Positions 1-64,000 of a stretch of DNA of 64,000 nt are shown piece after piece. The number at the start of each line of letters is the position of its first letter. The stretch's first letter is position 1. Both the position numbers and the translations under genes were made by a program. Source of the stretch: an uncultured bacterium (GTDB lineage Bacteria; Chloroflexota; UBA5177; JANWHV01); the NCBI GenBank assembly GCA_963827235.1, contig CAWHAE010000009.1, forward strand, positions 320,001-384,000, written 5' to 3'. The notes under the pieces are model-generated. The model was not told the origin of the DNA, did no database searches, and saw only the letters and a list, made by a program, of their open reading frames with translations.

Positions 1-775
1 CCTGCTCGAGCAAGGCCCGCAGGTCGCGCGCCAACGGCGTATCGCGTCCAACCGGGGCGGCCTGCACGCTCCGCAAGGGTGTGAGCGGCTGCGGCGTGGC
101 CGCATTGCCGAGGAGACGCTCCAGCAGGGATACACGACCGGTCACCTTCTCCGCGCTGAGGGCAAGGATCGTCGCCGACTCTGGTTCCAGGTCGCCGCCC
201 AGGTTGATGCCGACCGTGACGCTCCCCACACGAGCGAGAACAGCGTGGAGACCGGGTAGCTCGGCCTGCAATGCCACGAAGGCCTCCGAAGCGATCACTG
301 CCTCCACATAGGCCCGGAGGGCCCGCAGCCCTGGCGCCTGAGCCGGTGAGTCCGTCACAGCGTGGTGCGCGAGCAGCACCGCTTCGCAGTAGAGGGTCAG
401 CTCCTTGAGGCGCTGGATGACCTGGTGGACCACCCATTCGCCAGGCTGTGGGCCGGCCGCCTGCAGCAGCGCTGTCAGGCTGGGCAGGAGCTGCTCGAGT
501 CGGGCGCGCAGCCGCTCATTCTCGAGCAGGTCCGTCAACGTCGCGGCGCGATAGGCGATAACCGCCGGATCCGGGCACAGCGCTTCAAGCACGTCTCGCA
601 CAAAGCCGACTCGCTGCGATTCCCCTCCGCTCAGGGCCTGCACCAGGCGATCCACGTCAAGATCGGTGACGGTCTCAGCGCTGATGCCGCGTCGTGTCTG
701 CCGCACATGGCGGCTCCCTGGTGGCCACAGCAAGCTCAGGGGTTCAGCTCCGAGCAGGGTAGACTGCGCCTCCAT
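1..775 (-). CDS. MutS-related ATPase family protein, N-terminal part (runs off the window edge)
   Basis: Not in the ORF track. Manual translation from ATG 775 is open to the edge: SLLWPPG..DLDVDRL..DPAVIAYRAATLTDLLEN..SVTVGINLGGDLEPESATILAL, resembling MutS domain V-type paralogues. Start could be up to ~45 nt further upstream. Confidence 0.6.
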   Translation of the reverse strand, partial: MEAQSTLLGAEPLSLLWPPGSRHVRQTRRGISAETVTDLDVDRLVQALSGGESQRVGFVRDVLEALCPDPAVIAYRAATLTDLLENERLRARLEQLLPSLTALLQAAGPQPGEWVVHQVIQRLKELTLYCEAVLLAHHAVTDSPAQAPGLRALRAYVEAVIASEAFVALQAELPGLHAVLARVGSVTVGINLGGDLEPESATILALSAEKVTGRVSLLERLLGNAATPQPLTPLRSVQAAPVGRDTPLARDLRALLEQ

Positions 776-1252
776 TCTGCCTACTGGCCTTGATCCGTTG
801 CCTCCTATCCCTGTTCCCATCGGCTTCACCGTCTCTGGCTCGATCCTTGCTCGCGGGACCACCGTGGTCACCCGGTTGCTCCCGTTATAGCGCACAGAAG
901 CGCAAGGGAACAGTTCGACCGCGCAATCGCCGCATCGCGCGGACCGGCGGTCCGTGGCTATCGCCGGAGATAGCCCGACGCGAGTGCTCCAGGGCGCCTT
1001 TCGACGTTCATACATGTGGTAGCCTTGCCCTCGGGCTCGTTGTCCAGCAGGGCCGCAGCGCCGATGCTGCCCACCGCACGCGGGACATTACCACCACGTG
1101 CCCGTCAAGCCGGGAGCGAGTGACAGCTCGTGCTGCATCCCTGTGGCCGTGCAAACCGTCAGACGGCCTATCCTGTATGGAGCGGGCACGTCGTCTATCT
1201 ACCCGGGAGTGCCCGCGGCCAACAGTGCGAATCCCATGGAGGGTATGCACGC

Positions 1253-2389
1253 ATGAAGATCACGAACGTCGAGACCTACCCCGTCTTCACCACGCGCAAT
1301 TGGCTGTTCGTCACCGTGGACACCGACGAGGGCATCTGGGGCGTGGGCGAATCCAACCTCACCTCGCGTGAGGAGGCGGTTATGGGCTTCCTCAACCACC
1401 TGCGCCCCCTCCTCCTCGGACAAGATCCCACGCGCATCGAACATCTGTGGCAGCTGATGTTTCGCAGCGGCTTCTTCCCCGCTGACCGCGTCGGCGCCTC
1501 CGCCATCGCGGCCATTGACACAGCCTTGTGGGATATCGCCGGCAAGGTCCACGGCGTTCCGGTCTATCAACTGCTCGGCGGTCTGGTGCGTGAGAAGGTA
1601 GTCTGCTATCCGCACAATGCCGGCGAAGACGGGAGCATCGCGCCGCTGGTCGAAGATTGCCGGCAGACGCTGGCCCAAGGGTATCGGTTCGTGCGCTGGG
1701 GACTGCCCACGGCGGACAGCATCCTGGAGCCGCGGCAGGCCGTGCGTACGGCCTTGCGGCAGTGCGAAGCCGTGCGCACCGCGCTGGGCGACGAGGTGGA
1801 GATCTGCCTGGACGTGCACACGCGGCTCGACCCCGCCGACGCAACCACGCTCTGCCGCGAGATCGAAGGCTACCGGCCGTACTTCGTCGAGGATCCACTT
1901 CGCGCGGAGGACACCAACGCCTACCGGGCACTGCGGGCACGGACGGGCGTGCCCCTGGCCGCCGGTGAACAGTTCGCCGGCAAGTGGGAGTACCGCCAGT
2001 TGATCGAGGAGGACCTTATAGACTACGCGCGCCTGGACCCCACCCTGGGCGGGGGTATCACGGAGTGCAAGAAAATCGCCGGCTGGTGCGAGACCCACTA
2101 CCTGAATATCGCCCCGCATAACCCCAACGGGCCGGTGAGCACCGCTGCCTGCTTGCACCTGTGCCTGGCCGCGCCGAATGTCGGGGTACTGGAACTGCCA
2201 CGGCCACCCGGGTCCGTACTGCCGAACGTTTTTCCCGTGGTGCCGCGCTTCGAGCAGGGGTATCTGCTGCCTCCCACGCAGCCGGGCATCGGTGTCGAGT
2301 TTGACCGGGCCGCGGCACGTCAGTACGCCTATCAGCGGAGCGAGCTGCCGCACCTCCACCGCCGGGACGGCTCGCTCACCAACTGGTGA
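1253..2389 (+). CDS. Mandelate racemase/enolase superfamily acid-sugar dehydratase (galactonate dehydratase-like)
   Basis: MKITNVETY start with GGAGG RBS; WDIAGKVHGVPVYQLLGG, DVH, FVEDP, GEQ, APHNP, C-terminal DGSLTNW. Confidence 0.9.
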   Translation: MKITNVETYPVFTTRNWLFVTVDTDEGIWGVGESNLTSREEAVMGFLNHLRPLLLGQDPTRIEHLWQLMFRSGFFPADRVGASAIAAIDTALWDIAGKVHGVPVYQLLGGLVREKVVCYPHNAGEDGSIAPLVEDCRQTLAQGYRFVRWGLPTADSILEPRQAVRTALRQCEAVRTALGDEVEICLDVHTRLDPADATTLCREIEGYRPYFVEDPLRAEDTNAYRALRARTGVPLAAGEQFAGKWEYRQLIEEDLIDYARLDPTLGGGITECKKIAGWCETHYLNIAPHNPNGPVSTAACLHLCLAAPNVGVLELPRPPGSVLPNVFPVVPRFEQGYLLPPTQPGIGVEFDRAAARQYAYQRSELPHLHRRDGSLTNW

Positions 2390-2591
2390 ACGCCTTGCTC
2401 GACGCGCCTGCGCGCTGCGTTCCAGTTGGCGTCACTCGGGAAGAGATAGAATCCGGTCGCACCAGGTACTCCGCCGGCGCTCGAGCCTTGTGGTCCGGCC
2501 GGAACGGCGGCTTTCCGCCCTGCACGCCGCCTGGCCGCCGCTCACACGGAGTGCGACGGCGGCCAATTTCCTGCGGCGCAGATGCTCCTCG

Positions 2592-4187
2592 CTACCCAGC
2601 GTAGCCCGTCACGCTACCGACCCACTTGATGAAGCTCGGCGCATCCTCGTTCACGGCATGGCCACCGTCCCAGTACATCCACGCGTTCACGTCGTCGCCC
2701 AGGTTCTGGACGCTTGCCACGAGGTTGCCCAGCACGGTGAGCGAGGTGTCGGTGTCGAGGGATCCGGTCCGCAAGAACCAGTGTCGCACTCGCGCGGCGT
2801 TCGGGTTCTGCTTGCCGACGAAGTACATGGGGTTCATCATGTGAATCTTCGCCGGCAGATCGCTGGCGATCTGTACGTTGTTGTTCCCCGTGGCATAGCG
2901 CAGACTGAAGGTCGTGAAGTGCCGGGCATTGGTGGTCGCGTCGCCGAACTCGCTGTTCTCTGCCGCATCCAGTTTGAAGCTGTCGAACGCCGGCAGACTC
3001 TTCAACCTGCCGTCGTAGGCCAGGAACTTGGCGAACGCGAACGTCGCCTTGCCATTGGTCCAGCTTATCCAGGGGCGCTGGGCGAGATAGCTTGCTCGCG
3101 CGCTCTGTGAGAGCGCGCTGAGATACTTGGTGGCTGCCGGCTCGAGATAGGTCCTCAGCAGGTAGTCCGTGTAGCTGCTTGCCGTGATGGTGCCGAAGCC
3201 GTTCAGACCCTGCAGGTTGAGAGCGGCCTGGTACGCGGCGAACGCCGCCGCCAGCTCCTTGGAGAGCGTCTGGTTGACCTTCGTGCCTCCGGAGCGCAGC
3301 GCCGTGCTTCCCAGCATCCACTCGTAGGCCATGTCGGCGTGCTCGAGGTCGGTAATCGGGCTGTACGCGGCGCTGGCAAAGATCCGGTCGCTCGAGTTGG
3401 CCGCGCCAAGCTGCGCCAGATACGCGTCGTAGAGCGGGCTGTCTCCCGAAGCCCCAAGCAGCGCGGAGAGAGCGCCACCCGCGCTGGCGCCGGTGGAGAT
3501 GATCCAGTTCGTGTTCCCGGGCACCACCCCGTGGTTGGCACGCAGGTACCGCACGGCGGCCTTCAGGTCCACGATGGCCGCCGGCGCCTTGCCGTAGTAC
3601 TTGCCGCTCGACGTCACGTTGTCCCGCCCGCGCGCACCGGGCGTGACCACGACATAGCCCGCCCCCAGGGCCAGGTCGGAATTGCTGCCGTTGTCGCCTG
3701 CTCCCGACGGAGCGCCCGCCTGGCCGCCCGGCATGCCGCCCGGCATGCCGCCCGTGGCGCCGCTCGGTGGTGTGCCGCCACCTGGCGCGCCTTGACCCGG
3801 CATACCGCTGCGAGACACGGACGCCGACATGTACCCGCCCACCGTGATGTCGAAAAGGATGGGTGCATTCCTGGCATCGATCGCGGCGCCGTTGATCTTG
3901 ACCGGGACGCTGACATCCATGCTTTGATACGTCACATCCACCGGATGTGCGACGTAGGGGATGGCGTGGTAGTAGCGATACGTGACCGTCTTGGTGCCCG
4001 ACGACGTCGACACGGTCTTCGTCTTGGTCGTATAGCTGTTCTTCGGGAACACCAGGGAATAGGCCTGGCCTGACGTTGAGCTTGCCCACGCCGCACCGCT
4101 TGAGCGCGATGAGTAGTACGCGCCCGCAGCGGAAGCGAGCACTGCCGTGCCCATTGCCTGTTTGAGGAACCCTTGTCGTGAGATCAC
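2592..4187 (-). CDS. Secreted subtype B tannase-like alpha/beta hydrolase
   Basis: GKAPAAIVDLKAAVRYLR, nucleophile GASAGG, PITDLEHADMAYEW, HWFLRTGSLDTDTS, WDGGH; Tat-like leader SRQGFLK; AGGAG RBS. Confidence 0.85.
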   Translation of the reverse strand: MISRQGFLKQAMGTAVLASAAGAYYSSRSSGAAWASSTSGQAYSLVFPKNSYTTKTKTVSTSSGTKTVTYRYYHAIPYVAHPVDVTYQSMDVSVPVKINGAAIDARNAPILFDITVGGYMSASVSRSGMPGQGAPGGGTPPSGATGGMPGGMPGGQAGAPSGAGDNGSNSDLALGAGYVVVTPGARGRDNVTSSGKYYGKAPAAIVDLKAAVRYLRANHGVVPGNTNWIISTGASAGGALSALLGASGDSPLYDAYLAQLGAANSSDRIFASAAYSPITDLEHADMAYEWMLGSTALRSGGTKVNQTLSKELAAAFAAYQAALNLQGLNGFGTITASSYTDYLLRTYLEPAATKYLSALSQSARASYLAQRPWISWTNGKATFAFAKFLAYDGRLKSLPAFDSFKLDAAENSEFGDATTNARHFTTFSLRYATGNNNVQIASDLPAKIHMMNPMYFVGKQNPNAARVRHWFLRTGSLDTDTSLTVLGNLVASVQNLGDDVNAWMYWDGGHAVNEDAPSFIKWVGSVTGYAG

Positions 4188-4723
4188 TTTCCACTCTCCT
4201 TCGTGTGTGTTGCGCCCAGGGGCCGAGTCCGCCGGCCGGCTTCAACTGGGCAGATCGAGGTCATGCGGCATGGCGCACGTTCGGGTAGATCCGTCTCGTC
4301 GAGGCGTGCTCCTCGTTTCTGCCCCTCTCGTGTCCACCATGGCTCCACTTCCGCGCCGTGGATGCCGGGGCCTTCGGTAGTCGTATCAGACCCGTCTCAT
4401 GGGCCTGATCGCCTATCCCTGCACTCGCCCTGCTCGTTCGGCGCCGTATTCAGACAACCTTAGCGTAGAGCCCGGAGCTAAGAAATCTCTATGCATACGC
4501 TCAGCGGCTAGACAGAGGAACTTCAGAATTCGCTGAGAAGCGCCGCCCTCGCACTCGCTTGCGACGAGAGACGCCTACCGTTACCGCCTTCGTCTCGCGT
4601 CGTAGTTGCCATCGCCGGCATGAATAGAGATACTTTGGGCAACAACGGATCAGGCGCCGCGGCCGGGAGACAGCCGAGTCTGCGATGCTGCCGGAGGCCG
4701 AACGCGATCGTGCGCACCTGGAA

Positions 4724-4789
4724 TCGGTCGCGGCCGAGCGTATCATTGACGAGGCCCGTAACCTCGATGGCGGAGCTGTCCTGAGCTGA
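4724..4789 (+). pseudogene. Degenerate copy of the 3' end of the adjacent SDR gene
   Basis: Reads SVAAERIIDEARNLDGGAVLS* versus SDAAEYIVGQTLNVDGGLVLS* in 4848..5624; both end in gtcctgagctgaat. Confidence 0.6.
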
Positions 4790-4847
4790 ATCGGAAACAA
4801 GACGACAGGCCCGCGCGGTTCCGCCGGCTCTCAATGGGAAGGAGACG

Positions 4848-5624
4848 ATGGTGTCCAATCCAGGGGGAAGAACGGTACTCGTCACCGGCGGCGCGACCGG
4901 TATCGGTCGCGCAATCGTAGAAGCGTTTGCCGAGCAAGGAGACCGCACCATTGTGGCCGATATCGACGCGGAACGCGCCGCGGAGGTCGCCGCCCAAGTT
5001 GGGCATGGCTCGTTTGCCATCCGGTTGGATGTCGGTGCGATCGACACGGTCGAGGGTATCATCCACGAGGCCGCGGAGCGCGCCGGCCGGATCGATGTCC
5101 TGGCCAACAACGCAGGGGTTTTTGACATGGCCCCGCTGCTTGAAATCATGCCGTCGAGCTTTGAGCGTCTATTTCGGGTCAACGTGTATGGCATGTTCTT
5201 CGTGCTGCAGGCAGTTGCCCGGCTGATGGTGCGAGATGGTCGCGGCGGTCGCATCATCAACACGGCGTCGCAGGCCGGCCGCTGTGGCCAAGCAGCATCG
5301 GCCGTCTATGCCGCGAGCAAAGCCGCGGTGATCAGCTTGACGCAGGCTGCGGCCCTTGCCTTGATCAAGGATCACGTTCGGGTGAACGCGATCGCGCCCG
5401 GCGTGACCGACACGGAGATGTACGACCGCATCGACGCGCTCTATGCTCTCCAGTACGGCCTCCCGTCTGGAGAGAAGAAGCGTGAGGTTGGGCTCGGGGT
5501 TCCGTATGGACGGATGGCCTCTCCGCGCGAAATCGCCGCTGCGGTGGTGTTTCTCGCGTCCGACGCCGCCGAGTACATCGTCGGCCAGACCCTGAACGTC
5601 GACGGCGGGCTCGTCCTGAGCTGA
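4848..5624 (+). CDS. SDR oxidoreductase, sorbitol/L-iditol 2-dehydrogenase-like
   Basis: TGGATGIG, NNAG, YAASK, NAIAPG, GQTLNVDGG; AGGAG RBS. Confidence 0.9.
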   Translation: MVSNPGGRTVLVTGGATGIGRAIVEAFAEQGDRTIVADIDAERAAEVAAQVGHGSFAIRLDVGAIDTVEGIIHEAAERAGRIDVLANNAGVFDMAPLLEIMPSSFERLFRVNVYGMFFVLQAVARLMVRDGRGGRIINTASQAGRCGQAASAVYAASKAAVISLTQAAALALIKDHVRVNAIAPGVTDTEMYDRIDALYALQYGLPSGEKKREVGLGVPYGRMASPREIAAAVVFLASDAAEYIVGQTLNVDGGLVLS

Positions 5625-6324
5625 ATGAGAAGCACGGCACCACTCCTCCACCGTTGTGCCCGGTCCCCACTCTCGCAGGTGCCTCTCGAGGTGCGCCGGG
5701 GCCGCGAATAACGCGAGTGCCGATCCCCGCAGCTCTCCGGGATCTCCAGCCAGATCCCGCTGGGTAAAGCCCACCCGGCATAGATAGACGAGCTGTGCGC
5801 CGGCATGCTCGGTGCCGCGCGGAAGATATGCTGCCGCTTCCGGAGAGACATCGCCGCTACACAAGCACCCGACCCGGACACAAGGCGTCGAGAGGCGTTG
5901 ACCGGTCTCTCCGTCACGGGCCGGCGACGGCGGGCACGTAGTCTCGAATTAGGCTCGGCAGCGCGTGGCCAGGCCTGGGAGGTTCACAACGTCGGAGACG
6001 TGTTGCTTCTCTCGGGGGCGATGAGGCGCGCGGCGTGAGCGGCAACGGTTGATGGCTGATGGTTGAGAGCGAGGCATGATGAACGCACGTGAACACGCAC
6101 GCCACCTGGGGGACACACTGCGCCGGGCACATACACGGTGCAGCATTCGGACGCGGGGAACGGACCGTCCGTTACACGCCGCCGTTCATCCCACCGGTCG
6201 TGATGCGGGGGCATCGCGTCGGCCAGCAGCCGCACCGCGGACGCACACCCGCGCTCCGCGGCGCTCAGTGCCCGGCGCCGGCTCGGACGCGCGCCACGCG
6301 CGGAGTGCCACGGGAGGGCCGCTC

Positions 6325-7155
6325 GTGCTGACGCCCCTCCCGAACCTACCGGTTACGTTGCGCGCCAGGATGAAGCAATCTTCTGCGCACCACCTCGTCA
6401 TCGTCGGCGATAGCCTCGGCGCCGGGCACGGCGACCCTGTGCAAGGCCTTGAGCTGGTGGGCTGGGCGGATCGTCTCGCCGTCGCACTGCAGGCGCGTAC
6501 GCCTCCTCTGCGCGTCTGCAATCTCGCCAGAATCGGCCGTACCACGGAGGAGATTGCGCGCGAACAATGCGCCCAGGTGCCTCGGCTGCGGCCGGCGGTT
6601 ATCGTGGTGTGCGCTGGGGGTAACGATATGTTGCAGCGCCGTTGGCAGCCGCGGGTGTTTCGCCAGGTCTACATGGCGCTCCTCCAGCGGCTGATGGCCT
6701 CGGGCGCACGTGTCATTACCACCACCTGGCACGATGTGCCGCGGGTGGTCCCGATGCAACCGGCCTTGGCACGCCACTTCTCAGAACGGCTCGCGGCGGG
6801 CAGTGGCGTGGTACGCGGTATCAGCCGAGAGCTGGGCATGCCCTGCATCGACTTCTGGTACCGGCCGGCACTGCTCGACGCCGGATGCTATAGCCGAGAT
6901 CGCCTGCATCCCAATGCACTGGGGTACCTTCGCCTCGCGGGAGCCATCGCAGCTGCATTGTCGCCGTTCGCCGGGCTGCGTATTCCGCAAGGGGCGCTCT
7001 ATACGCGTCGCGAACGGTGCCAACCTGGTGTCCTGGGCGCGTGGCGGCCTCACAGCGGGTCGCTCGAGTCTCATCTTGGCCGGCCGCTCTCGATGGATGC
7101 GGCCTCCGGTTCATCGGCCGGGATCTCGATCGGGTCGACGGCGTCTTGGCCGTAG
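6325..7155 (+). CDS. SGNH/GDSL hydrolase family protein
   Basis: VGDSL, GWAD, NLARIG, GGND, DRLHPN; GTG 6325 follows GGAGG. Confidence 0.85.
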   Translation: MLTPLPNLPVTLRARMKQSSAHHLVIVGDSLGAGHGDPVQGLELVGWADRLAVALQARTPPLRVCNLARIGRTTEEIAREQCAQVPRLRPAVIVVCAGGNDMLQRRWQPRVFRQVYMALLQRLMASGARVITTTWHDVPRVVPMQPALARHFSERLAAGSGVVRGISRELGMPCIDFWYRPALLDAGCYSRDRLHPNALGYLRLAGAIAAALSPFAGLRIPQGALYTRRERCQPGVLGAWRPHSGSLESHLGRPLSMDAASGSSAGISIGSTASWP

Positions 7156-7298
7156 GCGCCCAGGCTGCCGATATGCTCGATGTCGTCGTGCGTCAGGATG
7201 ATGTGATTGAGCCGGTCGTACGGGGCTCCGGCGTGCTCGCAAGCATCCCGAATACGCACGGCCAAGCCCGGGATGCCCGTGTCCACGGCCCGAACCCC
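7071..7298 (-). pseudogene. Fragment of an MBL-fold metallo-hydrolase
   Basis: VDTGIPG...IILTHDDIEHIGSL (HxDxDH-like); only ~70 codons, overlapping the tail of the SGNH gene. Confidence 0.6.
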
Positions 7299-7319
7299 GC
7301 GGATGTGACCATACGCAGC

Positions 7320-9827
7320 TCAGCGCGCTGCGCCCTGCCGGTGCATGCGGGCGTGCAGGGCGGCCATCGCCTCATGGAAGGGTCGCTCCAGATATGCCTG
7401 GTGATCCGCTTCACCATGCGCATGCGTGATGCGGTGCGATGGCTCCTGCCGGCTGCGGGTGCGAATATACTCGAGGCTGCCCTCGAGCAGCGTCAGCATA
7501 TAGGTCGCCACCTGGGCATCGTGGAGCCACCAGTCTCCACCTACCGCGATGTAGATCGGTGACGTATGGGCCATGATGCCCCGTTGCCAGCAGTCGAAAT
7601 GGCGGACCGCGTCGACGTAGCCAGGTCCACCCACCCGCGCCGCTAGCCAGGTATGGCTGCTGATGGTGAGACGGGTCCTCAGGCAGAGCCGGCGCGCGCC
7701 GCCCGCCTGCTCGGTCACCGCCACCACGCGACCCTGTTGCACGATCTCCAGTCGGTGCATAGGGAGGATCGACTCCGCCCAGGCCTTTACCTCCACTGTG
7801 CCGCCGTTCCCTGGCAGGGCGATACTGTCGCCAATCTGGTACCCGTCCACCGTGAAATCGAGGATCGGGCCCCCACTGTGGAAGGTGCGCCCGGCCCGCA
7901 GATTGCGGCACCAGCTCTCATAGCTGAACTCCTCGTCGGGGATGCGCACGTACGTGCGATAGAGCCCCACCGGCACGTCCGCCGACATCTTGTCGGTCCC
8001 GCCGACTAGCGGCAGCCGATAGCCGCAATTGAGATAGCGGTAGTACTCCAGGTGCTCGTACAGCCCGCACGTGGTCATCTCCAGCGCATCGGCGCGACCG
8101 GTGGCGATCAGGGCCGCCGGCTCGCCGTTGGGCTCCGGCGCGTGCGGAACGACCACGGTCCCACCCTGCTGGTGGCACTGGTCGGCCCAGTACGCCAGGG
8201 TGGTCTCCAGCGTGCCGCCCATCTCTGCTTCCTCCGGCCCGTCGGAGCACCAGGGCAGCACCGGTTCCCGCAAGCCGAGCAGCGAGAGGTGCCCCAGCAT
8301 GTGCTGACGGTTCTCCTGCGATGCGTAGACGATGGTCCTCCCATCGGCCGAGTGAAGCGGTCGCCCGATAAACTCCTCGGTGCTGGTGAATAGGTGGCCC
8401 CACTGCGACTGCAGGAGGTTGACCACGTTCAGGTCCTCGCCGCGCGCCTCCGTCTGCGCTCCGATCGTCGAGAGGAAGTGTACGTGGGTGTCGCCGCTAA
8501 AGTAGCCGCGCGCGTTCATGTCGCACCAGCGCCGGAGCCGCAGCTGCAAGCGCTGCTGGCCCGGCTCGATGCGCACGGACGTGCGAAGCGGCTCATACTC
8601 GAAGCCGCGGGCGACGTCGACCATCACCTCGCCGCGCGGCAGCCAGCCTTCACAGCGGCCGTCGATGTAGGCGTAGGTCGCCTGCCCAAGCTGGACATCA
8701 CCGCCTATGTCGATGTGCCAGGTGCCCATGCCGCCGTTCAGGTGGGCGTGGTGGCCGTACGGCGCATAGGGTACCCCGTCGGCCGAGCGAAAGTGGATAC
8801 GGCACGGAACGGGTAGGCCGGTGGCATCGTCGACGACTTCGGTCCGCACCCAATTGCGCCCCGCATCCGTGATCGCGACCTGCAGGCGGGGTGACGGGGT
8901 CAGACTCCCTACACGCTCCAGGTCGGCCCAGCACACTCGGCCTAGCTCCTCGTCGCGTAGGGTGACCCGCAGGATAGCGGACGGCGTAGCAGCTACCCGC
9001 ACGTAGGCGGGGCTGCTGCCCGGGTTCACCGGGACCCCAAAGCCGGGCAGCGCGGAGCCCACGGAAGTGCCGGCGGTCTCGGCGGGCAGAGCGTAGGGAA
9101 AGCCGGCGATGCCACGATCGACCTGCACGCCAAGGGCGAACGGCTGCGCGGCATCGGTAGCCTGTGGCAGGGTGATGGTGACTGTAGTGGCGCCACGACG
9201 GCAGAACGGCTCCTCCGCCAGATGCCCCAGCGTCACCGCTGCCAGCAGAAAATCCGGGCCGGCCGGCTCGACCATAAGGCGGCGGATCGGGCGCTCTGGC
9301 TGTGGATTGGACCAAGCCCACAGATAGTACGCGAGTGGACGGCTCTGCTCCACCTCGGTCAGCCGCGCGCCGGCATCGCCCCAGGACCCGGCAGAGCGGG
9401 CGGGCAAGCCGTCGGGCCGATCGGGCACAGCCAGGAAGGGTAGCTGGCCCCAGCGCGTCGGTACCGTGGCAATCTCGAAGCGCTCGCGGATCGGCAGACG
9501 GGTGCTGCCGCCGTCGGCAAACTCGATGACGTAGTGGGCGACGATCTCGCCCAACGGCCCGCCCGCCAACAGGTGCGAAGCCAGTAGTCGATGAACGAAT
9601 AGCACGTGCCGGGCGGTCCGGTCGCCGACCGGGATGGCAAGAGCCGGCGCGCTGCCATCCAGCCGGACCAGGCAAGCGCCGCCACTGCCGCTCGACGGCC
9701 CGATCTGAAACGGGATCCCATGGAAGGCCTGCAGGCCGGTGGGGAGTCTGTCCGCGCTCGCCAGGCAGTCCGCGCCGGCGTTGCAGACGGCTGATAGGTC
9801 AACCGGGGAATAGTCGGCTTCGACCAT
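7320..9827 (-). CDS. CehA/McbA-like metallohydrolase (PHP-like domain) with N-terminal beta-sandwich domains
   Basis: RGFEYEP, FSGDTHVH, QENRQHMLGHL, YYRYLNCGYRLPLVGGTD, AHTSPIY; GGAGG before ATG 9827. Confidence 0.8.
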   Translation of the reverse strand: MVEADYSPVDLSAVCNAGADCLASADRLPTGLQAFHGIPFQIGPSSGSGGACLVRLDGSAPALAIPVGDRTARHVLFVHRLLASHLLAGGPLGEIVAHYVIEFADGGSTRLPIRERFEIATVPTRWGQLPFLAVPDRPDGLPARSAGSWGDAGARLTEVEQSRPLAYYLWAWSNPQPERPIRRLMVEPAGPDFLLAAVTLGHLAEEPFCRRGATTVTITLPQATDAAQPFALGVQVDRGIAGFPYALPAETAGTSVGSALPGFGVPVNPGSSPAYVRVAATPSAILRVTLRDEELGRVCWADLERVGSLTPSPRLQVAITDAGRNWVRTEVVDDATGLPVPCRIHFRSADGVPYAPYGHHAHLNGGMGTWHIDIGGDVQLGQATYAYIDGRCEGWLPRGEVMVDVARGFEYEPLRTSVRIEPGQQRLQLRLRRWCDMNARGYFSGDTHVHFLSTIGAQTEARGEDLNVVNLLQSQWGHLFTSTEEFIGRPLHSADGRTIVYASQENRQHMLGHLSLLGLREPVLPWCSDGPEEAEMGGTLETTLAYWADQCHQQGGTVVVPHAPEPNGEPAALIATGRADALEMTTCGLYEHLEYYRYLNCGYRLPLVGGTDKMSADVPVGLYRTYVRIPDEEFSYESWCRNLRAGRTFHSGGPILDFTVDGYQIGDSIALPGNGGTVEVKAWAESILPMHRLEIVQQGRVVAVTEQAGGARRLCLRTRLTISSHTWLAARVGGPGYVDAVRHFDCWQRGIMAHTSPIYIAVGGDWWLHDAQVATYMLTLLEGSLEYIRTRSRQEPSHRITHAHGEADHQAYLERPFHEAMAALHARMHRQGAAR

Positions 9828-9985
9828 CGCTGGCACCTCCTGTGGCCTACACGCTACTTCTGCTAGAGTAGCACGTGGACACGGCACAGCCTGCCGCCAG
9901 CGTGTGTGGGCACCTCAGGTTGCAGGGCGGGTGAATCATGCATCACACCACACGCGATACTCCTCAGCCATGGGCGAACCTCGCC

Positions 9986-11532
9986 TCACAGTGCGCCGGC
10001 CTCATCCATGGTCATGGCACGCCCATCCGCCCACGCTGCCTCGAACGCCACGGGGCCCAACGCCGCGCGGAGCGCCGTGACGGCGGTTTCAATGCGGGGG
10101 CGTTCGTTCGGCGGCAGACGGAGTCCGATGATCTCTCGACCGGCCTCGTGCAGGGCCGCTTCCTCGGCCAGCAGGAGGTAGTAGTGCGCGTGCGCGCGTT
10201 GCGCGGCAGCCAGAGCACCGCCGCTATCGAGCCGTTCAAGCCCGAGCTCGCGAATTGTCTCCAGCATGCCGATACGCGTCTCGCCATCGGCCAACTCGGT
10301 GCGCTACACCAGGCTCTTCTCCACCAGGGAGTGGAGTCCCGCCAGCACATCGCCGGTGTGGGCGTCCGTTGCCCTGACCAGCGCGGCGACCGCTTCCGGC
10401 GCGCAGCCGCTGCTGAATACGCTCAGGAGCTGGAAGAGCGTCTGCTCGCCTGGATCGAGTAGCTCGTAGCTCCAGGCGATCGTGGCGCGCATTGTCTGCT
10501 GGCGTGCAGGAAGGTCGCGCGCCCCCGATCAGTACGTCGAGCCGTCGCTCCAGCCGCGCCAGCAGCGCGTGGGGCGAGTACAGGCGGACCTGGGCAGCAG
10601 CCAGCTCCAGGGCCAGCGGCAGTCCTTCCAGACGCGAGCAAACCGCGGCCACCGTGGCGGCGTTGGCCGGAGTGATTGCGAAGTCCGGGTGGTGCGCGCT
10701 CCGCGAAGAGGGCTAGCGAAGGATAGCGCGCAAGGACGTCGAGCGGCGGCAGGTGCTGCAGGTCGGGCAGCGGCAGCGGGGCACCGGAACCTCGCGTTCC
10801 CCGCGCAGACGCAGAGCGGCACTGCTCGTGACCAGCACGTGCAGACCGGTACAGACTTCGAGCAAGCGTGCCAGCTCGGGGCCGGCAGGCAGCAGGTGCT
10901 CAAAGTTGTCCAGCACCAACAGGAGCTGCTTGGCGCGCAGCTGGCACGCCAGCTCCTCGACCACGGGGCCATTGCTTTCCACGCGCAAGCCTACACTCTG
11001 CGCCAGCACGGCCGGCAGCAACGCTGGGTCCTGCAGGCCCGCCAGGGGGACAAACACCACGCCGCCGGCGTAGGCCCGGGCAAGTCCCGCTGCGGCGGCC
11101 AGCGCCAGCCGTGTCTTGCCCACTCCGCCAGGGCCCGTCAGCGTGATCAGCCGAGCTCTCGACGGCCCAGCCGGCTCCAGGAGCAGGAGGTCGGTCAGGC
11201 CCTGAAGCTCCGTCTCGCGACCGAGCAGCGGGGTCAACGGCATCGGCAAGGTATCGCGAGGGCCGTCATGCGTGCCGGAACGCGCCGGTCCCGCGCCACG
11301 CCGCTGGCACTCGGCCACGAACGCGATCTGCTGCTGTCCGGACAGGCCCAGGGCGGCAGCCAGCCGCAGGGCACTCTCACGTTGCGGTGAGCGATTGATG
11401 CCGCGTTCCAGATCGCTGATACCGCGTACGCTGAGTCCGGCCCGTTCCGCCAGCGCTTCCTGAGACACACCGGCCTCCAGGCGGTACCGGTCGCAGCACG
11501 TCGCCGAACGATCCGTGCGCTGTGCCGGTCAT
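9986..11532 (-). pseudogene. Disrupted XRE-HTH + NB-ARC/AAA ATPase + TPR regulator
   Basis: SFGDVLR/RYRLEAGVSQEALAERAGLS, Walker A GPGGVGKTRLA, LLVLDNFEHL, LEGLPLALELAAA, IAWSYELL, LVEKSLV, MLETIRE are spread over several frames; most of the TPR region is missing. Confidence 0.85.
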
Positions 11533-11586
11533 GCGCCCAACCTCCCTCCCTCGAGGCGCCCGCAGCCCACGTCCCTGGGCAACGGC

Positions 11587-11859
11587 ATGTGCCAGGCGCG
11601 ATCGTTCGCCGACGGGTCCGTGCAGGCACAGATCGCCGTCTACAACACGACCTGCGCCCTTGCCACGGCCACGCTTGGCCCGGGCGCCGACCATGCCCAG
11701 GGCGCGCCGTACACCGTCGCCGGCTTCGTGTGCAAAGCCACCGTCGAAGGTGCCGGCTCCCCCTGGGCCGGGGCCTGGGGCGGCACCTATTACGCCTATA
11801 CCTGTGCCGCCGGCAGCGCTCAAGCCGCCTTCAACTGGGGCCGTCACTACACTTACTGA
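11587..11859 (+). CDS. Small Cys-containing hypothetical protein, probably the truncated C-terminal domain of a secreted protein
   Basis: Coding-like codon use, 4 Cys, GAPYTVAGFVC..YAYTC..AFNWG; no signal peptide or clear RBS. Confidence 0.45.
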   Translation: MCQARSFADGSVQAQIAVYNTTCALATATLGPGADHAQGAPYTVAGFVCKATVEGAGSPWAGAWGGTYYAYTCAAGSAQAAFNWGRHYTY

Positions 11860-11967
11860 GCCGGGGTCACGACGGCCGCTAAATCCGGAGCGCCGCGTGT
11901 GGCGTCGAGGTCGGGCACCGACCAGTGGGGTTGCGGCAAGGACGAGGTCACTTCGAGATAGCTATAG

Positions 11968-12600
11968 CTAGAGTTGCCTGTCATCTCCGGCCATGCCTGC
12001 ACGGTCGTCGCGGCGCCGGTGCCGGAGTCGCTCGACAGCCATTGCCGTCACGATAATACCGAGGAGGATCCAGAAAGCCGCGCGCATGGCCAGCAGCAGG
12101 ACCTGGCTGGCCAGGCGCGGCAGGTTCGTCCAGAACAGCGCGCTAGCCGAGACGATGTGCAGCTGCGCGCTGTCGAAGGTGAGCCACTGCCGGCGAGCCG
12201 GGTAATAGTACTCGACGGTGACCTTGTGCCACCCCAGCTGCTTGAAGCGGTGCGTCACCGCATACCCCTTGGCGACGGCGCCATCGTCGAACACCCAGCG
12301 GAACGGCGTCCGCAGCATCTCGGCCGAGAGCGAGCTCCCTACCTTCGCCACATCCTCGCTCAGGTGCAGGCTGTCGCCCGGTGCTGCCGCCGGCAGCGTG
12401 AACGGCGCCCAGTGAGCAGCATCCACCTGAGAAGGCGTGCCCTCGGTGAGGCTGGCCGTGGTGCCGTTCATCGCGATGGAGGCAATGCCATTCAGGCTGC
12501 AGGCCCGGGCAGTTGCCGCCTGCCCTGCCACCGCCGCGAACGTGAGCAGCACGCACGCCAGCACCCGGCCGGGCGAGAGGCGAGCGACGTGAGCAGTCAT
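11968..12600 (-). CDS. Secreted PKD-like protein with N-terminal Cys and C-terminal membrane anchor (paralogue 1)
   Basis: Signal ending ARA-C, FRWVFDDG..HRFKQLG PKD motif, C-terminal hydrophobic helix plus basic tail; GGAG RBS. Confidence 0.8.
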   Translation of the reverse strand: MTAHVARLSPGRVLACVLLTFAAVAGQAATARACSLNGIASIAMNGTTASLTEGTPSQVDAAHWAPFTLPAAAPGDSLHLSEDVAKVGSSLSAEMLRTPFRWVFDDGAVAKGYAVTHRFKQLGWHKVTVEYYYPARRQWLTFDSAQLHIVSASALFWTNLPRLASQVLLLAMRAAFWILLGIIVTAMAVERLRHRRRDDRAGMAGDDRQL

Positions 12601-12640
12601 GGTCCGAGCTCCTTCGGCGAGGCAACGCAGGTCTTGGCAG

Positions 12641-13132
12641 TCAGGGATGCGTGGCGTGCGGGGCGGGTGCTATGGTGATCGTCACCTGGTCGAAGGCGAT
12701 CCACTGCTTCGTCGGCGGCCAGTACGCCTCGACCACGATGCGCCGGCGGCCCGTGCGGGCATAGGCGTGCTTCACGGTCCAGCCTGTCGCGGTGCTGCCG
12801 TCGCCGAACTCCCACCGCCACGGCCGCTGCATCGCGGCCGGGACGAGTGACTTTACCACCTCGTTCCGAATCTCGGTGAATACGATCGCGCGCTCGGCGC
12901 CGTAGCCGTTTGGTAGCGAGAACGGCGCATACGTCAGGAGCTGCGCCGACGTCGTGGGCGGATCGGTCGTCAGCTGATCGAGGCGGCCGTCGGCGGTCAG
13001 CGAGGGCACGTTGTCCAGCGAGCAGGCGCCGGCGCGGCCAACGGAGAGCAGCGATCCTATGGCCAGGACGGCCGCGATGACAGCCGTAGAGATGAGCGTG
13101 TGTCGCCGGGTGCCGGCTCCCAGGTTCTTCAC
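12641..13132 (-). CDS. Secreted PKD-like protein with N-terminal Cys (paralogue 2)
   Basis: Signal ending AGA-C, WRWEFGDG..HAYARTG; GTG start just after the stop of the SCO fusion. Confidence 0.8.
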   Translation of the reverse strand: MKNLGAGTRRHTLISTAVIAAVLAIGSLLSVGRAGACSLDNVPSLTADGRLDQLTTDPPTTSAQLLTYAPFSLPNGYGAERAIVFTEIRNEVVKSLVPAAMQRPWRWEFGDGSTATGWTVKHAYARTGRRRIVVEAYWPPTKQWIAFDQVTITIAPAPHATHP

Positions 13133-13136
13133 CTGC

Positions 13137-14279
13137 TCATGCCTCGAGCAGCGCCCGGATGGTGGTGACGACACGCGACGGCAAGAACGGCACGTCATAA
13201 TAGGCGCGCAGCCGGCCTGCCGGGTCGATCAGGAACAGTCCGGCCTGGTGCACGATCGCGGTCGTCGGCTTGAAAATGGGCGGAGGCGCTTCCACGTCGA
13301 CCCCATAGGCGCTCCATATGCGAGACAGCACGGGTCGCGGGGCGGTCAGGTAGTGCCAGTCGCCGCCCGGCCAGCCTGCATCCCGCGCGAATTGCGCCGT
13401 CGCGCCGGGGCTATCCAGCTCAGGCTCCACGCTGACCGCTACGATGCTCAGCCTGGACGCATCCTTGCCCAGGTCGTTCCGCACCAGGGTGAGGGCCTTG
13501 CCCACCAGCGGGCATTGCTCCTTGCACAGTGCACTGATGAACGTCAGCGCCACCACCCTGCCGCGCAGTTGCTCGGGCGTGATCAGCGTGCCGTGCTGAT
13601 CGCGCAGGGCAAAGGGGTGGGCTACCGCGGCGGGCCGATACACCGCGTCGGCGGCGATGGCCGGCGCACCTCGCTGTGCCGGCTGGTCGGCGACCAGCGA
13701 CGGCTGGAGGAGCGTGGTGCAGCTCGGGCACTGAATGGCTCCGATCTGCGCCATGCCGTCGCGCACGGTGCCGGCGTCCAGCGGCCCGACCCACTCCGCC
13801 TGCAGACGTCCTGCCTCGTTGATGAAGAAGCTGGTAGGCCGCGCGCCTACGTCATAGGACCACGCCACGCTCTGTCGCGCATCCACGCCGACGGCATAGG
13901 GGATATGGGCCGCGCGGACGAATGCGCGAGCGGACGCGACTGTGTCGCCGCCGGTGGCCACGCCGACCACGCGGATACCCTCCGCCTGGTAGGCGTGCAC
14001 CGCCTGGCGCAACACGGGCAGCTCGTCGAGACAGTCCGCACACTGCGTGTTGAAGAAGTTCAACAGCACGGGATGACCGCGGAATGCGCGCAGCGAGACG
14101 CCGGCACCCGCACCGGAGGCCTGGGGGAGTGTGAAATCGGGCGCCGGCGGGACCAACGCGGCCGGTGCCTGGTGGGCCGCGAACGCCACCACGCCCCCAA
14201 GTGAGGCCACACAGACGACCATCACCGCCGCGAAAACGCGAAGGCGCGTCCCGCGCAAGCGTCGTAGCCAACCAATCAT
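13137..14279 (-). CDS. Membrane-anchored TlpA/redoxin + SCO1/SenC fusion protein
   Basis: APDFTL..VLLNFFNTQCADC (thioredoxin CxxC), linker CPSC, FALRDQHG..CKEQCP..IVHQAGLFLIDPAG (SCO CxxxC + His). Confidence 0.88.
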   Translation of the reverse strand: MIGWLRRLRGTRLRVFAAVMVVCVASLGGVVAFAAHQAPAALVPPAPDFTLPQASGAGAGVSLRAFRGHPVLLNFFNTQCADCLDELPVLRQAVHAYQAEGIRVVGVATGGDTVASARAFVRAAHIPYAVGVDARQSVAWSYDVGARPTSFFINEAGRLQAEWVGPLDAGTVRDGMAQIGAIQCPSCTTLLQPSLVADQPAQRGAPAIAADAVYRPAAVAHPFALRDQHGTLITPEQLRGRVVALTFISALCKEQCPLVGKALTLVRNDLGKDASRLSIVAVSVEPELDSPGATAQFARDAGWPGGDWHYLTAPRPVLSRIWSAYGVDVEAPPPIFKPTTAIVHQAGLFLIDPAGRLRAYYDVPFLPSRVVTTIRALLEA

Positions 14280-14442
14280 GACGGGTCGTCCCTTTGTATC
14301 GGGCAGCGCTTGTGTGGGGCTCTGATCCGCAATATAGCAGGTTCCCGCTTGCTATGCTTGTCATGTCGCGCCGCCCCCGCCCGTGGGGTGGCGCCGGGCG
14401 CTTGCAGCGCAGCCGCTCGTGCCGTAGTGTGAGGTCAGGTGT

Positions 14443-14925
14443 ATGGGTATGGGTGTGCGCGAGAGGAGAGAAGCGTTGGCACGGTCTGCGTGGCAACCGG
14501 CTGCAGTGATTGGTTGTGTGGCAGTGCTGCTGATCGCGTCGGGACTGCGCTCCGTGGCCGCCTGCGACATCGACGGCCTGCCGTCATTGACGGTCGATCA
14601 CACCCTCGTCCTCGTGAACAGCGAGCAGCCGACCAGCCCGGCCACACTCAAAGTCTGGGCGCCGTTCGTCCCGCCCTTCAGCCTGATCGCAACGCGCACC
14701 TATACGTTCGCCGAGATCCGCCAGCGAATTCCCCTGACGCCTGAGGCCTTCGAGAATTCCTGGCGCTGGGCGTTCGGCGACGGGACGCCGCCGGCACGCG
14801 GGGACAGCGTGCGGCACGTCTATCGGCGGCCCGGCGTGTACAGGGTCACCGTCGCTGCCTACTTCCCCTCCCACAAGATCTGGTACACGTTCGACGCTCT
14901 CCAGGTGCGCGTGACGGTGGGCTGA
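14443..14925 (+). CDS. Secreted PKD-like protein with N-terminal Cys (paralogue 3)
   Basis: Signal ending VAA-C, WRWAFGDG..HVYRRPGVYRVTV; start could be 14449. Confidence 0.8.
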   Translation: MGMGVRERREALARSAWQPAAVIGCVAVLLIASGLRSVAACDIDGLPSLTVDHTLVLVNSEQPTSPATLKVWAPFVPPFSLIATRTYTFAEIRQRIPLTPEAFENSWRWAFGDGTPPARGDSVRHVYRRPGVYRVTVAAYFPSHKIWYTFDALQVRVTVG

Positions 14926-15046
14926 CCCCGGCCCGGCCACCACGCCTGAGCGCGCGCGAACCGGGCCGGGTGGGCTCCCGGCGGCGAGCCGGACCCGCTC
15001 GAGGTCACCGGTACGCGCGGACGTTATCGCCTGCGATGAGCGCATC

Positions 15047-18000
15047 TCAGGGATTGTCGACGGCCGCTTCGTTCGAGCCCACGGGCGATGGCACTACGGC
15101 CACCACGCGATTGTCTGCCGTGCGGATGATCGTCACGGCGTTGCCGCCGATGCTGGCCACGTAGACGTACTTGCCGTCCGCCGTCACGTCGGGCCCGTGC
15201 GGCTGTGCCGCCACCGGGATCGTGGCGATCACCTTGCGCCGCGCGGCGTCGATCGCGCTCATCTCGTTGCCGAGCTGGTCGGCCACATACACCGTGCGCC
15301 CATCCGGCGCGGCCACCAGCAGCGCCGGTCCCTTGCCTACCGGAATGGTCGCCACCACGCGCAGGGTGCGCTCGTCGATCACCGACACATTGCCGGCAGT
15401 CTGGTTGGCCACCCAGACTTCGTGACGAGGCCCATCCACGGCCACGCCGTAGGCGCCCGGCGCGGTGATCACGGTGCGCCCCGGCCTGAGCGTGGTGGTG
15501 TCGACGGTGTAGACCCAGGCACCGCCGGCGCAGGCCACATACAGGGTCTTGCCATCCTCCGCGATGTCGATGCCGTGCGGCTCGAAACACGTGCCGTCGG
15601 GGAACTCGATCTGCCGGCTCGTGCCGGTCCTCAGATCGAGCACGGAGAGATCGTTGGAGCGGAAGTTGGTGACGAAAGCGCGCCGGCGATCGGGCGTGAA
15701 CACCACGTGGGCCGGCCCAAGTCCCACGGCAAAGGTGCGCACTACCCGCATGCCGCGCAGATCGATCTGCGTCACCGTGCCGGGATCGGCGCCGAAGTTG
15801 GTGACGAAGGCATACGGTGTGCCGTCGAGCACGTCCACGCCGTGCGCTTGCGCGCCCGTGTGCAGGATGGACCCGCCCAGCTTGCGGACGCCGTTGGAGC
15901 CCATCTCCGTCACCAGCACCGTGTAGGGCAGAGCGCGGGCAACAGCCAGGTTATAGGCCTGGCTCAGATTCGCCGAGCGCGCCGGCAGGCCGGCGGGGTT
16001 CGTGCCGGTTTGCGCTGTGAGCAGGTGCATGGGCCCGCTCAGCGGCACATAGTAGGTGAACTGGCGCAACGTGACCCAGGCACCACTCCGCTGCGCCTGA
16101 ATGGTCAGCCCCCAGCGGCCGTTCATCGGCGCGAACGCGTCGCGCACCACCCAGCGACCGCCGCCGAGCGCCGTGGCCGGATAGGTGAGGACGCCCATGT
16201 CCATATCCAGCGACTGCGAAAGCATTCGCACCGCCGAGGCCTGCCCGATGCCGCCTAGCGTGAAGGTGTTGGGCGCGCTGATCAGCCCGGGCGTGGCGAC
16301 AATGCTCACGGCAGCCGAACCGGACTGGTCGAGAAAGGAGGCGCCTGGTCCGGCGATGAACGTGAACGGAAGATCTCGGTACTCGCCGGGATCGTCGCGC
16401 GTACGCACCATCACGTCGGCGCGCCACTGCCCGGCCTGGACGAGGTCGCCGGTCCCGTTGTAGCCGCCGGCAGCCGGCGTGGTCTCCACGAAGGTGTAGC
16501 CCAGTGATGATTGGCCCGGCACGCTCAATCGGATGCGCACCTGGCCGTCGGTCACCTTCCGGCCGCGCTCGGCCACGAGCACGCGAAACGTCGTGCTGCC
16601 TAGGGCCGGCGGCCTGATCGTCAGCGTCGCCTGCAACACGCCCGCTGTAGCACTGCCCGTGATCGCGCCCGGCACCGGTACCGAGGGCGTGGCCGGAGCC
16701 ACGGGCGTGCCGGTCGTCGAGACCACGCTGCTGAACACCGCGGCCGCCGGGGCCGTCTGCCCCATCAGTGCCACGCACAACAGGATGAGGGCGCCGAGCG
16801 CCGGCTCGATGCGCAGGCGCAGGGCAAGCGATGCATACCCGCGTTCGGCCGCCGGTGAGTCGGCCGGCAACCCGCGCAGTCGGGGACGGGTGACAAACAC
16901 GTGGGAAGCGCTCAGCAGCACGATCACACCGATCAGTGCCAGCTTGACCAGCAGAAACCGGCCGTACAGAGTACCGGCGAGTTGATCGAAGCTACCAAGG
17001 TGCACCTGGGCGTTGAACATGCCGGTCACGGCAGCCGCGGCCACCGCGATGTACGCGGCAGGCGAGAAACGGTCCAGCAGGTGCAGGAAGGCTCGCCGGA
17101 GAGCAGACCCGGCCCGGTCGCCGGCCGCCAATGCGTGGAGCGCCGGCAGCAGGGCCAGGGCGATCGCCGCCATGCCGCCGACCCAGACGGCCATGGCGAT
17201 CAGGTGCAGCCAGTCAAGCAGCACGGAAGTGGCCACCATTTGCTGCACCGATGCGGCGTGCCCGGAGAAGGCCAGAGCCAGCAAGTAGGCCAAGCCCAGC
17301 GCGGCGGCGGTCCAGCCGGCCAGGACGCTTGGCTCACCGGCCGCCGCTCTGCCGGGCACCTGACCGCTCGCCGATCCGCGACGCGCGCCCACGACCTCAG
17401 CACGCAGATAGCGGCTCATGCCGGTGACCAGGCGTGATGCCCGGCCGGCCGGGGCGCCGCTGAGAACCAAGAGCGTCACGAAGGCCAGCAGCATGCGTGC
17501 CAGCCAGTAGGTGCCATAGCGCGCGCTCAGGATGGCGTCCAGCGTGTTCGCCGACACCATGCCGCTCCAGCCGCCGGCGCCGTAGGCCTGCGTCTCCAGC
17601 TCCAGCAGCGACGTCACCAGCGCAGCCAGCAGGCCCAGGCGCGCCGTCAGTACACAGCGACGCCCGGCAGCCCTGCAGAGCGAGGCCACCGCGCCTTGAC
17701 GCGTCGCCCGTGTCGACGGGAACAGCACCAGGATCTGCAGTGCCAGGGCCCCGGTCCAGAGCGCCGACGCCGCCAGCACCAGCCAGTGCGCCAGAGCCGC
17801 GGCCACCGCCGGGCCGTCGAGCGTAGGGTTTTGGGGCGCGGCGATGGCGCCCGAGGCGGCGCTCGGCGCCACGGCGCCGCTGCCGCCGGCAGTGAAGGTG
17901 TAGAAGCCGTGCAGCACGTGGCCGTCCAGCGCCGAGTCGCTGGTCCAGTAGACCGAGTAAACCCCATCGGGGAGCGCTGCCAGCCTCACATCTAGCTGTT

Positions 18001-18265
18001 CGCCGTTCGCCGGATCCACGTGGCCGGTATCGCCGTTGACCTGCCGGCCCTGAGCGTCGCGGATCACGATGCGGGAGAGTGCGGAGTTGAGGGCCTCGTC
18101 GAACCAGAAGCGATAGGTGGCGGCCTTCACCAGGACACGGCTGTCGGGCGCCAGCTCGGCGCGCACAAGGTGAGCGTGCGCTGCCGCCTGTCCGGGCAGC
18201 GCGAACAGCGCGAACAGCGCGAGCGCCAGTGCGCACGCACCGAGTAGCAGGCGGCGGACGGACAT
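15047..18265 (-). CDS. CopC-CopD-2x YtkA/FixH-like-YVTN beta-propeller fusion protein
   Basis: Signal + HAHLV..DGHVLHG (CopC); HWL, SGHA, DWLHL, KLAL helices (CopD); two beta-sandwiches, the second with MDMG; about seven YVTN-type blades. Confidence 0.88.
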   Translation of the reverse strand: MSVRRLLLGACALALALFALFALPGQAAAHAHLVRAELAPDSRVLVKAATYRFWFDEALNSALSRIVIRDAQGRQVNGDTGHVDPANGEQLDVRLAALPDGVYSVYWTSDSALDGHVLHGFYTFTAGGSGAVAPSAASGAIAAPQNPTLDGPAVAAALAHWLVLAASALWTGALALQILVLFPSTRATRQGAVASLCRAAGRRCVLTARLGLLAALVTSLLELETQAYGAGGWSGMVSANTLDAILSARYGTYWLARMLLAFVTLLVLSGAPAGRASRLVTGMSRYLRAEVVGARRGSASGQVPGRAAAGEPSVLAGWTAAALGLAYLLALAFSGHAASVQQMVATSVLLDWLHLIAMAVWVGGMAAIALALLPALHALAAGDRAGSALRRAFLHLLDRFSPAAYIAVAAAAVTGMFNAQVHLGSFDQLAGTLYGRFLLVKLALIGVIVLLSASHVFVTRPRLRGLPADSPAAERGYASLALRLRIEPALGALILLCVALMGQTAPAAAVFSSVVSTTGTPVAPATPSVPVPGAITGSATAGVLQATLTIRPPALGSTTFRVLVAERGRKVTDGQVRIRLSVPGQSSLGYTFVETTPAAGGYNGTGDLVQAGQWRADVMVRTRDDPGEYRDLPFTFIAGPGASFLDQSGSAAVSIVATPGLISAPNTFTLGGIGQASAVRMLSQSLDMDMGVLTYPATALGGGRWVVRDAFAPMNGRWGLTIQAQRSGAWVTLRQFTYYVPLSGPMHLLTAQTGTNPAGLPARSANLSQAYNLAVARALPYTVLVTEMGSNGVRKLGGSILHTGAQAHGVDVLDGTPYAFVTNFGADPGTVTQIDLRGMRVVRTFAVGLGPAHVVFTPDRRRAFVTNFRSNDLSVLDLRTGTSRQIEFPDGTCFEPHGIDIAEDGKTLYVACAGGAWVYTVDTTTLRPGRTVITAPGAYGVAVDGPRHEVWVANQTAGNVSVIDERTLRVVATIPVGKGPALLVAAPDGRTVYVADQLGNEMSAIDAARRKVIATIPVAAQPHGPDVTADGKYVYVASIGGNAVTIIRTADNRVVAVVPSPVGSNEAAVDNP

Positions 18266-18356
18266 ACTAACGCTCCCTTCGCGCAAGAGGCGCTCGGTTT
18301 CCATGGAAACGCGCCACCAGGAGCGCGTCCTCCTGGTGGCGGCTCCGGACGCTCGA

Positions 18357-18743
18357 TCAGACGACTGAGAAAGTGAACCACCCCCCGGCGTGGTGACCGT
18401 CGTTGGCCGAGATGGTGTACCAGATCAAGGCATACGTGCCCTTGGCCAGCTTGGGCACGGTCATGGTCATCTCCATCGCGTTGGAGAAGGAGACCTGGCT
18501 ATCTCCGTTATCGTCCTGACCATGATCGCCGGTGGTCTCGAAGATGCCCATAAAGCTCCCCTTCGGAGCGACTCCCTCGGCGAAGAAGCAGCTGACTGTC
18601 TTGGGCATGGCCTTGAGCTTGGCGCCGGGCGCAATGCTGCACTTCTGCAGGCTGGCGTGAGCCAGAGCCACACGCGGCGCCAGGGCGCTCATGCCCAGGA
18701 CCAGGGAGGCCGCGGCCAGCCAGCGGGTCAAATGGATACGCAT
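18357..18743 (-). CDS. copC: Copper-binding protein CopC
   Basis: Signal ending ALA-H (His1), GTYALIWYTISANDGHHAGG; AGGAG RBS. Confidence 0.85.
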   Translation of the reverse strand: MRIHLTRWLAAASLVLGMSALAPRVALAHASLQKCSIAPGAKLKAMPKTVSCFFAEGVAPKGSFMGIFETTGDHGQDDNGDSQVSFSNAMEMTMTVPKLAKGTYALIWYTISANDGHHAGGWFTFSVV

Positions 18744-18840
18744 GGACGTTTCTCCTGATTTCTGTTCTCGTTCGGCATAGGTTTGTCGCGAGCGTGCAAC
18801 GCGGCCGTTAGTGGTTCGTCAACTATGAATGCTCGCATTC

Positions 18841-18890
18841 CCCGCGACCGCAGTCGCCCAACTGCTGCCATGCGCCCGCGCTCGCAGGCC
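18841..18890 (+). repeat. Dispersed double-hairpin intergenic repeat, copy A
   Basis: cccGCGACcgcaGTCGCccaactgctgccaTGCGcccgcgctCGCAgg; similar to copies at 28897, 29004, 35899, 39660. Confidence 0.7.
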
Positions 18891-19072
18891 GCGCCTCTAC
18901 GGCAATGATTGGTTGTTGACAGACCACTGGTGCGTGGCATCGTGGCGGGATTTGTGATAGCCAAAGACCGTGCTCCACGCGGGGCAGTCGCGGGCGAGCC
19001 ATGTTCCGGCCTTCCCGCTTGCCTGAACCGTGCTGGCTTATACGCCGCCTCGCTCGTGCGGCGCGGCGACGG

Positions 19073-19840
19073 TCAGATCGGTGGCGGGCGCGAAAGCACT
19101 CCCGGGCCGCCCAAGAGGCCGCTCGGGGCGAGGGGCGGCGCCGGCGGGAAGGCCTGGCCCAGCGGTATCTGCAGCGCCTGGCTGAGCAGCCGGCGCAACG
19201 CGGTGATCGCCGCCTGAAGAGTCTCGAAGCGGCGCTCCAACCGCCAGACCAGCGCCGCGAGTAGCAACGCGACCGCCAGGTGCACGGGCAGCAGCGGAAC
19301 GGCGCTCTGCACCGCCATGGCCATGACTACTCCATGCATGTGTGTGGAGACGGTCATGGGCATCGACTGCTCAGCCAGTGCGTACAGGCCGGCCTGGACG
19401 CCGAGCAGCGGCAGCAAGAGCGCCAGCAGCCTGCCTGGATGGAGCGGCGCTCGTGCCGCCGGCGGCCGAGCCGCGACATGCAGGCACCGTGCCGTCTGCG
19501 TGAGGCGGTGCCGCTGGCCCGCGAGCCTCTGCAGCTCGCGAAACAGCGCCAGCAGCGTCAGCAGGGCGGCGGCGATCACTACCAGGAGCCCGCCTCGAAC
19601 CGGACAATGCGCCAGCATGAAGGCGACCGAGGCGGGTCGACCGTTCACACCGTCCAGGCCCAGATGGTATTCGACGACGTGGACGAGCGCTGCACCGACG
19701 CTGGCCAGCAGCAGCAGCGCGCCGGCAGAGAGGACCGGTCCGGCAGGTCCGCTCCCGGCGCGGACCCGCGGCAACGGCAGCCACGCAGCCGGTACGGCTC
19801 GCAGAGCTGACGGTGGCGGTGCGGCACGAGACCAGTACAT
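19073..19840 (-). CDS. Hypothetical ~4-TM His/Met-rich membrane protein with C-terminal RPPP motif (candidate arrest-peptide regulator)
   Basis: Four hydrophobic segments, HVVEYH, AHC, MPMTVSTHMHGVVMAM, ends GVLSRPPPI*; CATACT lies 6 nt before ATG 19840. Confidence 0.75.
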   Translation of the reverse strand: MYWSRAAPPPSALRAVPAAWLPLPRVRAGSGPAGPVLSAGALLLLASVGAALVHVVEYHLGLDGVNGRPASVAFMLAHCPVRGGLLVVIAAALLTLLALFRELQRLAGQRHRLTQTARCLHVAARPPAARAPLHPGRLLALLLPLLGVQAGLYALAEQSMPMTVSTHMHGVVMAMAVQSAVPLLPVHLAVALLLAALVWRLERRFETLQAAITALRRLLSQALQIPLGQAFPPAPPLAPSGLLGGPGVLSRPPPI

Positions 19841-19910
19841 ACTCACAGTATGCTCGCTCGTCCACTATGGACACGGGTGCGCCGCAAGCAGCAGCCAGCG
19901 CCGTCCCGCG

Positions 19911-20741
19911 CTACCCGCGCTTGCGGCCCACGAACAGAAGATGATCCGATGCCCCCATACCCTCCGGCGTCGTTCCCGTCTGCTCGACGAGGTCGAGCCA
20001 CGCCGCCGCATCGGTGTCCGAAAGCGCGGTCAGCGTGTTGCCCCAGATGCCCGTGAACGATTCGACGCCGGTGTATGCCACTTCGTCGAACCACTCGCGG
20101 AACAGCGACCGGAACTCCTCGCACCAGCTCAGGTGGGCGAAGGCAATAGGGGGCGCATGGTCGGGATCGAGGTTGCCGTCCTGCAGGAACTCTGCATGGA
20201 ACTGCCGCAGCTCCGCGCCGCGATTCCCCGACTGCCGAAAGCTATCGCGCAGGTAGGCCAGGCGATTGATCGCCGCGGCGAACAGCACGCCGCCGGCCCT
20301 CAAGATGCGCGCCGCTTCCCGCACCGCCTGCTCGCGGTCCGCCACGGCTGGGAGATGATACAGCGGTCCCAGGAACAGCGCCGCGTCGCAGCTCATGCTC
20401 TCGATATGGTCCAGGTGCGTGGCCGAGGCAAGCGTGGCATCCGCGATGTTCGCGGCCAGCCCTGCCGCGCGGAGCCGTGCGGTCGCGGCATCCAGCAAGC
20501 GCTTCGAGATGTCGACCAGCCGGATCCGGCACCCGTGCCGGGCCAGGACTTCGGCGTAGTGGCCGACCCCGACGCCCACGTCCGCGACCACCGCGTTGGC
20601 CGGGACGAAACGCTCCAGGTAGCGGGTTGTCAGGGCAAGCTCCACGGCATGATCGACGGAAAGGCGCGCGGCTTCGTACTCGAACACGCTCGTGTTGTAG
20701 TTTCGGGCTACCGCCTCTTCCTCAGCAGTCAGCTTCGCCAT
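19911..20741 (-). CDS. Class I SAM-dependent methyltransferase
   Basis: ADVGVGVGHY, LVDIS, FLGPLYHL, EAARILRAGG. Confidence 0.88.
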   Translation of the reverse strand: MAKLTAEEEAVARNYNTSVFEYEAARLSVDHAVELALTTRYLERFVPANAVVADVGVGVGHYAEVLARHGCRIRLVDISKRLLDAATARLRAAGLAANIADATLASATHLDHIESMSCDAALFLGPLYHLPAVADREQAVREAARILRAGGVLFAAAINRLAYLRDSFRQSGNRGAELRQFHAEFLQDGNLDPDHAPPIAFAHLSWCEEFRSLFREWFDEVAYTGVESFTGIWGNTLTALSDTDAAAWLDLVEQTGTTPEGMGASDHLLFVGRKRG

Positions 20742-20935
20742 CACATCCCCCTGGTCCTGCAGCGCGCGCCACGCTGCCTCCACGTAGCCACGGGCCCGGC
20801 CCCCAGGTAAGCCGCGCCGGAACACACCGTGACTGCGCGTACATCGAAGGCGCGCACGATGCTCTTCTCTCCTATCCTACGCTTCCTCTACTGCTCTATA
20901 CATATCGAAAGATGCGCGTCGATCTCACCACGCAC

Positions 20936-20980
20936 TTGACATCTTCCTGTCATCGTCCTGTCATCTCAGTGCTCTAGCAT
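20936..20980 (+). promoter_or_regulatory. PhoB/OmpR-type direct-repeat box plus -10 element
   Basis: TTGACAT-cttc-CTGTCAT-cgtc-CTGTCAT (11-bp period), then TAGCAT 10 nt downstream. Confidence 0.6.
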
Positions 20981-21098
20981 GGTCTTGTGGCGGGCGCGGT
21001 TGCTCCGGCAGGGTGTTTGACGCGCCGGAATGCGTCCGTCGTACAGACCATCGATCGCCGCGGCGCAAGTACCGGCAGGCAAGGGAGGGATTGGATTC

Positions 21099-21470
21099 GT
21101 GCACAAGGTTGCTACTGTTGCTTCATCCCTTTTCAGTCGAATCACCCACTGGCTCGTCATCCGGAATGGAGCCCGCTACGTCCTTGCCGGCACGATCGCG
21201 CTCGCCGCGCTGGGGGCCGTGGTCGCCAACCAGGATCTGCCCAAGCCGCCTGCCATCTCCTCGGTCCTGCCGATAGGCGACAACGATCACGGGCACTACG
21301 GCTGGTATGGTTGGCACAGGCACCATCACGGGGGCTGGCAAGGCCGCGACTACTACTTCGGTCACCAGCAGACGTACGACGGCACCTGGTCGCAGGGATC
21401 CTGGGGCGGAAACGGCTACGTCGGTCAGGGCGGCAGCGGCTCAACCGGTCAATCCGGCAGCGGCTACTGA
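21099..21470 (+). CDS. Small membrane-anchored or secreted His/Gly/Trp/Tyr-rich protein
   Basis: AGGGAGG RBS before GTG 21099, one hydrophobic segment, DHGHYGWYGWHRHHHGGW, followed by a terminator. Confidence 0.7.
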   Translation: MHKVATVASSLFSRITHWLVIRNGARYVLAGTIALAALGAVVANQDLPKPPAISSVLPIGDNDHGHYGWYGWHRHHHGGWQGRDYYFGHQQTYDGTWSQGSWGGNGYVGQGGSGSTGQSGSGY

Positions 21471-21503
21471 CCAGCCGGGTAGGCATCTCTCTACGCCCTT
21501 ACA

Positions 21504-21541
21504 GCAAAGCGGGACGCGTCGTGCGACGCGTCCCGCTTTGC
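21504..21541. terminator. Perfect 17-bp hairpin, probable bidirectional intrinsic terminator
   Basis: gcaaagcgggacgcgtc-gtgc-gacgcgtcccgctttgc. Confidence 0.75.
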
Positions 21542-21835
21542 GTTGCGCGGCGGCCCGGCGCGTGCGACGCTGAGAGCCCGCCAAGAGCACGGTCCTATAT
21601 CCAATTGTCTGGAGCAGGAGCGGCTTCCTGCGTACCACGTCGGCCCTCGGACGGTTCGTGTCCGCCGCGCCGAAACCTTGCTGGGCTCCCTTGGCCGCCA
21701 GCCAACAGACCACTGCGTCACGATATCCACGTGCGTCCCACTCGCACGAGCGGCAGGCAAAGTGGCAAGATGAGAGTGTATTCTTAAGTTCAATTGCACG
21801 CGACAGGGGAAGCCGCGGTATCACGGTGGGATGCG

Positions 21836-22327
21836 ATGGCAGAAGACAAAGGCACGGCGTCGATTCAGCCGGGAGGAGCGTACGCAGCGCCGGAGTCCAT
21901 GCTCTCCGCCGTCTCCTTCCTGCGCGACCACGGCTTGCGCGTCACCCCGCAGCGACTGCTGCTGGTGGAAGTCGTGCGCGGTCTGTCCGGCCACTTCACC
22001 GCCGACCAGGTCTACAACAGGGTGCGCGCCGCCTACCCGGGCGTGAGCAAGGTGAGCGTCTACAGAGGCCTCGACACCCTGCGCGAGCAGGGCCTGGTCA
22101 CCTGCACCGAGCTCGGCCAACCGTCTGCCGAGTACGAGTGGAGCGGCGCATCCCGGCACCACCACCTCGTCTGTACCCACTGCGGCTACCAGCAGAACGT
22201 GCCCGATGGCGCCATGGACATGCTGCGGCAGCGCCTGGCCTCCGACTACGGCTTCCAGGCCACCATCGACCACATCGCGATCTGGGGCGTCTGCGAAGCG
22301 TGCCACCAGGCACAGCACAAAGAGTGA
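21836..22327 (+). CDS. Fur-family transcriptional regulator (Fur/Zur/PerR)
   Basis: LRVTPQR, HFTADQVY, SVYRGLDTL, HHHLVCTHCG, GVCEAC. Confidence 0.92.
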   Translation: MAEDKGTASIQPGGAYAAPESMLSAVSFLRDHGLRVTPQRLLLVEVVRGLSGHFTADQVYNRVRAAYPGVSKVSVYRGLDTLREQGLVTCTELGQPSAEYEWSGASRHHHLVCTHCGYQQNVPDGAMDMLRQRLASDYGFQATIDHIAIWGVCEACHQAQHKE

Positions 22328-22378
22328 CCGATCGGTTGGCCCGGCCATGAGGCCGGCATCGGTTATCAGCGCGACTCC

Positions 22379-22948
22379 CTAATCGGAGCCGGCAAACTCA
22401 GTCGCGACGGCATCCATATACACGTCGTCCCACCGTTGGTCGCCCATCCACCGGCAGGCGCGCCGCCGTCCGTACTCCCTGAAGCCGGCCCGTGCGTAGG
22501 CACGTTGCCCGGCGACGTTCCACGCCGCTACCGTCAGCCCGACGTTGCGCAAGCCGAGGGTGGTAAAAGCATAGGCGAGCGTCAGGCGCGTCGCTTCGGT
22601 GCCATAGCCGTGGCCGCGCGCCACCGGCTCGCCGATCAGGATGCCGAAGTCGGCACTGCGGTTGCTATAGTCAATGTGGAACAAGCTCACCGTGCCTATC
22701 GGTCGCCAGGTAGCGAGCTCGTAGACGACGAAGTCCACGCCGTCCTCGCCCAGCGCGTCACGCTCGTAGCGCGCTGTCCGCTCCTCAAGCGTCTGCGGGA
22801 GCGGCACGCCGATGTTCTGCCGGGCGTCGAGATCGTCGCTCCAGCGGGTCAGCAGGGGTATCAGACCGCGGCGCAAGGGACCGAGGGCAACGTTGTCTCC
22901 AACGAAGTTGACGATCGGCTGCTCTGTGGCATGGGGCTCTGCTATCAT
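22379..22948 (-). CDS. GNAT N-acetyltransferase, RimJ/RimL type
   Basis: ADFGILIGE, RGHGYGTEA, AYARAGF; GGAGG RBS. Confidence 0.88.
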   Translation of the reverse strand: MIAEPHATEQPIVNFVGDNVALGPLRRGLIPLLTRWSDDLDARQNIGVPLPQTLEERTARYERDALGEDGVDFVVYELATWRPIGTVSLFHIDYSNRSADFGILIGEPVARGHGYGTEATRLTLAYAFTTLGLRNVGLTVAAWNVAGQRAYARAGFREYGRRRACRWMGDQRWDDVYMDAVATEFAGSD

Positions 22949-23175
22949 CGCTACCTCCGGCTTGATGCTCCCAGGTGGGAGCCGCGGGCCACGTGACATG
23001 CACTACGACTGTGTACCGTACATCATGATGCATCCTGCGCGCGGATCTCGGTGGCGGCCGTGCCTACCGGTCCTGGCGCAGTCCTCTGCCGCGTTCGGAC
23101 CGCTCGACTACAAACCTGGCTGGACCGCCGAGCAAGTCCCACCGGGGCCGTCGAGCGGCGCAGTCGCCAGCTCTG

Positions 23176-24063
23176 CTAAAGGATCGGCGACACGAAGCGC
23201 GTCAGCAACGGCCGGTGGTCCGAGGCGGCCGCCGCCGCCGGTAGGTCCACCACGTCGCACGAAAGCAGCCACGTGCGCAGGGCGGCGGGGGCAAACACGT
23301 AGTCGAGTCGGATGGCCGGGTCGGGCGCCGGAAACGTGTAGCCCGGCTCGTCGGGATGCAGGTAGCGGTAGCAATCGATGTAGCCGGCATCCAGCACCTG
23401 CCGGATCAGGTGCCGCGGCAGCAGCGTCTCACCCGTGAACAGCCCGCTGCGTGCCCCCCGGTCCAGGAGTGCACCGATCGTCATCTGCCGCTCGCGACGC
23501 GGCGCCCCGAGCTCCGCCTTCACCACGCGCATGCGGCTGGCGTAATGCGCCGTCAGACTCTTGAACACGATGCCGTCGCCCGGCGCCAGCGAGTTGCAGT
23601 CGCCGAACATGAGATGCGGCATGGTCGCCCGCGGCCCGATACTCTGCAGAATGGCGTCCATCTCGCGCAGACGCCGCCGCTCGCCGCCGATCGTGGCCGT
23701 GGCATTCAGATGGATGACGAACAGCGTCAGATCGGTCGCGTTGGGCAGCCGAACCTGCACCTCGAGCATGGTCTTGCGCAAGATCCCCGGGTGCGGGTGG
23801 TTGTGGCTGCCCACGATCGGCAGCCGGCTGAGAAAAGCTACGTGATGGATGGTGTTGGCTACGCCGAATACGTAGTCCATGCCCAGGGTGTCGGCCAGGC
23901 GCGCCACGGCCAGCTCGTCGTCGGCTTCCTGTATGCCGAGCAGGTCAGGCCGCACGTCGCGAACTACGCTTGTGATCGGCTCCATGCGCCCGGCGCCGCC
24001 CAGGAAGATGTTGTAGGACATCAACGAGAAACTGGCGGGCTGCTGATCCATGCGGTACGTCAC
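23176..24063 (-). CDS. Endonuclease/exonuclease/phosphatase family protein
   Basis: SYNI, IQE, IHL, GDCN, RLDYVF, ASDHRP. Confidence 0.88.
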   Translation of the reverse strand: MTYRMDQQPASFSLMSYNIFLGGAGRMEPITSVVRDVRPDLLGIQEADDELAVARLADTLGMDYVFGVANTIHHVAFLSRLPIVGSHNHPHPGILRKTMLEVQVRLPNATDLTLFVIHLNATATIGGERRRLREMDAILQSIGPRATMPHLMFGDCNSLAPGDGIVFKSLTAHYASRMRVVKAELGAPRRERQMTIGALLDRGARSGLFTGETLLPRHLIRQVLDAGYIDCYRYLHPDEPGYTFPAPDPAIRLDYVFAPAALRTWLLSCDVVDLPAAAAASDHRPLLTRFVSPIL

Positions 24064-24121
24064 GAGCTAGCCAAAAACCTCGCGCCCCAAGCGTAGGAAG
24101 TGCCGGTGCGAAGAAGAAGGG

Positions 24122-24194
24122 CAGGGGTGGCAGGATTCGAACCCGCAACCGACGGTTTTGGAGACCGTTGCACTGCCAATTGTGCTACACCCCT
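24122..24194 (-). tRNA. trnW: tRNA-Trp(CCA)
   Basis: AGGGGTG acceptor stem, anticodon arm ACGGT-CTCCAAA-ACCGT, T-loop GGTTCGAATCC; 3' CCA not encoded (CCC). Confidence 0.95.
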
Positions 24195-24200
24195 GTGCGG

Positions 24201-24273
24201 TGGAGCTGAGGGGACTCGAACCCCTGACCCCTGCGATGCGAACGCAATGCTCTCCCAACTGAGCTACAGCCCC
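24201..24273 (-). tRNA. trnA: tRNA-Ala(CGC)
   Basis: GGGGCTG/CAGCTCC-A acceptor with G3:U70, anticodon loop TTCGCAT, GGTTCGAGTCC; 3' CCA not encoded (CCG). Confidence 0.95.
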
Positions 24274-24283
24274 GCGCCACAGT

Positions 24284-24311
24284 AGTATACCGCACCGGCC
24301 CGATGCGTCAA
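24284..24311 (-). promoter_or_regulatory. Housekeeping sigma promoter of the tRNA pair
   Basis: TTGACG-16 nt-TATACT, 10 nt upstream of tRNA-Ala. Confidence 0.7.
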
Positions 24312-24375
24312 TGGCGCTGTTTCCCTATGGGGCCGACCGGTCGGTGCGACACAGCGGTTTGTTGTCTCACGACGA

Positions 24376-24468
24376 TGGAAGCAATGGCGCGACTCGGCGT
24401 GTCTTCACCCCGAGAGTACATCCCCGGAGTGCCCGCCCTGGTTGCCGAGGTAATCAGCCCATCCCCAA
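24376..24468 (+). pseudogene. Short remnant of a Uma2-family endonuclease
   Basis: YIPGVPALVAEVISPS matches the Uma2 PxLVxEVxSPS motif; nothing else recognisable. Confidence 0.5.
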
Positions 24469-24645
24469 ACTGCCGCGGAAGCCTGCCATATGCGAGATCG
24501 CGCAGTCACCGCGACGCAAGCCCGTTGCCAAGCTGATAGGTTACCAAACCTATTGGACTGCTAGATATAGCACGGGTACGCTGGAAAAGGGCCGGCCGCT
24601 GTGGGCCGTGCCGATTATGGAACGACCCAGGAGGGCACACAATAG

Positions 24646-25134
24646 ATGAGCGTCGCCGACGAACTGCTACGAGCCAACGAGACCTACGCCGCCTCGTTCA
24701 CCAAGGGCGGCCTTCCCATGCCGCCCGGCAAGCATGTAGCCATCATCGCCTGCATGGATGCCAGGCTCGACCCCGCGCGCGCCCTCGGCCTGCGAGAAGG
24801 CGACGCGCACGTGATCCGCAACGCCGGGGGACGGGCCGGCGACGCCATCCGCTCGCTGGTGATCTCGCAGCAGCTCCTGGGCACCCGGGAAGTGATCATC
24901 ATCCACCACACGGACTGCGGCATGCTCACGTTTACGGACGAGCAGCTCAAGAGCCAGGTGGAGAGGAACCTGGGCGCGCGTCCCACGCAACCGTTCCTCG
25001 CCTTCGGCGACCTGGATCAGAGCGTGCGCGACGACATACAAGAGGTAAAGGCATCGCCGTACCTGCTGAAAGATGTCACCGTGCGTGGCTTCATCTACGA
25101 GGTGGAGACGGGCCGGGTGCGCGAAGTGGTGTGA
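24646..25134 (+). CDS. Beta-class carbonic anhydrase
   Basis: CMDAR, IRNAGG, HHTDCG; AGGAGG RBS. Confidence 0.93.
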   Translation: MSVADELLRANETYAASFTKGGLPMPPGKHVAIIACMDARLDPARALGLREGDAHVIRNAGGRAGDAIRSLVISQQLLGTREVIIIHHTDCGMLTFTDEQLKSQVERNLGARPTQPFLAFGDLDQSVRDDIQEVKASPYLLKDVTVRGFIYEVETGRVREVV

Positions 25135-25249
25135 CCGGGACGCCTGGACGCGGCGCGCGAGGCGGCGGCCGTCTGGGTCCAGCGATATGCCTGCCCGCAG
25201 CCCGACTTTCGAGCCGCTGAAATAGGCGCCTCGAAAGTCGGGCTGCCGG

Positions 25250-25688
25250 CGTGTGGCGGGTAGCGCCGCTTCACCCCGATTTGAAGGGGATGGCTAGCAA
25301 GAATGCGTTTAACGGTCTTGTGATCGATCCGGCCATCATCGCGACGCCGACAGATGGCCGCGATCTCATGCGGGTGAAAGGCCGGATACTCGGCCTTCAG
25401 GGCTAGCACCCGTTGCCGAATGTCCGCAGGCACCAGCCGACGATCTTCCGGCGTTCGTTTTGGCTCGGGGAACAGACCGGCCATCCCGACCGCATCGAAA
25501 TGGTCAGTCTTGCGAGCCAGCGTGCGCTCGGCGATACCCGTGGTCGCCGCACGCTCGGCAGCGGTCTCGCCGAACAGGTTGATAGGACGCAGGATCTCAT
25601 ACGCCTCTTGTTCCGGTCAAGACACATAGAGGTTTATCTGGTCCCATACATGCGTCGGTTCACGGCGTGTGCGTTTCGGTGCAGGCAT
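25250..25688 (-). mobile_element. Truncated IS transposase (HTH part only) with an in-frame stop
   Basis: MPAPKR..VS*PEQEAYEILRPINLFG..ERAATTGIAERTLARK..GMAGLF..LKAEYPAFHPHEIAAIC..KTVKRIL; TGA at 25617-25619; no DDE domain; left boundary approximate. Confidence 0.65.
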
Positions 25689-26387
25689 TGATCACCGCGA
25701 AGTCACTGACCTGGCGTAGTGATCCCTCACGCGGGGTAAGCACTGTGCTACCACGCTGATCCGTACGGTTCAAGCCAGGCTGCAGCCTGAATGATTTGAG
25801 GCGTCTGGCGCGGCCCAGAGCCCGCGACAGTGACCCGTTGTGGACCTGGCCAGTATGATGCGGCGAACGCTGCTGACCGATGATCTATTGCTCAGCGAGA
25901 AACGGTGACCAACGACATTCGCACGTGGCATGCGTTTCCTACGATCTATTGGTTGCGGTATGCCATGGCATCGCGCAGGCGTTTGATGTCGGCAGGTTGC
26001 CGCCCAAAGTGCGTGGGAAGATAAAGCGACGGTGCCAAGATTGGAGGGCCGATCGACATTCCGCAGTAACTTGCTTATCGTGGAGTCTATACCCGTCGAT
26101 GGTGTCGAGCTGGCAACAGCGCTCGGACGGCTGCCGTGCGACAATGGACCTCAAGGCTAGAGTTGAGCCGGACGCTCCACGCTACAGCCGCCAGGGATCG
26201 GTGCGAAGGCACGAACACAGGCAGGGTCCTGCCGTGAACGACGAACTGCTGCGGTGCGGCAGTGATTCTGCGGAGCCAGCCGAGATTGAAGGCCGCAGGG
26301 CGGGAGGCTTCGTGCCACCGGCAGTACGGTCGTGATCAGTTTGCACGGCGCAGCCTGCGCGTATACATATAGTGGAGAATCGGCGCT

Positions 26388-27086
26388 ATGGAAGAGGTTT
26401 GGCTAATCGATGAGTTGATGCACGCTGGGCCGGAGCATCTCGATGCAGCCTTCGTGGCAGGTTACAACCGCAAGCAAGGCTACCCCGACCCGGCCGTAGA
26501 CCTGGCCGTGTTCAGTACCTATGGCCTTGAGACGAGCGCGGTCGTGGTCGATCTCGGTGCGGGCACCGGACGGTTCGCGCTCGCCGCCGCGCAGAGGTTT
26601 GGGCAGGTCATCGCCGTGGATATTTCACCGGCCATGATCGAGCACCTTCGTACACAGGCAAGCGAAGCTAATCTTGCAAACCTCCGCTGCGTGCAAGCAG
26701 GTTTCCTCACGTATGTGCACACGGGCCCGCCAGTTGCCGGCGTCTACACGCGGAACGTGCTCCACCACCTGCCGGACTTTTGGAAGGCAATAGCGCTCTA
26801 TCGGATCGCACGCATTATGCAGCCGGGCGGCATCCTGCGCCTCAAAGACCTGATTTATGACTTCGAGCCTGCCCAAGCCGAAGGCGTGTTCGGGCGGTGG
26901 CTCGACGGAGCCGCCCAAGACCCAGCAAGCGGCTATACCCGCGACGACTTCGCCACGCACATCCGTAGCGAGCACAGTACATTCCGGTGGCTGCTCGAGC
27001 CAATGCTCGCCGCCGCTGGCTTCGAGATCATGGCTGCTGACTTCAGCGGCTCGGTCTATGGATCGTACACGTGCGTCAGGCGCTGA
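26388..27086 (+). CDS. Class I SAM-dependent methyltransferase
   Basis: VVDLGAGTG, AVDISPAM, LHHLPD, MQPGG; GGAG RBS. Confidence 0.88.
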   Translation: MEEVWLIDELMHAGPEHLDAAFVAGYNRKQGYPDPAVDLAVFSTYGLETSAVVVDLGAGTGRFALAAAQRFGQVIAVDISPAMIEHLRTQASEANLANLRCVQAGFLTYVHTGPPVAGVYTRNVLHHLPDFWKAIALYRIARIMQPGGILRLKDLIYDFEPAQAEGVFGRWLDGAAQDPASGYTRDDFATHIRSEHSTFRWLLEPMLAAAGFEIMAADFSGSVYGSYTCVRR

Positions 27087-27423
27087 ACATTGGCGTAGGC
27101 GGTCACCAATGGTCACGCGTGAGACATGTGCGCATTCCTGCTATCGGCCGATCGCTCGACTGAATAATCCTCGTCCATTGCGCAGCTAGGTCGGGTGGCG
27201 ACTTCGTGCTCAGCAGTGAAATAAGCTCTTGCGGAAACCGTGAGCGCCTGTCCCATTCAGACACTACGAGACGATGCGACCGCTCAGGCTGGGGGCAGAC
27301 CTATTTGCCAAAATTGCGCCCGGCATGTGTACCCCCTCCTCGAGGTTTGCCGCCGATGCCATGCTTCCCGACGATCCCGCCGGCGGGCACGACGATACCC
27401 CGGGATTGCAGTACCCTTAAGAC

Positions 27424-28248
27424 ATGAGAGAGCTGGATGTAGCCATCGAAGCCGCGGCCCTCGCGGCCGCCTGCGCCGCGCGAGACTGGGCGCAACCGGT
27501 AAGCGTAATGGCCAAGGGCGAGCACGATTTCGTCACGCCGACCGACAAGAAGGTCGAGCGCCTGCTGATTGACCATCTCCGCGCCGCCTTCCCCGGCCAT
27601 CGCATCCTCGGCGAGGAGAGCGCGGCACCACCCTGGAACCTGGGCGACGGCACGCTGTGGATCCTGGATCCCATCTGCGGCACGGCCAACTTTGCCTTCG
27701 GCAGCCCGCTGTTCTGCACCAACATCTTCCTCATGCGGGAGGGAGAGCCCGTGCTCGCCGTGGTCGCCGAGGGTCTGCGCGACGAGATCGCCTGCGCGGT
27801 GCGCGGGCAGGGCGCGTTCCTGCGCGCGGTCGGCGGCGGCACCACCCCGTTGCACGGGCGCCGTACCGGCAGCACCCTGGTCAACTTCGACAGCGCCTAC
27901 GCGCAGTCCGAGAATCGCATGGCGTTTTCCGCCGCCGTGCTCGGCGAGCTGGCCCTGCGCAATCGCTTCATCATCCGCGAGATGGGCACCAGCGCTACCT
28001 TCCCCATGCAGGCGCGCGGCGTGCTGGCAGGCAACATCTTCGAAGCGGCGAAGCCCTGGGACCTCAGCGCGGGCGCTCTTCTCTGTGAAGAGGCCGGACA
28101 CGTGGTCACCGCGCACGACGGCTCCCCCTGGCGGCCGGACGGCAGCCCGTTGGTCGCCGGCTGCGACGCGGACGTTCACGCCGAGCTGCTCGACTGCGTG
28201 CGCGCGGCCCGCCGGGCCGTCGACGGCGCCACCTCGGCCGGAGCCTAG
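27424..28248 (+). CDS. Inositol monophosphatase family protein
   Basis: DFVTPTD, ILGEE, WILDPICGTANF (Cys at the usual DPIDGT Asp), PWDLSAG. Confidence 0.88.
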   Translation: MRELDVAIEAAALAAACAARDWAQPVSVMAKGEHDFVTPTDKKVERLLIDHLRAAFPGHRILGEESAAPPWNLGDGTLWILDPICGTANFAFGSPLFCTNIFLMREGEPVLAVVAEGLRDEIACAVRGQGAFLRAVGGGTTPLHGRRTGSTLVNFDSAYAQSENRMAFSAAVLGELALRNRFIIREMGTSATFPMQARGVLAGNIFEAAKPWDLSAGALLCEEAGHVVTAHDGSPWRPDGSPLVAGCDADVHAELLDCVRAARRAVDGATSAGA

Positions 28249-28346
28249 CGGCATAGCTCAAGCTCTACGCTCCGGCACCCGACACCGTGTAGCGGCGCAT
28301 CAGGCAAGCCATCGCCACACGCAGCCGGGCAACGAAGTCGGAATGA

Positions 28347-28800
28347 GCTCCGCATCGCGGCGATGAGCCGAGCGTGCCTCGATGTCGGTCGGCGAAGGCG
28401 GTCCGCCCGCGCTGGTGGTGGAGGTGTTGAGTGAGTCGAACTGGGATGCGGACCTGGACGCGGTGCGCGGCAAGCCGTACAGCTATGCGCGGGCCGGCGT
28501 GAACGAGTATCTGGTGCTGGACCTGAGGGGACACTATACGGGAACCGGTGTGACGGCATGGCGACAGGCGGATGGCGCCTACCGGACCTGGGAGCCCTGC
28601 AGGACGGCCGCTGGCACAGCGAGCAACTCCCCTTGGCTATCGCCCTCCAAGGGTCCATGGCCGCCGTGTACCTCGGCGACGGCCGGCGCATGCTGACCGA
28701 AGGCGAGGTCGAGTTCACGCTTGCCCGGCAGGCCGACGAGATCGCGCGGCGGGATGCCGAGATCGAGCGCCTGCGGCGCCTGCTCGAGGAGCGGCGCTAG
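28347..28800 (+). pseudogene. Uma2-family endonuclease, N-terminally truncated and frameshifted
   Basis: GPPALVVEVLSES..DLD..KPYSYARAGVNEYLVLD, frameshift near 28600, then GRWHSEQL and a coiled-coil tail. Confidence 0.75.
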
Positions 28801-28896
28801 ATAAGCGTGAGGGCCAGGGTCCTTCACCTCGAGCTGATACTTATCTTCCTATATGATTCCCGGAAGTAGTTGCGGTGTGAACCTGGCTGCCACTTG

Positions 28897-29100
28897 CCCG
28901 CGACCGCAGTCGCCCCGTCTACTGCCATGCGACCGCAGTCGCAGGTCCGTCCCGCAACTTCTGTTTGGAAGCATATAGCCGGAGGCTCCCATTCCCCAGC
29001 CATCCGGGACCGCAGTCCCCCGTCTGCTGCCACCCGATCGCGGTCGGAGGTACTCTGCGCCCCCATCCATCCGGGACCACGGTCCCCCAACTGCGTCATC
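28897..29100 (+). repeat. Cluster of double-hairpin repeats (copies at 28897-28946 and 29004-29050, partial at 29071-29100)
   Basis: GCGACcgcaGTCGC..ctactgcca..TGCGACcgcaGTCGCAgg; GGGACcgcaGTCCC..ctgctgcca..CCGATcgcgGTCGGagg; GGGACcacgGTCCC. Confidence 0.75.
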
Positions 29101-29145
29101 TCGTCCTCTCTGCGGCGTCAGCTTTTCAGCCGCCCCATGTCTTCC

Positions 29146-29196
29146 TTGACCTCGCCGGAATCCGTGCTACGATGGTGACACTCGAACATATATTCC
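29146..29196 (+). promoter_or_regulatory. Sigma70-type promoter followed by a LexA (SOS) box-like site
   Basis: TTGACC-16 nt-TACGAT with extended TG; CGAACATATATTCC at 29183-29196 (GAAC-N4-GTTC with one mismatch). Confidence 0.6.
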
Positions 29197-29219
29197 ATGC
29201 GCGAAAGCGAGGTCACCCC

Positions 29220-30551
29220 ATGCTCGACAGGCTGGCCGCTCCCACCACCGCTCGCCACCACACCGGTCCCCGCACCGCCCAGGGCAAAGCCGCCTCCAGC
29301 CGCAACGCCTGCACCCACGGCCTGCTCAGTCCCGACCCCCTCGCCACCCCCTACGAGCAGCCCGAAGCCTGGCTCGCCTATCGCGACGCCATCGTGCACG
29401 ACCTCGCACCGTACGGCGACCTGGAGACCATCCTGGCCGAGCGCATCGCCCTGCTGCACTGGCGGCAGGCGCGCATCGCCCGCCACGAGTGCGCCCTGAT
29501 CACCCAGGACCAGGTGCGGCTCTCCCGGGAGCAGGCCGAGCGGCGCTTCGCCGTGTGCGAGGACCGCCCCTCCACCATGGCGGAGCTGGATGCCGAGCGG
29601 CGGTCCTGCAACGACCGCCTGGCGCTGCTGGAGCGCTGGGCGGTGCTGGAGCCGGAGGACGTGCTCACCGTGGCGGCGGTGCACAGTCTGCTGGAGGCGA
29701 TGCTCGCCCCCTTGGGGCCGCAGGAGGCCACGGTACCGCTGCTGCTGGACGCGACGGCGACGGAGAGCCTGGAGCACTACTGTGGGCGGCAGCGCTGGAC
29801 CCGGTCGCTGGTGGAGGCGGCGCTGGAACCGATCTGCGCGGTTGGCACCAGCGTGGCGACGATGCACGCCGTGGCGGTGCGGCGGGCGGGGGAGGCGGTG
29901 TCGGCGCTGGCCCGAGCCCGGTCCGACCAGGAGATCGGCGTGGTGGCGGCTACCCACGGGCTGGCCGACCTGCGGGTGCTGGAGCGGCTGGCGCGCTACG
30001 AAGCGCACCTCTCGCGGGAGATGCAGCGCACCAGGCGCGAGTTGGCAGAGGTCCGTGCCGAGCGCCGTGCGGCAGAGCACAGCGGAAATTGCGAAACGAA
30101 TTCGCGCCCGGAGGGCACTGCCGCACCCGCCGGCGCTGCCATCATCCGCGCGGCAGAGCATCACGAAAATTGCGAAACGAATTCGCCACTCGTCGGGCCC
30201 GCCGCTCCCGCACTACCACGTCGGCGACGCACTGCAGTGGGTACCTCGGCCGGCCCGTCCCCTGCCAGCCGCCGCAGCTGCAGGCTACTCTTCCCGCGCC
30301 CGCCGCTCCCGCTGGCGCTGCCGTCATCCGCGCGGCAGAGCGCAGCAAAAACTGCGAAACGAATTGGCCACTCGACGGGCCCGCGTATCCCGCCGCTGCC
30401 CTCGCACCACAACCGCGACCCACTGCAGCGGGTACCCCGGCCGGCCCGTGCTCTGCCATGCTGCCGCAGCTGGAGGTACCAAGTGCCCCAGTTCAGTCGA
30501 ACACCGCGGCCAGCGTGGGATCGGCCAGGGCCCGGAAGGCGTCGTGAATAG
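29220..30551 (+). CDS. Hypothetical protein with GPRTxxGK..SSRNA..HGL N-terminus, RYE motif and repetitive NCETN tail
   Basis: TGPRTAQGKAASSRNACTHGLLS, LAERIALLHWRQAR, LARYEAHLSREM; tail apparently frameshifted near 30267. Confidence 0.75.
   Translation: MLDRLAAPTTARHHTGPRTAQGKAASSRNACTHGLLSPDPLATPYEQPEAWLAYRDAIVHDLAPYGDLETILAERIALLHWRQARIARHECALITQDQVRLSREQAERRFAVCEDRPSTMAELDAERRSCNDRLALLERWAVLEPEDVLTVAAVHSLLEAMLAPLGPQEATVPLLLDATATESLEHYCGRQRWTRSLVEAALEPICAVGTSVATMHAVAVRRAGEAVSALARARSDQEIGVVAATHGLADLRVLERLARYEAHLSREMQRTRRELAEVRAERRAAEHSGNCETNSRPEGTAAPAGAAIIRAAEHHENCETNSPLVGPAAPALPRRRRTAVGTSAGPSPASRRSCRLLFPRPPLPLALPSSARQSAAKTAKRIGHSTGPRIPPLPSHHNRDPLQRVPRPARALPCCRSWRYQVPQFSRTPRPAWDRPGPGRRRE
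30069..30480 (+). repeat. Three intragenic direct repeats with core gcggcagagc-N-tgcgaaacgaatt
   Basis: Copies start at 30069, 30150, 30332; the sequence after copies 2 and 3 is also similar. Confidence 0.8.
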
Positions 30552-31122
30552 GATCGTGGTGGCCGGGCGAAAGGGCGGGCAGCTCGTCCTCGGCAAACCA
30601 GTCCACGCCCAGCGTCTCCTCGGTCTTCACCGGCGTGCCGGCAATCGCCGTGCAGCGAAACACCGCGTGGTAGATGTGATGGGGATGGCGGAAGCCGCGC
30701 TTGTAGCTATCGTAGAAGCCGAGCAGCCGGTCGACGGTGACCACGAGGCCGGTTTCCTCGCGCATCTCGCGCGCCGTCATCTGGGCCGCCGACTCGCCCA
30801 CGTCGGCCCAGCCGCCCGGCATGGCCCACAGAGCGTTGTCGCGCCGCCGCACCAGCAATATGCACCCTTGCTCGTCGAACACGGCGGCGGCCACACCAAC
30901 CTTGGGCGTCACGTAGCCGAGCTCCGCCGCCAGCCGTGTCCGCACCTCGCCCGCGGCGGCCCCGGTGAGGAAGCCGAGCATGGCATCGGCGATCTCCTGG
31001 AGCCGTGCATAGCGCTCCCGGTCGTAGCTGTTCTGCGTGAAGAGCAGGCCGAGGGCGCTCATGGCACGCAGCTCGTCGGCCCACCGGGCCACTGTCATGG
31101 CCGGGTCCGGTGCCGCCATCAT
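30493..31122 (-). CDS. NUDIX hydrolase with N-terminal helical domain
   Basis: YDRERY, GYVTPKV, Nudix box GGWADVGESAAQMTAREMREETG. Confidence 0.9.
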   Translation of the reverse strand: MMAAPDPAMTVARWADELRAMSALGLLFTQNSYDRERYARLQEIADAMLGFLTGAAAGEVRTRLAAELGYVTPKVGVAAAVFDEQGCILLVRRRDNALWAMPGGWADVGESAAQMTAREMREETGLVVTVDRLLGFYDSYKRGFRHPHHIYHAVFRCTAIAGTPVKTEETLGVDWFAEDELPALSPGHHDPIHDAFRALADPTLAAVFD

Positions 31123-31196
31123 CGTTCTCTCATCCGTCTGCGCGTCCGCCAACTCGCCCGCCCTTCACGCACAGCATGAACATGAAGCAAGGGGGA

Positions 31197-32213
<1,017 letters not shown>

Positions 32214-32507
32214 TGGTGTTCCTCCTTCGCACGAAAGCATACGACGACCGGGACGGACAGGCAGGGCCGGAAGGCGCGCCGGCCGTTTGTCGCGCAAGCA
32301 CATATCCACCGGCTGGCGGCTTGACCGCTGAGCGGAGCGCCGCACTGTGTGTGGTACCACATCGGCGCTCTGCCGGTCCGGCAGAGTAGCCCGAATGGGC
32401 TAGTTGCTTTGGCCATCGGATCGGCTATGGTGGTCATAATAGGGCCATCTGTGCGCTCAATCGGCCGAGGCGCAGAGGACGGAAGAAGGGCTCCTGTGGG
32501 TAATGGC

Positions 32508-34196
32508 ATGAAGAAATCGCGCGGCGCGCCGGAACCATCCGGCGCGCGGTATTATCAAGAGCTGCTCGCCTTGACCCACGAAATGGTGTGGGTCGTCGAT
32601 GCGGCGGGCACGGTGCGCTACGCCGGCCCGGCCAGCCAACGCGTGATGGGCTACTCTCCGGAGACTCTAGTAGGCAGCCCGGCCCTGGCGCACGTGCATC
32701 CCGAGGACGCGGCGGCCGTACGGGAGGCGTTCGCGCGCGCCGTGGCCGCCGAAGGCAAGGCTGTGTCGGTCACTTTTCGCTGCCGCCATGCCGGCGGATC
32801 GTACCGCGTGCTGGAGGCGACGGGACAGAGCCGGCTGAGCGACGGCATCCTGAACGGCCTGGTGGTCAGCGCGCGCGACGTCACCGAGCAGGCTCAGGCC
32901 GAAGAGGAGCACCGGGCGCTGCTCGAGCACATCCATGCCTCGCTGGCCGCGCTGGCGAGCCTGGCCGGCGACCTGACACGGATCGACGGCAACGTCGCGG
33001 CAGACGACCACCATGGCCTGACGGAATCGGTGCTGCGCCTGGCCCGCGAGGCGATCGGCGCCCACGCCGTGGCGGTCACCCTGATCGATGCCGGCGGTGC
33101 CTGCCGGACCGGCGCCTGCTCGGGTCTCACTCCCGCGCAGGAACAGGAATGGCGCTCCGGGCGGCCGGGTACCACGCTGCGCGAGCACATGACAGCCGAG
33201 GATCACGAGCGGCTGCGCACGGACGGCGTGCTGGTGCTCGATCTGGACGGCGATCCGCCACGCCGCTTGCCCTGTGGCGTACAGACCGCGCTGCTGGCCG
33301 TTCTCTCGGCCGGCTCGCGGATCGCTGGCGTGCTGGCGCTCGACCTGGGCGCCGCGCACCGCCGCCTGAGCGAGGAGGATCTCCTGCTGGCGCGGGCCGC
33401 GGCCTCGCTGGTGGCACTGGCGGTCGAACGCGACCGATTGGTCCGGGAGTGCGCCGCCACGGCCGCCGAGGAGTTGGCCATGCGCGAGACCGGTCGCCGC
33501 ATGGAAGCCTTTCTGGCCCTGGCCGCGCACGAGCTGCGCACGCCCCTGGCCGCGTCGAGCGGCAACGTGCAGATCGCGCTGCGCCGGCTCGACCTGGAAG
33601 CGAATCGCGGCACGCCCGTGCCCGGCGACCTGAAGATTGTCCTTACGCGGGCCCAGCGCGCCCTCGATCGCCTCAATCTGCTGATCAACGACGTGCTGGA
33701 CGTGGCGCGCCCGCAGGCCGAACAGCTGATAGTGCACCGGGAGCGCTGCGACCTCGCGGTGGTGGTGCGCGAAGCGGCAGAGGAGCTTTCGGCCCTGGCG
33801 CCGGATCGCGTACACATGGACCTGGCGCCGGGACCGCTGCTCTGCGACGCGGACACGGCGCGCATCAGCCAGGTCGTGCACAACTACCTCACTAACGCGC
33901 TGAAGTACGCCCCGGAGGGCAGCCCGATCGAGATCGGCGTGCGCCCGGTGGGCGGCGTGGCGCGCGTGTGGGTGCGCGACCATGGCCCGGGCATACCGGC
34001 GGAAGATCAGGCACGCGTCTGGGAGCGCTTCTATCGCGTGGACGGCATCGCGCACCAACCCGGGACGCGCCCGGGCCTCGGCCTCGGGCTCTACATCAGC
34101 AAGACGATCGTGGAGCAGCACGGCGGTGAGGTGGGCGTGGAAAGCGCGATAGGAGGCGGCTCGACCTTCTGGTTCACCATACCCCTGGCCAATTGA
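32508..34196 (+). CDS. Cytoplasmic PAS-GAF-HisKA-HATPase sensor kinase
   Basis: VHPED PAS, GAF-like segment, AHELRTPL, NALKY, DHGPG, GLGLGLYI. Confidence 0.92.
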   Translation: MKKSRGAPEPSGARYYQELLALTHEMVWVVDAAGTVRYAGPASQRVMGYSPETLVGSPALAHVHPEDAAAVREAFARAVAAEGKAVSVTFRCRHAGGSYRVLEATGQSRLSDGILNGLVVSARDVTEQAQAEEEHRALLEHIHASLAALASLAGDLTRIDGNVAADDHHGLTESVLRLAREAIGAHAVAVTLIDAGGACRTGACSGLTPAQEQEWRSGRPGTTLREHMTAEDHERLRTDGVLVLDLDGDPPRRLPCGVQTALLAVLSAGSRIAGVLALDLGAAHRRLSEEDLLLARAAASLVALAVERDRLVRECAATAAEELAMRETGRRMEAFLALAAHELRTPLAASSGNVQIALRRLDLEANRGTPVPGDLKIVLTRAQRALDRLNLLINDVLDVARPQAEQLIVHRERCDLAVVVREAAEELSALAPDRVHMDLAPGPLLCDADTARISQVVHNYLTNALKYAPEGSPIEIGVRPVGGVARVWVRDHGPGIPAEDQARVWERFYRVDGIAHQPGTRPGLGLGLYISKTIVEQHGGEVGVESAIGGGSTFWFTIPLAN

Positions 34197-34544
34197 ACGT
34201 TCCCGGACCGTTGTGGGTCGTTTGCCGTGTTCCGTGCCCTTCCAGCCCGGCGTCCCAGAGGCCCGGCTAAAGGCTATCCACGCCGGGGCTCATAGTGGCA
34301 GTGAAGGCGCACTCCGCCCCTGCGGGTCCGAGCCTGGCCCGGGCAATGGCGGGCCATGAGGACTCCTGCGAGCGGGTATCCGGCGCTGAAGACGCGGGGC
34401 GTCGACGGCCATGGGTATGACTGGCGGCCCGCCGCTGTCGATCCGCGAGAGATGTGCCCGCAAATGTGACCGTTCTTCGTGTTCCCGGTGCGAGACCCGA
34501 GCAATGCTTGGCGTATCGGGTCCAGGCCAGAAAGGAGCACGACC

Positions 34545-34976
34545 ATGCACCTCGCGCGCTGCGGCGCGCGCCGGTTCAGGAACGCTACATGCCTCGTCCT
34601 CGCCGTGATCGCCGGCCAGCTCGGCGCCTACCCTGCTCGCGCGGCCGGTTCGCCTGCAACCTTCGCGGTTAAGGTCACACCATCGGACGCGGGCCAGGGC
34701 GATTTCGTCGTGATCAGCGGCACCTCGGTGGTCGACAGCAGAACGCCCGAGGTCAAGATCACCGTGGTCGCGCCGGGAACATCAGGCACGACCACGATGA
34801 CAATGCCTGCTGCCGCGGCTGTGCGACACGTGAGCCCTCCCGTACCCGTTCTTCGTGGCCGGCTACGATCTGCCGGCGAAGACTGGAGCCGCACACGATC
34901 CCGCCTCTACTGCAGGTATAGCCGAGCACCGGCGAATGGCAAAGGAGCGGAGGGCGGAAGCGTACCTGAAATCTGA
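34545..34976 (+). pseudogene. Probably truncated secreted protein (signal peptide + start of an Ig-like domain)
   Basis: AAAGGAG RBS, signal ending ARA-A, beta-rich ~55 aa, then the sequence loses coding character after ~34820. Confidence 0.45.
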
Positions 34977-35292
34977 TCCAGCGCTTGGATCCGTCGATCC
35001 TGGGACTGCGGCCGTTTCCGGACGTGCCCGCTATGGCTTCCATCGTCGCCAGACGACAAGCCGCTCCGTCACCGTGTCCGCGTGGGCCGGCGGCGCGCAG
35101 CGCTCGCGGCATGGAAGCCGCCGCCTGCCTGTGCTTCGACCCGCCGCGCGCTCCGTAAAGAGCATCCCGGCACCGAGCAGCGACGCGCGAACGCCGGTCC
35201 GGGCGCCATTGCCCGGACCGGCGTTCTCCGCCGCGTGAGCCTGCCCGGCCGCACGCGAGCCGCGCGCCCGTTGAGCCGGAAGACCGGCCCGC

Positions 35293-35676
35293 TCAGGCTT
35301 GCCGTTGCATCGGCGTGAAGAGGGCGATGTGGTTCCCGGCCGGATCCGCGAACACACCCCACCAGCCCACGTGCGGGATCTCCGATTTGCCCAGCACGAT
35401 CCGGCCGCCGTGCGCCGCCACCTGGCGCAGCGACTCCTCGATGTCGTCGCTGGCCAGGTACAGCAGCACGCTGCCGATCTTGTAGTCGAACCCCATGTCC
35501 CCTGCGGGTCCGGCTTTGACGAAGCCGCCACCGGGACCGCCCTCGACCTGGAACATGGTGTAGTCATACGTGGCATCGGTCGTGATGCCCCAACCGAACA
35601 CGTCGGCATAGAACTTGCCTGCCGCCTTGGGGTCGTCCGCCGGGAGCTCGATGTGCACTACTGGATGGCCCGCCAT
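35293..35676 (-). CDS. VOC/glyoxalase family protein
   Basis: PVVHIEL, FYADVFGW, FADPAGNHIALF; GAGGAG RBS. Confidence 0.92.
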   Translation of the reverse strand: MAGHPVVHIELPADDPKAAGKFYADVFGWGITTDATYDYTMFQVEGGPGGGFVKAGPAGDMGFDYKIGSVLLYLASDDIEESLRQVAAHGGRIVLGKSEIPHVGWWGVFADPAGNHIALFTPMQRQA

Positions 35677-35898
35677 CGATTCTGTCTCCTCATCCGCTGC
35701 TACTCCGCCAACTGCGAACTCGACGTCGCCCATCTATAGTAGGACATGGGTTCTAACAGATCAAGCACTTTCTCGACGCCGCATTCGCTTGTTTCATTCC
35801 CCCCATCTCCCGTTCAGCCGGCCGCAGCCCGGGGCACCCACCGCAATGGGTCGCTCCCTGCCGTCCTGCCGCCGCTGGAGGTCATCTTCTCCTGTCAG

Positions 35899-35948
35899 CC
35901 CGGGACCGCAGTCCCACCTCTGCTGCCATGACGAGTGCTATCGCAGGC
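35899..35948 (+). repeat. Dispersed double-hairpin intergenic repeat, copy
   Basis: cccGGGACcgcaGTCCCacctctgctgccatgacgagtgctatcgcagg. Confidence 0.7.
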
Positions 35949-36036
35949 TTGGTCCCCTAACCGTGCGCTACATTGGCAGAGACGGCTCTTCTGTCAACAC
36001 CATGGCGAGACGTTGGAAAAGGAGTGGAGTTTCATA

Positions 36037-37116
36037 ATGCCCGAAGATCGACAATTCCGCGTGGCCGTCGTCGGACTCAGAGTGGGCGTCAACATGCTCG
36101 ACGCCCTGGCGTCTCATCCCCGGGCGAAGGTCGTGTCCATCTGCGACACCGATGAGCCACGCCTCCGTGAGCTGGCGGATCAGTACGGTATCGGACGTAT
36201 CTACCTCGATTACGGGCAGATGCTGGAGAGCGAGCAGCTCGACGGCGTCTGCATCGCCACCCCCAATCGCCTGCACGTCCCCATGGCGCGCCTGGCTTTG
36301 GAGCGCGGGCTGCACGTCATGTGCGAGAAGCCGCTCGCCCTCTCCACGCAGGATGCTCGGGACCTTCTGCTCCTCGCCCGCCGGAAAGGCGTCACGCACG
36401 CCGTCAACTTCAGCAACTGGACCAACCCGGCCGTGCGCTACGTCAAAGACCTGATCGATGCCGGCGAGCTCGGGCGCATCTACCAGGCCCATCTTGCCTA
36501 CCTGCAGGACTGGCTGGCCGACGCGACGGCTCCCTACTCGTGGCGGAACAGCAAGGCCGACAGCGGTACCGGAGCGCTCGGCGATCTCGGCTCGCACGTG
36601 ATCGACCTCGGGCGGCTCTTTGCCGGCGAGATCGGCTCTGTCAGCGCCACGCTGGCCGTCATCATCGCCGAGCGGCACAGCCCCGACGGCTCGCTACGCC
36701 GCGTCGACGCCGACGACCTCGTGGACATGCAGATACGCTTCCGCTCCGGCACGCTCGCCTCGCTGCGCGTCAGTCGCGTGGCGCGCGGCTTCGGAGACTA
36801 CCGCCGCATAGAGCTCTACGGCGAGCGGAGCGCGCTCATCCTGGAGATCGATAGCAACGTGATTCGCGTCACGCGTGCCGACGAGGCCAACTTGATGACG
36901 GGACGCGACTTCCGCCTCGTCTTCGCCCGCGACGCCCGGCGAGGAGAAGGCCGCTGGACGGGAAACACCATCGCCTGGGCCGATGCTGCCCTCGAGGGGC
37001 GCCCCTTCTCCCCCAACTTCGAGGACGGCCTGCGGTGCCAGCAGGTCATCGACGCCGCGGTCAGGTCGGATGCCGAGAGGCGATGGATTGATCTTCCTGC
37101 CGATGAGCAGTCCTGA
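36037..37116 (+). CDS. Gfo/Idh/MocA family oxidoreductase
   Basis: IATPNRLH, CEKPLA, GALGDLGSHVID, PNFEDG. Confidence 0.92.
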   Translation: MPEDRQFRVAVVGLRVGVNMLDALASHPRAKVVSICDTDEPRLRELADQYGIGRIYLDYGQMLESEQLDGVCIATPNRLHVPMARLALERGLHVMCEKPLALSTQDARDLLLLARRKGVTHAVNFSNWTNPAVRYVKDLIDAGELGRIYQAHLAYLQDWLADATAPYSWRNSKADSGTGALGDLGSHVIDLGRLFAGEIGSVSATLAVIIAERHSPDGSLRRVDADDLVDMQIRFRSGTLASLRVSRVARGFGDYRRIELYGERSALILEIDSNVIRVTRADEANLMTGRDFRLVFARDARRGEGRWTGNTIAWADAALEGRPFSPNFEDGLRCQQVIDAAVRSDAERRWIDLPADEQS

Positions 37117-37126
37117 AGAGGAACGC

Positions 37127-37441
37127 ATGATGAGCGCGCCAGTCAAGGCCACCGCGTGGGGCGAGTTCTTCGACATCCCCCAGCCCGACGAGTTCGTCTT
37201 CATCAGCTCGTTCTCCGGCGGCGAAGTGTTCCGCGGCGGCTGCTGCTTCAAGCGCGGCAGTGGTCGCATCTTCTACTTCGGCCCCGGGCACGAGACCTTC
37301 CCCATCTACCACCAGACGCCGGTCCAGCGGGTCATAGCCAATGCCGTCCGCTGGGCGGCAGCGCCCCAGCGGCACCACGTGAACAGGGCGGAAGACGCGC
37401 TGCCCGTGGGCTGGTTCGAAGGGCATCATCCGGGGGATTGA
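37127..37441 (+). pseudogene. thuA: ThuA-family (trehalose utilisation) protein with a large internal in-frame deletion
   Basis: MSAPVKATAW joined directly to GEFFDIPQPDEFVFISSFSGGEVFRGG..FYFGPGHETFPIYH..IANAVRWA; only 104 aa. Confidence 0.75.
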
Positions 37442-37599
37442 AGCCGGACCGCGCTGATGATACCGTGCGGCTGATACGGATGGGTGGCTCCTGGAGCAGG
37501 TTATCGCCCGCTCTCCGGCCGTCTCCGGGCATTGTGCTCGCCGCGCGGCGAGCACAATGCCGCGGCACGCGAGCCGCGATCCCAGGAGTGGAGGCGCTG

Positions 37600-38784
37600 A
37601 TGAGCACGCCGGTACCGATCCGCTTGCGGTCAGCCGCGGCGCCCGCGGCGCGCGGGCTGGTCGGGCGCCTCACGTTCACCGGACTGCTGCTCAGCGCGCT
37701 GGCCGCGCTCGCCGTCCTGGTCGCCTTCAGCCGGCGCTCCGGCGGCTACGGCGTGGACTGGCTGACCTTCTTCAGCGCGGCGGAGCGCTGGCGCGACGGC
37801 GGTAAGGTCTACACGGTCGCTGCCGGGTTCTTCAACCCGCCGCCTACCTTGCTGCCGCTTCGCCTGGCCATCGCGCTTCCCTACGACGTGTCGTGCGTCC
37901 TCTGGGGTATCCTCTCCCAGATCATGCTGCTGGCATCCGCCGTCGTCACGGCCCGGGCGTTTGATTGGACGCCGAGCCTGAAGGAGCAGGTACTGGGCGC
38001 CTGGTGGATCCTCGCCTCCGCCCCGGCTCTGCTTCTGGTACCGGTCACCGGCAACCTGTCCGCCCCCGTGCTCCTCTCCCTCGCCTGCGCGCTCGCCCTA
38101 TTCCGGCACGACCACGAAGTACTGGCAGGCGCCGTGCTGGCCGGCACGCTCGTCAAGCCGCAGCTCGCCATGCTCGCCGTGCTGCTCTTGCTCTACAAAC
38201 GGCGCCGGCGGGCGGTCGCCGGTCTCGCCCTGGCCGTCGCCGGTGCCGGTGCCGTCACGCTGCCGTTCACCGGACTGAAAGTGTTCGCCGACTACGCCGG
38301 GGTGCAGCGTTCCGTTGCCGGCTGGTCCAGCAACAACGATGCCCTGCAGCTCGACGTGCCGGGCATCCACGGCATGCTGCTGCAGCGCTGGCCCCACGTG
38401 CCCGCGGCGGAATGGGCGGCGGACGCCGCCATGCTGCTCGTCGTACTGGCACTCGCCCTCTACTGGCGCGGCCCGTGGCTGCCACGAAGCAGACGCTTCG
38501 CTATCGGCTGGGCTCAAGTGATCCTGGCGACCTTACTGGTCACCAGCTTCGCCCACAGCTACGACCTGGTCCTGCTCATCGTGCCTGCCGTCGCCCTCTA
38601 TGCCACCCACCTGCGGCCCGGGCGTGCCGGCGGCGAGCTGCGGCGGTGGCTGCTTCCCGTCCTGGTCGCCGTCTACGTCGCCCCTTATCTGGTACTGCTC
38701 TACAGGCACCACTTCCTCGTGCCCGTCATGCTGGCTGCCTTCGCCCTGCTCTGGCGCGTGGCGGCAGCCGCCGAGGACGGATAG
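37600..38784 (+). CDS. GT87/DUF2029 family membrane glycosyltransferase
   Basis: DWLTF, FNPPP, GNLS, VKPQL, HSYDL, about ten TM segments; GGAGG RBS. Confidence 0.85.
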   Translation: MSTPVPIRLRSAAAPAARGLVGRLTFTGLLLSALAALAVLVAFSRRSGGYGVDWLTFFSAAERWRDGGKVYTVAAGFFNPPPTLLPLRLAIALPYDVSCVLWGILSQIMLLASAVVTARAFDWTPSLKEQVLGAWWILASAPALLLVPVTGNLSAPVLLSLACALALFRHDHEVLAGAVLAGTLVKPQLAMLAVLLLLYKRRRRAVAGLALAVAGAGAVTLPFTGLKVFADYAGVQRSVAGWSSNNDALQLDVPGIHGMLLQRWPHVPAAEWAADAAMLLVVLALALYWRGPWLPRSRRFAIGWAQVILATLLVTSFAHSYDLVLLIVPAVALYATHLRPGRAGGELRRWLLPVLVAVYVAPYLVLLYRHHFLVPVMLAAFALLWRVAAAAEDG

Positions 38785-38937
38785 ACGCAGGCTACGTCTT
38801 GGCCGCAACGGTGGTAGGTGCATCCACGGCGCCCACGATGCCCAAGCGCTGAGCCTGTTTCCCGCTTATCTGAACCGCTGTGGCCGGGAGGCCTGACCGG
38901 CATTGCAGCGCTGCATGGAGTAATGGGTCACTGCACC

Positions 38938-39558
38938 CTACCGCGAGCGCCAGTCCAGCCGCGACGTAACCAGGTAGCTGCTGCCTGCGGCAAATATGAT
39001 CATGACCATGATGTCAATCAGGTGATTGGAGCTCAGCTGCCCCTGCAGAGCCCGGCGAGGCGCGTCGGCCGCATGGGTCGGCGGCAGTACGGTGCCGGTG
39101 ACGCGCAGCACACCCGGCAGCGCGGAAGCTGGCACGAGAACCGGCGAGAGGAACATCACCACGACCAGTGCCAGGTTGGTGATCACTCCTGCTACCTGTT
39201 GATTCGGCGACAGCACGCCGATCATGGCGCCGACTCCGCTCAAGGTCAGCGGCGCAAGCAGCAGCACCAGCACGGCCAACACGTTGGGGCTGAAAGTGAC
39301 ATGGAATATGAGCGCGCCCAGGATGGGCAGCAGTATCATCCCGGGAATCGCGCAGCAACAATGTGCCGGAGTCCGGTCGCAGGATACCCGTGAGCTGCCC
39401 GACCAGCGTCGTCTTGCCGGCCCCGTTGGGACCCAACAGGCCAAAGACCTCCCGGCCGCGATCTCGAAGGTTGGTCCGTCGTTCGCGCGCACTTTGCCGA
39501 GCTTGTAGGTCTTCACCAGGTCGCGCAGGACGTAAACATGGGTAGAAGCAGTGCTCAT
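38938..39558 (-). pseudogene. Deletion fusion of an ABC ATPase 5' end with an ABC-2 permease 3' end
   Basis: LVKTY..VRANDG, Walker A GPNGAGKTT in a shifted frame, abrupt switch near 39350 to permease FLSPVLVP..LPPTHAADA. Confidence 0.8.
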
Positions 39559-39659
39559 TCCGCGGTGCAGTGCACACCAGCGCCATCTGGTCGCAACCGG
39601 AGGTTCCGGCTCTCACCGCCCGATGCGCCGCCCAGGCCCAGGCCAAGTTGCAACCCGCG

Positions 39660-39708
39660 CCGGGATCGCAGCCCACCCTCTGCTCACATGCGATCGCGAT
39701 CGCAGGCC
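39660..39708 (+). repeat. Dispersed double-hairpin intergenic repeat, copy
   Basis: ccGGGatcgcagCCCaccctctgctcacaTGCGATcgcgATCGCAgg. Confidence 0.65.
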
Positions 39709-39727
39709 ACCACCCCCTCTGGAGGGG

Positions 39728-41077
39728 CTACGTGTTGAACACCACGTAGTGGAAGACCCGCTTTGACTGCGCCGTGCCGGACGGCGTGGCGGCTTTGATG
39801 GTGAGCGTGGCCAGGCCCGGCGTGTACGGCGTCACCTTGATCTTGATGTTCAACGAGACGGATCCCGCCGCTCCCATCGTCTTGTCGGTGCTCGAAGTGA
39901 AGACGGTGGTCGTGCCGCCGTTGCTGCCGGCTGCCGTGATCACCAGGTCCACGTGCACTTTCGTACCCGGGCGGCCCTTGGCAAAGATGGCCACCACGTT
40001 GCGATCGAACTCGGGGCGCACGATGCTGACCAGGGCGCCGATCTTCGGCGTGGGCGTGGCCGTCACGGTCGGCGTCCTCGTGCGCGTCGCGGTCGAGGTG
40101 GGCGGCGCCGGTGTAAAGGTGGCGGTGGGAGTCTGCGTGCTGGTAGCGCTGGCCGGCACAGGAGTGCTGCTGGCCGTCGCCGTGGCCCCGATCGTGGGTG
40201 TGCCGGTAGCGGTCGCGCTGGGTGTGGCGGAGAGGGCCGCCGTGGCCGTTGCGGTCGCCTGCGCGGTCACCTGGAACGAGGCGGTGAGGTCCTCTAGTGC
40301 CCCGCCCAAGGCGCTCTGGATGATCAGCTCGAAGGTGTGCGTACCCAGTGCAGTGGCTGCCGGGATCGTATAGGAGTATGACGAACCCGTGTTGCAGCTC
40401 ACGCCGAAGCCGTTTCCGCCGCTGCTCGTGCACGGCGCCAGCGTAGGCGCCGGCGAGATTGCCGTCTTGTCGAACGTCAGGCTGAGCGAGGTACCGCCGG
40501 TGAGCAGGGCGAGCGAGGGGATGTTGATCGCGCTCAGCGATACCGCGCTTGCCGCCGGGCCGGAAGTAGGATTGGCGATCAGCGAGGCCGGGCTGAGCAC
40601 GGTGAACGTGGCCGTGAGGTCCAGAGGACTGACGCCGGGTATCGTGCTCGTGAGCTCAAAGGTATGGCTTCCGGGTGCCGTGCCGGCCGGAATGACGTAG
40701 CTATAGGCCGAATTTGCGCTGCACTGGCTGCCGAAGCCGATGAAGTTGGTGCTTGTGCAGCCGGTGAACGTGGGAGTGGGCGAGATCGCCGTCTTGTCGA
40801 AGGTCAGGCTGATCGTGCCTTGATTATAGATTCCCTGGATGTTGACGGCGCTCAGCGAGACGGTGCTGCCCGCCGTTCCGGAGGTGGGCGATACGGTCAT
40901 GGTCGGCGAAACCGCCGCCACCGCCACGCCGGTCCGCTGGCGCGCGGTCCACAGGGCCTGCGAGGAAACCAGGAGCGCGAGCACCGCGACAATCGCCACG
41001 TATCGCGGTCCTCTGCCGGACGGGCCGTGCAGGCGCCGGCGGTGAGTCGACAGTTCGGGGATCCGCTGGTCATTCAT
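39728..41077 (-). CDS. Secreted surface protein: two tandem Ig-like repeats, Thr/Pro/Ala linker, C-terminal beta domain
   Basis: Signal peptide; repeat PTSG..VSLSA.NI..SLTFDKTAISP.PT..C..GFG..C..YSY.IPA..G.HTFEL twice; TATATP linker; GAGGAGG RBS. Confidence 0.82.
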   Translation of the reverse strand: MNDQRIPELSTHRRRLHGPSGRGPRYVAIVAVLALLVSSQALWTARQRTGVAVAAVSPTMTVSPTSGTAGSTVSLSAVNIQGIYNQGTISLTFDKTAISPTPTFTGCTSTNFIGFGSQCSANSAYSYVIPAGTAPGSHTFELTSTIPGVSPLDLTATFTVLSPASLIANPTSGPAASAVSLSAINIPSLALLTGGTSLSLTFDKTAISPAPTLAPCTSSGGNGFGVSCNTGSSYSYTIPAATALGTHTFELIIQSALGGALEDLTASFQVTAQATATATAALSATPSATATGTPTIGATATASSTPVPASATSTQTPTATFTPAPPTSTATRTRTPTVTATPTPKIGALVSIVRPEFDRNVVAIFAKGRPGTKVHVDLVITAAGSNGGTTTVFTSSTDKTMGAAGSVSLNIKIKVTPYTPGLATLTIKAATPSGTAQSKRVFHYVVFNT

Positions 41078-41429
41078 CCTGCCCCTCCTCGATCGGACCT
41101 TGTCTACACGATCGCCCGCCGGGTGGAGAGCCGCGCTCTCCGCCGGTAAGCGGCGGCCACTGCTACCCCTATCCTAGGCTATGCTCGCGCGAGTGTGAAC
41201 CCTGCAGGACACGATGTCACTGCCAGTGTGCCACAAGATGGTTCCCTACGCTATCGCCCCCGTCCACCAGGGCGAGCCTGGATAGTGATCCTGCCTGTTG
41301 GCGAAATCCAAAGGGCCCCACACCCGGGACCGCGGACATCTCGTGCGCCCTCGTGAGCCAGGTGGACGGGTCGAGCCACGGTGCCGCCCAGCCACGGGAC
41401 CATAGCCTCGGGCAGTACGGACGCCCATC

Positions 41430-42911
41430 TCATGACGCCTTCAGACGCACCACGGCCACGGACCAGGGCGGTATGGAGATCCGCGATCCGCTAAGACGTG
41501 CATGCCGTACGGCGCCGGCGCCGTCCGCCCGGCTGGAGTCCGGCGCGATCCACCACATCTCGGCGGCACTGCCCGATCCCGCCTGCAGGTCGACGCTCTG
41601 CGCCTTCTTGCCGTCCAGGTTTACCAGCAGGAGGCGCCTCTCGCCCGTGTCCGTCGTGGCGCCCGCGGCAAGAACGCCGGCCTTCGTGGCCCCGCTGCCG
41701 AGTTGGACCGCCACGGGATGCGTGCCGAAGTAGCGCCCGAGCAGTGTGTAGACGTCGATTGCCGAGCGTGGCGCGGAGGTTGCTATGTCGAACGGCTCCT
41801 GCGCCGGGCCGAACATGGGCGCCTCGACGGCCATGGCGATCGGATTGTCGCCGCCGGCGTCATCCCACACACGGGCCAGCAGGGCGGCGGTGAACAGGGC
41901 CTGCGCGTATCCGCCGTAGACGCTCGGCTCGTTCAGCCCTGTATTCGCGTCGATAGACCAGCGCCCGATGAAGATCTTGATCGAGCTCGACTGGTCGAAT
42001 TGCTGCAGACCTTCACGCAGGCTCTCGAGCCAGGCGTCCACGCCGGGCCGGTCGCCATAGCCGTTCTCCACGGCCTGCACGATGTCCTGCACGCCCAGCG
42101 TGTGGCTTCCGGACGAGTAGATCAGCGGCGCGTAGTGCGTGTCGACGCCGCCGTGGGCCAGGGCATCGATCCAGCTCTCGTCGGTGGCGCCGGTAATGAA
42201 CTCGTCGGCCACGATCTTGATTGGATGCTGCCGGTAGTACGGCGCCGCCAGCACCATCGCCGCCTTGTACGACGTGACGAGCGCCGCATACTGGTCCGGA
42301 GTAGCCATGGAGGAGTCGCTCGGCTGGCGCTGTTTGAGCGGAATGGCAAAGTGCGACCAGGTCGCCGGAGAATCGCCGATCTCCCAATAAGGGTCCGGGC
42401 AATCCTGGTCCGGCGCGTGCGCGCAGTGCTGCCAGTAGAAGGCGACCAGCTGCGCGGCCTGCTGTGGATCGTCGATCTCGCCGTTCACCGCGATCAGCGG
42501 CTGCGCCCCGACCTGACCGGCAAAGGCCATGAACTGGTCCAGCGGGCTGCCGTGTCCGGCCCGGTTATAGCAGTCGGGCCGCGTCCCCGTGGAGCCGTAC
42601 ACGCAGCCCTGCTGCCAGTCGTAGTCGTCGGCATGCGTGTCGAGAAAACGGAGTACCTGGAGGCGCGCCGCGCGTATCGGCCCCGCCAGGGAATTGCTGG
42701 GAATGTCGCCCAGGCCGATGCCCAGTCCCAGGGCCATCGTGCCCGAGATGCCGGAGGTTAGCTCGAGCACCAGGGCACGGGCTGGAAGCGCGGGAGGCTG
42801 TGCCGGCTGTCCGGAAAACAGCGTCACGCCAAAGATCGAGGCCAGGAACAGGCCGGCCAGCGCGACCAGCGCCGCGGATACCGCGAAAGCAACAACCTGT
42901 TGCCGCCGCAT
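41430..42911 (-). CDS. Secreted or anchored clan GH-A-like (GH44/51/79-type) protein with degenerate catalytic motifs
   Basis: LRF..ADDYDW, DQFMAFAGQVGAQPLIAVN, YWEIGDS, C-terminal LLLVNLD..IPPWSVAVV beta domain. Confidence 0.7.
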   Translation of the reverse strand: MRRQQVVAFAVSAALVALAGLFLASIFGVTLFSGQPAQPPALPARALVLELTSGISGTMALGLGIGLGDIPSNSLAGPIRAARLQVLRFLDTHADDYDWQQGCVYGSTGTRPDCYNRAGHGSPLDQFMAFAGQVGAQPLIAVNGEIDDPQQAAQLVAFYWQHCAHAPDQDCPDPYWEIGDSPATWSHFAIPLKQRQPSDSSMATPDQYAALVTSYKAAMVLAAPYYRQHPIKIVADEFITGATDESWIDALAHGGVDTHYAPLIYSSGSHTLGVQDIVQAVENGYGDRPGVDAWLESLREGLQQFDQSSSIKIFIGRWSIDANTGLNEPSVYGGYAQALFTAALLARVWDDAGGDNPIAMAVEAPMFGPAQEPFDIATSAPRSAIDVYTLLGRYFGTHPVAVQLGSGATKAGVLAAGATTDTGERRLLLVNLDGKKAQSVDLQAGSGSAAEMWWIAPDSSRADGAGAVRHARLSGSRISIPPWSVAVVRLKAS

Positions 42912-43726
42912 CAGCGCCCGGTTAGGTCGAGGGTGAGCGAGACCTGAGGCCCCGTGTAGCCGTCCAGGCTGAGCTGCGCCAGCACCGTCAGCGAGGTGTT
43001 CTGATCGCTGGCCTTCGGCTGGTAAACCACTGGAAGCTGGCAGCGATACATGCCGTTTGCATTGGTCAGCGAGGTCGAGGTCAGGTCATTGCGGTAGCAG
43101 CTTATCGACGTGCTGTCCGGATAGACCAGCTTCGCCGTGACCTGGGCGCCCGGATCGCTGCTGATCTGGATGACCAGCACGGCGCCGTTGCGGATAGAGC
43201 AGGCAGCCTGGTCATCCGGGCACCAGGTCGTCATGTAGCGCGGGCGGGCGCGCAGCACGGTAGAGGCAAGCGGTGCCGTTTCCGCGATGGTCACGCTCCC
43301 GCTCACCATGTCGGGGTGACCCTTGTTGAGCACGGTGACGGTGAGCTGCGCCTGCGCGTAGCTGGTCACCGGGTTGTAGTGAATGGGCAGATTGGCCCGC
43401 GCGATACCCCTGGCGTTTGCCGTCACGGTGAGCACTCCTGATGGCGGGGCGGTCGTACCATCCGGGAACCTGAGCTGCACCTGGACCGCGGCGTATTTAC
43501 GCGTGCCAATCACGAGGTGCAGCGTGTCGCCGGACTGGATGGTGGAGCTGCATACGAGCACGTCGGTGCTGTCGCTGCTGTAGTGCACCGCGTGATCCGA
43601 CGTAGCACACGCGGGAACGGGAACGGTGTCGAGCGCCAGGCGAGCATGCGTATTGGCAGGGGTCAGCCCGACGCTGGACCACAGGAGTATCACGGTGGAC
43701 ACGAGAGCGGCGATGCGACGGGCCAT
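42911..43726 (-). CDS. Secreted hypothetical protein with two Cys-containing Ig-like repeats
   Basis: Signal peptide; duplicated I..G..L....V...L.(F/Y)PD.T...(A/N)A.G....LP..Y.P; TGATG overlap with the next gene; start could be 43735. Confidence 0.75.
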   Translation of the reverse strand: MARRIAALVSTVILLWSSVGLTPANTHARLALDTVPVPACATSDHAVHYSSDSTDVLVCSSTIQSGDTLHLVIGTRKYAAVQVQLRFPDGTTAPPSGVLTVTANARGIARANLPIHYNPVTSYAQAQLTVTVLNKGHPDMVSGSVTIAETAPLASTVLRARPRYMTTWCPDDQAACSIRNGAVLVIQISSDPGAQVTAKLVYPDSTSISCYRNDLTSTSLTNANGMYRCQLPVVYQPKASDQNTSLTVLAQLSLDGYTGPQVSLTLDLTGR

Positions 43727-43910
43727 GGCGTGCACGCATTTCTTCCGGCTTCGGACCGGTCGTTGGGTCGACTATGATGGAATGTAGGTTCCCCTACGCT
43801 ATATAGTATGCAGCGCGCATTGCTGCGTTATTGCATATATGTAAACGTTGTGTAAAGGCTGCGCGAAACCGGGCAGATGCATGTCGCCGGACCGCCCGGA
43901 CGGTCCGGCA

Positions 43911-44846
43911 TCAGATTGGCCCCACCGCCGCGCGGGCGGCCCGCAGCCACTCTTCGGGGCAGTCGTCGGGCACCGAGCAGCCGGGAGCCACGATCAGCCG
44001 CCTGCCATCGCTCTGCGCCAGTGCATCCTGCATCTCCTTCCTGATCGCCTCGGCCGGGCCCGTGGTGATGGCACCGCGCTCGTGCAGACCGGCCATCAGC
44101 GTCATGTTCGGCAGCGCCTCGCGCATGCGACGCAACGAGACGCCCGTGTAGCGATCGCTCCAGCTCCACACCGATACCGGATAGCGCAGAAGCTCGCTGA
44201 ACAGCAAGTCGTACTCGCCATGCGCGTGCAACACGTTCAGCCAGCCCTCGCGCCAGGCGCTCAGCAGCAGCATGTCGTAGGGGCGGCCGAACTCCGCGAA
44301 CTGTGCCGGCGTGAACAGGCCGTTCCCCATGCCTTGAACGGAGAGAAAGATGCCGTCCGCGCCGGCATCCAGCAGCGCGCGCCCGAGACGCGCCAGGTTG
44401 TCCGCGATCACCGCCAGGGCACCGTGCAGCGTGGCAGGTTCCTCGGCGATGTGGGCGCGCACGCGATCGATGCCGGCGAAGGAGACCGCCTCGGTGAGCG
44501 GCGAGAAGAGTGTGCTGATCACCGGCACGTCCGGCCCCACCGCGGCGCGCACCCGGCGCACGGTTTCCACCTGCCGGCCGAAGTTGCCCGCGTCCACGGG
44601 CAACGGCGTCAGCAGATGCCACTGGTCGGCCGACTGGATGGCGTCGCGCGGAAACGGATAGGGAAGGTCGGGCATCACCTTGAAGATGTCCAGATCGAAG
44701 CGGCCGAAGAAGTCGAGCGTCGCCTCGGCCAGAGCCCGTGCCGAGCCGCGAGGCCGGAAGTGGTGCCAGAACGCGATCGGCGGCCTGTCAAGCTCCTCGC
44801 CGCCGATCGCGGCCAACACACGCTCACGTTTCGTCATTCCGCTCAT
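43911..44846 (-). CDS. Uroporphyrinogen decarboxylase (URO-D/CIMS) family protein
   Basis: MTKRERVLAAIGGEELDRPP, FSPLT, GADGIF, LHAHG, IVAPGC; AAGGAG RBS. Confidence 0.88.
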   Translation of the reverse strand: MSGMTKRERVLAAIGGEELDRPPIAFWHHFRPRGSARALAEATLDFFGRFDLDIFKVMPDLPYPFPRDAIQSADQWHLLTPLPVDAGNFGRQVETVRRVRAAVGPDVPVISTLFSPLTEAVSFAGIDRVRAHIAEEPATLHGALAVIADNLARLGRALLDAGADGIFLSVQGMGNGLFTPAQFAEFGRPYDMLLLSAWREGWLNVLHAHGEYDLLFSELLRYPVSVWSWSDRYTGVSLRRMREALPNMTLMAGLHERGAITTGPAEAIRKEMQDALAQSDGRRLIVAPGCSVPDDCPEEWLRAARAAVGPI

Positions 44847-45105
44847 GCCACTCGCTCCTTCACATTCATATGGATGTCGTCGTGGCCAGCTCCCACGTCA
44901 CTCGCCACTCGCCGAAAGAGCGCGGTGCCCGGGCGGCAGCGCGGGTCGAGGAAACGAACGGCCGGCACCTCTTATGTTACATGCCTGGTGCTCCGGCGCG
45001 CATGCGCCGTGCCCGCTTGCACCACCCTGTCCATCGGAGGATGATGGTGATCGGTGGTACGGCACCGGCACGCCCGCGGCCGTACGGGCACGGAGAGGAG
45101 GCACG

Positions 45106-45594
45106 ATGATCGGCGACGACGTGGTGAGAGCCCAGGTTCTCGAGCTTCTACGCGGCGGCAGCGCCTACATGACCCTCGACGAGGCCGTGGCCGACTACCC
45201 CATGGCGAGCATCAATACGAGCATTCCCAACGGCACGTACAGTCCATGGCACCTGCTGGAGCACATGCGGCTCGCACAGGAGGATATTCTCGAGTTCATG
45301 ACGAGCTCGGGCTACGTCGAACGGCGCTGGCCCCAGGACTACTGGCCGGCCGCGGACGCGACCGCTACCGCGGAACAGTGGCAGCAGACGATCGACCGCA
45401 TCCGGGCCGATCGGGCCAGGATCGAGCAGATGGCTGTCGATCCCGCCGTGGATCTCGCCCAACGCATACCCTGGGGCACCGGGCAGACGATGCTGCGCGA
45501 GTTTCTCCTGGTGGCAGACCACAACGCCTATCACGTGGGTGAGTTCGGCCTCCTGCGGCAGGTGATGGGCACCTGGCCGCCTGGCCACGTCTAG
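45106..45594 (+). CDS. DinB family protein
   Basis: WHLLEHMRLAQEDIL, WPQDYW, DHNAYHVG; GAGGAGG RBS. Confidence 0.88.
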   Translation: MIGDDVVRAQVLELLRGGSAYMTLDEAVADYPMASINTSIPNGTYSPWHLLEHMRLAQEDILEFMTSSGYVERRWPQDYWPAADATATAEQWQQTIDRIRADRARIEQMAVDPAVDLAQRIPWGTGQTMLREFLLVADHNAYHVGEFGLLRQVMGTWPPGHV

Positions 45595-45774
45595 CGCGGC
45601 GTCACGCCTCGCCACCGCCGCCATCGCAGCCCGCGCACCCGGCGCCGCGCAGGCCGGTGATCGGCCTGCGTGTCCCGGACGTACTAGCTCACGGCACAGA
45701 TGGCCGTTGCGCCGGTGCGTACCCGAGAGACGGTCGCCGGCCGGCACGGCGCAAAGGAAGGGTACGGCGGCAGC

Positions 45775-46404
45775 ATGGAACACGCATCGCTCTATGGGTT
45801 TGATCCGCGACAGACGGCTCTCCGCGAAACGCAGCTCTGGGAAGCCTACTACGACCGGCATTGGATGCTCGCCATGCGTCGCCTGGTACAGCTTCTGCGC
45901 TCGCAGTTTGGCCTGGGACTCGCTCAGGCCATGCGCGCCGCCTTCTGGGGCACGCTGGCCGGAATCGCCTGGAAGCCGCGCCGGCACGACGTGGCGCGCG
46001 TCAAGTGGCTGATCAAGCGTTTCTACCGGGTACTGCGCGCGGCGACCGCTGCTCGCTTCAGTCTCGGCGCCGCGGCCGAGGCCGAGCTCCGCTACTGGTC
46101 GGTGCACCGCGCGCTCTCCGGTCTGGTGGGATCGCCCGAGCTGGTGGACGCCCTCGCCGCCATCTCGACGGCCGTCTACGGGTTGGCGCCGGAGCGGGTG
46201 CGGCCTGCCGCCGAAGCGCGAGCCCGCGCCTGCGACCTGGTGGACGAGATCACCGCCGGCCTCCGGGAGCCGGCGCTCGAAGCCTGGAGCGCCGTCACGG
46301 AGGCCCTGTGCGAGGCCTACACACGCCTGAAGGAGGAGCTCCCGGAGGCGGGCAGAATCGGCGCCGGCGGCAGGGGGCAACGGAAGGTCATGCAGTCCTT
46401 CTGA
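45775..46404 (+). CDS. Hypothetical helical protein
   Basis: Coding-like codon use; FDP..ETQLWEAYYDRHW, AELRYWSVHR; function not recognised. Confidence 0.7.
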   Translation: MEHASLYGFDPRQTALRETQLWEAYYDRHWMLAMRRLVQLLRSQFGLGLAQAMRAAFWGTLAGIAWKPRRHDVARVKWLIKRFYRVLRAATAARFSLGAAAEAELRYWSVHRALSGLVGSPELVDALAAISTAVYGLAPERVRPAAEARARACDLVDEITAGLREPALEAWSAVTEALCEAYTRLKEELPEAGRIGAGGRGQRKVMQSF

Positions 46405-46500
46405 ACCGGCGAGCACCGTCTCGGCGCTATCCGGTCAACAGGCTGTGGGCGACCGGCGGGTGAGCGCCGCACCTCACGACATCCGGGCCCTCGACCGTCT

Positions 46501-46677
46501 CGATACTGGCGGCAGACGATCGACGGCCAGATTGCCGAGGCTTCGCGCGCCGGCGCCGGCGGCTTCGTCGTTTCCTGGTGGGGTAAGGGCAGCGTCGAGG
46601 ATGCCAACTTCGCCCTCATGCTCGAGCGCGTGGGCGCTTGGAATCGCCGCACTGGGGCTCGGAGCGCAGAGTGCTAG
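46501..46677 (+). pseudogene. Remnant of a GH99/GH71-like glycoside hydrolase
   Basis: Manual translation TIDGQIAEASRAGAGGFVVSWWGKGSVED matches QIxxAxxAGIDGFxVSWWG; no start codon. Confidence 0.55.
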
Positions 46678-46837
46678 AGCAGTTGGGTCGGCTAGCCTGC
46701 GCTGTCCGGCTGCCGCGGATAGCAGAGAGTCTCAACCTCTCTGCTTCACGGGCGCAACGAATCGCAGGCGTTCGACGTCGCTTCTCCCGAGAGGGGGATC
46801 AGCGGCGCATTCAGTGCGCCGCGGCTGAGCGCGCCGC

Positions 46838-47830
46838 TTATCGCCGCCTATCCCAGCGCAGCATGCGCGGATCGAACGCCTCACGCAGGCCGTCGCCGAC
46901 GAAGGAGAAGCAGAGCACCATGGCCGTGAGGGCAAGACCAGGGAAGAGCGACTCCGTCCAGCTTATGTTCAGCACCTGGATTGCGTTGCTGATCATCAGG
47001 CCGATGCTGGCGTTCGGCGGCTGCACGCCCAGGCCAAGCAGGCTGAGCGTCGCTTCGTTGACCACCTGCGATGCCATGTCCAGCGTGGTCACCGTCAGCA
47101 CCAGACCCAGCACGTTGGGCGCGATGTGTGCCAGGACAATGCGCACCGTGGAGGCGCCGCTGGCGCGAGCGGCTTCGATGTAGTCGCGCTCGCGCAGCGA
47201 AAGCACCTCGGCCCGCACGTAGCGCGCCATCAGCGGCCAGCTCACCAGGGCCAGGGCGCCGCTCACCAGGGCCAGGCGTCCAAGGCCGCCGCCGGCGTCG
47301 CTCACGCTCGGCCCGAAGACGCCGGCCACCAGGATGGCCAGCAGCAGGCCGGGAAAGGCGAAGAGAGCGTCGGCGATTCGCGAGAGGACAAAGTCGATGG
47401 CGCCCCCGTAGTAGCCCGCTGCCAGGCCTATCGGCACGCCAAGCAGCACGTCCAGCACTTCCACGCCCACGGCTACGCCCAGCGAGACCCGCAGCCCGCT
47501 CATCAGACGGGCCAGGATATCGATACCGTCCTTGTCGGTGCCGAGCAGGTGGTCCGCGCTCGGTGCCGCGTTGGGATCGAGGTTGAAGATATTGGCGGAG
47601 GTGGCGCTCTGCCCGTAGACCTGCGGGCCGATGATTGCCACCAGCACCAGCACGATCAGCGCGCACAGCGCGGCGAGCGACAGCCGGTTGGCGGCGAAGG
47701 CCGACGCCGTGCGCCGCCAGAGCGGCCGGTCGCCTCCAACGAGCCCGCCGGCCTCCGGCGCGTCGCTCCCCGGATCCGCGGCCCGGGAAGGCAACGTATC
47801 TGTCGCGTCTATCCGCGGGTGGCGCCGCAT
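46838..47830 (-). CDS. Peptide ABC transporter permease (OppC/DppC type)
   Basis: HLLGTDKDG, EAA loop YIEAARASGAS, HIAPN. Confidence 0.92.
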   Translation of the reverse strand: MRRHPRIDATDTLPSRAADPGSDAPEAGGLVGGDRPLWRRTASAFAANRLSLAALCALIVLVLVAIIGPQVYGQSATSANIFNLDPNAAPSADHLLGTDKDGIDILARLMSGLRVSLGVAVGVEVLDVLLGVPIGLAAGYYGGAIDFVLSRIADALFAFPGLLLAILVAGVFGPSVSDAGGGLGRLALVSGALALVSWPLMARYVRAEVLSLRERDYIEAARASGASTVRIVLAHIAPNVLGLVLTVTTLDMASQVVNEATLSLLGLGVQPPNASIGLMISNAIQVLNISWTESLFPGLALTAMVLCFSFVGDGLREAFDPRMLRWDRRR

Positions 47831-47885
47831 GAGCCCCTATCCGCCGATGCCGCGAGCAGCCTGAAGCCTGCCGTCACCGGGCACA

Positions 47886-48824
47886 TCATTGCGCGCCGAT
47901 GCGCGGATCGAGCAGGCGGTAGAGCATGTCAGCCAGCAGGTTCATCAGCACAACCACCACTGCCACGACGATCGTGGCGCCCTCGACCACTGGGTAATCC
48001 CGCGCTTCGATACTGTTGACGGCGGCAAAGCCGACACCCGGCAGGTTGAAAACGTTCTCCACCACGAACGTACCGGTCACCAGACCGCCGATGGCCGGGC
48101 CCAGGAAGGTGATCACGGGCAGCAGTGAAGGCCGCAGCGCGTGGTAGTAGATCAGGCGGCGGCGCGAGATACCCTTGGCGCGCGCCGCGCGGATGAACTC
48201 CTCGCGCAGGGTCCCGATCATCGTGGTGCGCGTCAGGCGGGCCATGTACGCCGCGTTCCCCGCGGCAAGCACCGTGATCGGCAGCACGGCCTGCTGCACG
48301 GTGCCCCAGTTGGCTACAGGCAGCGAGGGATAGCCGTGCTGCTGCAGCCAGATGTCCACTGCCAGCAACAACGGGATGAGCACGAAGCTGGGCACCGAGT
48401 AGAGGATCAGCATGGCGGTCATGCTCAGCCTGTCGCCGAGCCGATTGTGATGCGCCGCCGCGAAGACCCCGGCGGGCACGCCGGCGGCCGTAGCTAGCAA
48501 CAGGGCCAGGATACCGATCGTGAAGGTCACCGGCAGCGCATCCCCCAGGATGGCCGCTACCGGCCGGCTGCCGTACTGGTATGAGTTGCCGAAGTCTCCG
48601 TAGCGCACGATGTGCCACACGTAGTCGCAATACTGCACCACCACCGGCTGGTCCAGATGATAGAAGTGAACCAGCCGGTGGTAGGTGGCAGGGTCATAAT
48701 GCAGGCCAAGCATGACCTTCACCGGATCGCCGGGCGCGGCATGGGCGATCAGGAAGGTCAGCAGCGTCACGGCAAACAGCACGAAGATCAGTCCGCAGAG
48801 GCGCCGGACCAGAAAGGCGAGCAT
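47886..48824 (-). CDS. Peptide ABC transporter permease (OppB/DppB type)
   Basis: APGDP, GDFGNSY, FIRAARAKG, RDYPVV, LLDPRI. Confidence 0.93.
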   Translation of the reverse strand: MLAFLVRRLCGLIFVLFAVTLLTFLIAHAAPGDPVKVMLGLHYDPATYHRLVHFYHLDQPVVVQYCDYVWHIVRYGDFGNSYQYGSRPVAAILGDALPVTFTIGILALLLATAAGVPAGVFAAAHHNRLGDRLSMTAMLILYSVPSFVLIPLLLAVDIWLQQHGYPSLPVANWGTVQQAVLPITVLAAGNAAYMARLTRTTMIGTLREEFIRAARAKGISRRRLIYYHALRPSLLPVITFLGPAIGGLVTGTFVVENVFNLPGVGFAAVNSIEARDYPVVEGATIVVAVVVVLMNLLADMLYRLLDPRIGAQ

Positions 48825-48841
48825 CGATTCTGACTCGGGAG

Positions 48842-50469
48842 CTACTGGATGGTGACGTCTGCCCAGTTCGGCGGAATGATCAGCGATCCGCCGCCCAGGG
48901 CGGTGAGGGCGAGACCCTTCACCTTTGGATTGATCAGCACGTTCGCCTTGCCCCAGTCGATCACGATGCAGCCGGCGGTATTCATGAGCAGTTGCTCCGC
49001 CTGTTGATACTTCTGGTAGCGCGCGGGGCTGTCGTGTGGCATGATGTCCGCCGCTTGGGTCAGCGAGTCGAAGGTCGCGTTACTGTAAAAGCCGTTGTTG
49101 AAGGCCACGCCGCTCTGGAACTCCAGGCTGAGGAAATCCTGCGGGTCCGGGTAGTCCGCACCCCACTGCACCGCCGAGAGATCGAAGTTGTGGTCGGTCA
49201 GAGCATTGGTGTAGGCGCCATGCTCGAGCTGATTCAGTCGCACGGTGATGCCCAGTACCTGCTTCCAGAACTCCTGCAGCGCCACGGCCTTGGTCTGGCC
49301 GTCGTTGTCTCCGCCGTCGACGTTCAGGGTGAGGGTCGGGAAACCCTTTCCGCCCGGGTAACCGGCCTGTGCCAGGAGCTGCTTGGCCTTGGTCTGGTTG
49401 AACGTCTCGCCTTTAAGATTCTTGTTGTAGCCCGGCATACCCGGCGGCAGCATGCCGTCGGCCGGCAGGAAGCGGTTGTCGAGCAGCCTGACGATCGTGG
49501 CGCGGTTGACGGCATACGAGAGCGCCTGGCGAACCAGCGGATTGTCGAGCGGCGTGCGGTGCTCGTTGACGACCAGAAACTCGGTGAAGAGCTGGGGAGT
49601 GGTGTGGAAGTCGGGCGTGCCCTGCACGTCCTTGAGGTGGTTGCCCGGGAAATTGATCATGCCCATGATGTCCAGGGCGCCGGTCTTGTAGAGGTTGTAG
49701 GCGGTCTCTGTATCCTTTATGAACTCCACGACGACGCCCGCCAGTTTTGGTGTGCCCTGCCAGAAGTAGGGATTGGGTGCCAGGTCGATTTCCTGGTTGT
49801 GCTTCCACTGCTTGACGATGAAGGGACCGGTAGCGGCGGCGTGCTCCGTCCAGTTACTACCGTATTTCTCCACCTGGTCGCGCGGCACCAGGAAGGCCAC
49901 GGAATAGGCAAGCTCGTCGAGAAAGACTGCCGCGGGCTGATCGAGTGTGATCTGCACCTTATTCGTGCCGATCGCCTTGAGTCCCTTCACCGTCTTGGCC
50001 TTTCCGTTGGCCATATCCAGGCCGCCTACGATGTGGCTCAGGTAGAAGCTGACGCCGCCCGCGGCATAGGCCGGGCTGAAGGCGCGAGTAAGCGACCACA
50101 CGACATCCTGCGCGGTGACGGGCGTGCCGTCACCCCATTTCAGACCCGGGCGGAGCGTGAACGTGTAGACCTTGCCGCCATTCGAGACCGTCCAGGAGGA
50201 TGCGGCGGCCGGCTGCACGCGCAGGTTCTGGTCCAGCCGCACGAGACCTCCGAAGACGAGGTTCTCCACCACGTCACTCTGCGCATCCCCGGCACTCGGT
50301 GAGGGAGGGTCTATGACGCCAGGTCGCTTTCACCCTCGTCCGAGATTCGCAGCACGCCGCCGGCCGCATGAGCCGGCGTCGCCACGCCGTGGGCGGCCAC
50401 CGGGCTGATCAATCCGAGCATGAGGCCAAGCGCGGCAGCAAGCCGTGCCGCCCGCGGTCGCATAGTCAT
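48842..50469 (-). pseudogene. Oligopeptide-binding protein (OppA type) with a 1-nt frameshift near 50314
   Basis: Signal-bearing frame MTMRPR..PAHA-AGGVLRISDEGESDLAS stops at 50311; the shifted frame continues IDPPSP..VVENLVFGGL through WGADYPDP. Confidence 0.8.
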
Positions 50470-50685
50470 TGGTCGTCCCCCTATTCCACACCTGCACGCT
50501 TACCCATGTAACCAATTGAAGTAGTGCATTCCGCTGTGATCACTGTACCTGATTCGCGATCGCCGCGCGCCTGAGACCGGCCTCGACCGTTCCGCTCTTC
50601 CGCACAGCGCGATCGCTTCTGTCCCTGGCCGCAGCGCAGCCGGATCGTCGCCGGCCTGTCGTGGACCATAGCGTATACGGCGATA

Positions 50686-50715
50686 TTGACGAGTCTCCCG
50701 GACACCCTTTACGAT
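50686..50715 (+). promoter_or_regulatory. Promoter of a probable leaderless transcript
   Basis: TTGACG-18 nt-TACGAT, ATG 6 nt downstream, no RBS. Confidence 0.6.
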
Positions 50716-50721
50716 GCGCCC

Positions 50722-51489
50722 ATGAGCGACCCGAGCAGCCCTGCCGAGCACGTCCTGCGCAACCGCGCCGCCTGGAACACCATGGCAAGCGAGTACGCCG
50801 CACCGGGGCGCAACGCCTGGCAGGAAGAGCCGCGCTGGGGCATCTGGCGCATACCCGATGCGGAGTTGCGGATTCTTCCGGACGTCGCCGACCTGGACAC
50901 GATCGAGCTGGGCTGCGGCACTGCCTACGTGTCGGCCTGGTTGGCCCGCCGTGGCGCGCGCGTCACCGGGATCGACAATTCGCCGGAGCAGATCAAGACG
51001 GCCCTGGCCCTGCAAGCAGAGTTCGGACTCTCCTTCCCGATCATCTTCGGCGACGCCGAGCACGTGCCGCTTCCCGACGCGCGCTTCGACCTGGCGATCA
51101 GCGAGTACGGCGCCAGCATCTGGTGCGATCCCTACCGCTGGATCCCCGAGGCGGCGCGCCTCTTGCGGCCGAGAGGCCGGCTGATCTTCCTCGTCAACGG
51201 CGTGATCCTCATGCTCTGCTCGCCCGATGCCGACGGCGTTCCGGCCGAAGATCGCTTGCTGCGCGACTATTTCGGCATGCACCGGTTCGAGTGGCCCGAT
51301 CAGATCTCAGTGGAGTTTCACCTGGGCCACGGCGATTGGATCCGGCTGCTGCGTGCGAACGGCTTCGACGTGGAGAATCTGGTCGAGCTGCAGGCGGCTC
51401 CAGGTGCGACCACGCGCTACCCCTACGTCACACCGGAGTGGGCGCGGCGATGGCCGTCCGAAGAGGTCTGGATCGCGCGCAAGCGTTGA
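50722..51489 (+). CDS. Class I SAM-dependent methyltransferase
   Basis: IELGCGTAY, GIDNS, FDLAISEYGA, LLRPRG. Confidence 0.9.
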   Translation: MSDPSSPAEHVLRNRAAWNTMASEYAAPGRNAWQEEPRWGIWRIPDAELRILPDVADLDTIELGCGTAYVSAWLARRGARVTGIDNSPEQIKTALALQAEFGLSFPIIFGDAEHVPLPDARFDLAISEYGASIWCDPYRWIPEAARLLRPRGRLIFLVNGVILMLCSPDADGVPAEDRLLRDYFGMHRFEWPDQISVEFHLGHGDWIRLLRANGFDVENLVELQAAPGATTRYPYVTPEWARRWPSEEVWIARKR

Positions 51490-51605
51490 GCGACTGAGCA
51501 CCAGAGGCAAAATCACATATTCGTCTGCTTCGCCCGCGTTGCACGGTTCTTCGGCGTTGAACGCGCTTACCGCGGTTGCACCGCGAGGACCGCCTGCGCA
51601 GGCCC

Positions 51606-53246
51606 TCAATCCAGCGGGAAGGGCGCGGGCAGCACGAGATCGACGTTGCGGTCGAGCGGAGAGCCGGCCTGGTTGGACTTGATGCCGCAGAGCGGATCGT
51701 TGGCCGCCAGCTCGCGGTGGATGGCTGCCAGTCGCAACACACCGCTCTCATCGGCCGGATCGATCGCCGCGGCATGATCGACCATCGTGCATAACAGCGA
51801 GAGAGTGCCGTCGCCGTTGGAGACAACCTCCAGCAACCGGGCCTGGCAGGGCCAATCCATCAACGACGAGGTCGTCACCTCCCAGAAACCGGCGGACCTC
51901 CCAGTGGGATCCGGTCGCGGCTTGACCGTATTGACGTGCGTGTGGCCGTTGACCCAGAGCACGACGTTGGGGAAACGGTGGACGAGCGCCTCGATTTCAG
52001 GTCCCAGCACCCGCGGCAGATCGCGCTCGCCTCCGGATGTCACCATGTCGTTCGACAGCGAGTCGACACCATGGTGTGAGATCAGCACGACCAGTCTGTC
52101 GGCGGCCGCGCACCGCACTCGACGGCCCGCGGCATCGAAGTACCTAGAATGAACCTCGGCAAGCCGGCTCTCCAGCCAGGCGAGCTGGGCAGCGCCGATG
52201 CTGCCGTGGTAGTTGCCGCCGGCGTTCACGGTGTCGAGCACCACCAGGCGGATGCCGTCATGCCTATCGTCCACGTAGAACGTCGATGGTCCTGAGCCGA
52301 CTCCGTGTCCCGCCGGGGAGCCGAGCGCCGCACGGTGTGCCAGCATGAATTCCGCGCGGTCGAAGTGCCGGCGCAGGGGATCCGCGGTGACCTCGCGAGC
52401 CGGACCGGCGAGGAAGATCTCCGGTGCCTGAATGTAGCTCTCGATCTGCTTCCTGATGTCGAAGCCGGGTGGCAGGGCCAACGGCTTTCGCCCGCCGGTG
52501 ACCAGGCGATTGAACGCCGGTGTAAAGAGGGCGGTGCCCTGAATCAGCGCGTCGTGGTTGCCCAGACAGGAGATCCAGGGGCGCGAGGATCCGGAGGCTC
52601 TGAACGGCTGGTAGGCCTCGGCGATCAGGCCGGGATAGGTGGGGAAGCCCCAGCGCTGCGCGTACTCGTCGCCGCCGCATTCGGGGTGCCAGTAGGCGCT
52701 ATCGCCCCATGCATCCGATGCCACCCCCTCGTAGGTCGGGCCTCCCGACTGTGGGAGGACGTCCGAGCCCTCCAGAAGGGAGATGGCCCAGCGCAGCTCG
52801 TTGACCTGACAGTTGTCCGTCAGGTCACCGGTGCAGACGAGGAAATCGACGTCCGCGCCCGAGGCGGGGTTCTTCCCGAGGGCGTTGATCGCGCGGATCA
52901 TGGCCTCGACTGCATACGGCTGCAAGAATTCCTGCGGCCGGTACGCCGGGGTCAACAGATGCATGAACGGCGGTCCCGTGAAGCGATTGACGAACTCGAA
53001 CCGGCCCGGCGACTGCTCGTCCTGTACATGGATATCGCTGATCTGCGCGAAGCTGAGCAGCGTACGCCAGCGTACGGCGTGCGGCGTGCCGGGCAGGAGA
53101 TCGAGCCGGCCGTAGTGCGACTCACCGGGACCGGCCGTGAGTCCGCGGTAGGGTCCTTGGGAGCCCGGCCTCTTCACGGCACCCGCCCGGATTGTCTGCG
53201 CCGAGGTCGTTCCCGCGAAGGCCGGCAGCCCGGCAAGCTCGTTCAT
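51606..53246 (-). CDS. Metallophosphoesterase, TIGR03767-like
   Basis: [42 protein letters not shown]. Confidence 0.85.
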
Positions 53247-53391
53247 GCGGTAGATTCTCCGTACACTGCAATCACTCAGGAACAACGAAGGATCCCGGGG
53301 AGTGCCCCGTCATCGCCCTGCTCGCGGGCACGAACCGGCATCGCGGGCATTGGGCACCTCTTTCGACTGGACCCGGCACGGCGAGTCGCCG

Positions 53392-53985
53392 TCATGAGGG
53401 ACCCGGCCCGTACAGGCGAGTGGTGAGCGACTCCCGGACACCGGGCCACTCGTCGTCGGTGATACTGTAGACCACGCTGTCGCGCGATCGCCCGCCCTGC
53501 ACCACCATGTGCTTGCGCAGTACGCCTTCCCGCATGGCGCCGAGCGCCTCGATCGCGCGCTGCGACCGCACGTTGAGCGCATCCGTCTTGAACCACACAC
53601 GACGGCAGCCGACCGTCTCGAAGAGGTGGCCGAGCATCAGGTATTTCGCCTCGCGGTTCAACCCGGTACCCCACCAGGCGCGTCCGAGCCATGTGGCGCC
53701 GATCTCGACGCTGTAGTTGGCCGGCTGGATATCCATGTAGCGGGTGCTGCCCACCACGGCACCCGTGGCACACTCGACCGTGGCGAAGGGAAGCTGCTCA
53801 CCTCGGGCCGCCCGCCCATAGGCTGTAGCAAGCCAGGCGGCAAAGTCGCTGGGTGGAGTTGCCATGTGACGGCTAATCTCCGCGTCCATAACAAGTGCGG
53901 CCAGTGCCGCCTCGTGCCGCTCTGCAAGCGGCTCCAGGCGCACCCAGCGTCCTTCCAGGGTTGGCGGCACAATTGTGTCCATCAT
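53392..53985 (-). CDS. GNAT N-acetyltransferase, RimJ/RimL type
   Basis: VGSTRY, VEIGATW, NVRSQRAIEALGA.REGVLR, RDSVVYSI. Confidence 0.9.
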   Translation of the reverse strand: MMDTIVPPTLEGRWVRLEPLAERHEAALAALVMDAEISRHMATPPSDFAAWLATAYGRAARGEQLPFATVECATGAVVGSTRYMDIQPANYSVEIGATWLGRAWWGTGLNREAKYLMLGHLFETVGCRRVWFKTDALNVRSQRAIEALGAMREGVLRKHMVVQGGRSRDSVVYSITDDEWPGVRESLTTRLYGPGPS

Positions 53986-54035
53986 CGGCAGTTTCCTAGT
54001 AAAAGATAGTACCGCGGCACGCAGGCACCCACGCT

Positions 54036-55319
54036 CTACGGTGCGTCGGTAGGCAGAAGCGAGGCGACCACCGCGTTGTGCCAGCAGGCCCGCACCCGCT
54101 CGACGCCGTGCCGGTTGGCGTCGGGATGCACCCGGTTGGTCAACAGGATCAGGAGCAGGTCGAGAGATGGACAGACGACGATCGACGTGCCGGTAAAACC
54201 CGTGTGCCCGTACGTATCCGGTGGCAGCAAATCGCCCGCCCAGGCAGGCTGTGGTGTTCCGGCCGCGTCGTCGGGAAAGATGGCGCTCGTCAGAGAGGAG
54301 TGGACCGGAGGCGCCACGGCAGTGGTGCCGCGTGCGTTCACCCGCCAGCCGAGACCATACGCACTCAGGCTGCCGGAAACCTGGACGCCGGTAGCGGCGG
54401 CTACGGCAGCGGGGCTTAGCAGCGTTCGCCCCTGCCAGGTGCCGCGTTGCAGAAGGAGCCGGCCGAAGCGCACGAGATCGCCTGCCGTGGCAAACAGACC
54501 GGCATGGCTGCTGATCCCGCCCATCGCATAGTGCGTGTTGCCGTCGTGCACCTCGCCCCGGATCAGGCCGGATCGCCAGCCCGCGAAGCGCAGCCCGGCA
54601 CGCGCTACCATGGCCCGCTCGTAGTGGTTCCCGTCTTCGGTGGCGGCGGCGAGGCTGCGGCGCCGGCCGGCCGGGCAGTAGCCCGCGTCGCGCATCCCCA
54701 GCGGCGTGAACAGAGCGTGCTGAAGCAGGTCGGGCAGATCCTCGCCGGCGACCACGCGCACGAGCGGCCGGATCAGGGCCATGCCGAGATCGCTGTACAC
54801 GACCTGCTCGCCGGGCGCGGCTTCGAGATCGAGCGACGCGATGTATCCCACGCTCTCCTCGATGGTCGCCGCTGCCGTATAGCAGGGTCGCCAGGGTGGC
54901 AGCCCCGAGCTATGGGTGAGCAGGTGCCGCAGCGTGATCCCGCCTTTGCCGCCGTCGAAGCCGGGCAGGAAACGCGCCACCGGATCGTCGAGACAGACCA
55001 GGCCGGCGTCGAGCAGGAAGAGGATGCTACTCACTCCCGCCACCACCTTCGTCACCGAGGCGAGATCGAAGAGTGTATCCAGACGCATGGGACGGTGGTC
55101 GGCGCCGATCTCCGCTTGCCCAACCGCCGATGCAGCCGCGATCGCGCCCCGCCGGGCCACCACCGCCACGGCTCCGGCATAGGCACCGGTTGTCACCCCA
55201 TCCTCCACGACTGCCATGGCTCGCGAAAGTCGATCGGCGGCAAAGCCGCACGTCTCGGCCGGCGCGCGCGGTAAGCCGAGATCCGGCTCGACGGTGGAAA
55301 GCTGATCGGATGCGCCCAT
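54036..55319 (-). CDS. Serine hydrolase, beta-lactamase class C fold (AmiE-like candidate)
   Basis: FDLASVTK (SxxK), LLTHSSGL, YSD, GEVHDGN, HAGLF, GHTGFTG, LTNRVHP; TAATG overlap with anmK. Confidence 0.9.
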   Translation of the reverse strand: MGASDQLSTVEPDLGLPRAPAETCGFAADRLSRAMAVVEDGVTTGAYAGAVAVVARRGAIAAASAVGQAEIGADHRPMRLDTLFDLASVTKVVAGVSSILFLLDAGLVCLDDPVARFLPGFDGGKGGITLRHLLTHSSGLPPWRPCYTAAATIEESVGYIASLDLEAAPGEQVVYSDLGMALIRPLVRVVAGEDLPDLLQHALFTPLGMRDAGYCPAGRRRSLAAATEDGNHYERAMVARAGLRFAGWRSGLIRGEVHDGNTHYAMGGISSHAGLFATAGDLVRFGRLLLQRGTWQGRTLLSPAAVAAATGVQVSGSLSAYGLGWRVNARGTTAVAPPVHSSLTSAIFPDDAAGTPQPAWAGDLLPPDTYGHTGFTGTSIVVCPSLDLLLILLTNRVHPDANRHGVERVRACWHNAVVASLLPTDAP

Positions 55320-56542
55320 TAGACGGCCGGCACGGGCATGAGGTCTATGCCGAGCCGTCCCGGTGTGATGCTGCCCAGAGGCACCGGCCGGGTCGCCCCG
55401 GTTACCGAGGGCAGGTTGCCCGACCTGCCGCGCAGGGTGAAGTAGGCAAGCATGCCGAAGAGCATGGCCTCCTTGGCATCCGCCTGGCCGCCCGCAGCTT
55501 CGACGGTGCGCAACGGGATCGGCGCCAGCGCGCCTTCCAGGCACGACATCAACGCCCTATTGTGAACGCCGCCGCCGCTGGCCAGGACTTCGGCGGGTAT
55601 CGCACCGCCCGGGAACCAGGTGCGGAGGGCTGCCGCCACTGCTTGAGCGGCAAACTCGGCCAGTGTGGCCAGGAGATCGGCTCGCGAAAGCTCGGGATGC
55701 GCGGAGAGCAGGCCCGTGGCGAACGCCTCGCCGAACTCCTCGCTTCCCGTCGCCTTGGGCGGCGCCGCCGCGAGGAAAGGATGTGCCTGCAGCTCCCGCA
55801 GGAGCACACGCGACACGGCACCGCGCAGCGCGTTGGAGCCATCGGGGTCGAACGACTCGCGGCCGCCGCTCGTCAGTCGCATCACCGCATCCAGCGGCAT
55901 ATTGGCCGGCCCGGTGTCGAATCCGATTACCTGCGCCGGATCGCGCGAGGCGGTGAGCAGGGTGAGATTGGCGATACCGCCCAGGTTCAGCAGCGCGCGT
56001 GCACGGCCGTCCTGCCCGAACACTAGCAGATCGAACAGGGACACGAGGGGCGCACCGCGGCCTCCGGCAGCAATGTCGCGTGCTCGAAAGTCGGAGACCA
56101 CGGTGATGCCCGTGCGCTCGGCGATCACGGCCGGATCGCCGAGTTGCTGCGTCGAATAGCAGCGAAAGCCGGCCAGCGTGCCGCCGGTCATGTCGCTCAC
56201 CGTGGTCTGGCCGTGGGATCCGATCACCGATACCTCCGGCGGCTGCCAGCCCGATCGAGCGATGACGTCCAGTGCCGCCTGAGCGAACAGCTCACCGAGC
56301 ACCACGTGCATTCGGCAGGCGGCGAGCGCGCTGCCTTCGCCGCCCTCGCAGATGGCGCCCAGGGCATCGCGAACCTCGGCGGGATACGGGCGAATGACGT
56401 AGTCACGCAGGATCACGCGCATCGGCGTCCCATCCTCGATCTCCACGGCAGCGGCGTCGATGCCGTCCATCGAAGTGCCGGAGATCAGCCCGACGGCCCG
56501 GATGAGCGAGTTGGCTCGCTCGTGCTCTTCGGTTCTCGTCAT
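55319..56542 (-). CDS. anmK: Anhydro-N-acetylmuramic acid kinase
   Basis: GLISGTSMDGID, GSHGQT, DFRARDIAAGGRGAPL, NLGGIAN, FDTGPAN, GGGVHN, KEAMLF. Confidence 0.96.
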   Translation of the reverse strand: MTRTEEHERANSLIRAVGLISGTSMDGIDAAAVEIEDGTPMRVILRDYVIRPYPAEVRDALGAICEGGEGSALAACRMHVVLGELFAQAALDVIARSGWQPPEVSVIGSHGQTTVSDMTGGTLAGFRCYSTQQLGDPAVIAERTGITVVSDFRARDIAAGGRGAPLVSLFDLLVFGQDGRARALLNLGGIANLTLLTASRDPAQVIGFDTGPANMPLDAVMRLTSGGRESFDPDGSNALRGAVSRVLLRELQAHPFLAAAPPKATGSEEFGEAFATGLLSAHPELSRADLLATLAEFAAQAVAAALRTWFPGGAIPAEVLASGGGVHNRALMSCLEGALAPIPLRTVEAAGGQADAKEAMLFGMLAYFTLRGRSGNLPSVTGATRPVPLGSITPGRLGIDLMPVPAV

Positions 56543-56549
56543 GACGTCG

Positions 56550-57041
56550 TCACCCTCCCGGGCTGAAATGCTTTCTGTAGATCAGCTCGGCGATGCCCGG
56601 CACGACGTAGTCCTGCAGGATGCCGACCTGTGCGTAGCCGTGGCCCTGATAGAAGCGCTGGGCAGCGACGTTGAAGTCAGACACCAGCAAGAACAGATCG
56701 TGCTGACCATCCTCCAGGGCTCGCTGCTCGGTGCTGTCGAGCAGCGCCGTGCCGATGCCATGTCCCCGGACTGCCGCGTCGACGCCAAGCTGCTTCAGAT
56801 AACCGCTCAGGCCAAAGCCGCCCCCGGCAACATACCAGGCAAAGCCGACAGCACGTCCATCTAGTCGCGCCACGCTTACCGTGGCATCGTCGCGCAGCGC
56901 GCGGCGCCAGAGATCGGCAGCCGATTCAGCGCTCACATGGTAGTGCGTCCACGGCTCGCCCGCAGCCATGATCTGCGCGCAGGACACGATGTCGTCGTCG
57001 CTCAGGGGCATAATCTGAAGGCGGCCATCCATGGTCACCAC
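56550..57041 (-). CDS. GNAT N-acetyltransferase
   Basis: EPW, VRGHGIG, LLVSDFNVAAQRFYQGHGY. Confidence 0.88.
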   Translation of the reverse strand: MVTMDGRLQIMPLSDDDIVSCAQIMAAGEPWTHYHVSAESAADLWRRALRDDATVSVARLDGRAVGFAWYVAGGGFGLSGYLKQLGVDAAVRGHGIGTALLDSTEQRALEDGQHDLFLLVSDFNVAAQRFYQGHGYAQVGILQDYVVPGIAELIYRKHFSPGG

Positions 57042-57919
57042 CCGACGCGCGACGGATCGGCAAGATCGCGCAGGCTATCGCCGACCAGATTAAAGCCCAG
57101 CACGCCAAGCATAAGCGCCCCACCGGGATAGATGACCATCCAGGGCTGCGTAGTGAGAAAGCCCTGACCTTCGGTGAGCAGGGCGCCGAGCGAGGGTGTC
57201 GGCGGCGAGATGCCCAGACCGAGATAGCTCAGCGCCGCCTCGATCAAGATGGCGTCCGAGATGGCAAGCGCGGTTTGGGTGATGGTTGGTGAGAGGCTGT
57301 TGGGTACGACGTGCCGGATCATGATGCTCCCATGGCCGGCTCCCGCGGCACGCGCCGCTTCGATGTACGGCTCGCCGCGAACGCCGAGCACGGAGCTACG
57401 CATCACGCGGGCAAAAATGGGCACGTAGATGATCGCGATGGCCAGGCCCACGTTGAACAGGTTTCCGCCGAGCATGGTCATCAGTGCAATGGCAAGCAGC
57501 ATGGCCGGAAAGGCGATCAAGACGTCCATGACGCGCATCAACACGGTATCGAATATGCCGCCGAAGTAGCCGCCGAGCAAGCCCAATGTGGCGCCGACCA
57601 GTAAGGAGACGGAGATCGAGCCTAGGCCGACTACCAGCGAGATGCGCATGCCGGACAGTATGCGGCTGAGCAGATCGCGGCCGAGATCGTCCGTGCCGAA
57701 AGGAAAGGCACCGTCCGGTGCCTGCAGGATTGCCGTTGGGTACATGGTGTCGTAGGGATGCGCCACCAGCACCGGGCCGATCAACGCCGCGAGCACGAAG
57801 ACGCCGAGCAGCACGACACCGGCGATGCCAATCCAATCGGCTCGCAGCCGGCGCCGGGATCGCGGGAGAATCCGTGCCTCTCCCGGGGCGTCGTCATCCG
57901 GCTGCGGCTTCTGCATCAT
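57035..57919 (-). CDS. Peptide-family ABC transporter permease (DppC type)
   Basis: FGTDDLGRD, YIEAARAAGA, HVVPN. Confidence 0.92.
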   Translation of the reverse strand: MMQKPQPDDDAPGEARILPRSRRRLRADWIGIAGVVLLGVFVLAALIGPVLVAHPYDTMYPTAILQAPDGAFPFGTDDLGRDLLSRILSGMRISLVVGLGSISVSLLVGATLGLLGGYFGGIFDTVLMRVMDVLIAFPAMLLAIALMTMLGGNLFNVGLAIAIIYVPIFARVMRSSVLGVRGEPYIEAARAAGAGHGSIMIRHVVPNSLSPTITQTALAISDAILIEAALSYLGLGISPPTPSLGALLTEGQGFLTTQPWMVIYPGGALMLGVLGFNLVGDSLRDLADPSRVGW

Positions 57920-57920
57920 G

Positions 57921-58871
57921 TCAGGAATAACGAATTCTTGGGTCAATCCACGCATAGCAGAGATCTACGACAAGGTTCACCACGATGACGATCGCCGCCA
58001 CCACGAAGACGACGCTCTGCACGAGCGGATAGTCACGCTGCTGTATGCCCTGGACCACGAGCCGGCCGACACCGGGTAGTGTGTACACGTTCTCCACGAT
58101 CACGGCGCCGCCCAGCAGGTATCCGGCCTGCAGGCCGACGATGGTCACCACCGGGAGCATGGCGTTACGCAGGGCGTGCTTTCCCAGCACTTGAGCGCGG
58201 CCAAGCCCCTTTGCCCGTGCAGTGCGCAGGTAGTCCTTGGATAGCACCTCGAGCATCGCCGCCCGCGTCATGCGCACCAGGATGGCCAGCAATCCAAGTG
58301 CCAGCGTGAACGACGGCAAGAGCATCACTTTGAGGTTCTCCAGCGGCGATTGGAGCAGCGGCACAAAGGCGAACGATGAGAGCCACGGAACGTACAGCGA
58401 CACGGCCAGAATGAGCAGCGTACCCAGCCAGAAGCTGGGAATGGAGAGCGAGATCAGGCAGAGCACGCGCCCAAGGACGTCCGGCAGCGTGCCTCGGCGC
58501 GTAGCAAGCCAGATCCCGGACGGCAAGGCGATGACCAGGGCCATGATCACGGACAGCACCGTTAGCTCGGCCGTGACGGGCAGAGCCAGGCCGAGCGAGG
58601 TGGTGATCGGCAGGCCGGTCCGCAGGGAGAAGCCCAGGTCGCCGCGCACGACATGACCGGCCCAGGTCAGATACTGCTGCCAGAGCGGCTTATCGATACC
58701 GTAGAGTGAGTTCAGCTCGGCGATCTGCTGCGGCGTCACGTCGGTGCGCGTGCCGAGCATGACCTCCACGATGTTGCCGGGTATCAGATGGATGGTCAGG
58801 AAGGCCACCACTGAGATGCCGAAGAGCGTAGGGATCGCCAGCAGGAGCCGGCCGATGATGAACTGGCGCAT
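57921..58871 (-). CDS. Peptide-family ABC transporter permease (DppB type)
   Basis: GDLGFS, DYLRTARAKG, RDYPLVQ, IDPRI. Confidence 0.93.
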   Translation of the reverse strand: MRQFIIGRLLLAIPTLFGISVVAFLTIHLIPGNIVEVMLGTRTDVTPQQIAELNSLYGIDKPLWQQYLTWAGHVVRGDLGFSLRTGLPITTSLGLALPVTAELTVLSVIMALVIALPSGIWLATRRGTLPDVLGRVLCLISLSIPSFWLGTLLILAVSLYVPWLSSFAFVPLLQSPLENLKVMLLPSFTLALGLLAILVRMTRAAMLEVLSKDYLRTARAKGLGRAQVLGKHALRNAMLPVVTIVGLQAGYLLGGAVIVENVYTLPGVGRLVVQGIQQRDYPLVQSVVFVVAAIVIVVNLVVDLCYAWIDPRIRYS

Positions 58872-58927
58872 GCCGTTCCTTCGGCGATCGGCAGGGTAGG
58901 CTTCTACCCCGCCGATCGCTCGCCAAG

Positions 58928-60481
58928 CTACTGGAAGTAGGCGCCGGCTAGACCCTGATAGCTGGCTCGTGGGATGTAGACGAAACCCTTGACGTTTGGA
59001 CTCATCGCATAGTCCCAATAGCTCGCATAGGTGTAGATCATAGGCCCGCCGTCATTTACCAGCCTGAGCTGGACCTTGTTGTACAACGCCTTGCGAGCGG
59101 CCGCCGACGTCGCGGCTCGTGCCTGGTCGAGCAAGCCGTCAACCGCCGGATCGCTGAACTGGAAGGCGTTCGTCGAGCCGCCGGTATGGAGCGCGGCGTA
59201 CATGGCCAGATCGGGATCCGTCCAATCACCGTTCTCGCCGGTGAACGAGTCGAAGTCGCGTACCACCCACTTGTGGACGTAGTCGCCCCACTCAGTCGTG
59301 GCGATATTCACGGTGATGCCCAACGGCTTCAGCTGCTGCTGGATGATCTCAGCGGCTGTGTAGTCGGATGGCAAGTAGTGCGACGCCATGATGCTGAAGC
59401 TGAAGCCTTTGGCATAACCCGCCTGGGCCAGCAGCTGCTTGGCCCGGGCCAGGTTCGGCGTGTAGGACGGGTACTGGCTCACCGGCAGCGCCCAGCTCCC
59501 GAGAGCGGGCGTGAGCAGGCCGGTGACGACGCCCTGGCCGCGCCCGGCGGCCTGCAGGATCTGCTTTCTATCGATCGCGTAGCTGAGCGACAGCCGGACA
59601 AGCGGATTGTCGAAGGGCTTGCGCTTCGTGTTGAAGCCGAGGAGGTGATAGTTGATGTCGAGCACATGCAGCACCGAAACGAGGTTGGCTTGCTGGAGCT
59701 GCTGTACTTGCTGGAAGTAGATCGGATCGAGAAAGGCCGCGAACTGGATCTGGCCCGTGCGCAGGGCGGCCACTCTGCTCGCGTCGGAGGGGATGATCTG
59801 GAAGACGACACTGTCGAAATGCGGTTGTCCGGGCACGAAGTAGTGCGGGTTCTTCACCAGCGTAATCGAGGTGTTCGGCACCCAGGACTTGAGCATGTAC
59901 GGACCCGTGCCGTCTTCGACGCGAGTCAGCTTGCCGGCATTGGCCGTCAAGAACTTGGCCGAGGTGACCGTCAGGAAGCTGGCGATCACCGCCAGAAACG
60001 GGCCATACGGCTTGCTCAGCTTCACGACCACGGTGGCGTTGTCCGGCGTGGAGACCGCGACGACCGGAGTAAAGAATGAGGCCCAGGGCGATGCAGTCTT
60101 CTTGTCTTGCAGGCGGGCCATGCTCGCCGCGACGTCGCCGGCCGCCAGCGCGGTTCCGTCGTGGAACGTGACGCCGGATCGGAGATGGAACGTGTAGGTT
60201 TTTCCGCCGTCCGTGATGGCCCAGCTCGATGCCAGGTCGGGCACAATCTGCGCCTTCGCGTCAAGCTTGACCAGGCTGTTGTAGAGAAGATCCTCGACGG
60301 GCAGTGAAGCCTCGTCGGTCGTGACCGTTGGATCGAGAGTGAGCGCATCACTCGACGCGCCAATGGTGAGCGTGTTGGCCGCCGCGCTGGCACGATGCGC
60401 GTGCAAGGGCAGTGTGCCAATCAGCAAGGCTGCCAGCAGAGCACTGGCAAGCACCGCGCGTACCTGAACCGGCTTGAACAT
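58928..60481 (-). CDS. Peptide/nickel-family ABC substrate-binding protein
   Basis: Signal peptide, TLDP, PDLASSW, YTFHLRSGVTFHDG, GTGPY; GGAGG RBS. Confidence 0.93.
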   Translation of the reverse strand: MFKPVQVRAVLASALLAALLIGTLPLHAHRASAAANTLTIGASSDALTLDPTVTTDEASLPVEDLLYNSLVKLDAKAQIVPDLASSWAITDGGKTYTFHLRSGVTFHDGTALAAGDVAASMARLQDKKTASPWASFFTPVVAVSTPDNATVVVKLSKPYGPFLAVIASFLTVTSAKFLTANAGKLTRVEDGTGPYMLKSWVPNTSITLVKNPHYFVPGQPHFDSVVFQIIPSDASRVAALRTGQIQFAAFLDPIYFQQVQQLQQANLVSVLHVLDINYHLLGFNTKRKPFDNPLVRLSLSYAIDRKQILQAAGRGQGVVTGLLTPALGSWALPVSQYPSYTPNLARAKQLLAQAGYAKGFSFSIMASHYLPSDYTAAEIIQQQLKPLGITVNIATTEWGDYVHKWVVRDFDSFTGENGDWTDPDLAMYAALHTGGSTNAFQFSDPAVDGLLDQARAATSAAARKALYNKVQLRLVNDGGPMIYTYASYWDYAMSPNVKGFVYIPRASYQGLAGAYFQ

Positions 60482-60594
60482 CTAGACACCTCCCAGCGTC
60501 CGGAGCACAGAGCAACGTCCCCAATTGCATGTCCGGTGAACCTGAAAGCTCCCGCTGTCTCTCCTTTCTCCTCTCTTGCCCGGCCACGCGCGCC

Positions 60595-60765
60595 GTCTTC
60601 AGCTCATCCGGAGCCCTGCATGCGGCGCCATCCGCACATGCAAGAAGCCTCCGGCCTCCGCTGCCGCCGGCTTGCCCAGGAGTATGAGGATAGCGAGCTT
60701 GACGTCGCCCTCGGCATAAGCCGGCACTTCGTCGACCGTCCTCGCGACGCAGTTGGTCGCCGTGC
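60595..60765 (-). pseudogene. murQ: C-terminal remnant of N-acetylmuramic acid 6-phosphate etherase
   Basis: ATNC..AEGDVKLAILILLG..AAEA, then after a frameshift RLLACADG..RAPDEL; resembles the MurQ C-terminal GxVKLAI domain and fits the anmK context. Confidence 0.65.
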
Positions 60766-60826
60766 CACCGCGCGGCGGGAACGGTCGCGCCGCTTGACGT
60801 CTCGAGGCGCTGTGTCGACCACCACT

Positions 60827-60879
60827 ATGTCTAGACATCGCTGGTGTGGCAATGTAGCACCGCCGTAGTTAGCGTGCAA
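60827..60879 (-). promoter_or_regulatory. Promoter of the recycling operon with a downstream palindromic operator
   Basis: TTGCAC-17 nt-TACATT with extended TG (60879-60851); perfect palindrome ATGTCTAGACAT at 60827-60838. Confidence 0.7.
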
Positions 60880-61184
60880 CCCTGGCGGGAGTTCAGGGGG
60901 GCATCGTAGCGGTAACCGCGCCCGGCTGAAGAACCTCTGGTCGCAGGAGCCATGCCCGGAGCCACACCGCCTCTTGAGGCTCATGCACAGGCCCTGAACG
61001 TCTCGCAGGCTCGCCGATCGCCGGCTCCTTCCCGCGTGTCGTCCGCCTTGGTGAGCCACAACGTCTAGACATGTGCGAAGCGCCATGGAACGAGATGGCG
61101 CCGGTGCGTACCACGGGAAGGGTAGTCTGCCAATCCTGGGAGTGACCCAGTGAGCGGCGCGGGGCAGGTACGCGTCTCGACGGG

Positions 61185-61238
61185 TTGACATCCGTGTGAC
61201 CGCCGGCTAATAATATGGGTGGTTACCCACTCATATTA
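61185..61238 (+). promoter_or_regulatory. tetR promoter and probable autoregulatory operator
   Basis: TTGACA at 61185; inverted repeat TAATATGGGTGG-ttac-CCACTCATATTA (11/12 match) at 61211-61238. Confidence 0.65.
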
Positions 61239-61252
61239 TCCGATGGGGTGCC

Positions 61253-61858
61253 ATGCGCTATCCACGAGCAGATGCTGACCATGTCCTGGCCGAGGCCCGG
61301 CGGCGACTGCTGGATGCTGCCGCTGAGCAGATCGCGCGCGAAGGCTATGAGGGCGCGAACGTCAATCGCATCTCCATCAGCGCCGGCTTCGCAAAGGGCA
61401 CCATCTACAACTACTTCGCCAGCAAGCAGACACTCATGGAGTCACTGCTGCAGTCCATCGCCGAGCACCATTGCTCCTTCGTCGCGGAGCACGTCCGGCA
61501 GGGGCCGGCGGCCGAGACGCGGCTGGCCGGCTTCTTCGAGGCCGGGTTCGAGTTCGCGCGCCGTTATCCGGCCCAGGCTCGCGTAGCGATCACTACCGTG
61601 CACGGATCCAATCTCGCCTTCAAGACGACGCTGTACCTGGCATATCAGCCGCTCTTTGAGCTCATCGCCGCGGAGATCATCGCCTGCGGAGTGGCCGAAG
61701 GCGTCTTTCGCGAGCTGGATCCTGCGGCGACGGCACGCTTGCTGATGACCCTGTACCTGGGATCCGTCTCGGAGGTCGACGATCGTGGTCGACTCTGGCT
61801 GTCGGCTGCCGACGTCTCGGGCTTTGCCTGGCACGCCCTCCGGGTGGCTGAGCCTTGA
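61253..61858 (+). CDS. TetR/AcrR family transcriptional regulator
   Basis: LLDAAAEQIAREGYEGA..ISAGFAKGTIYNYFASK. Confidence 0.93.
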   Translation: MRYPRADADHVLAEARRRLLDAAAEQIAREGYEGANVNRISISAGFAKGTIYNYFASKQTLMESLLQSIAEHHCSFVAEHVRQGPAAETRLAGFFEAGFEFARRYPAQARVAITTVHGSNLAFKTTLYLAYQPLFELIAAEIIACGVAEGVFRELDPAATARLLMTLYLGSVSEVDDRGRLWLSAADVSGFAWHALRVAEP

Positions 61859-62700
61859 TCGTGGTCGACCGGGAGCATTGCTCCGGATGTGGCCTTTGCG
61901 CCCTCGTCTGCCACGAGCATTGCATCGACCTGCTCGGCGGCATTCCGCGCTTCCGAACCGGCGTCTGCAGCACGTGCACCCAGTGTATCGCGGTGTGTCC
62001 GCAGCAGAGCCTTTCCTGGGACGGCGTATCCCCGCGGAGCAAGAATAGCGCGCTCCTGCCATCGGCCGCACAGCTCAACGAGCTCTTCATGCAGCGACGC
62101 AGCGCGCGGCATTTCAGGGCCGGCAGGATCGATCGCTCGCTCCTCGCCGAGGTAGTCGGCAGCGCCGTCTACGCGCCCACGGAGAACACCGGGCTGCGGG
62201 CAATTGTGATCGACGATGAGACCATGATCAGAGAGCTGGATCGCACGCTGGTGCGAGTAGCGCGTAGAATCTACAACCTCGTCTATCGTTGGAAGGTGGT
62301 GGGCGTCCTGGCCCGGTTGGTGGGCGCGGAGCACGCCTATCGGCGCCAGGAGCCGAAGCTGCGGGAAGCACTACGGCGCGGCACGGGATGGCGCACGCTG
62401 CCCGCTGCGATCGTGTTCATCGTGGGGAGGAAGGGGATTCCGCTGTCCGACGCCAGCGCCCAGTATGCGCTGGCCAACGTCGTCTACTGCGCGCAGGCTC
62501 ACGGCCTGGGCAGTTGCCTCTGCGGCAACGGGCCGCTCTTCTTCGACAGAGAGAGGTCAATTCGCAAACGACTGGCTCTCAGCCGGCGTGAGAACATTCT
62601 CGCAGCGCTCGTACTGGGATATCCCGCCATCACCTACGCCAACGTGGCGCAGGGCAAGGCGATGCCGTTGCAGTGGAACGGCAACACCCAGCCGAGCTGA
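61855..62700 (+). CDS. Nitroreductase family protein with N-terminal 2x[4Fe-4S] ferredoxin domain
   Basis: CSGCGLCALVC, CSTCTQCIAVCP, RRSARHF, GLGSC, LGYP; TTGA overlap with tetR. Confidence 0.9.
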   Translation: MIVVDREHCSGCGLCALVCHEHCIDLLGGIPRFRTGVCSTCTQCIAVCPQQSLSWDGVSPRSKNSALLPSAAQLNELFMQRRSARHFRAGRIDRSLLAEVVGSAVYAPTENTGLRAIVIDDETMIRELDRTLVRVARRIYNLVYRWKVVGVLARLVGAEHAYRRQEPKLREALRRGTGWRTLPAAIVFIVGRKGIPLSDASAQYALANVVYCAQAHGLGSCLCGNGPLFFDRERSIRKRLALSRRENILAALVLGYPAITYANVAQGKAMPLQWNGNTQPS

Positions 62701-62814
62701 GCATTCCCACCGCTAGCCTGGCCGCGCACAAGGCAGAGAGCGTTGCGGTCCTCTACATCGGTGTAGACATCGTCTACAGGGGCCTGCGGCTGCCCGAGGC
62801 TGATCGGAGTACGG

Positions 62815-62940
62815 CAGTTTTGCTCACTGTATATCTGCCTGGTCCTGGGTCCCATTCTCATCGGCGACTTTCTCAGCGTGCTGAGTTGGGACACGGCGTC
62901 ACCGTGGCGCTGGGCTGGCCTCAAGAACTTCCGGCACCAT
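62815..62940 (+). pseudogene. Possible remnant of a carbohydrate ABC permease N-terminus
   Basis: Manual translation LVLGPILIGDFLSVLSWDTASPWRWAGLKNFR resembles P..S..SF..W......GL.N(Y/F). Confidence 0.4.
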
Positions 62941-62980
62941 ACTGGAGGTAGACCCGTCGAGCTTTACAGGAGGTACCTAC

Positions 62981-63390
62981 ATGACAGCTCTGCCAGCCGA
63001 CGATCAGATCTGGCTGCATGACGACCAGGAGGAGGATCTCGTGGGAACGGACTGGCACCAACGAGCGATCGATTGCCTATTCGACGCGCTGCAAGATGTG
63101 GCGGAAGCCGCCGGACTGCCGTGGCACGTGGGCAACCAGCATACCCTGCTCGCCCGCATGCGCGACGGACGCTTCTGGCGTCCTTGCCCCGACATCATGG
63201 TGCATCCCCAGGCGGGCAGTGAGCCGCGCGAGGAGATGGTCGTCTCGAAGGAAGGCCCGCCGGCGCTCGTCATCGAGGTGAGCAGAGCATCGACAGTTGA
63301 CCGCTGAACGCGAGCAGCAGTCACAGGAGATCGCCTTCCTGCGTTCCCAGGTGGAGCGGCTGCAGCGGCGCCTCGAGGGTCGTGACACCG
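62981..63390 (+). pseudogene. Uma2-family endonuclease with internal deletion
   Basis: AGGAGG RBS; HQRAI..PCPDIMVHP..GPPALVIEVS, then out-of-frame jump to coiled-coil tail EIAFLRSQVERLQRRLE; right boundary approximate. Confidence 0.7.
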
Positions 63391-63710
63391 ATAGCCCAGC
63401 CGAGGGCGGTCCCGAGTCGCGCTCGACCCGGCGGCACCCAGCGATCCTGTCCTCCGCCGGTGGACGTTGCGCCAGCCGTGGGCGATCGAGGCGAGCCTGC
63501 CGCGTCCACCGCATCGCGTTGCTGCCATCCGGAGGAGCGCGGGCTGTCGCCGGGCCCTGAACGGCCGCCAAGCGGCTGGCCGGAACAACAGCGATGAATG
63601 CGCTACCCTACACGACAGTTCGAGTAGGATTGGGTCCGGCTGCGCGGCGCTCGACCCGGAGGCGCGGGCGAATTACTGGCGACCGGTGCCGATACCAATG
63701 GGAGAAGACA

Positions 63711-64000
63711 GTGAACTTCGATCTGCTCAAGAGGCTGTGCGAGACACCCGCGGTTCCAGGACGGGAAGAGGCACTGCGCACGCTCGTCCAGGCCGAGCTG
63801 GGTCAACTGACCAGGGACGTGCGCGTGGATGCCATGGGCAACGTCATAGCCCGTCTTGCGGGCTCGAGCGAGGGCGCGAGAACGGTGATGCTCGCGGCGC
63901 ACATGGACGAAATCGGCTTCCTCGTTCGCCACGTCGACAAGCGTGGCTTCATTCGTCTGCAGCCTGTCGGCGGCTTTGACGCGAGAGTCCTGGTCGCGCA
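63711..64000 (+). CDS. M42 family metallopeptidase, 5' part (runs off the window edge)
   Basis: Not in the ORF track. LLKRLCETPAVPGREE..DAMGNVIA..MLAAHMDEIGF..PVGGFD; GGAG RBS before GTG 63711. Confidence 0.9.
   Translation, partial: MNFDLLKRLCETPAVPGREEALRTLVQAELGQLTRDVRVDAMGNVIARLAGSSEGARTVMLAAHMDEIGFLVRHVDKRGFIRLQPVGGFDARVLVA

Follow-up and report, generated by a model that had tools for sequence, protein, structure and literature searches.

A Chloroflexota envelope gene cluster combines known copper-uptake and copper-chaperone modules with two uncharacterised protein families

Combined analysis of the window (the whole 64-kb stretch of DNA under study) by ORF calling, codon-position GC bias, Pfam, NCBIfam and hydropathy revealed a real seven-gene Chloroflexota envelope cluster that handles copper, with the genes contiguous and each encoding a signal peptide or a membrane anchor. 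Six of them lie on the minus strand and encode a four-helix membrane protein ending in SRPPPI (19073-19846, 257 aa), the small protein CopC (18357-18743), a CopC-CopD-YtkA-propeller protein (15047-18304, 1085 aa), a membrane-anchored fusion of a TlpA/ResA-type thioredoxin with an SCO1/SenC chaperone (13137-14279, 380 aa) and two PKD-domain proteins, PKD2 (12641-13132) and PKD1 (11968-12600); PKD3 (14443-14925) is encoded on the plus strand. The layout suggests two units, one running from 19846 to 15047 on the minus strand and the other from 14279 to 11968 on the same strand together with the divergent gene at 14443 to 14925. The intergenic region between the divergent TlpA-SCO and PKD3 genes contains an inverted repeat, ATAGCA-N10-TGCTAT (14334-14355), a possible operator, which has one match in the window and none in any of 100 shuffles. 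All seven envelope-targeted genes of an earlier, sequence-only reading were thus recovered as described, the sole change being the PKD2 start, now set at 13132 according to the database gene call P0001 (163 aa). A longer PKD2 ORF, extending to 13198, overlaps the preceding gene, and the P0001 start was preferred.

The small CopC (128 aa; Pfam CopC 49.7 bits, cut-off 23.3), with a signal peptide ending in ALA-H and an NDGHH motif in its translation, is predicted to be a secreted Cu(II)-binding protein. The large protein (Pfam CopC, CopD, YtkA and YNCE/Lactonase) shows a YcnJ-like CopC-CopD-YtkA architecture, to which a C-terminal seven-bladed YVTN propeller is added here. Invariant in all 26 aligned homologues are H43, H45, D127 and H129 of its CopC domain (17891-18178, aa 43-138), H349, H367, H435 and H468 of its CopD membrane domain (16748-17320, aa 329-519; Pfam CopD 64.7 bits, NCBIfam copper_CopD 85.8 bits and under the cut-off of 195), and M701, M703 and M727 of the following region (16025-16645), which comprises a YtkA-like domain (aa 554-630; 22.9 bits, under the Pfam cut-off of 25.9) and a second Met-bearing domain assigned by eye (aa ~665-760). 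The propeller (15050-15907, aa ~800-1085; NCBIfam YVTN repeat TIGR02276, 109.5 bits) has as its closest solved relative 1L0Q, a YVTN+PKD S-layer protein of Methanosarcina (E 2e-51). Four His at blade-equivalent positions (H821, H866, H910, H1036) as well as C925, N1078 and E1079 are likewise invariant in 26/26 homologues, whereas 1L0Q has Q/M/L/K/S/A at the sites matching the blade-equivalent ones. The sequence-only reading had called this propeller His-lined; the conservation of the four His bears this out in part, and their lining of a common space stays putative. CopD and propeller are combined in 31 of 77 homologues (27 of full length), and the combination recurs in Chloroflexota. Homologues are named "copper resistance protein CopC" by NCBI.

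The TlpA-SCO fusion (Pfam AhpC-TSA 95.9 and SCO1-SenC 74.1 bits) matched PDB profiles of ResA (E 5e-24), ScoI (Blr1131; E 3e-20) and YpmQ, and hydropathy places a TM-like segment at residues 12-38. Three Cys pairs, C80/C83 in TlpA, C184/C187 in the linker and C252/C256 in SCO, the last together with H344, are invariant in 34/34 aligned sequences; both domains are present in 71 of 72 matches, and the fusion recurs in Chloroflexota. Domain content thus supports a predicted copper-handling role for the locus, and the same assignment in the sequence-only reading is strengthened by the invariance of the defining ligands in the CopC, CopD, SCO and TlpA domains.

PKD1, PKD2 and PKD3 are true paralogues (29-34% identity among the three; for PKD1 against the other two, 27-34% depending on alignment) from a Cys-PKD family of 29 clusters and three orthologous subtypes, each with a single Cys right behind an AxA signal cleavage site: Cys34 after ARA in PKD1, Cys37 after AGA in PKD2 and Cys41 after VAA in PKD3. 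All 26 members whose sequence covers the N-terminus have this Cys, and the motif behind it, S/A/T-L/I-D-G/N-x-P/A-S/T, is kept in all three subtypes. PKD2 (Pfam PKD_4 30.6 bits) and the single-domain PKD3 (PKD_4 38.3, PKD 37.4 bits) are secreted. PKD1, which falls under the curated Pfam PKD cut-offs (23.7 vs 27; 20.2 vs 23.5), carries a C-terminal membrane anchor at about aa 163-190 (hydropathy); this anchored subtype, in which position -2 is Arg, Gln or Leu, accounts for 13 of the 29 clusters. The AF2 model of PKD3 reaches pLDDT >90 in the core (45-160) and stays <50 around the Cys; its best Foldseek matches are collagenase and polycystin PKD domains, and the 1L0Q protein is also among the matches. 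The residues conserved in the PKD proteins are one Cys, located in a tail modelled with low confidence, one His inherent in the generic PKD motif, and some acidic residues; no conserved Met- or His-rich site was found in them. This is a meagre set for a copper centre at the end of a delivery path.

The membrane protein that opens the cluster matched neither Pfam nor NCBIfam and represents a family of 61 representatives at 50% identity. Among 36 aligned members, H56, H61, P163 and R253-P256 are invariant and C81-P82, M164, M168, M170 and E204 nearly so. A C-terminal RPPP occurs in 36/36 of these and in 50 of the 61 representatives (in 46 of the 50 at most 12 residues from the C-end); the other 11 look truncated. 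The AF2 model (pLDDT 79; helices 35-60, 67-79, 84-121, 137-161 and 185-226) features a beta-hairpin (165-178) over the Met motif and, after the four-helix bundle, a tail from residue 227 that has no regular structure and spans about 30 residues before RPPP; no fold in the PDB matched it at E<=0.001. The His, Cys and Met motifs are predicted to face the periplasm. The RPPP codons (19079-19090, minus strand) are followed by a single Ile codon before the stop (CGC CCG CCA CCG ATC TGA), and RPPP is the sole match to R[APGS]PP/RAGP/RAPG among 40 window ORFs (13,693 aa). According to PMC12992588, RxPP with x = Pro is arrest-competent, Ala-to-Pro replacement in RAPP being partly to fully permissive; leaders of the RAPP/RGPP type with TM segments precede genes for YcnI, PCuAC and thioredoxins, and a four-TM one from S. 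lividans arrests in vitro. These likenesses reinforce the "arrest-like sensor" idea of the sequence-only reading and suggest that the family is a new variant of a class already described, the RAPP-like ribosome-arrest leaders that respond to copper, although RPPP may, alternatively, cause a pause that depends on EF-P or serve in binding.

The 329-nt spacer between this gene and copC (18744-19072, minus strand) was subjected to Rfam, folding and promoter/terminator scans, which yielded no Rfam match, no better folding than in shuffles (z -0.03) and neither a consensus promoter nor an intrinsic terminator; its C/G ratio is at most 1.56, with a peak around 18960-19000, and AGGAGA is located 7 nt upstream of the copC ATG. 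On these three counts (folding, Rfam, terminator) the spacer sequence therefore gives a mechanism for arrest coupling no support.

Co-location in other genomes was scored by contigs of identical size and source, not by sequence. Within the window, TlpA-SCO, PKD2 and PKD1 are spaced by 4 and 40 nt (the GTG start of PKD2 lies 4 nt past the TlpA-SCO stop), and PKD and TlpA-SCO genes recur together on three size-matched contigs (4746, 2417 and 52769), which upholds their earlier grouping as TlpA-SCO > PKD2 > PKD1. With one further contig carrying an RPPP-family gene and a PKD1-type gene (3259), the linkage of PKD genes to TlpA-SCO or RPPP genes amounts to four size-matched metagenome contigs. Two contigs (5720 and 9270) combine RPPP-family and CopCD genes; 17 of the 20 RPPP homologues looked up had no size-matched contig, but the compared lists comprise close relatives only, so that these 17 do not speak against linkage. 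TlpA-SCO and CopCD-propeller genes share two size- and source-matched contigs (9767 and 15785), and the 1.39-Mb contig of a 79%-identical CopCD-propeller protein matches in size none of the PKD or TlpA-SCO matches. The loci of two close PKD3-type genes (L001 and L002) end just upstream, with unrelated genes only downstream. Distant Cys-PKD relatives in Ktedonobacterales, in which the first domain is the same and two ordinary PKD domains plus a membrane anchor come after it, adjoin ybeY/dgkA and have no copper genes nearby.

With modest confidence we favour an envelope copper-supply locus in two units with an RPPP arrest leader, TlpA-SCO delivery and accessory PKD partners. The genes present, their domains, the conserved ligands, the family sizes and the invariant motifs are observed; we infer the arrest, the sense in which it regulates, any binding of copper to the PKD proteins or the propeller, and which client is served. 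Unit 1 would start with the four-helix protein, whose His, Cys-Pro and Met motifs, all conserved, are turned toward the outside, acting as a copper-sensing leader on whose RPPP the ribosome halts; release of the arrest would depend on the state of the completed sensor domain, and this would set how far the genes downstream are expressed. Since nothing in the spacer is predicted to fold over the ribosome-binding site of copC, the most probable logic would be, by analogy, that of CruR, in which arrest at low copper keeps uptake genes on (as reported in PMC9426467). CopC would bind Cu(II), the YcnJ-like protein would import or relay copper, and the invariant His/Asn/Glu set of the propeller, probably at its hub, could be a binding site for a metal or a partner. 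In unit 2, the TlpA/ResA-type reductase, connected to SCO through a linker that bears the third Cys pair, would keep the cysteines of SCO and its targets reduced, and the SCO half would hand copper to centres beyond the cytoplasm; CuA or heme-copper oxidases with genes elsewhere than in the window are the default assumption for these. Each of the PKD proteins, of which one is membrane-anchored, would expose its single Cys by the signal-peptidase site and assist TlpA-SCO, in all likelihood by relaying Cu(I) through its thiol or as a redox partner rather than as an end client.

A role of the PKD proteins unrelated to copper, as envelope or surface proteins with the Cys lipidated or reduced by TlpA in general thiol maintenance, appears unlikely, even if YVTN and PKD are common surface-layer modules, the nearest solved propeller belongs to the S-layer protein that is also a fold match of PKD3, and the Ktedonobacterales relatives carry extra PKD domains and an anchor beside ybeY/dgkA. 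The A/V-x-A-C sequences of PKD2 (AGAC) and PKD3 (VAAC) presumably fit loose lipobox patterns, and the Cys might be a lipid-attachment site. However, conservation of the post-Cys motif across three subtypes would be unusual in a lipoprotein linker, PKD1 has its own anchor and Arg, Gln or Leu at -2, and the coupling to TlpA-SCO is tight and recurrent, with one link to the RPPP gene besides.

Somewhat less likely still is a self-contained new system, in which SCO loads the Cys-PKD proteins or the His site of the propeller as end-point cuproproteins. It would fit the co-transcription of PKD2 and PKD1 with TlpA-SCO, their renewed linkage on three contigs, the likeness of the PKD Cys sites to the ALA-H and AAA-H sites exposing the CopC N-terminal His, and the propeller residues that differ in the S-layer homologue; no cuproenzyme was found in 41 window ORFs scanned with Pfam (12 + 29, codon-bias filter, not an exhaustive scan), as the sequence-only reading had also noted. 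Against it stand the single Cys on a low-confidence tail with a generic-motif His, the distant PKD relatives devoid of copper linkage, a propeller score of 85.6 for lactonase-type NosZ (NCBIfam), where the cut-off is 700 and other YVTN families score no worse, and the narrowness of the PKD family, which is far rarer (29 clusters vs 72 for TlpA-SCO and 31 for CopCD-propeller), so that those two families work without PKD in most genomes. We take the oxidase genes of B. subtilis to lie at loci other than those of YcnJ, Sco and CtaK. The earlier argument from a missing usual client counts for little: the oxidases that loci of this kind serve are as a rule encoded at other places, and the visible 64 kb of genome, oxidase-free as it is, says little; YcnJ, Sco and CtaK, the closest characterised systems, work together for oxidases in B. 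subtilis (PMC13344008).

Copper tolerance rather than supply, with excess copper sequestered or moved and the RPPP leader turning on expression at high copper, is improbable: CopC and CopD were originally named resistance proteins, NCBI homologue names agree, and copper-induced stalling in CutF switches on the downstream detoxification gene CutO (10.1101/2025.02.05.636593), but an efflux ATPase, a multicopper oxidase, CsoR and CopZ are all lacking among the scanned ORFs, SCO and TlpA serve in assembly rather than in resistance, the copC ribosome-binding site has no predicted hairpin, and the CopC-CopD-YtkA architecture is that of YcnJ, which acts under copper starvation (PMC13344008).

For the favoured copper-supply locus, comparison with known systems indicates that most of the cluster consists of copper-uptake and copper-chaperone modules already known, to which two uncharacterised families with putative roles are added. 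The label of an undescribed system, given in the sequence-only reading, holds for these two additions and overstates the rest: the known core of the locus is a YcnJ/Sco/TlpA-type system, and what is undescribed is the Cys-PKD family and the four-helix RPPP membrane family.

The seven genes at 11968–19846 are best read as a locus for acquiring and delivering copper, of a type already known and packaged in a lineage-specific way, whose parts would be a leader-sensor, a CopC protein, a YcnJ-like protein with a propeller, a TlpA-SCO fusion and an accessory trio of Cys-PKD proteins, and whose default clients would be oxidases encoded elsewhere. All seven genes have a strong third-position GC bias (the window being about 67% G+C), and each of them encodes a signal peptide or membrane segments. 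By ascending coordinate, PKD1 (11968–12600, minus strand; PKD matches under the Pfam curated cut-offs and a C-terminal anchor), PKD2 (12641–13132, minus; database gene call P0001) and TlpA-SCO (13137–14279, minus; a TlpA/ResA-type redoxin domain joined to SCO1/SenC by Pfam and NCBIfam) are followed by PKD3 on the opposite strand (14443–14925, plus; Pfam PKD) and then by CopCD-propeller (15047–18304, minus; 1085 aa, CopC-CopD-YtkA and then a YVTN-type propeller), CopC (18357–18743, minus; Pfam CopC) and the RPPP protein (19073–19846, minus; a 257-aa membrane protein ending in SRPPPI, with no Pfam or NCBIfam family). The gaps are 4 nt from TlpA-SCO to PKD2 and 40 nt from PKD2 to PKD1. Gene order and strands in the sequence-only reading match the ORF calls; the PKD2 ORF, which it had extended to 13198, is probably too long, since the database call has 163 aa. 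It had also noted that no gene for an oxidase subunit, a multicopper oxidase, nitrous oxide reductase or PCuAC lies in the window, and this holds for the scanned ORFs, a set that is not exhaustive because it was picked by a codon-bias filter: Pfam found no cuproenzyme or copper chaperone among 29 further window ORFs, and neither PCuAC (DUF461) nor DUF1775 (YcnI) among 41.

The locus is flanked by genes for a CehA/McbA-type metallohydrolase, an HTH-NTPase regulator, a SAM methyltransferase and a Fur-family regulator (Pfam and NCBIfam). The first of these, an 855-aa protein just upstream of the locus (7320–9887, minus), carries its CehA/McbA-type domain at the C-terminus (147 bits against an NCBIfam cut-off of 80), with no Pfam match in the N-terminal 460 residues. 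The HTH and STAND-NTPase ORF (10713–11468, minus; the only piece of the 9986–11468 region scanned with Pfam) is followed by ORFs in other frames at 10236–10652 and 9986–10294 which read like the continuation of a single regulator, and the gene may therefore be frameshifted. On the other side, in the interval separating the methyltransferase gene from that of the Fur-family regulator (21794–22327), a 146-aa ORF (21030–21470, plus) has one hydrophobic segment, a His/Gly/Trp/Tyr-rich tail with nine His, no Pfam or NCBIfam match and a third-position GC bias of 0.75, weaker than that of its neighbours; it might encode a metal-binding envelope protein or might not be a gene. Within the locus, the 163-nt divergent region between TlpA-SCO and PKD3 holds a perfect inverted repeat, ATAGCA-N10-TGCTAT (14334–14355), which occurs once in the window and in 0 of 100 shuffles. 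This repeat could be an operator. No second copy lies 5' of the RPPP or copC genes, and the divergent promoter region and the RPPP-copC spacer gave no Rfam match, no structure beyond that of shuffles, no consensus promoters or terminators and no shared repeat.

The SCO half of TlpA-SCO scores 74.1 bits against a Pfam SCO1/SenC cut-off of 22.8, its C252, C256 and H344 are invariant in all 34 homologues, and its best PDB relatives are ScoI (Blr1131) and YpmQ. The N-terminal half, preceded by a TM-like segment (residues 12–38), scores 95.9 bits for AhpC-TSA and 64.1 for Redoxin in Pfam, is closest to ResA and TlpA-type proteins, with ResA its best PDB match, and retains an invariant CxxC (C80/C83) across the same homologues; it is a relative rather than an equivalog, since the NCBIfam ResA and TlpA cut-offs are missed. 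The linker between the two halves contains a third Cys pair, C184/C187 (CxxC; window 13719–13730), likewise invariant (34/34), which could act in redox relay or provide an additional Cu(I) site. Separate TlpA and Sco proteins are not known to have a counterpart of this pair. The fusion is recurrent in Chloroflexota, with redoxin and SCO domains both present in 71 of 72 matches at E ≤ 1e-20.

The two CopC domains of the locus score 49.7 and 43.1 bits against a Pfam cut-off of 23.3 (PF04234), the contexts for signal cleavage (ALA↓H and AAA↓H) would expose an N-terminal His in CopC proteins, and the CopC ligands H43, H45, D127 and H129 are invariant in 26 of 26 aligned CopCD-propeller homologues. 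Pfam recovers the YcnJ-type order CopC-CopD-YtkA in CopCD-propeller, with CopD at 64.7 bits against 32.1 and YtkA at only 22.9 against 25.9, under its cut-off; the NCBIfam CopD equivalog cut-off is missed (85.8 vs. 195). Four CopD His and three Met of a second YtkA-like segment are also invariant in the 26 homologues. A propeller is present in 31 of 77 CopCD matches (27 of those at full length), again recurrently in Chloroflexota, and about 27 of the 77 have a YcnJ-like architecture without it. Homologues of the two fusions carry database names such as 'CopD family protein', 'copper transport protein' and 'cytochrome oxidase Cu insertion factor', and our literature search found no description of a CopD-YVTN fusion. 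In the propeller itself, the blade-equivalent H821, H866, H910 and H1036, as well as C925, N1078 and E1079, are invariant (26 aligned), and propeller geometry suggests that the conserved His, Asn and Glu residues line the hub. In its closest solved relative, the Methanosarcina S-layer YVTN and PKD protein 1L0Q (E 2e-51), the matching blade positions are occupied by Q, M, L, K, S or A. Nine Methanosarcinales loci that entered our genome scan via generic PKD similarity (L011, L029, L044, L045, L046, L069, L072, L075 and L076) encode tandem YVTN propellers with 30–39% identity to the CopCD propeller by tblastn. These tandem arrays agree with the S-layer architecture of 1L0Q, and the similarity points to a common origin of the propeller module.

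The three Cys-PKD proteins belong to a small, unannotated family for which the operon partner is the sole functional lead. A profile of the three paralogues searched against 5.8 billion proteins returned 34, of which 29 (including those of the window) form a tight family at E ≤ 4e-33 and the other five are generic multi-PKD proteins; the named members are from Chloroflexota MAGs, and the 29 fall into three orthologous subtypes corresponding to PKD1 (with an anchor), PKD2 and PKD3. PKD3 exceeds both Pfam PKD cut-offs, PKD2 one and PKD1 neither; the WxFGDG...HxY motif is invariant in the family, and the Pfam profile aligns by its C-terminal half only. The AF2 model of PKD3, confident at residues 45–160 and poor around Cys41, has its best PDB matches in the PKD domains of collagenase and polycystin and in 1L0Q, with a TM of about 0.69 on the target for solved PKD domains, and at the level of a predicted structure the PKD fold is thus confirmed, with the Cys on a low-confidence N-terminal stub. 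Beyond the generic PKD motif, one Glu, one Trp and an F-D pair are invariant. A single Cys directly follows A/V/L-x-A/S in all 26 members covering the N-terminus, and is itself followed by a conserved S/A/T-L/I-D-G/N-x-P/A-S/T. The Cys could be lipidated or could serve as a free N-terminal ligand. Bacterial lipoproteins carry a lipobox, L-[AS]-[GA]-C, where the signal peptide ends. In the Cys-PKD family, almost every member has Ala at −1, −3 is mostly Ala and −2 is frequently Arg, Gln, Tyr or Asn, a pattern that is better fitted by a signal peptidase I (AxA) site; PKD1, moreover, already has a membrane anchor of its own. As for the window's two solute-binding proteins, taken for lipobox comparison, the one with a clear signal peptide carries no Cys. 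Prediction of a complex between the PKD1 ectodomain and mature PKD2 returned 'no answer' (score 0.00) and weighs neither way. No description of a TlpA-Sco-PKD combination was found in the literature.

The RPPP protein represents a larger family, with 61 representatives at 50% identity in an exhaustive search. Mean column identity among 36 aligned members is 29%, yet R253-P254-P255-P256 is invariant, as are H56 and H61 (VHxxEYH) and P163, with C81-P82, M164, M168, M170 and E204 near-invariant. The RPPP motif is found in 50 of the 61 representatives and lies within 12 residues of the C-terminus in 46 of these 50; the remaining 11 stop within the last helix or ahead of it and are apparently truncated. 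In the window protein this R-x-P-P motif of the RAPP-like type is one residue from the end and is the sole occurrence of R[APGS]PP, RAGP or RAPG among the 13,693 residues of 40 window ORFs. Its four hydrophobic helices, and the start of copC 329 nt downstream on the same strand, agree with the membrane segments and the upstream placement of RAPP-like leaders. The predicted structure (pLDDT 79) consists of four long helices, with a short helix and, over the Met motif, a beta-hairpin on the side that the positive-inside rule assigns to the outside, and it closes with some 30 residues that lack regular structure ahead of the RPPP motif; a fold search of the PDB gave no similar structure at E ≤ 0.001. 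Close homologues with taxonomic names are from Chloroflexota, the nearest Atlas clusters are unnamed and commonest in Vulcanimicrobiota and Actinomycetota, and the plasmid collection contained no relative. For the 329-nt spacer to copC, Rfam gave no match, the predicted fold was no better than in shuffles and no terminator was found; the spacer has one mildly C-rich stretch and an apparently free copC Shine-Dalgarno. As far as such features go, and short of proof, they fit polarity-type coupling better than a hairpin switch.

Co-location of these families outside the window was assessed in two ways. A genome scan with 12 PKD3-type sequences yielded 79 loci, which were searched by tblastn with 11 window proteins. 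Close PKD relatives were found in L001 and L002 only, where both contigs stop just upstream of the PKD gene and the downstream genes are unrelated; relatives of TlpA-SCO, CopC and the RPPP protein were found in none of the 79, and propeller matches were confined to the nine Methanosarcinales loci. Longer relatives of the Cys-PKD module are encoded in Ktedonobacterales MAGs (L003, 9902–11344; L004, 4699–6477; L006, about 957–1466), in which a homologous first domain, beginning C-A-C-G-L-G, comes after a signal peptide and is followed by two ordinary PKD domains and an anchor. In metagenomes, identical contig size and source served as a proxy for co-location, confined to close relatives (60–75% identity). 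By this proxy, the TlpA-SCO homologue P0036 matches both the PKD2-type P0004 and the PKD1-type P0006 (4746, Logan), TlpA-SCO P0038 matches PKD protein P0013 (2417, JGI), the SCO fragment P0093 matches PKD protein P0012 (52769, ENA), and the RPPP homologue P0186 matches the PKD1-type P0005 (3259, ENA). Linkage of PKD proteins to copper genes, an expectation of the sequence-only reading, is thus suggested by four proxy-matched contigs and not seen in the Ktedonobacterales relatives, since L003 and L004 have no copper genes nearby and their neighbours are ybeY and dgkA. TlpA-SCO and CopCD-propeller are matched twice in size and source (9767 and 15785). RPPP homologues are further matched to a CopCD-propeller gene (5720, NCBI) and to a CopC-CopD-YtkA gene (9270, JGI), which with the PKD1 match makes 3 of 20; the other 17 have none, in comparison lists made up of close Chloroflexota relatives. 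Against the linkage stands a CopCD-propeller homologue with 79% identity (P0108) on a contig of 1,392,718 bases (NCBI, ENA) for which the size proxy gives no PKD or TlpA-SCO match, so that in a close relative the PKD trio may be missing or encoded at another place.

A rival, put forward by the sequence-only reading, is that the copper client is encoded inside the locus, as the PKD proteins or the propeller. Co-transcription and the lack of a client in 64 kb are its basis; it is made less likely by the small number of conserved ligands in the PKD proteins and by the narrow distribution of their family, which could not account for the far more widespread TlpA-SCO and CopCD-propeller families. 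We consider improbable a more ambitious joint reading, in which the PKD trio is a membrane-tethered Cu(I) acceptor, the propeller a new copper site and the RPPP protein the founder of a sensor family. Under this proposal, the N-terminal Cys residues exposed by signal peptidase, much like the CopC His, would together bind Cu(I), and the PKD proteins would constitute a new class of extracytoplasmic copper chaperone replacing PCuAC as the dedicated partner of TlpA-SCO; the invariant His/Asn/Glu set of the propeller would give the transporter a new copper site, and the RPPP protein would found a family of full-size membrane copper sensors signalling through ribosome arrest. Assignments to known families were rejected for the propeller as L-NosZ (85.6 bits against a cut-off of 700, on par with other YVTN families, and four invariant blade His only) and as hydrazine synthase or AztD (generic YVTN similarity, NCBIfam scores far under the cut-offs), and for the RPPP protein as DUF2946, the CruR/CutF family (no Pfam family at E ≤ 0.01 and one near-invariant Cys only).

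In the acquisition and delivery reading, with clients elsewhere, the core of the locus is of a known kind; the word 'undescribed', which the sequence-only reading used for the system as a whole, applies to the unannotated RPPP and Cys-PKD families. Copper supply to extracytoplasmic enzymes is poorly mapped beyond Proteobacteria and Bacillus. This Chloroflexota lineage packs CopC capture, CopD transport, YtkA relay, TlpA reduction and SCO delivery into two large fusions, an architecture that supports physical partnerships inferred in model systems. Of the new elements in the locus, the RPPP family lends itself best to testing: if its members arrest ribosomes, the copper-responsive leaders with RAPP/RGPP motifs would gain a third motif and a four-helix sensor of about 250 residues.

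Comparison with published arrest leaders favours such a role. In the available text of Fujiwara et al. 2025, proteomes are depleted of C-terminal RAPP/RGPP motifs; the motifs cluster at the ends of small proteins that are secreted or membrane-bound, and the genes of these proteins lie upstream of others that encode, for example, YcnI-family proteins, PCuAC and thioredoxin (PMC12992588). [quoted passage not shown] The string 'RPPP' itself occurs zero times in the main text and seven of the eight supplementary files of that paper, and in the accessible part of Fujiwara 2024 it is only named as one of the motifs for which E. coli and B. subtilis were searched; apart from this one motif listing, RPPP together with copper was not found in the literature. 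Two copper-responsive mechanisms are described in the available portions of their reports: nascent-chain copper sensing by CruR relieves RAPP arrest, upon which Rho terminates before the uptake gene (PMC9426467), and copper induces stalling of CutF on a PPP motif, which unmasks the cutO ribosome-binding site (10.1101/2025.02.05.636593). As far as these sources describe them, CruR (Bordetella), CutF (Rhodobacter) and S. lividans proteins with four TM segments and RAPP/RGPP, SLIV_18480 among them, share with the RPPP protein a membrane or secreted location and candidate copper ligands; RAPP-like leaders and the RPPP protein also have in common an Arg-x-Pro-Pro a few residues from the stop and a same-strand position ahead of copper-homeostasis genes, with the motif type rare elsewhere in the proteome or, here, in the window ORFs (PMC12992588, PMC9426467, 10.1101/2025.02.05.636593). 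The window protein differs in having RPPP instead of RAPP/RGPP, in not being a DUF2946 protein, in its larger size (257 aa, with HxxEYH, HCP and PMxxxMxMxGxxMxM motifs) and, unlike CruR, CutF and SLIV_18480 (the last compared by description only), in the 329-nt spacer that follows it. On balance of sequence and model, the term 'arrest-like sensor' used in the sequence-only reading appears apt: the motif and its position, the topology, the candidate ligands and the genes that follow all agree with the RAPP-like class.

Among other known systems, the Methanosarcina mazei S-layer protein 1L0Q, which is also a fold match of PKD3, combines YVTN and PKD modules as the window does. It does so in one secreted chain without blade His and without copper context, whereas in the window the propeller has blade His and is attached to a CopCD transporter, and the PKD domains form separate Cys-bearing proteins. 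The Bradyrhizobium TlpA-ScoI-PcuC pathway, which includes a reduction step between TlpA and ScoI, likewise places a TlpA-type reductase and a Sco chaperone outside the membrane. In the window, by contrast, reductase and Sco are one polypeptide with the third invariant Cys pair in the linker, no PCuAC/PcuC gene is found in the scanned ORFs, and three Cys-PKD genes stand where an accessory chaperone might be expected. Roles of ScoI and PcuC in CuA assembly are described in the accessible part of the Bradyrhizobium report (PMC6669012). B. subtilis YcnJ, according to the available text, supports the two heme-copper oxidases Qox and Cta in copper-starved conditions; in CuA assembly, there is functional overlap between its YtkA domain and CtaK, which works with Sco (PMC13344008). 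The window protein has the same domain order, keeps the CopC and CopD ligands and has a SCO chaperone encoded nearby; it differs in the additional C-terminal YVTN propeller, the second Met-bearing YtkA-like segment, the separate CopC gene, the lack of YcnI (DUF1775) or a YcnK repressor among the scanned ORFs and what appears to be control by the RPPP leader instead of a repressor. The sco operon of S. lividans reportedly comprises genes for Sco, ECuC and a CopCD-type protein. It has no TlpA fusion, PKD proteins or propeller and uses the PCuAC-like ECuC, which has no counterpart among the scanned window ORFs; as described in the available part of its report, it resembles the window in that sco is clustered with copper genes, away from oxidase genes (PMC3603459).

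Follow-up and report, generated by a model that had tools for sequence, protein, structure and literature searches.

The 64,000-nucleotide stretch of DNA analysed here (the window) carries three paralogous genes, A, B and C, set among genes for copper handling. The features of the locus, numbered from the first letter of the window, are:

11968..12600, minus strand: paralogue A (P0001, 210 aa), with a signal ending in ARA, a PKD-fold domain and a C-terminal membrane anchor
12499-12501, minus strand: Cys1 codon of paralogue A, after the signal peptidase I-type signal (ARA)
12641..13132, minus strand: paralogue B (P0004, 163 aa from GTG 13132), with a signal ending in AGA and without an anchor
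13022-13024, minus strand: Cys1 codon of paralogue B
13137..14279, minus strand: TlpA-Sco fusion, with a TlpA/ResA-like thioredoxin (CADC), a CxxC linker and a Sco domain (CKEQCP ... HQAG)
14443..14925, plus strand: paralogue C (P0003, 160 aa), with a signal ending in VAA and without an anchor
14563-14565, plus strand: Cys1 codon of paralogue C
15047..18265, minus strand: YcnJ-like CopC-CopD-YtkA fusion with a YVTN beta-propeller, A-x-A/His1 and DGH intact
18357..18743, minus strand: stand-alone CopC, with ALA/His1, DGH and a conserved Cys pair
19073..19846, minus strand: unnamed membrane protein with HxxEYHLG and a Met-rich stretch, no Pfam match

TlpA-Sco is the first gene of a TlpA-Sco > B > A run, with the start of B 4 nt past the TlpA-Sco stop, while C is divergent from TlpA-Sco and convergent with copCD. 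For paralogue B we rejected a start at ATG 13198, because GTG 13132 has GAGG upstream and the database entry P0004 is 163 aa long. The longest ORF of the CopC-CopD-YtkA-YVTN fusion runs from 18304, with a Shine-Dalgarno sequence favouring 18265; its YtkA match is below the cut-off. Searches for a sigma-70 promoter, a terminator and a shared operator palindrome gave nothing, and Rfam matched only two tRNAs.

The original prediction described three reading frames with an invariant cysteine directly after the signal, and all three are present as claimed, with junctions ARA/CSLNGIASI (A), AGA/CSLDNVPSL (B) and VAA/CDIDGLPSL (C). The motifs it listed, (W/Y)APF, a Glu, RW.F(G/D)DG, a His and Y.P....W..FD, are common to the three chains; each mature chain lacks a second Cys, and a C-terminal hydrophobic segment occurs only in P0001. 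Identity to the first-aligned copy is 29-41%, and Pfam PKD_4/PKD matches all three, above the curated cut-off in two. In a 46-sequence tree A, B and C each fall in a separate subfamily, so we reject a recent local triplication.

A family of small exported PKD proteins

All three paralogues are members of an unnamed family of small, exported single-PKD proteins, of which we collected 152 sequences; the source names shown for its members are all Chloroflexota/Chloroflexi. No published description of a PKD family with an N-terminal Cys was found in the literature searched. The original prediction made its reading depend on conservation of the cysteine in homologues, and Cys stands at +1 in 140/146 aligned homologues, or 140 of the 142 with an intact N-terminus, as well as in 36/37 after clustering at 60% identity. 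Judged against the 2.0% of the SignalP 6 training set given in PMC12537917, Cys at +1 is more frequent than expected by chance. Cys1 is the sole cysteine of the domain in 133/140, and the residues after cleavage follow the motif C-x-[ILV]-D-G-x-[PA]-[ST].

Three acidic residues accompany Cys1: Asp4 (143/146), Glu51 (151/152) and Asp111 (144/144). The original list of shared residues had correctly picked out the Glu and the Asp of the FD pair (Asp111) and had overlooked Asp4, hidden from view because P0001 carries Asn at that position. As a generic PKD control we used 2,475 segments chosen on W.FGDG from 149 non-family profile matches. Glu occupies the Glu51-like place in 28 of these segments, and FD follows strand F in 2%. 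Asp4, Glu51 and Asp111 are near-invariant and are not generic PKD features. Glu51 may nonetheless be structural, since its place is close to the strand B bulge of the PKD fold, where generic PKD domains often have Asp (635/2,475). The PKD His, present in 75% of control segments, is generic and was rejected as a family-specific ligand; W.FGDG is likewise a generic PKD feature. The family alignment offers no second soft ligand in the form of a conserved, family-specific His or Met, and His is found at +1 in 0/146.

Broader searches returned mostly generic PKD proteins. A profile search with 50%-identity representatives gave one family member among the best 150 matches, the rest being multi-PKD proteins; Atlas, PDB sequence and NCBIfam searches gave generic PKD matches only, and plasmid tblastn one weak archaeal PKD match. 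A weak search with an N-terminal-only profile (8,000 candidates scored; 37 matches of 138-235 aa) contained no informative fusion. P0298, a YVTN fragment joined to the C-terminal half of a family member, was left out as a probable frameshift chimera.

Signal peptides and the state of Cys1

An invariant Cys right after a signal peptide is a lipoprotein hallmark, and the proteins could be lipoproteins or otherwise acylated on Cys1 through a lineage-specific lipobox, in which case the Cys would serve for anchoring only and the PKD domain would be an adaptor within a copper cluster. Ala at -1 and Ser, Ala or Gly at +2 are compatible with this reading, B and C lack any other anchor, and PMC13251419 reports Lgt from across the bacteria, including divergent forms in Anaerolineales.

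The signals themselves point elsewhere. Residue -1 is Ala in 139/146 and Gly in 2/146; residue -3 is Ala, Thr or Val in 140/146 and Leu in 2/146; residue -2 is Gln, Arg, Asn or His, hence polar or charged, in 99/146; and the signals are long, with the Cys at precursor residue 29.1 +/- 4.3 (122 sequences). For monoderm lipoproteins, PMC13068155 gives Leu at -3 in 76%, Ala, Ser or Thr at -2 in 82% and the Cys at 21.4 +/- 2.7. The strict lipobox [LVI][ASTVI][GAS]C occurs in 4/140; of the three window copies only C has one (VAAC), preceded by Arg at -5. A permissive G+LPPv3 pattern passes 28/140 on its last five positions, 14 of them with an uncharged run before, and 58/70 carry Pro or a charged or His residue within -2 to -7. 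The earlier view of ARAC and AGAC as signal peptidase I-like agrees with the A-x-A ends of the family, and the neighbouring CopC domains have the same A-x-A end before His1. We also set aside an internal VIGC of paralogue C, which lies at the start of the h-region and is absent from close relatives.

Further evidence comes from the chains and their surroundings. Cys1 is kept in 35/36 C-terminally anchored members, the remaining one being a fragment, and a variable tether would not be expected to conserve Asp4-Gly5-x-x-Ser/Thr8. The candidate exported proteins encoded in the window and in five further contigs (L001-L005) showed no lipoprotein-type signal except two internal matches; both family-5 solute-binding proteins of the window lack a lipobox. 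Because the signals resemble those cut by signal peptidase I and anchored members also keep Cys1, lipidation appears distinctly unlikely. Lipidation of every copy, which the original prediction named as fatal to its proposal, does not fit signals so unlike those of lipoproteins. Export by Sec and a signal peptidase I cut at A-x-A would instead, very probably, expose an unmodified N-terminal Cys.

Predicted fold and a candidate metal site

AF2 models of two copies have pLDDT values of 93.8 and 92.5, with the N-terminal 10 residues the least confident part (mean 71 and 76). Foldseek and VIA both rank PKD domains highest among their matches; the best structural matches, 2c4x, 4u7k and 1l0q, have Z 8.2-8.6 and rmsd 2.1-2.5 Å over 78-84 residues. 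PKD_4 matches 74/74 aligned members at E<=0.01, and the family shares the W.FGDG, H.Y and G.Y.V core with PKD domains (PF00801/PF18911) such as those of clostridial collagenase and archaeal S-layers. In the models the mature chain forms a single PKD beta-sandwich extended by about 35-40 residues. Unlike PKD domains generally, it stands alone, has a longer F-G hairpin, carries invariant Cys1, Asp4, Glu51 and Phe110-Asp111, and does not conserve D-x-D.

Folding begins by residue 9 in the models, so there is no long N-terminal tether. In the alignment with ColH PKD, model residue 3 pairs with residue 689, and the Ca2+ ligands of ColH PKD start at Asn685/Ser686 (PMC4356367); from these alignment end points we infer that Cys1 lies at the Ca2+-binding pole of canonical PKD domains. 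The collagenase-type Ca2+ site itself (N-terminal Asn, D-x-D loop, F-G turn Asp) is not conserved in the family, and other acids are.

At this pole the alpha-amine and thiolate of Cys1, joined by at least one of the acids Asp4, Glu51 and Asp111, could bind a copper ion. By analogy we infer a site like those built on His1 in CopC and YcnI, with cysteine as the first residue, which suggests that copper would be gripped by a first-residue Cys as it is by the first His of related copper proteins. One Cys with carboxylates would suit Cu, but equally Zn, Ni, Co or Ca, and thiols left free beside Cu(II) are easily oxidised. An N-terminal-nucleophile enzyme or a Cys/amine-Asp cross-link finds no support in fold or context, and we consider either scarcely credible.

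Neighbouring genes and a proposed role in copper handling

We compared gene neighbourhoods in the window and five short contigs (L001-L005) from 3 MAGs, a sample outside which the largest subfamily (CTIDGKPT type) lies. A genome scan had given 15 loci, of which ten (L006-L015) were dropped as matching the generic PKD core only. In the window, L001, L003 and L004 the family has CopC, CopCD and Sco genes as adjoining neighbours; copper genes thus stand beside it in 3/5 other loci, and 3/3 MAGs have such a copy. The copper context implied by the original prediction is real and conserved. In the window, L001 and L004 the gene next upstream of copC encodes the HxxEYHLG membrane protein. TlpA-Sco is a neighbour in the window and L001, and DUF929 and VKOR genes lie between two copies in L003; no metal gene was seen in L005.

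We put at roughly one half the probability that these proteins handle copper in the manner of YcnI and CopC, with Cys1 standing where those have His1. Their task in the cluster would be to capture copper on the outer side of the membrane, buffer it or hand it on between CopC, the YcnJ-like importer and Sco, with the TlpA domain perhaps keeping the lone thiol reduced, and anchored (A-type) and free (B- and C-type) copies might occupy different positions or serve different partners. A fuller version of this proposal is a secreted "cysteine brace" on a PKD scaffold: the amine and thiolate of a non-lipidated Cys1, unmasked by signal peptidase I, would bind Cu together with carboxylates; a dedicated TlpA-Sco fusion would keep Cys1 reduced and exchange copper with it; and the protein would fill the YcnI/PCuAC slot in copper-uptake clusters of a Chloroflexota lineage seemingly with few or no lipoproteins. 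We hold this fuller version tentatively, at somewhat under even odds.

A site of the same Cys, amine and carboxylate ligands could instead serve Zn, Ni or Co uptake or buffering. The Ni/Co proteins RcnR and HypB use S/N/O ligand sets with an N-terminal amine (PMC7055735), L002 has two cation-efflux genes and ArsR beside the family, and the window has a Fur-family gene some 7 kb away from its copies. Set against the copper-specific neighbours of the window and 3/5 other loci, and with no match to the Fur gene in the short contigs L001-L005, this reading seems unlikely. In E. coli HypB the amine and first Cys thiolate bind metal, as proposed here (PMC7055735), whereas HypB is cytoplasmic, has three Cys, binds nickel and has an unrelated fold.

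The thiol oxidoreductases beside the family raise a possible, though doubtful, alternative, in which free Cys1 acts in thiol chemistry, through an inter-chain disulfide (forming homodimers, or tethering free copies to the anchored copy or a partner) or a redox relay with TlpA/Sco, and the acids have a structural part or bind Ca2+ the way canonical PKD domains do. A lone exposed Cys, on an N-terminal arm modelled with low confidence, fits this alternative, as does the binding of Ca2+ by Asp at the same pole of PKD domains (PMC4356367). A disulfide, however, needs no exact residue 1, yet the Cys position is fixed in 140/142; the Asp pattern of the canonical PKD D-x-D and F-G turn differs from that of the family; and the oxidoreductases have other clients, namely the CopC Cys pair and the Sco motif.

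The original prediction also offered co-assembly of the paralogues into a surface complex; in the version considered here, two or three Cys1 thiolates from different chains (e.g. of A, B and C) would form one Cu(I) site on the cell surface. With one Cys per chain, a thiolate-rich Cu(I) site needs partners; distinct subfamilies do occur side by side in one genome (four copies in 4.4 kb in L003), and the anchored copy could hold the others. Against this, copy number (2, 3 and 4 per genome) and subtype vary, and one MAG has its copies on three separate contigs with different neighbours, so that an obligate three-way complex of fixed stoichiometry is not favoured. Tethering is also not required, because the window commonly encodes exported proteins without an anchor (CopC, solute-binding proteins). 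Overall we judge co-assembly very unlikely. A complex prediction of mature A, B and C with three Zn scored 0.00 in both runs, with no contacts, and counts neither way.

Returning to copper handling by individual chains, YcnI is a closer architectural analogue than CopC. YcnI has a signal, His1 with Glu and Trp, a C-terminal helix and a place beside CopCD (PMC8424229), and it exchanges Cu(II) with YcnJ-CopC (PMC12154828). With YcnI/DUF1775 (B. subtilis ycnKJI, a monohistidine brace) the family shares a signal peptide, a metal-capable residue 1, a conserved Glu and Trp, a small beta-sandwich, a C-terminal membrane helix in A-type copies and a CopC-CopD-YtkA importer as neighbour; in the window, L001 and L004, A-type copies show the exported, C-terminally anchored layout beside a CopC-CopD(-YtkA) importer. 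It differs in having Cys1 rather than His1, a predicted PKD rather than cupredoxin fold, no DUF1775 match (0/74 aligned members), several paralogues per genome and metal binding that is only predicted. The analogy to His1 of CopC, the histidine brace, is plausible: both are exported beta-sandwiches of the same cluster in which A-x-A cleavage fixes residue 1. The His1 ... DGH pattern of the neighbouring CopC domains is, however, missing from the family, as are a CopC Pfam match (PF04234) and a second conserved, non-generic His.

A metal-binding residue 1 on a secreted Ig-like domain, here predicted only, also characterises the metal-uptake-linked "anglerases" Ang-1 and Ang-2, which bind Cu(II) through residue 1 and one O ligand (PMC12537917). 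That source says its signal-strapping logic extends to N-terminal Cys, so the possibility has been anticipated in print, while the four families it characterises all use His1, unlike the proteins described here; PKD is absent from its main text, and Cys1, N-terminal cysteine and Chloroflex from the text searched of five of its supplements. Known secreted first-residue copper binders (CopC, YcnI, LPMOs, anglerases) use histidine, and no described bacterial family with an N-terminal-Cys copper site was found in the literature searched. If correct, our reading would add a new ligand type to copper trafficking and a transition-metal role for a PKD domain, and a Cys after a signal peptide would not mean a lipoprotein by default. 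Because the proteins are small, predicted to be well folded, carry a single Cys and lie beside likely partners, one point mutant tests this reading.

P0033, the only genuine member without the Cys, carries THSAHSG just before +1; as one sequence, this is suggestive only.

The Cys1 proteins and their family

The window encodes three paralogous exported PKD-type proteins, A, B and C. Residues are numbered along mature C, with Cys1 (position +1) the first residue after the signal peptide and -1 the last residue of the signal.

A: 11968-12600, minus strand; 210-aa ORF with signal peptide, Cys, PKD-type domain and C-terminal anchor
B: 12641-13132, minus strand; 163-aa ORF with signal peptide, Cys and PKD-type domain, without anchor
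C: 14443-14925, plus strand; 160-aa ORF with signal peptide, Cys and PKD-type domain, without anchor

We placed the start of B at GTG 13132, with GAGG upstream and a database entry of the same length (163 aa). All three domains match PKD_4/PKD (Pfam), two of the three exceeding the curated cut-off. Every shared motif listed in the original prediction was found; as it had also stated, none of the three mature chains has a second Cys, and A alone carries a C-terminal anchor.

Successive searches for homologues yielded a family of at least 152 sequences (46 + 1 + 27 new + 78 new), with 3 weak generic PKD matches removed from the batch that gave 46. The set is incomplete because each word-based search scored only ~8,000 candidates, and inclusion of the Cys column in the search profiles may bias it slightly. 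Median pairwise identity is 37% (first 74 sequences), and every source name bearing a taxon reads Chloroflexota or Chloroflexi, most records bearing none. Cys occupies +1 in 140 of the 146 sequences with an aligned residue there; four of the non-Cys cases have non-homologous or damaged N-termini, leaving 140 of 142 intact N-termini, with P0033 (Thr) and P0253 (Phe) as exceptions. The Cys had been predicted to persist in homologues, and it does so in 36/37 sequences after clustering at 60% identity, against a background of 2.0% for Cys at +1 (PMC12537917). Within residues 1-120 the Cys is the sole one in 133/140 members. P0033 is the one member that genuinely lacks it; THSAHSG immediately precedes its +1 position, and His may replace Cys at its mature N-terminus.

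A tree of 46 sequences assigns A, B and C each to a separate subfamily (support 90/81, 92/84 and 100/99) and resolves a fourth (100/99). Multi-chain co-assembly of such paralogues is very unlikely. The family is real, lineage-restricted and apparently undescribed: in the text available to a literature search, with subscription journals mostly outside it, neither the family nor any secreted copper protein of the Cys1 kind is described.

Signal sequences and the state of Cys1

Signals of the family end in Ala at -1 (139/146) and Ala, Thr or Val at -3 (140/146; Leu in 2/146), with Gln, Arg, Asn or His at -2 in 99/146, and place the Cys at residue 29.1 +/- 4.3 (122 sequences with a usable start). 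The corresponding values for a monoderm lipoprotein set are Leu at -3 in 76%, A/S/T at -2 in 82% and Cys at 21.4 +/- 2.7, with flexible linkers of ~17 residues (PMC13068155). CopC domains in the same cluster likewise have signals ending A-x-A, before His1, and 35 of 36 C-terminally anchored family members keep Cys1, the remaining one being a fragment. Both family-5 ABC solute-binding proteins of the window (58928-60481 and 48842-~50470, both minus strand; the latter frameshifted near 50300, possibly by sequencing error) also lack a lipobox Cys and have signals that end in A-x-A. Together, these features make SPI cleavage leaving a free Cys1 very likely. Such solute-binding proteins would be unusual in a monoderm cell, and the lineage may use few lipoproteins.

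Lipidation of Cys1, which in all copies would contradict the original prediction, is very unlikely: the strict lipobox matches only 4/140 Cys members. The permissive G+LPPv3 pattern, compared over its last five positions, matches 28/140, of which 14 have an uncharged run before them, and Lgt is reported across bacteria (PMC13251419).

Predicted fold and conserved residues

AF2 models are confident for mature C (pLDDT 93.8) and the A ectodomain (92.5), and less so for residues 1-10 (71 and 76, respectively). Their best structural matches are PKD domains, with Z 8.2-8.6 across 78-84 of ~120 residues. Model residues 3 and 8 align with residues 689 and 691 of ColH, whose Ca2+ ligands are Asn685, Ser686, Asp713, Asp715 and Asp754 (PMC4356367). 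Extrapolated from these alignment end points, Cys1 would lie at the metal-binding pole of the PKD fold.

Besides Cys1, the family conserves Asp4 (143/146), Ser/Thr8 (145/149), Asn/Asp12-Gly13, W/Y-A-P-F35, Glu51 (151/152), and Phe110 and Asp111 (both 144/144). The original prediction overlooked Asp4 because A, like one L004 copy, carries Asn4. As a generic control we took 149 multi-PKD proteins, which supplied 2,475 segments with W.FGDG. The PKD His is a generic PKD feature, since 75% of these segments have it. The Glu51-like place holds Glu in 28 of them and Asp in 635, and 450 gave no call there; FD follows strand F in 2%. We found no family-specific conserved His or Met in the family alignment.

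Gene neighbourhood and a putative copper site

The minus strand of the window reads unnamed membrane protein, copC, copC-copD-ytkA-YVTN, TlpA-Sco, B and A; C and TlpA-Sco are divergently oriented. CopC retains its His1/DGH motif intact, and Sco its CxxxCP/His motif. A GTDB scan gave 15 loci, of which five (L001-L005, from 3 Chloroflexota MAGs) are true family loci with nine family genes, all nine having Cys1, a partly circular count as one scan pattern contained Cys. The copC-copCD block recurs in L001 and L004, and TlpA-Sco in L001; L003 has four family copies with Sco, DUF929 and VKOR. L002 adjoins ArsR and two cation-efflux genes. L005, whose start lies 134 bp from the end of a contig, lacks a downstream metal gene. 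Overall, 3/5 loci are copper-linked and 4/5 metal-linked, and each of the three MAGs has a copper-linked copy. A metal other than copper at the Cys1 site is distinctly unlikely.

YcnJ (CopC-CopD-YtkA) is a copper importer supplying respiratory oxidases (PMC13344008). YcnI, which has a C-terminal anchor and binds Cu(II) via His1 and Glu (PMC8424229), exchanges copper with YcnJ-CopC (PMC12154828). By membership the family belongs with the PKD-domain proteins and not with CopC, YcnI or the canonical lipoproteins; its members probably act as YcnI or CopC do, and would fill the YcnI slot of copper-uptake clusters with Cys replacing His. We put the probability that Cys1 is a copper site at about 0.5. 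The analysis shows conservation, signal statistics, fold and neighbourhood; we infer where the signal is cleaved, that the thiol is free, and which ligands, metal and partners are involved. Judged from sequence, the N-terminal Cys in these clusters is strongly selected and probably unlipidated. Thiol/disulfide chemistry at Cys1 is an unlikely alternative. TlpA maintains the cysteines of Sco and CoxB in the reduced state (PMC6669012). Metal ligation by amine plus Cys is already known in cytoplasmic HypB (PMC7055735); the authors of PMC12537917 consider N-terminal Cys searchable, and the families characterised in the text available have His1 only.

Several neighbours have features of their own. 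TlpA-like and Sco domains are fused (window 13137-14279, minus; L001 2-1072) through a linker with an extra CxxC (CPSC, CTSC). The YcnJ-like importer (window 15047-18265, minus) has an extra C-terminal YVTN beta-propeller, kept in L001 and L004. Stand-alone CopC (window 18357-18743, minus; L001 4349-4735; L004 5517-5906) has a conserved, likely disulfide-bonded Cys pair that the fused CopC domain lacks. In each of three loci (window 19073-19846, minus; L001 5045-5857; L004 6098-6829) the unnamed membrane protein is encoded upstream of copC. It is a candidate copper transporter or sensor that combines HxxEYHLG and a Met-rich stretch with a conserved Cys-Pro and, at its C-terminus, RPPP. This RPPP end resembles RAPP-like arrest motifs.

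A perfect 18-bp inverted repeat (window 21504-21541) lies between two further genes:

21030-21470, plus strand; small Gly/His-rich exported ORF
21794-22327, plus strand; Fur-family gene

Elsewhere in the window, an HTH plus AAA/NB-ARC-like regulator gene (9986-11468, minus) appears split into several frames, and two tRNA genes stand in tandem (24122-24273, minus).

Follow-up and report, generated by a model that had tools for sequence, protein, structure and literature searches.

What does a gene for a membrane protein that ends in Arg-Pro-Pro-Pro (RPPP) do immediately upstream of a set of copper genes? Such a gene lies ahead of copC in the window, a 64,000-nucleotide stretch of bacterial DNA, and a preliminary description of the sequence had suggested that its product arrests its own ribosome in response to copper. 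The computational analysis reported here finds that the protein belongs to a real, conserved, and unnamed family that bears the marks of a copper-linked arrest leader. Judging from sequence, the gene probably acts as a ribosome-arrest leader that responds to copper and controls a copper-import operon.

Protein Architecture and Predicted Membrane Topology

Translation of positions 19073–19840 of the minus strand gives a 255-residue protein (P0001) that terminates in SRPPPI-stop. The GC3 of the gene, 0.81, is similar to that of neighbouring genes (0.84–0.86). The motifs listed in the preliminary description are all found in the translation: HVVEYH (residues 54–59), AHC (77–79), PVHL (185–188), and a 16-residue loop, MPMTVSTHMHGVVMAM (160–175), with five Met and two His; CxxC is absent, as had been stated. 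Hydropathy agrees with the claim of about four transmembrane helices in that it reveals four hydrophobic stretches, the third of them weaker (peak 1.6 vs. 2.0–2.3 for the others).

Relatives were collected by a word search, which returned 14 proteins, and by a profile search of 1.84 billion representatives, which returned 78 matches; the resulting family set holds 91 proteins including the query. The 65 whole-looking members were aligned, the omitted 26 being fragments, the chance match P0082, and P0038. Mean identity among the aligned members is 33%, and 37 of them are left at a 50% identity cut. Conserved polar residues of the main clade (60 members) are His54, His59, Cys79-Pro80, Gln149, Met162/166/168/173/175, Glu202-Arg204 and, partly, His187. 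The features of the gene, with main-clade counts, are as follows.

19073..19840, minus strand: putative leader gene, 255 aa, four predicted membrane helices, unnamed family (translation, hydropathy, alignment, model)
19664..19732, minus strand: helix 1, outer end H54-x-x-E-Y-H59 (His54 57/57, His59 59/59; model helix 34–60)
19541..19612, minus strand: A-H-C79-P80, then helix 2 (Cys79 55/59, Pro80 59/60, His78 37/59)
19373..19429, minus strand: helix 3 with conserved Gln149 (Gln 54/60; hydropathy, model)
19316..19363, minus strand: Met-rich outer loop, family pattern P-M-x3-M-x-M-x-G-x2-M-x-M, modelled as a beta-hairpin (alignment, model)
19244..19300, minus strand: helix 4 with His187 (His 34/60, Gln 13; model helix 183–228)
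19091..19243, minus strand: linker of fixed length and low conservation, with E202, R204, G245, and an aromatic residue or Leu at 249 kept (alignment)
19079..19090, minus strand: RPPP (R251–P254), putative ribosome arrest motif, one codon ahead of Ile and stop (alignment)

Of the Met and His residues proposed as ligands, conservation singles out the Met loop, which is a conserved Met motif (Met162 in 58 of 60 main-clade members; Met166, Met168, Met173, and Met175 in 55, 54, 52, and 54 of 59), and His54 and His59, but not the two loop histidines: at position 167 His is not among the three commonest residues of the main clade, and His169 occurs in 27 of 59 members. Position 166, Met in 55 of these 59, is Thr in the window's protein. 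Likewise, the lack of CxxC is correct, but the single conserved Cys79 means that the protein is not Cys-free.

An AlphaFold2 model of good confidence (pLDDT 86, pTM 0.77) folds the Met loop into a two-strand hairpin (strands 163–168 and 171–176) and shows a single continuous helix at 183–228. The strand register suggests a common face for the Met residues of the hairpin. In the family alignment, the inner segments carry on average 3.4, 8.2, and 6.7 Lys/Arg vs. 1.7 and 0.8 in the outer loops. By this distribution and the model, loops 1 and 3 would be outside, and the N-terminus, the tail, and the intervening loop 2 would be inside. The conserved His54, His59, Cys79, and Met-lined hairpin would then lie on the outer face.

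Conservation of the RPPP Tail

The preliminary description had left the conservation of RPPP to be checked in homologues and would have been refuted by a lack of it. This refuting result did not arise: R251–P254 turned out to be the sole invariant columns in the 65 aligned members. Among all 91 proteins, taken without selection for whole length, 76 reach the site and 75 of these have RPPP; the lone exception, P0038, reads RPRR and may be frameshifted, and the other 15 comprise 14 classed as too short and one without a match. RPPP occurs nowhere in the 15,372 upstream residues of the 65 members, and R[AG]PP (RAPP or RGPP) is found nowhere in these members. As the original search profile contained RPPP, the hits were rescored with a tail-less profile built from 14 close sequences. 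Sixty-eight of 76 hits still pass, namely 54 with RPPP, 12 whose sequence or match breaks off ahead of the site, one chance hit, and the RPRR protein P0038; hence, the main clade was not selected by RPPP itself.

RPPP always follows the last membrane helix at a distance of 44–51 residues; this distance, counted from R204 to R251, has a standard deviation of 1.5, and the cytoplasmic loop between helices ranges from 24 to 51 residues with a standard deviation of 4.8. Mean identity is 0.23 in residues 205–244 vs. 0.64 in residues 245–254. The residues that follow RPPP differ in kind and number (1–8 of them in 57 of 65 members), which is what a motif acting on the ribosome should show. CxxC appears in one of the 65 members, and the only conserved Cys lies 172 residues ahead of R251. 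The combination of a fixed tether, an invariant Arg, and free residues after the motif is more in keeping with an arrest peptide than with a structural motif.

Five proteins (P0076, P0081, P0086, P0090, and P0091) make up a distant subgroup that keeps RPPP and its spacing together with the helix-1 His, Gln149, His187, and the pattern G-x3-[WL]-x-RPPP. The Met hairpin, His59, and Cys79 are absent from it, and H-x-Y and QENxE motifs stand in place of the Met hairpin and the Cys. Four of the five fail the tail-less profile, and a subgroup profile matches the close set with an E-value of 1e-13, the tail being included. This subgroup may sense another ligand or signal.

Neither Pfam nor NCBIfam, which were also searched with family members, has a significant match for the query. 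In the ESM Atlas, three unnamed clusters (Vulcanimicrobiota, Actinomycetota) score 0.94, and the nearest named cluster is DUF6412 with 0.76; without the tail the scores drop to 0.85–0.86, so much of this likeness resides in the tail. The best hits of a PDB sequence search (E 0.098) and of Foldseek (E 0.49) are not significant, and the best hit of a VIA fold search (Z 6.4, rmsd 7.0, 153 aligned residues) is at a level common for helical bundles. These searches likewise bring out no significant profile or clear fold match to known copper transporters or chaperones (CopD, PCuAC, YcnI, and the like). The absence of a fold or family match does not show that the fold is new. A comparison of P0001 with the plasmid set gave no match.

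Copper Genes Downstream

The identification of the next gene as copC (PF04234) is upheld: it lies on the same strand, 329 nt after the stop codon of the putative leader gene. The copper genes of the window are as follows.

18357..18743, minus strand: copC with signal peptide, mature N-terminal His, and DGH motif (PF04234, E 7.6e-13)
15047..18304, minus strand: CopC-CopD-YtkA fusion (YcnJ architecture) with a C-terminal YncE-like beta-propeller, likely a copper importer (profile search)
13137..14279, minus strand: TlpA-like/SCO1-SenC fusion, copper loading of oxidases (profile search)

The YtkA domain is below the cut-off in the window's fusion and above it in four other loci. YcnJ of B. subtilis, which has the CopC-CopD-YtkA architecture, is an importer that supports growth under copper starvation (PMC13344008). 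The TlpA/SCO fusion directly follows the copC-copD fusion in locus L072; in the window, an opposite-strand gene intervenes.

A scan of 185,579 species genomes for the Met-hairpin pattern gave 75 matches, of which five are family members by HMM and 70 are not. Since this pattern requires the Met hairpin, it fits 41 of the 65 aligned members, and the distant subgroup is invisible to the scan. The five genome members are 33–42% identical to P0001. Genomic context thus covers six loci, the window and the five genome loci. The identity of the downstream genes, a further check that the preliminary description had proposed, is the same throughout: copC and then a copC-copD fusion follow in all five genome loci, and YtkA is present in the four whose fusion is whole. 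With the window included, copC stands behind the putative leader gene in six of six loci, 57–329 nt away. Three of the five genome loci are labelled Chloroflexota and two, L010 and L070, proteobacterium; one close relative protein is assigned to Chloroflexota by its source. The L010/L070 locus matches the Chloroflexota-labelled ones, which could reflect loose labels or movement of the locus.

Several other traits of these loci deserve a record. The extra C-terminal YncE-like beta-propeller on the importer is seen in the window (15047–18304), L015 (1810–4962), and L072 (1109–4261) and is absent in L010 and L070. In all six CopC proteins (window 18357–18743 and the five loci), DGH is retained and a Cys stands six positions behind the mature N-terminal His, and a second Cys follows about 18 residues further on in four of six loci. 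Small exported PKD-domain proteins sit beside the copper genes in the window (11968–12600 and 12641–13198, minus strand; 14443–14925, plus strand), and a fourth is found in L015 (4883–5578, minus strand). They start with A-C-[SD]-[LI]-[DN] after the signal peptide and are possibly an unnamed copper- or thiol-linked family.

As to conventional regulators, CsoR and CopY models have no match among 51 further ORFs of the window (from a list of 84; E 1e-8). An HTH_3 regulator with an ATPase-like region (10236–11468, minus strand) appears split over several frames, which suggests frameshifts or a pseudogene. A Fur-family gene lies 2 kb from the putative leader gene in the window (21794–22327, plus strand). 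In L010, a Fur-family gene (6470–7042, minus strand), probably zur, ends 11 nt before the putative leader gene and faces znuA. No Fur-family gene adjoins in L070, and L010 is the only locus where one does. Fur/Zur control was rejected, such a gene adjoining in a single locus and facing znuA there.

Probable Transcript Start and Intergenic Leader

Two further features belong to the transcript.

19847..19852, minus strand: putative -10 box CATACT, 6 nt before ATG 19840, leaderless-type start (YAnACT comparison)
18744..19072, minus strand: 329-nt intergenic leader (Rfam, folding vs. shuffles, promoter and terminator scans)

A YAnACT box (TATACT, CATACT, or TAGACT) is placed 6–8 nt before the in-frame ATG in five of six loci and further upstream in the sixth. 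The background for this placement is 5 of 1566 ATGs in the window, for a pattern that was defined after the sites had been seen. The start at 19840 is thereby supported, and the gene probably heads its transcript. The -10 box and start codon of the window form a 6-3-6 palindrome, CATACT-GTG-AGTATG (19838–19852), which is absent in the other five loci and is probably due to chance.

Neither the lengths (57–329 nt) nor the sequences of the intergenic regions are conserved across the loci. In the window, Rfam gives a chance match only (E 0.76), located inside the putative leader ORF, and the intergenic leader folds no better than shuffles (z −0.55); as no conserved block is shared by the three long leaders either, a riboswitch or structured RNA was rejected. 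A sigma-70 and terminator scan detects no promoter or intrinsic terminator in the window's leader; the same scan also missed the gene's own -10 box and is therefore weak. YAnACT boxes within the leader number none in the window and one in L072, and TAnnnT boxes occur within the leaders of L015 and L072, where internal promoters are possible. A weak shared TGACGA...ACT stretch is present in the two longest leaders, at 18795–18830 of the window and about 80 nt before copC in L072, at the same distance from copC; the L072 copy holds the CATACT box, a possible internal promoter.

The P-site of a ribosome stalled at RPPP would be 69–341 nt from the copC start across the six loci. The calculated opening of the copC ribosome-binding site (RBS) is unchanged by the stalled footprint (within 0.02) in four of six loci, the window among them; it rises from 0.30 to 0.40 in L010 and falls from 0.46 to 0.34 in L022. 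A stall-coupled hairpin over the copC RBS is not supported, given that the footprint fails to open the RBS in five of six loci. The 3′ end of the putative leader gene is C-rich in all six loci, as at the Rho site of CruR, mostly because of the proline codons. A synonymous-codon test for a Rho site gives pooled p-values of 0.067 for C-G and 0.036 for G loss, is significant alone only in L072, and yields p 0.85 in the window; the Rho-site signal is therefore weak. We presume that these bacteria possess Rho.

Proposed Mechanism and Alternative Explanations

It appears quite likely from these features that the gene is an arrest leader of the copper genes that follow it, and, if so, copper is very likely its signal. 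The gene would be transcribed first, from a leaderless start. Its four helices would insert during translation with both ends inside, and His54, His59, Cys79, His187, and the Met hairpin would face outward. Translation would then pause on a short tether to the membrane, R-P-P lying in the peptidyl centre and Pro occupying the A site, by analogy with the RAPP peptides. At low copper the pause would persist and the mRNA behind it would be protected, probably from Rho, so that copC and the YcnJ-type importer are made. Copper on the outer sites would tighten the bundle, pull the chain, or let EF-P rescue the ribosome, whereupon translation would end and transcription would stop in the leader. The low-copper-on and copper-release steps are borrowed from CruR and from the importer-type cargo, and it is this cargo and the long leaders that favour the CruR polarity. 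For this direction, with a stall at low copper keeping the importer on, and for the Rho detail, the chances are roughly even.

Helix insertion exerts a pull at roughly 30–40 residues. About 54 residues separate the end of the last helix from the P-site proline, which is more than this range allows; bundle packing, metal binding, or another later step would therefore be a better fit than insertion force. The core itself calls for caution. Partial arrest is retained when the core of ApdP or ApdA is mutated to RPPP, with mutant vs. wild-type units of 2.4 vs. 1.9 (B. subtilis) and 491 vs. 152 (E. coli), and 12.9 vs. 3.0 for ApdA (PMC12992588). By analogy with these mutants, RPPP should be a weaker staller than RAPP or RGPP, with Pro at x only partly permissive. 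RPPP is absent from the table of the 50 most avoided tetrapeptides in the same article, in which RSPP and RDPP are listed (PMC12992588). Most such motifs in ordinary proteins are described as not stalling. A stall at RPPP would therefore have to depend on its surroundings, in which G245 and the aromatic residue or Leu at 249 are candidates.

The copper genes might also be switched in the opposite sense, with an EF-P-rescued pause at PPP being prolonged by copper, the copC RBS opening, and the genes turning on, as in CutF, which stalls at a C-terminal PPP on extracellular copper binding (bioRxiv 10.1101/2025.02.05.636593). RPPP does contain a PPP run, the predicted ligands face outward, and the footprint raises RBS opening in L010. 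However, the opening is unaltered in four loci, including the window, and lower in L022, the P-site would lie 69–341 nt from the copC start, copper induction makes less sense for importer-type cargo, and the invariant Arg argues for an RxPP mechanism; we consider this polarity rather improbable. About equally improbable is a stable copper-binding membrane protein (a collector, chaperone, or importer subunit) encoded first in the operon, in which RPPP would serve for docking or cause a harmless pause during folding. Its attraction lies in the length of 255 residues with a confident fold, in a larger number of conserved ligands than a single sensor site needs, and in the Met hairpin, which we take to resemble Cu(I)-collecting surfaces. 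The well-folded model, set against the poorly structured CruR, indeed suits a lasting protein equally well and is a counter-point to the arrest leader. Yet no ligand column is as invariant as RPPP, the five distant members retain RPPP and its spacing without the Met hairpin, His59, and Cys79, and a cytoplasmic docking motif would need no fixed distance from the membrane. A stable-protein role does not exclude that of an arrest leader.

Less likely still is an arrest leader that senses not copper but membrane insertion or secretion capacity (a force of the MifM/ApdA kind), another metal, or redox state. All proteins encoded downstream are exported or reside in the membrane, the known RAPP peptides are force sensors (PMC12992588), and a zur-like gene with znuA adjoins the putative leader gene in L010. 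These points are countered by the conserved His, Cys, and Met residues of the outer face, by the copper genes downstream in six of six loci, by the lack of sec or yidC among the annotated downstream neighbours, and by the position of the Fur-family genes, none adjoining in L070 and the window's lying 2 kb off.

For the copper-responsive arrest leader, the model further permits the tentative and rather doubtful idea of a folded four-helix copper receptor that acts while tethered to the ribosome: Cu(I) at the Met hairpin and the His/His/Cys site would move helix 183–228, which in the model reaches from the outer face to the mouth of the tunnel, and so set the lifetime of the RPPP stall. If true, a polytopic protein would be signalling across the membrane in a ligand-gated manner while still nascent. 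The putative sensor of this family is rigid and well modelled, its candidate ligands are clear, and its tether can be measured, which should make the force model testable residue by residue.

Comparison with Known Arrest Peptides

By analogy, the putative leader most likely works like CruR of Bordetella pertussis, with which it shares the place as first gene of a copper operon, an RxPP just before the stop codon, a conserved spacing, and a long intergenic region. In CruR, the CXXC-RAPP spacing is conserved, and copC occurs among the genes behind CruR homologues (PMC9426467). Unlike CruR, the protein has four helices rather than one export signal, appears folded, carries its ligands on the outer face, has CxxC in one of 65 members, and does not match DUF2946. 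Membership in DUF2946 was rejected: the profile matches neither P0001 (at E 0.1) nor any of the 65 members (at E 0.01), and the CxxC (or CxxxC) about 45 residues before the arrest motif is absent. With the DUF2946-like CutF of Rhodobacter capsulatus, the putative leader would share the sensing of copper beyond the membrane by a nascent chain that ends in a PPP run. CutF relies on Cys ligands, carries a signal peptide, has the RBS of the next gene covered by a stem-loop, and induces a detoxifying oxidase (bioRxiv 10.1101/2025.02.05.636593); a stall-dependent RBS stem-loop was not found in five of the six loci described here.

The R-x-P-P core is common to ApdA, ApdP, ApcA, and SecM (RAPP/RAPG/RAGP). 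In RAPP-type structures, contacts to the ribosome or the A-site Pro are made by the side chain of the Arg and, at the second residue, by the backbone only (PMC10951233). The family has a RAPP-like C-terminal R-x-P-P with a permitted x and four helices at a fixed distance upstream, and its core is not the canonical RAPP or RGPP. ApdA, ApdP, ApcA, and SecM differ in that they precede sec or yidC genes, sense translocation force, and do not have Pro at the second position in the wild type.

The closest precedent is SLIV_18480 of Streptomyces lividans, for which Fujiwara et al. 2025 (PMC12992588) showed arrest and predicted a copper site of three His and one Met, sensing itself being only predicted. 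A four-helix His/Met arrest peptide upstream of a metal gene had thus already been published, and the claim of the preliminary description that the protein represents a different class is not supported. The source table of that article lists 133 RAPP uORFs before "copper resistance protein CopC" and many membrane RAPP proteins of about 200 residues before copC and ycnI; how metal releases or prolongs the RxPP stall is stated there to be open, and, according to its review file, the authors' reporters failed to detect downstream expression for the four-helix class (PMC12992588). Four predicted helices, His/Met ligands without CxxC, a C-terminal RxPP, and a metal gene downstream are common to both types. 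The family differs from the SLIV_18480 type in having RPPP in all aligned members and never RAPP or RGPP, so a RAPP/RGPP screen would miss it, and in its Met beta-hairpin, H-x4-H and C-P motifs, and long Arg-rich inner loop. The Gln of the Gln-x3-His of helix 3 in the SLIV_18480 type lines up with Gln149, but Tyr, Phe, or Leu occupies the His position.

Three of 10 fetched plasmid copC loci had a membrane R[AG]PP uORF upstream. A comparison set of 10 actinobacterial-type sequences was compiled from four plasmid loci and six of 15 homologues, SLIV_18480 not being among them. Against this shallow set, profile-profile comparison gives no significant match (E 0.14; 0.064 local and 0.054 global), and the core score of 15.9 is exceeded by two of 40 column shuffles. 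A forced global profile alignment pairs His54/His28, Gln149/Gln73, His187/His127, Glu202/Glu142, and RPPP/RGPP, and the His-to-Glu (15) and Glu-to-Arg (49) spacings are identical in the putative leader and in the comparison sequence P0093. From sequence comparison, remote kinship with the four-helix R[AG]PP uORFs is plausible.

A search of the openly accessible literature found no paper on an RPPP or Met-hairpin leader before copC. As far as the literature searched goes, the RPPP core, the Met-hairpin sensor, and the family appear to be new, while the concept of a copper-responsive arrest leader is already published and is left unchanged by the family. Compared with the systems reviewed above, these proteins suggest RPPP as a natural arrest core, here in apparent Chloroflexota; searches for such leaders would then extend beyond RAPP and RGPP.
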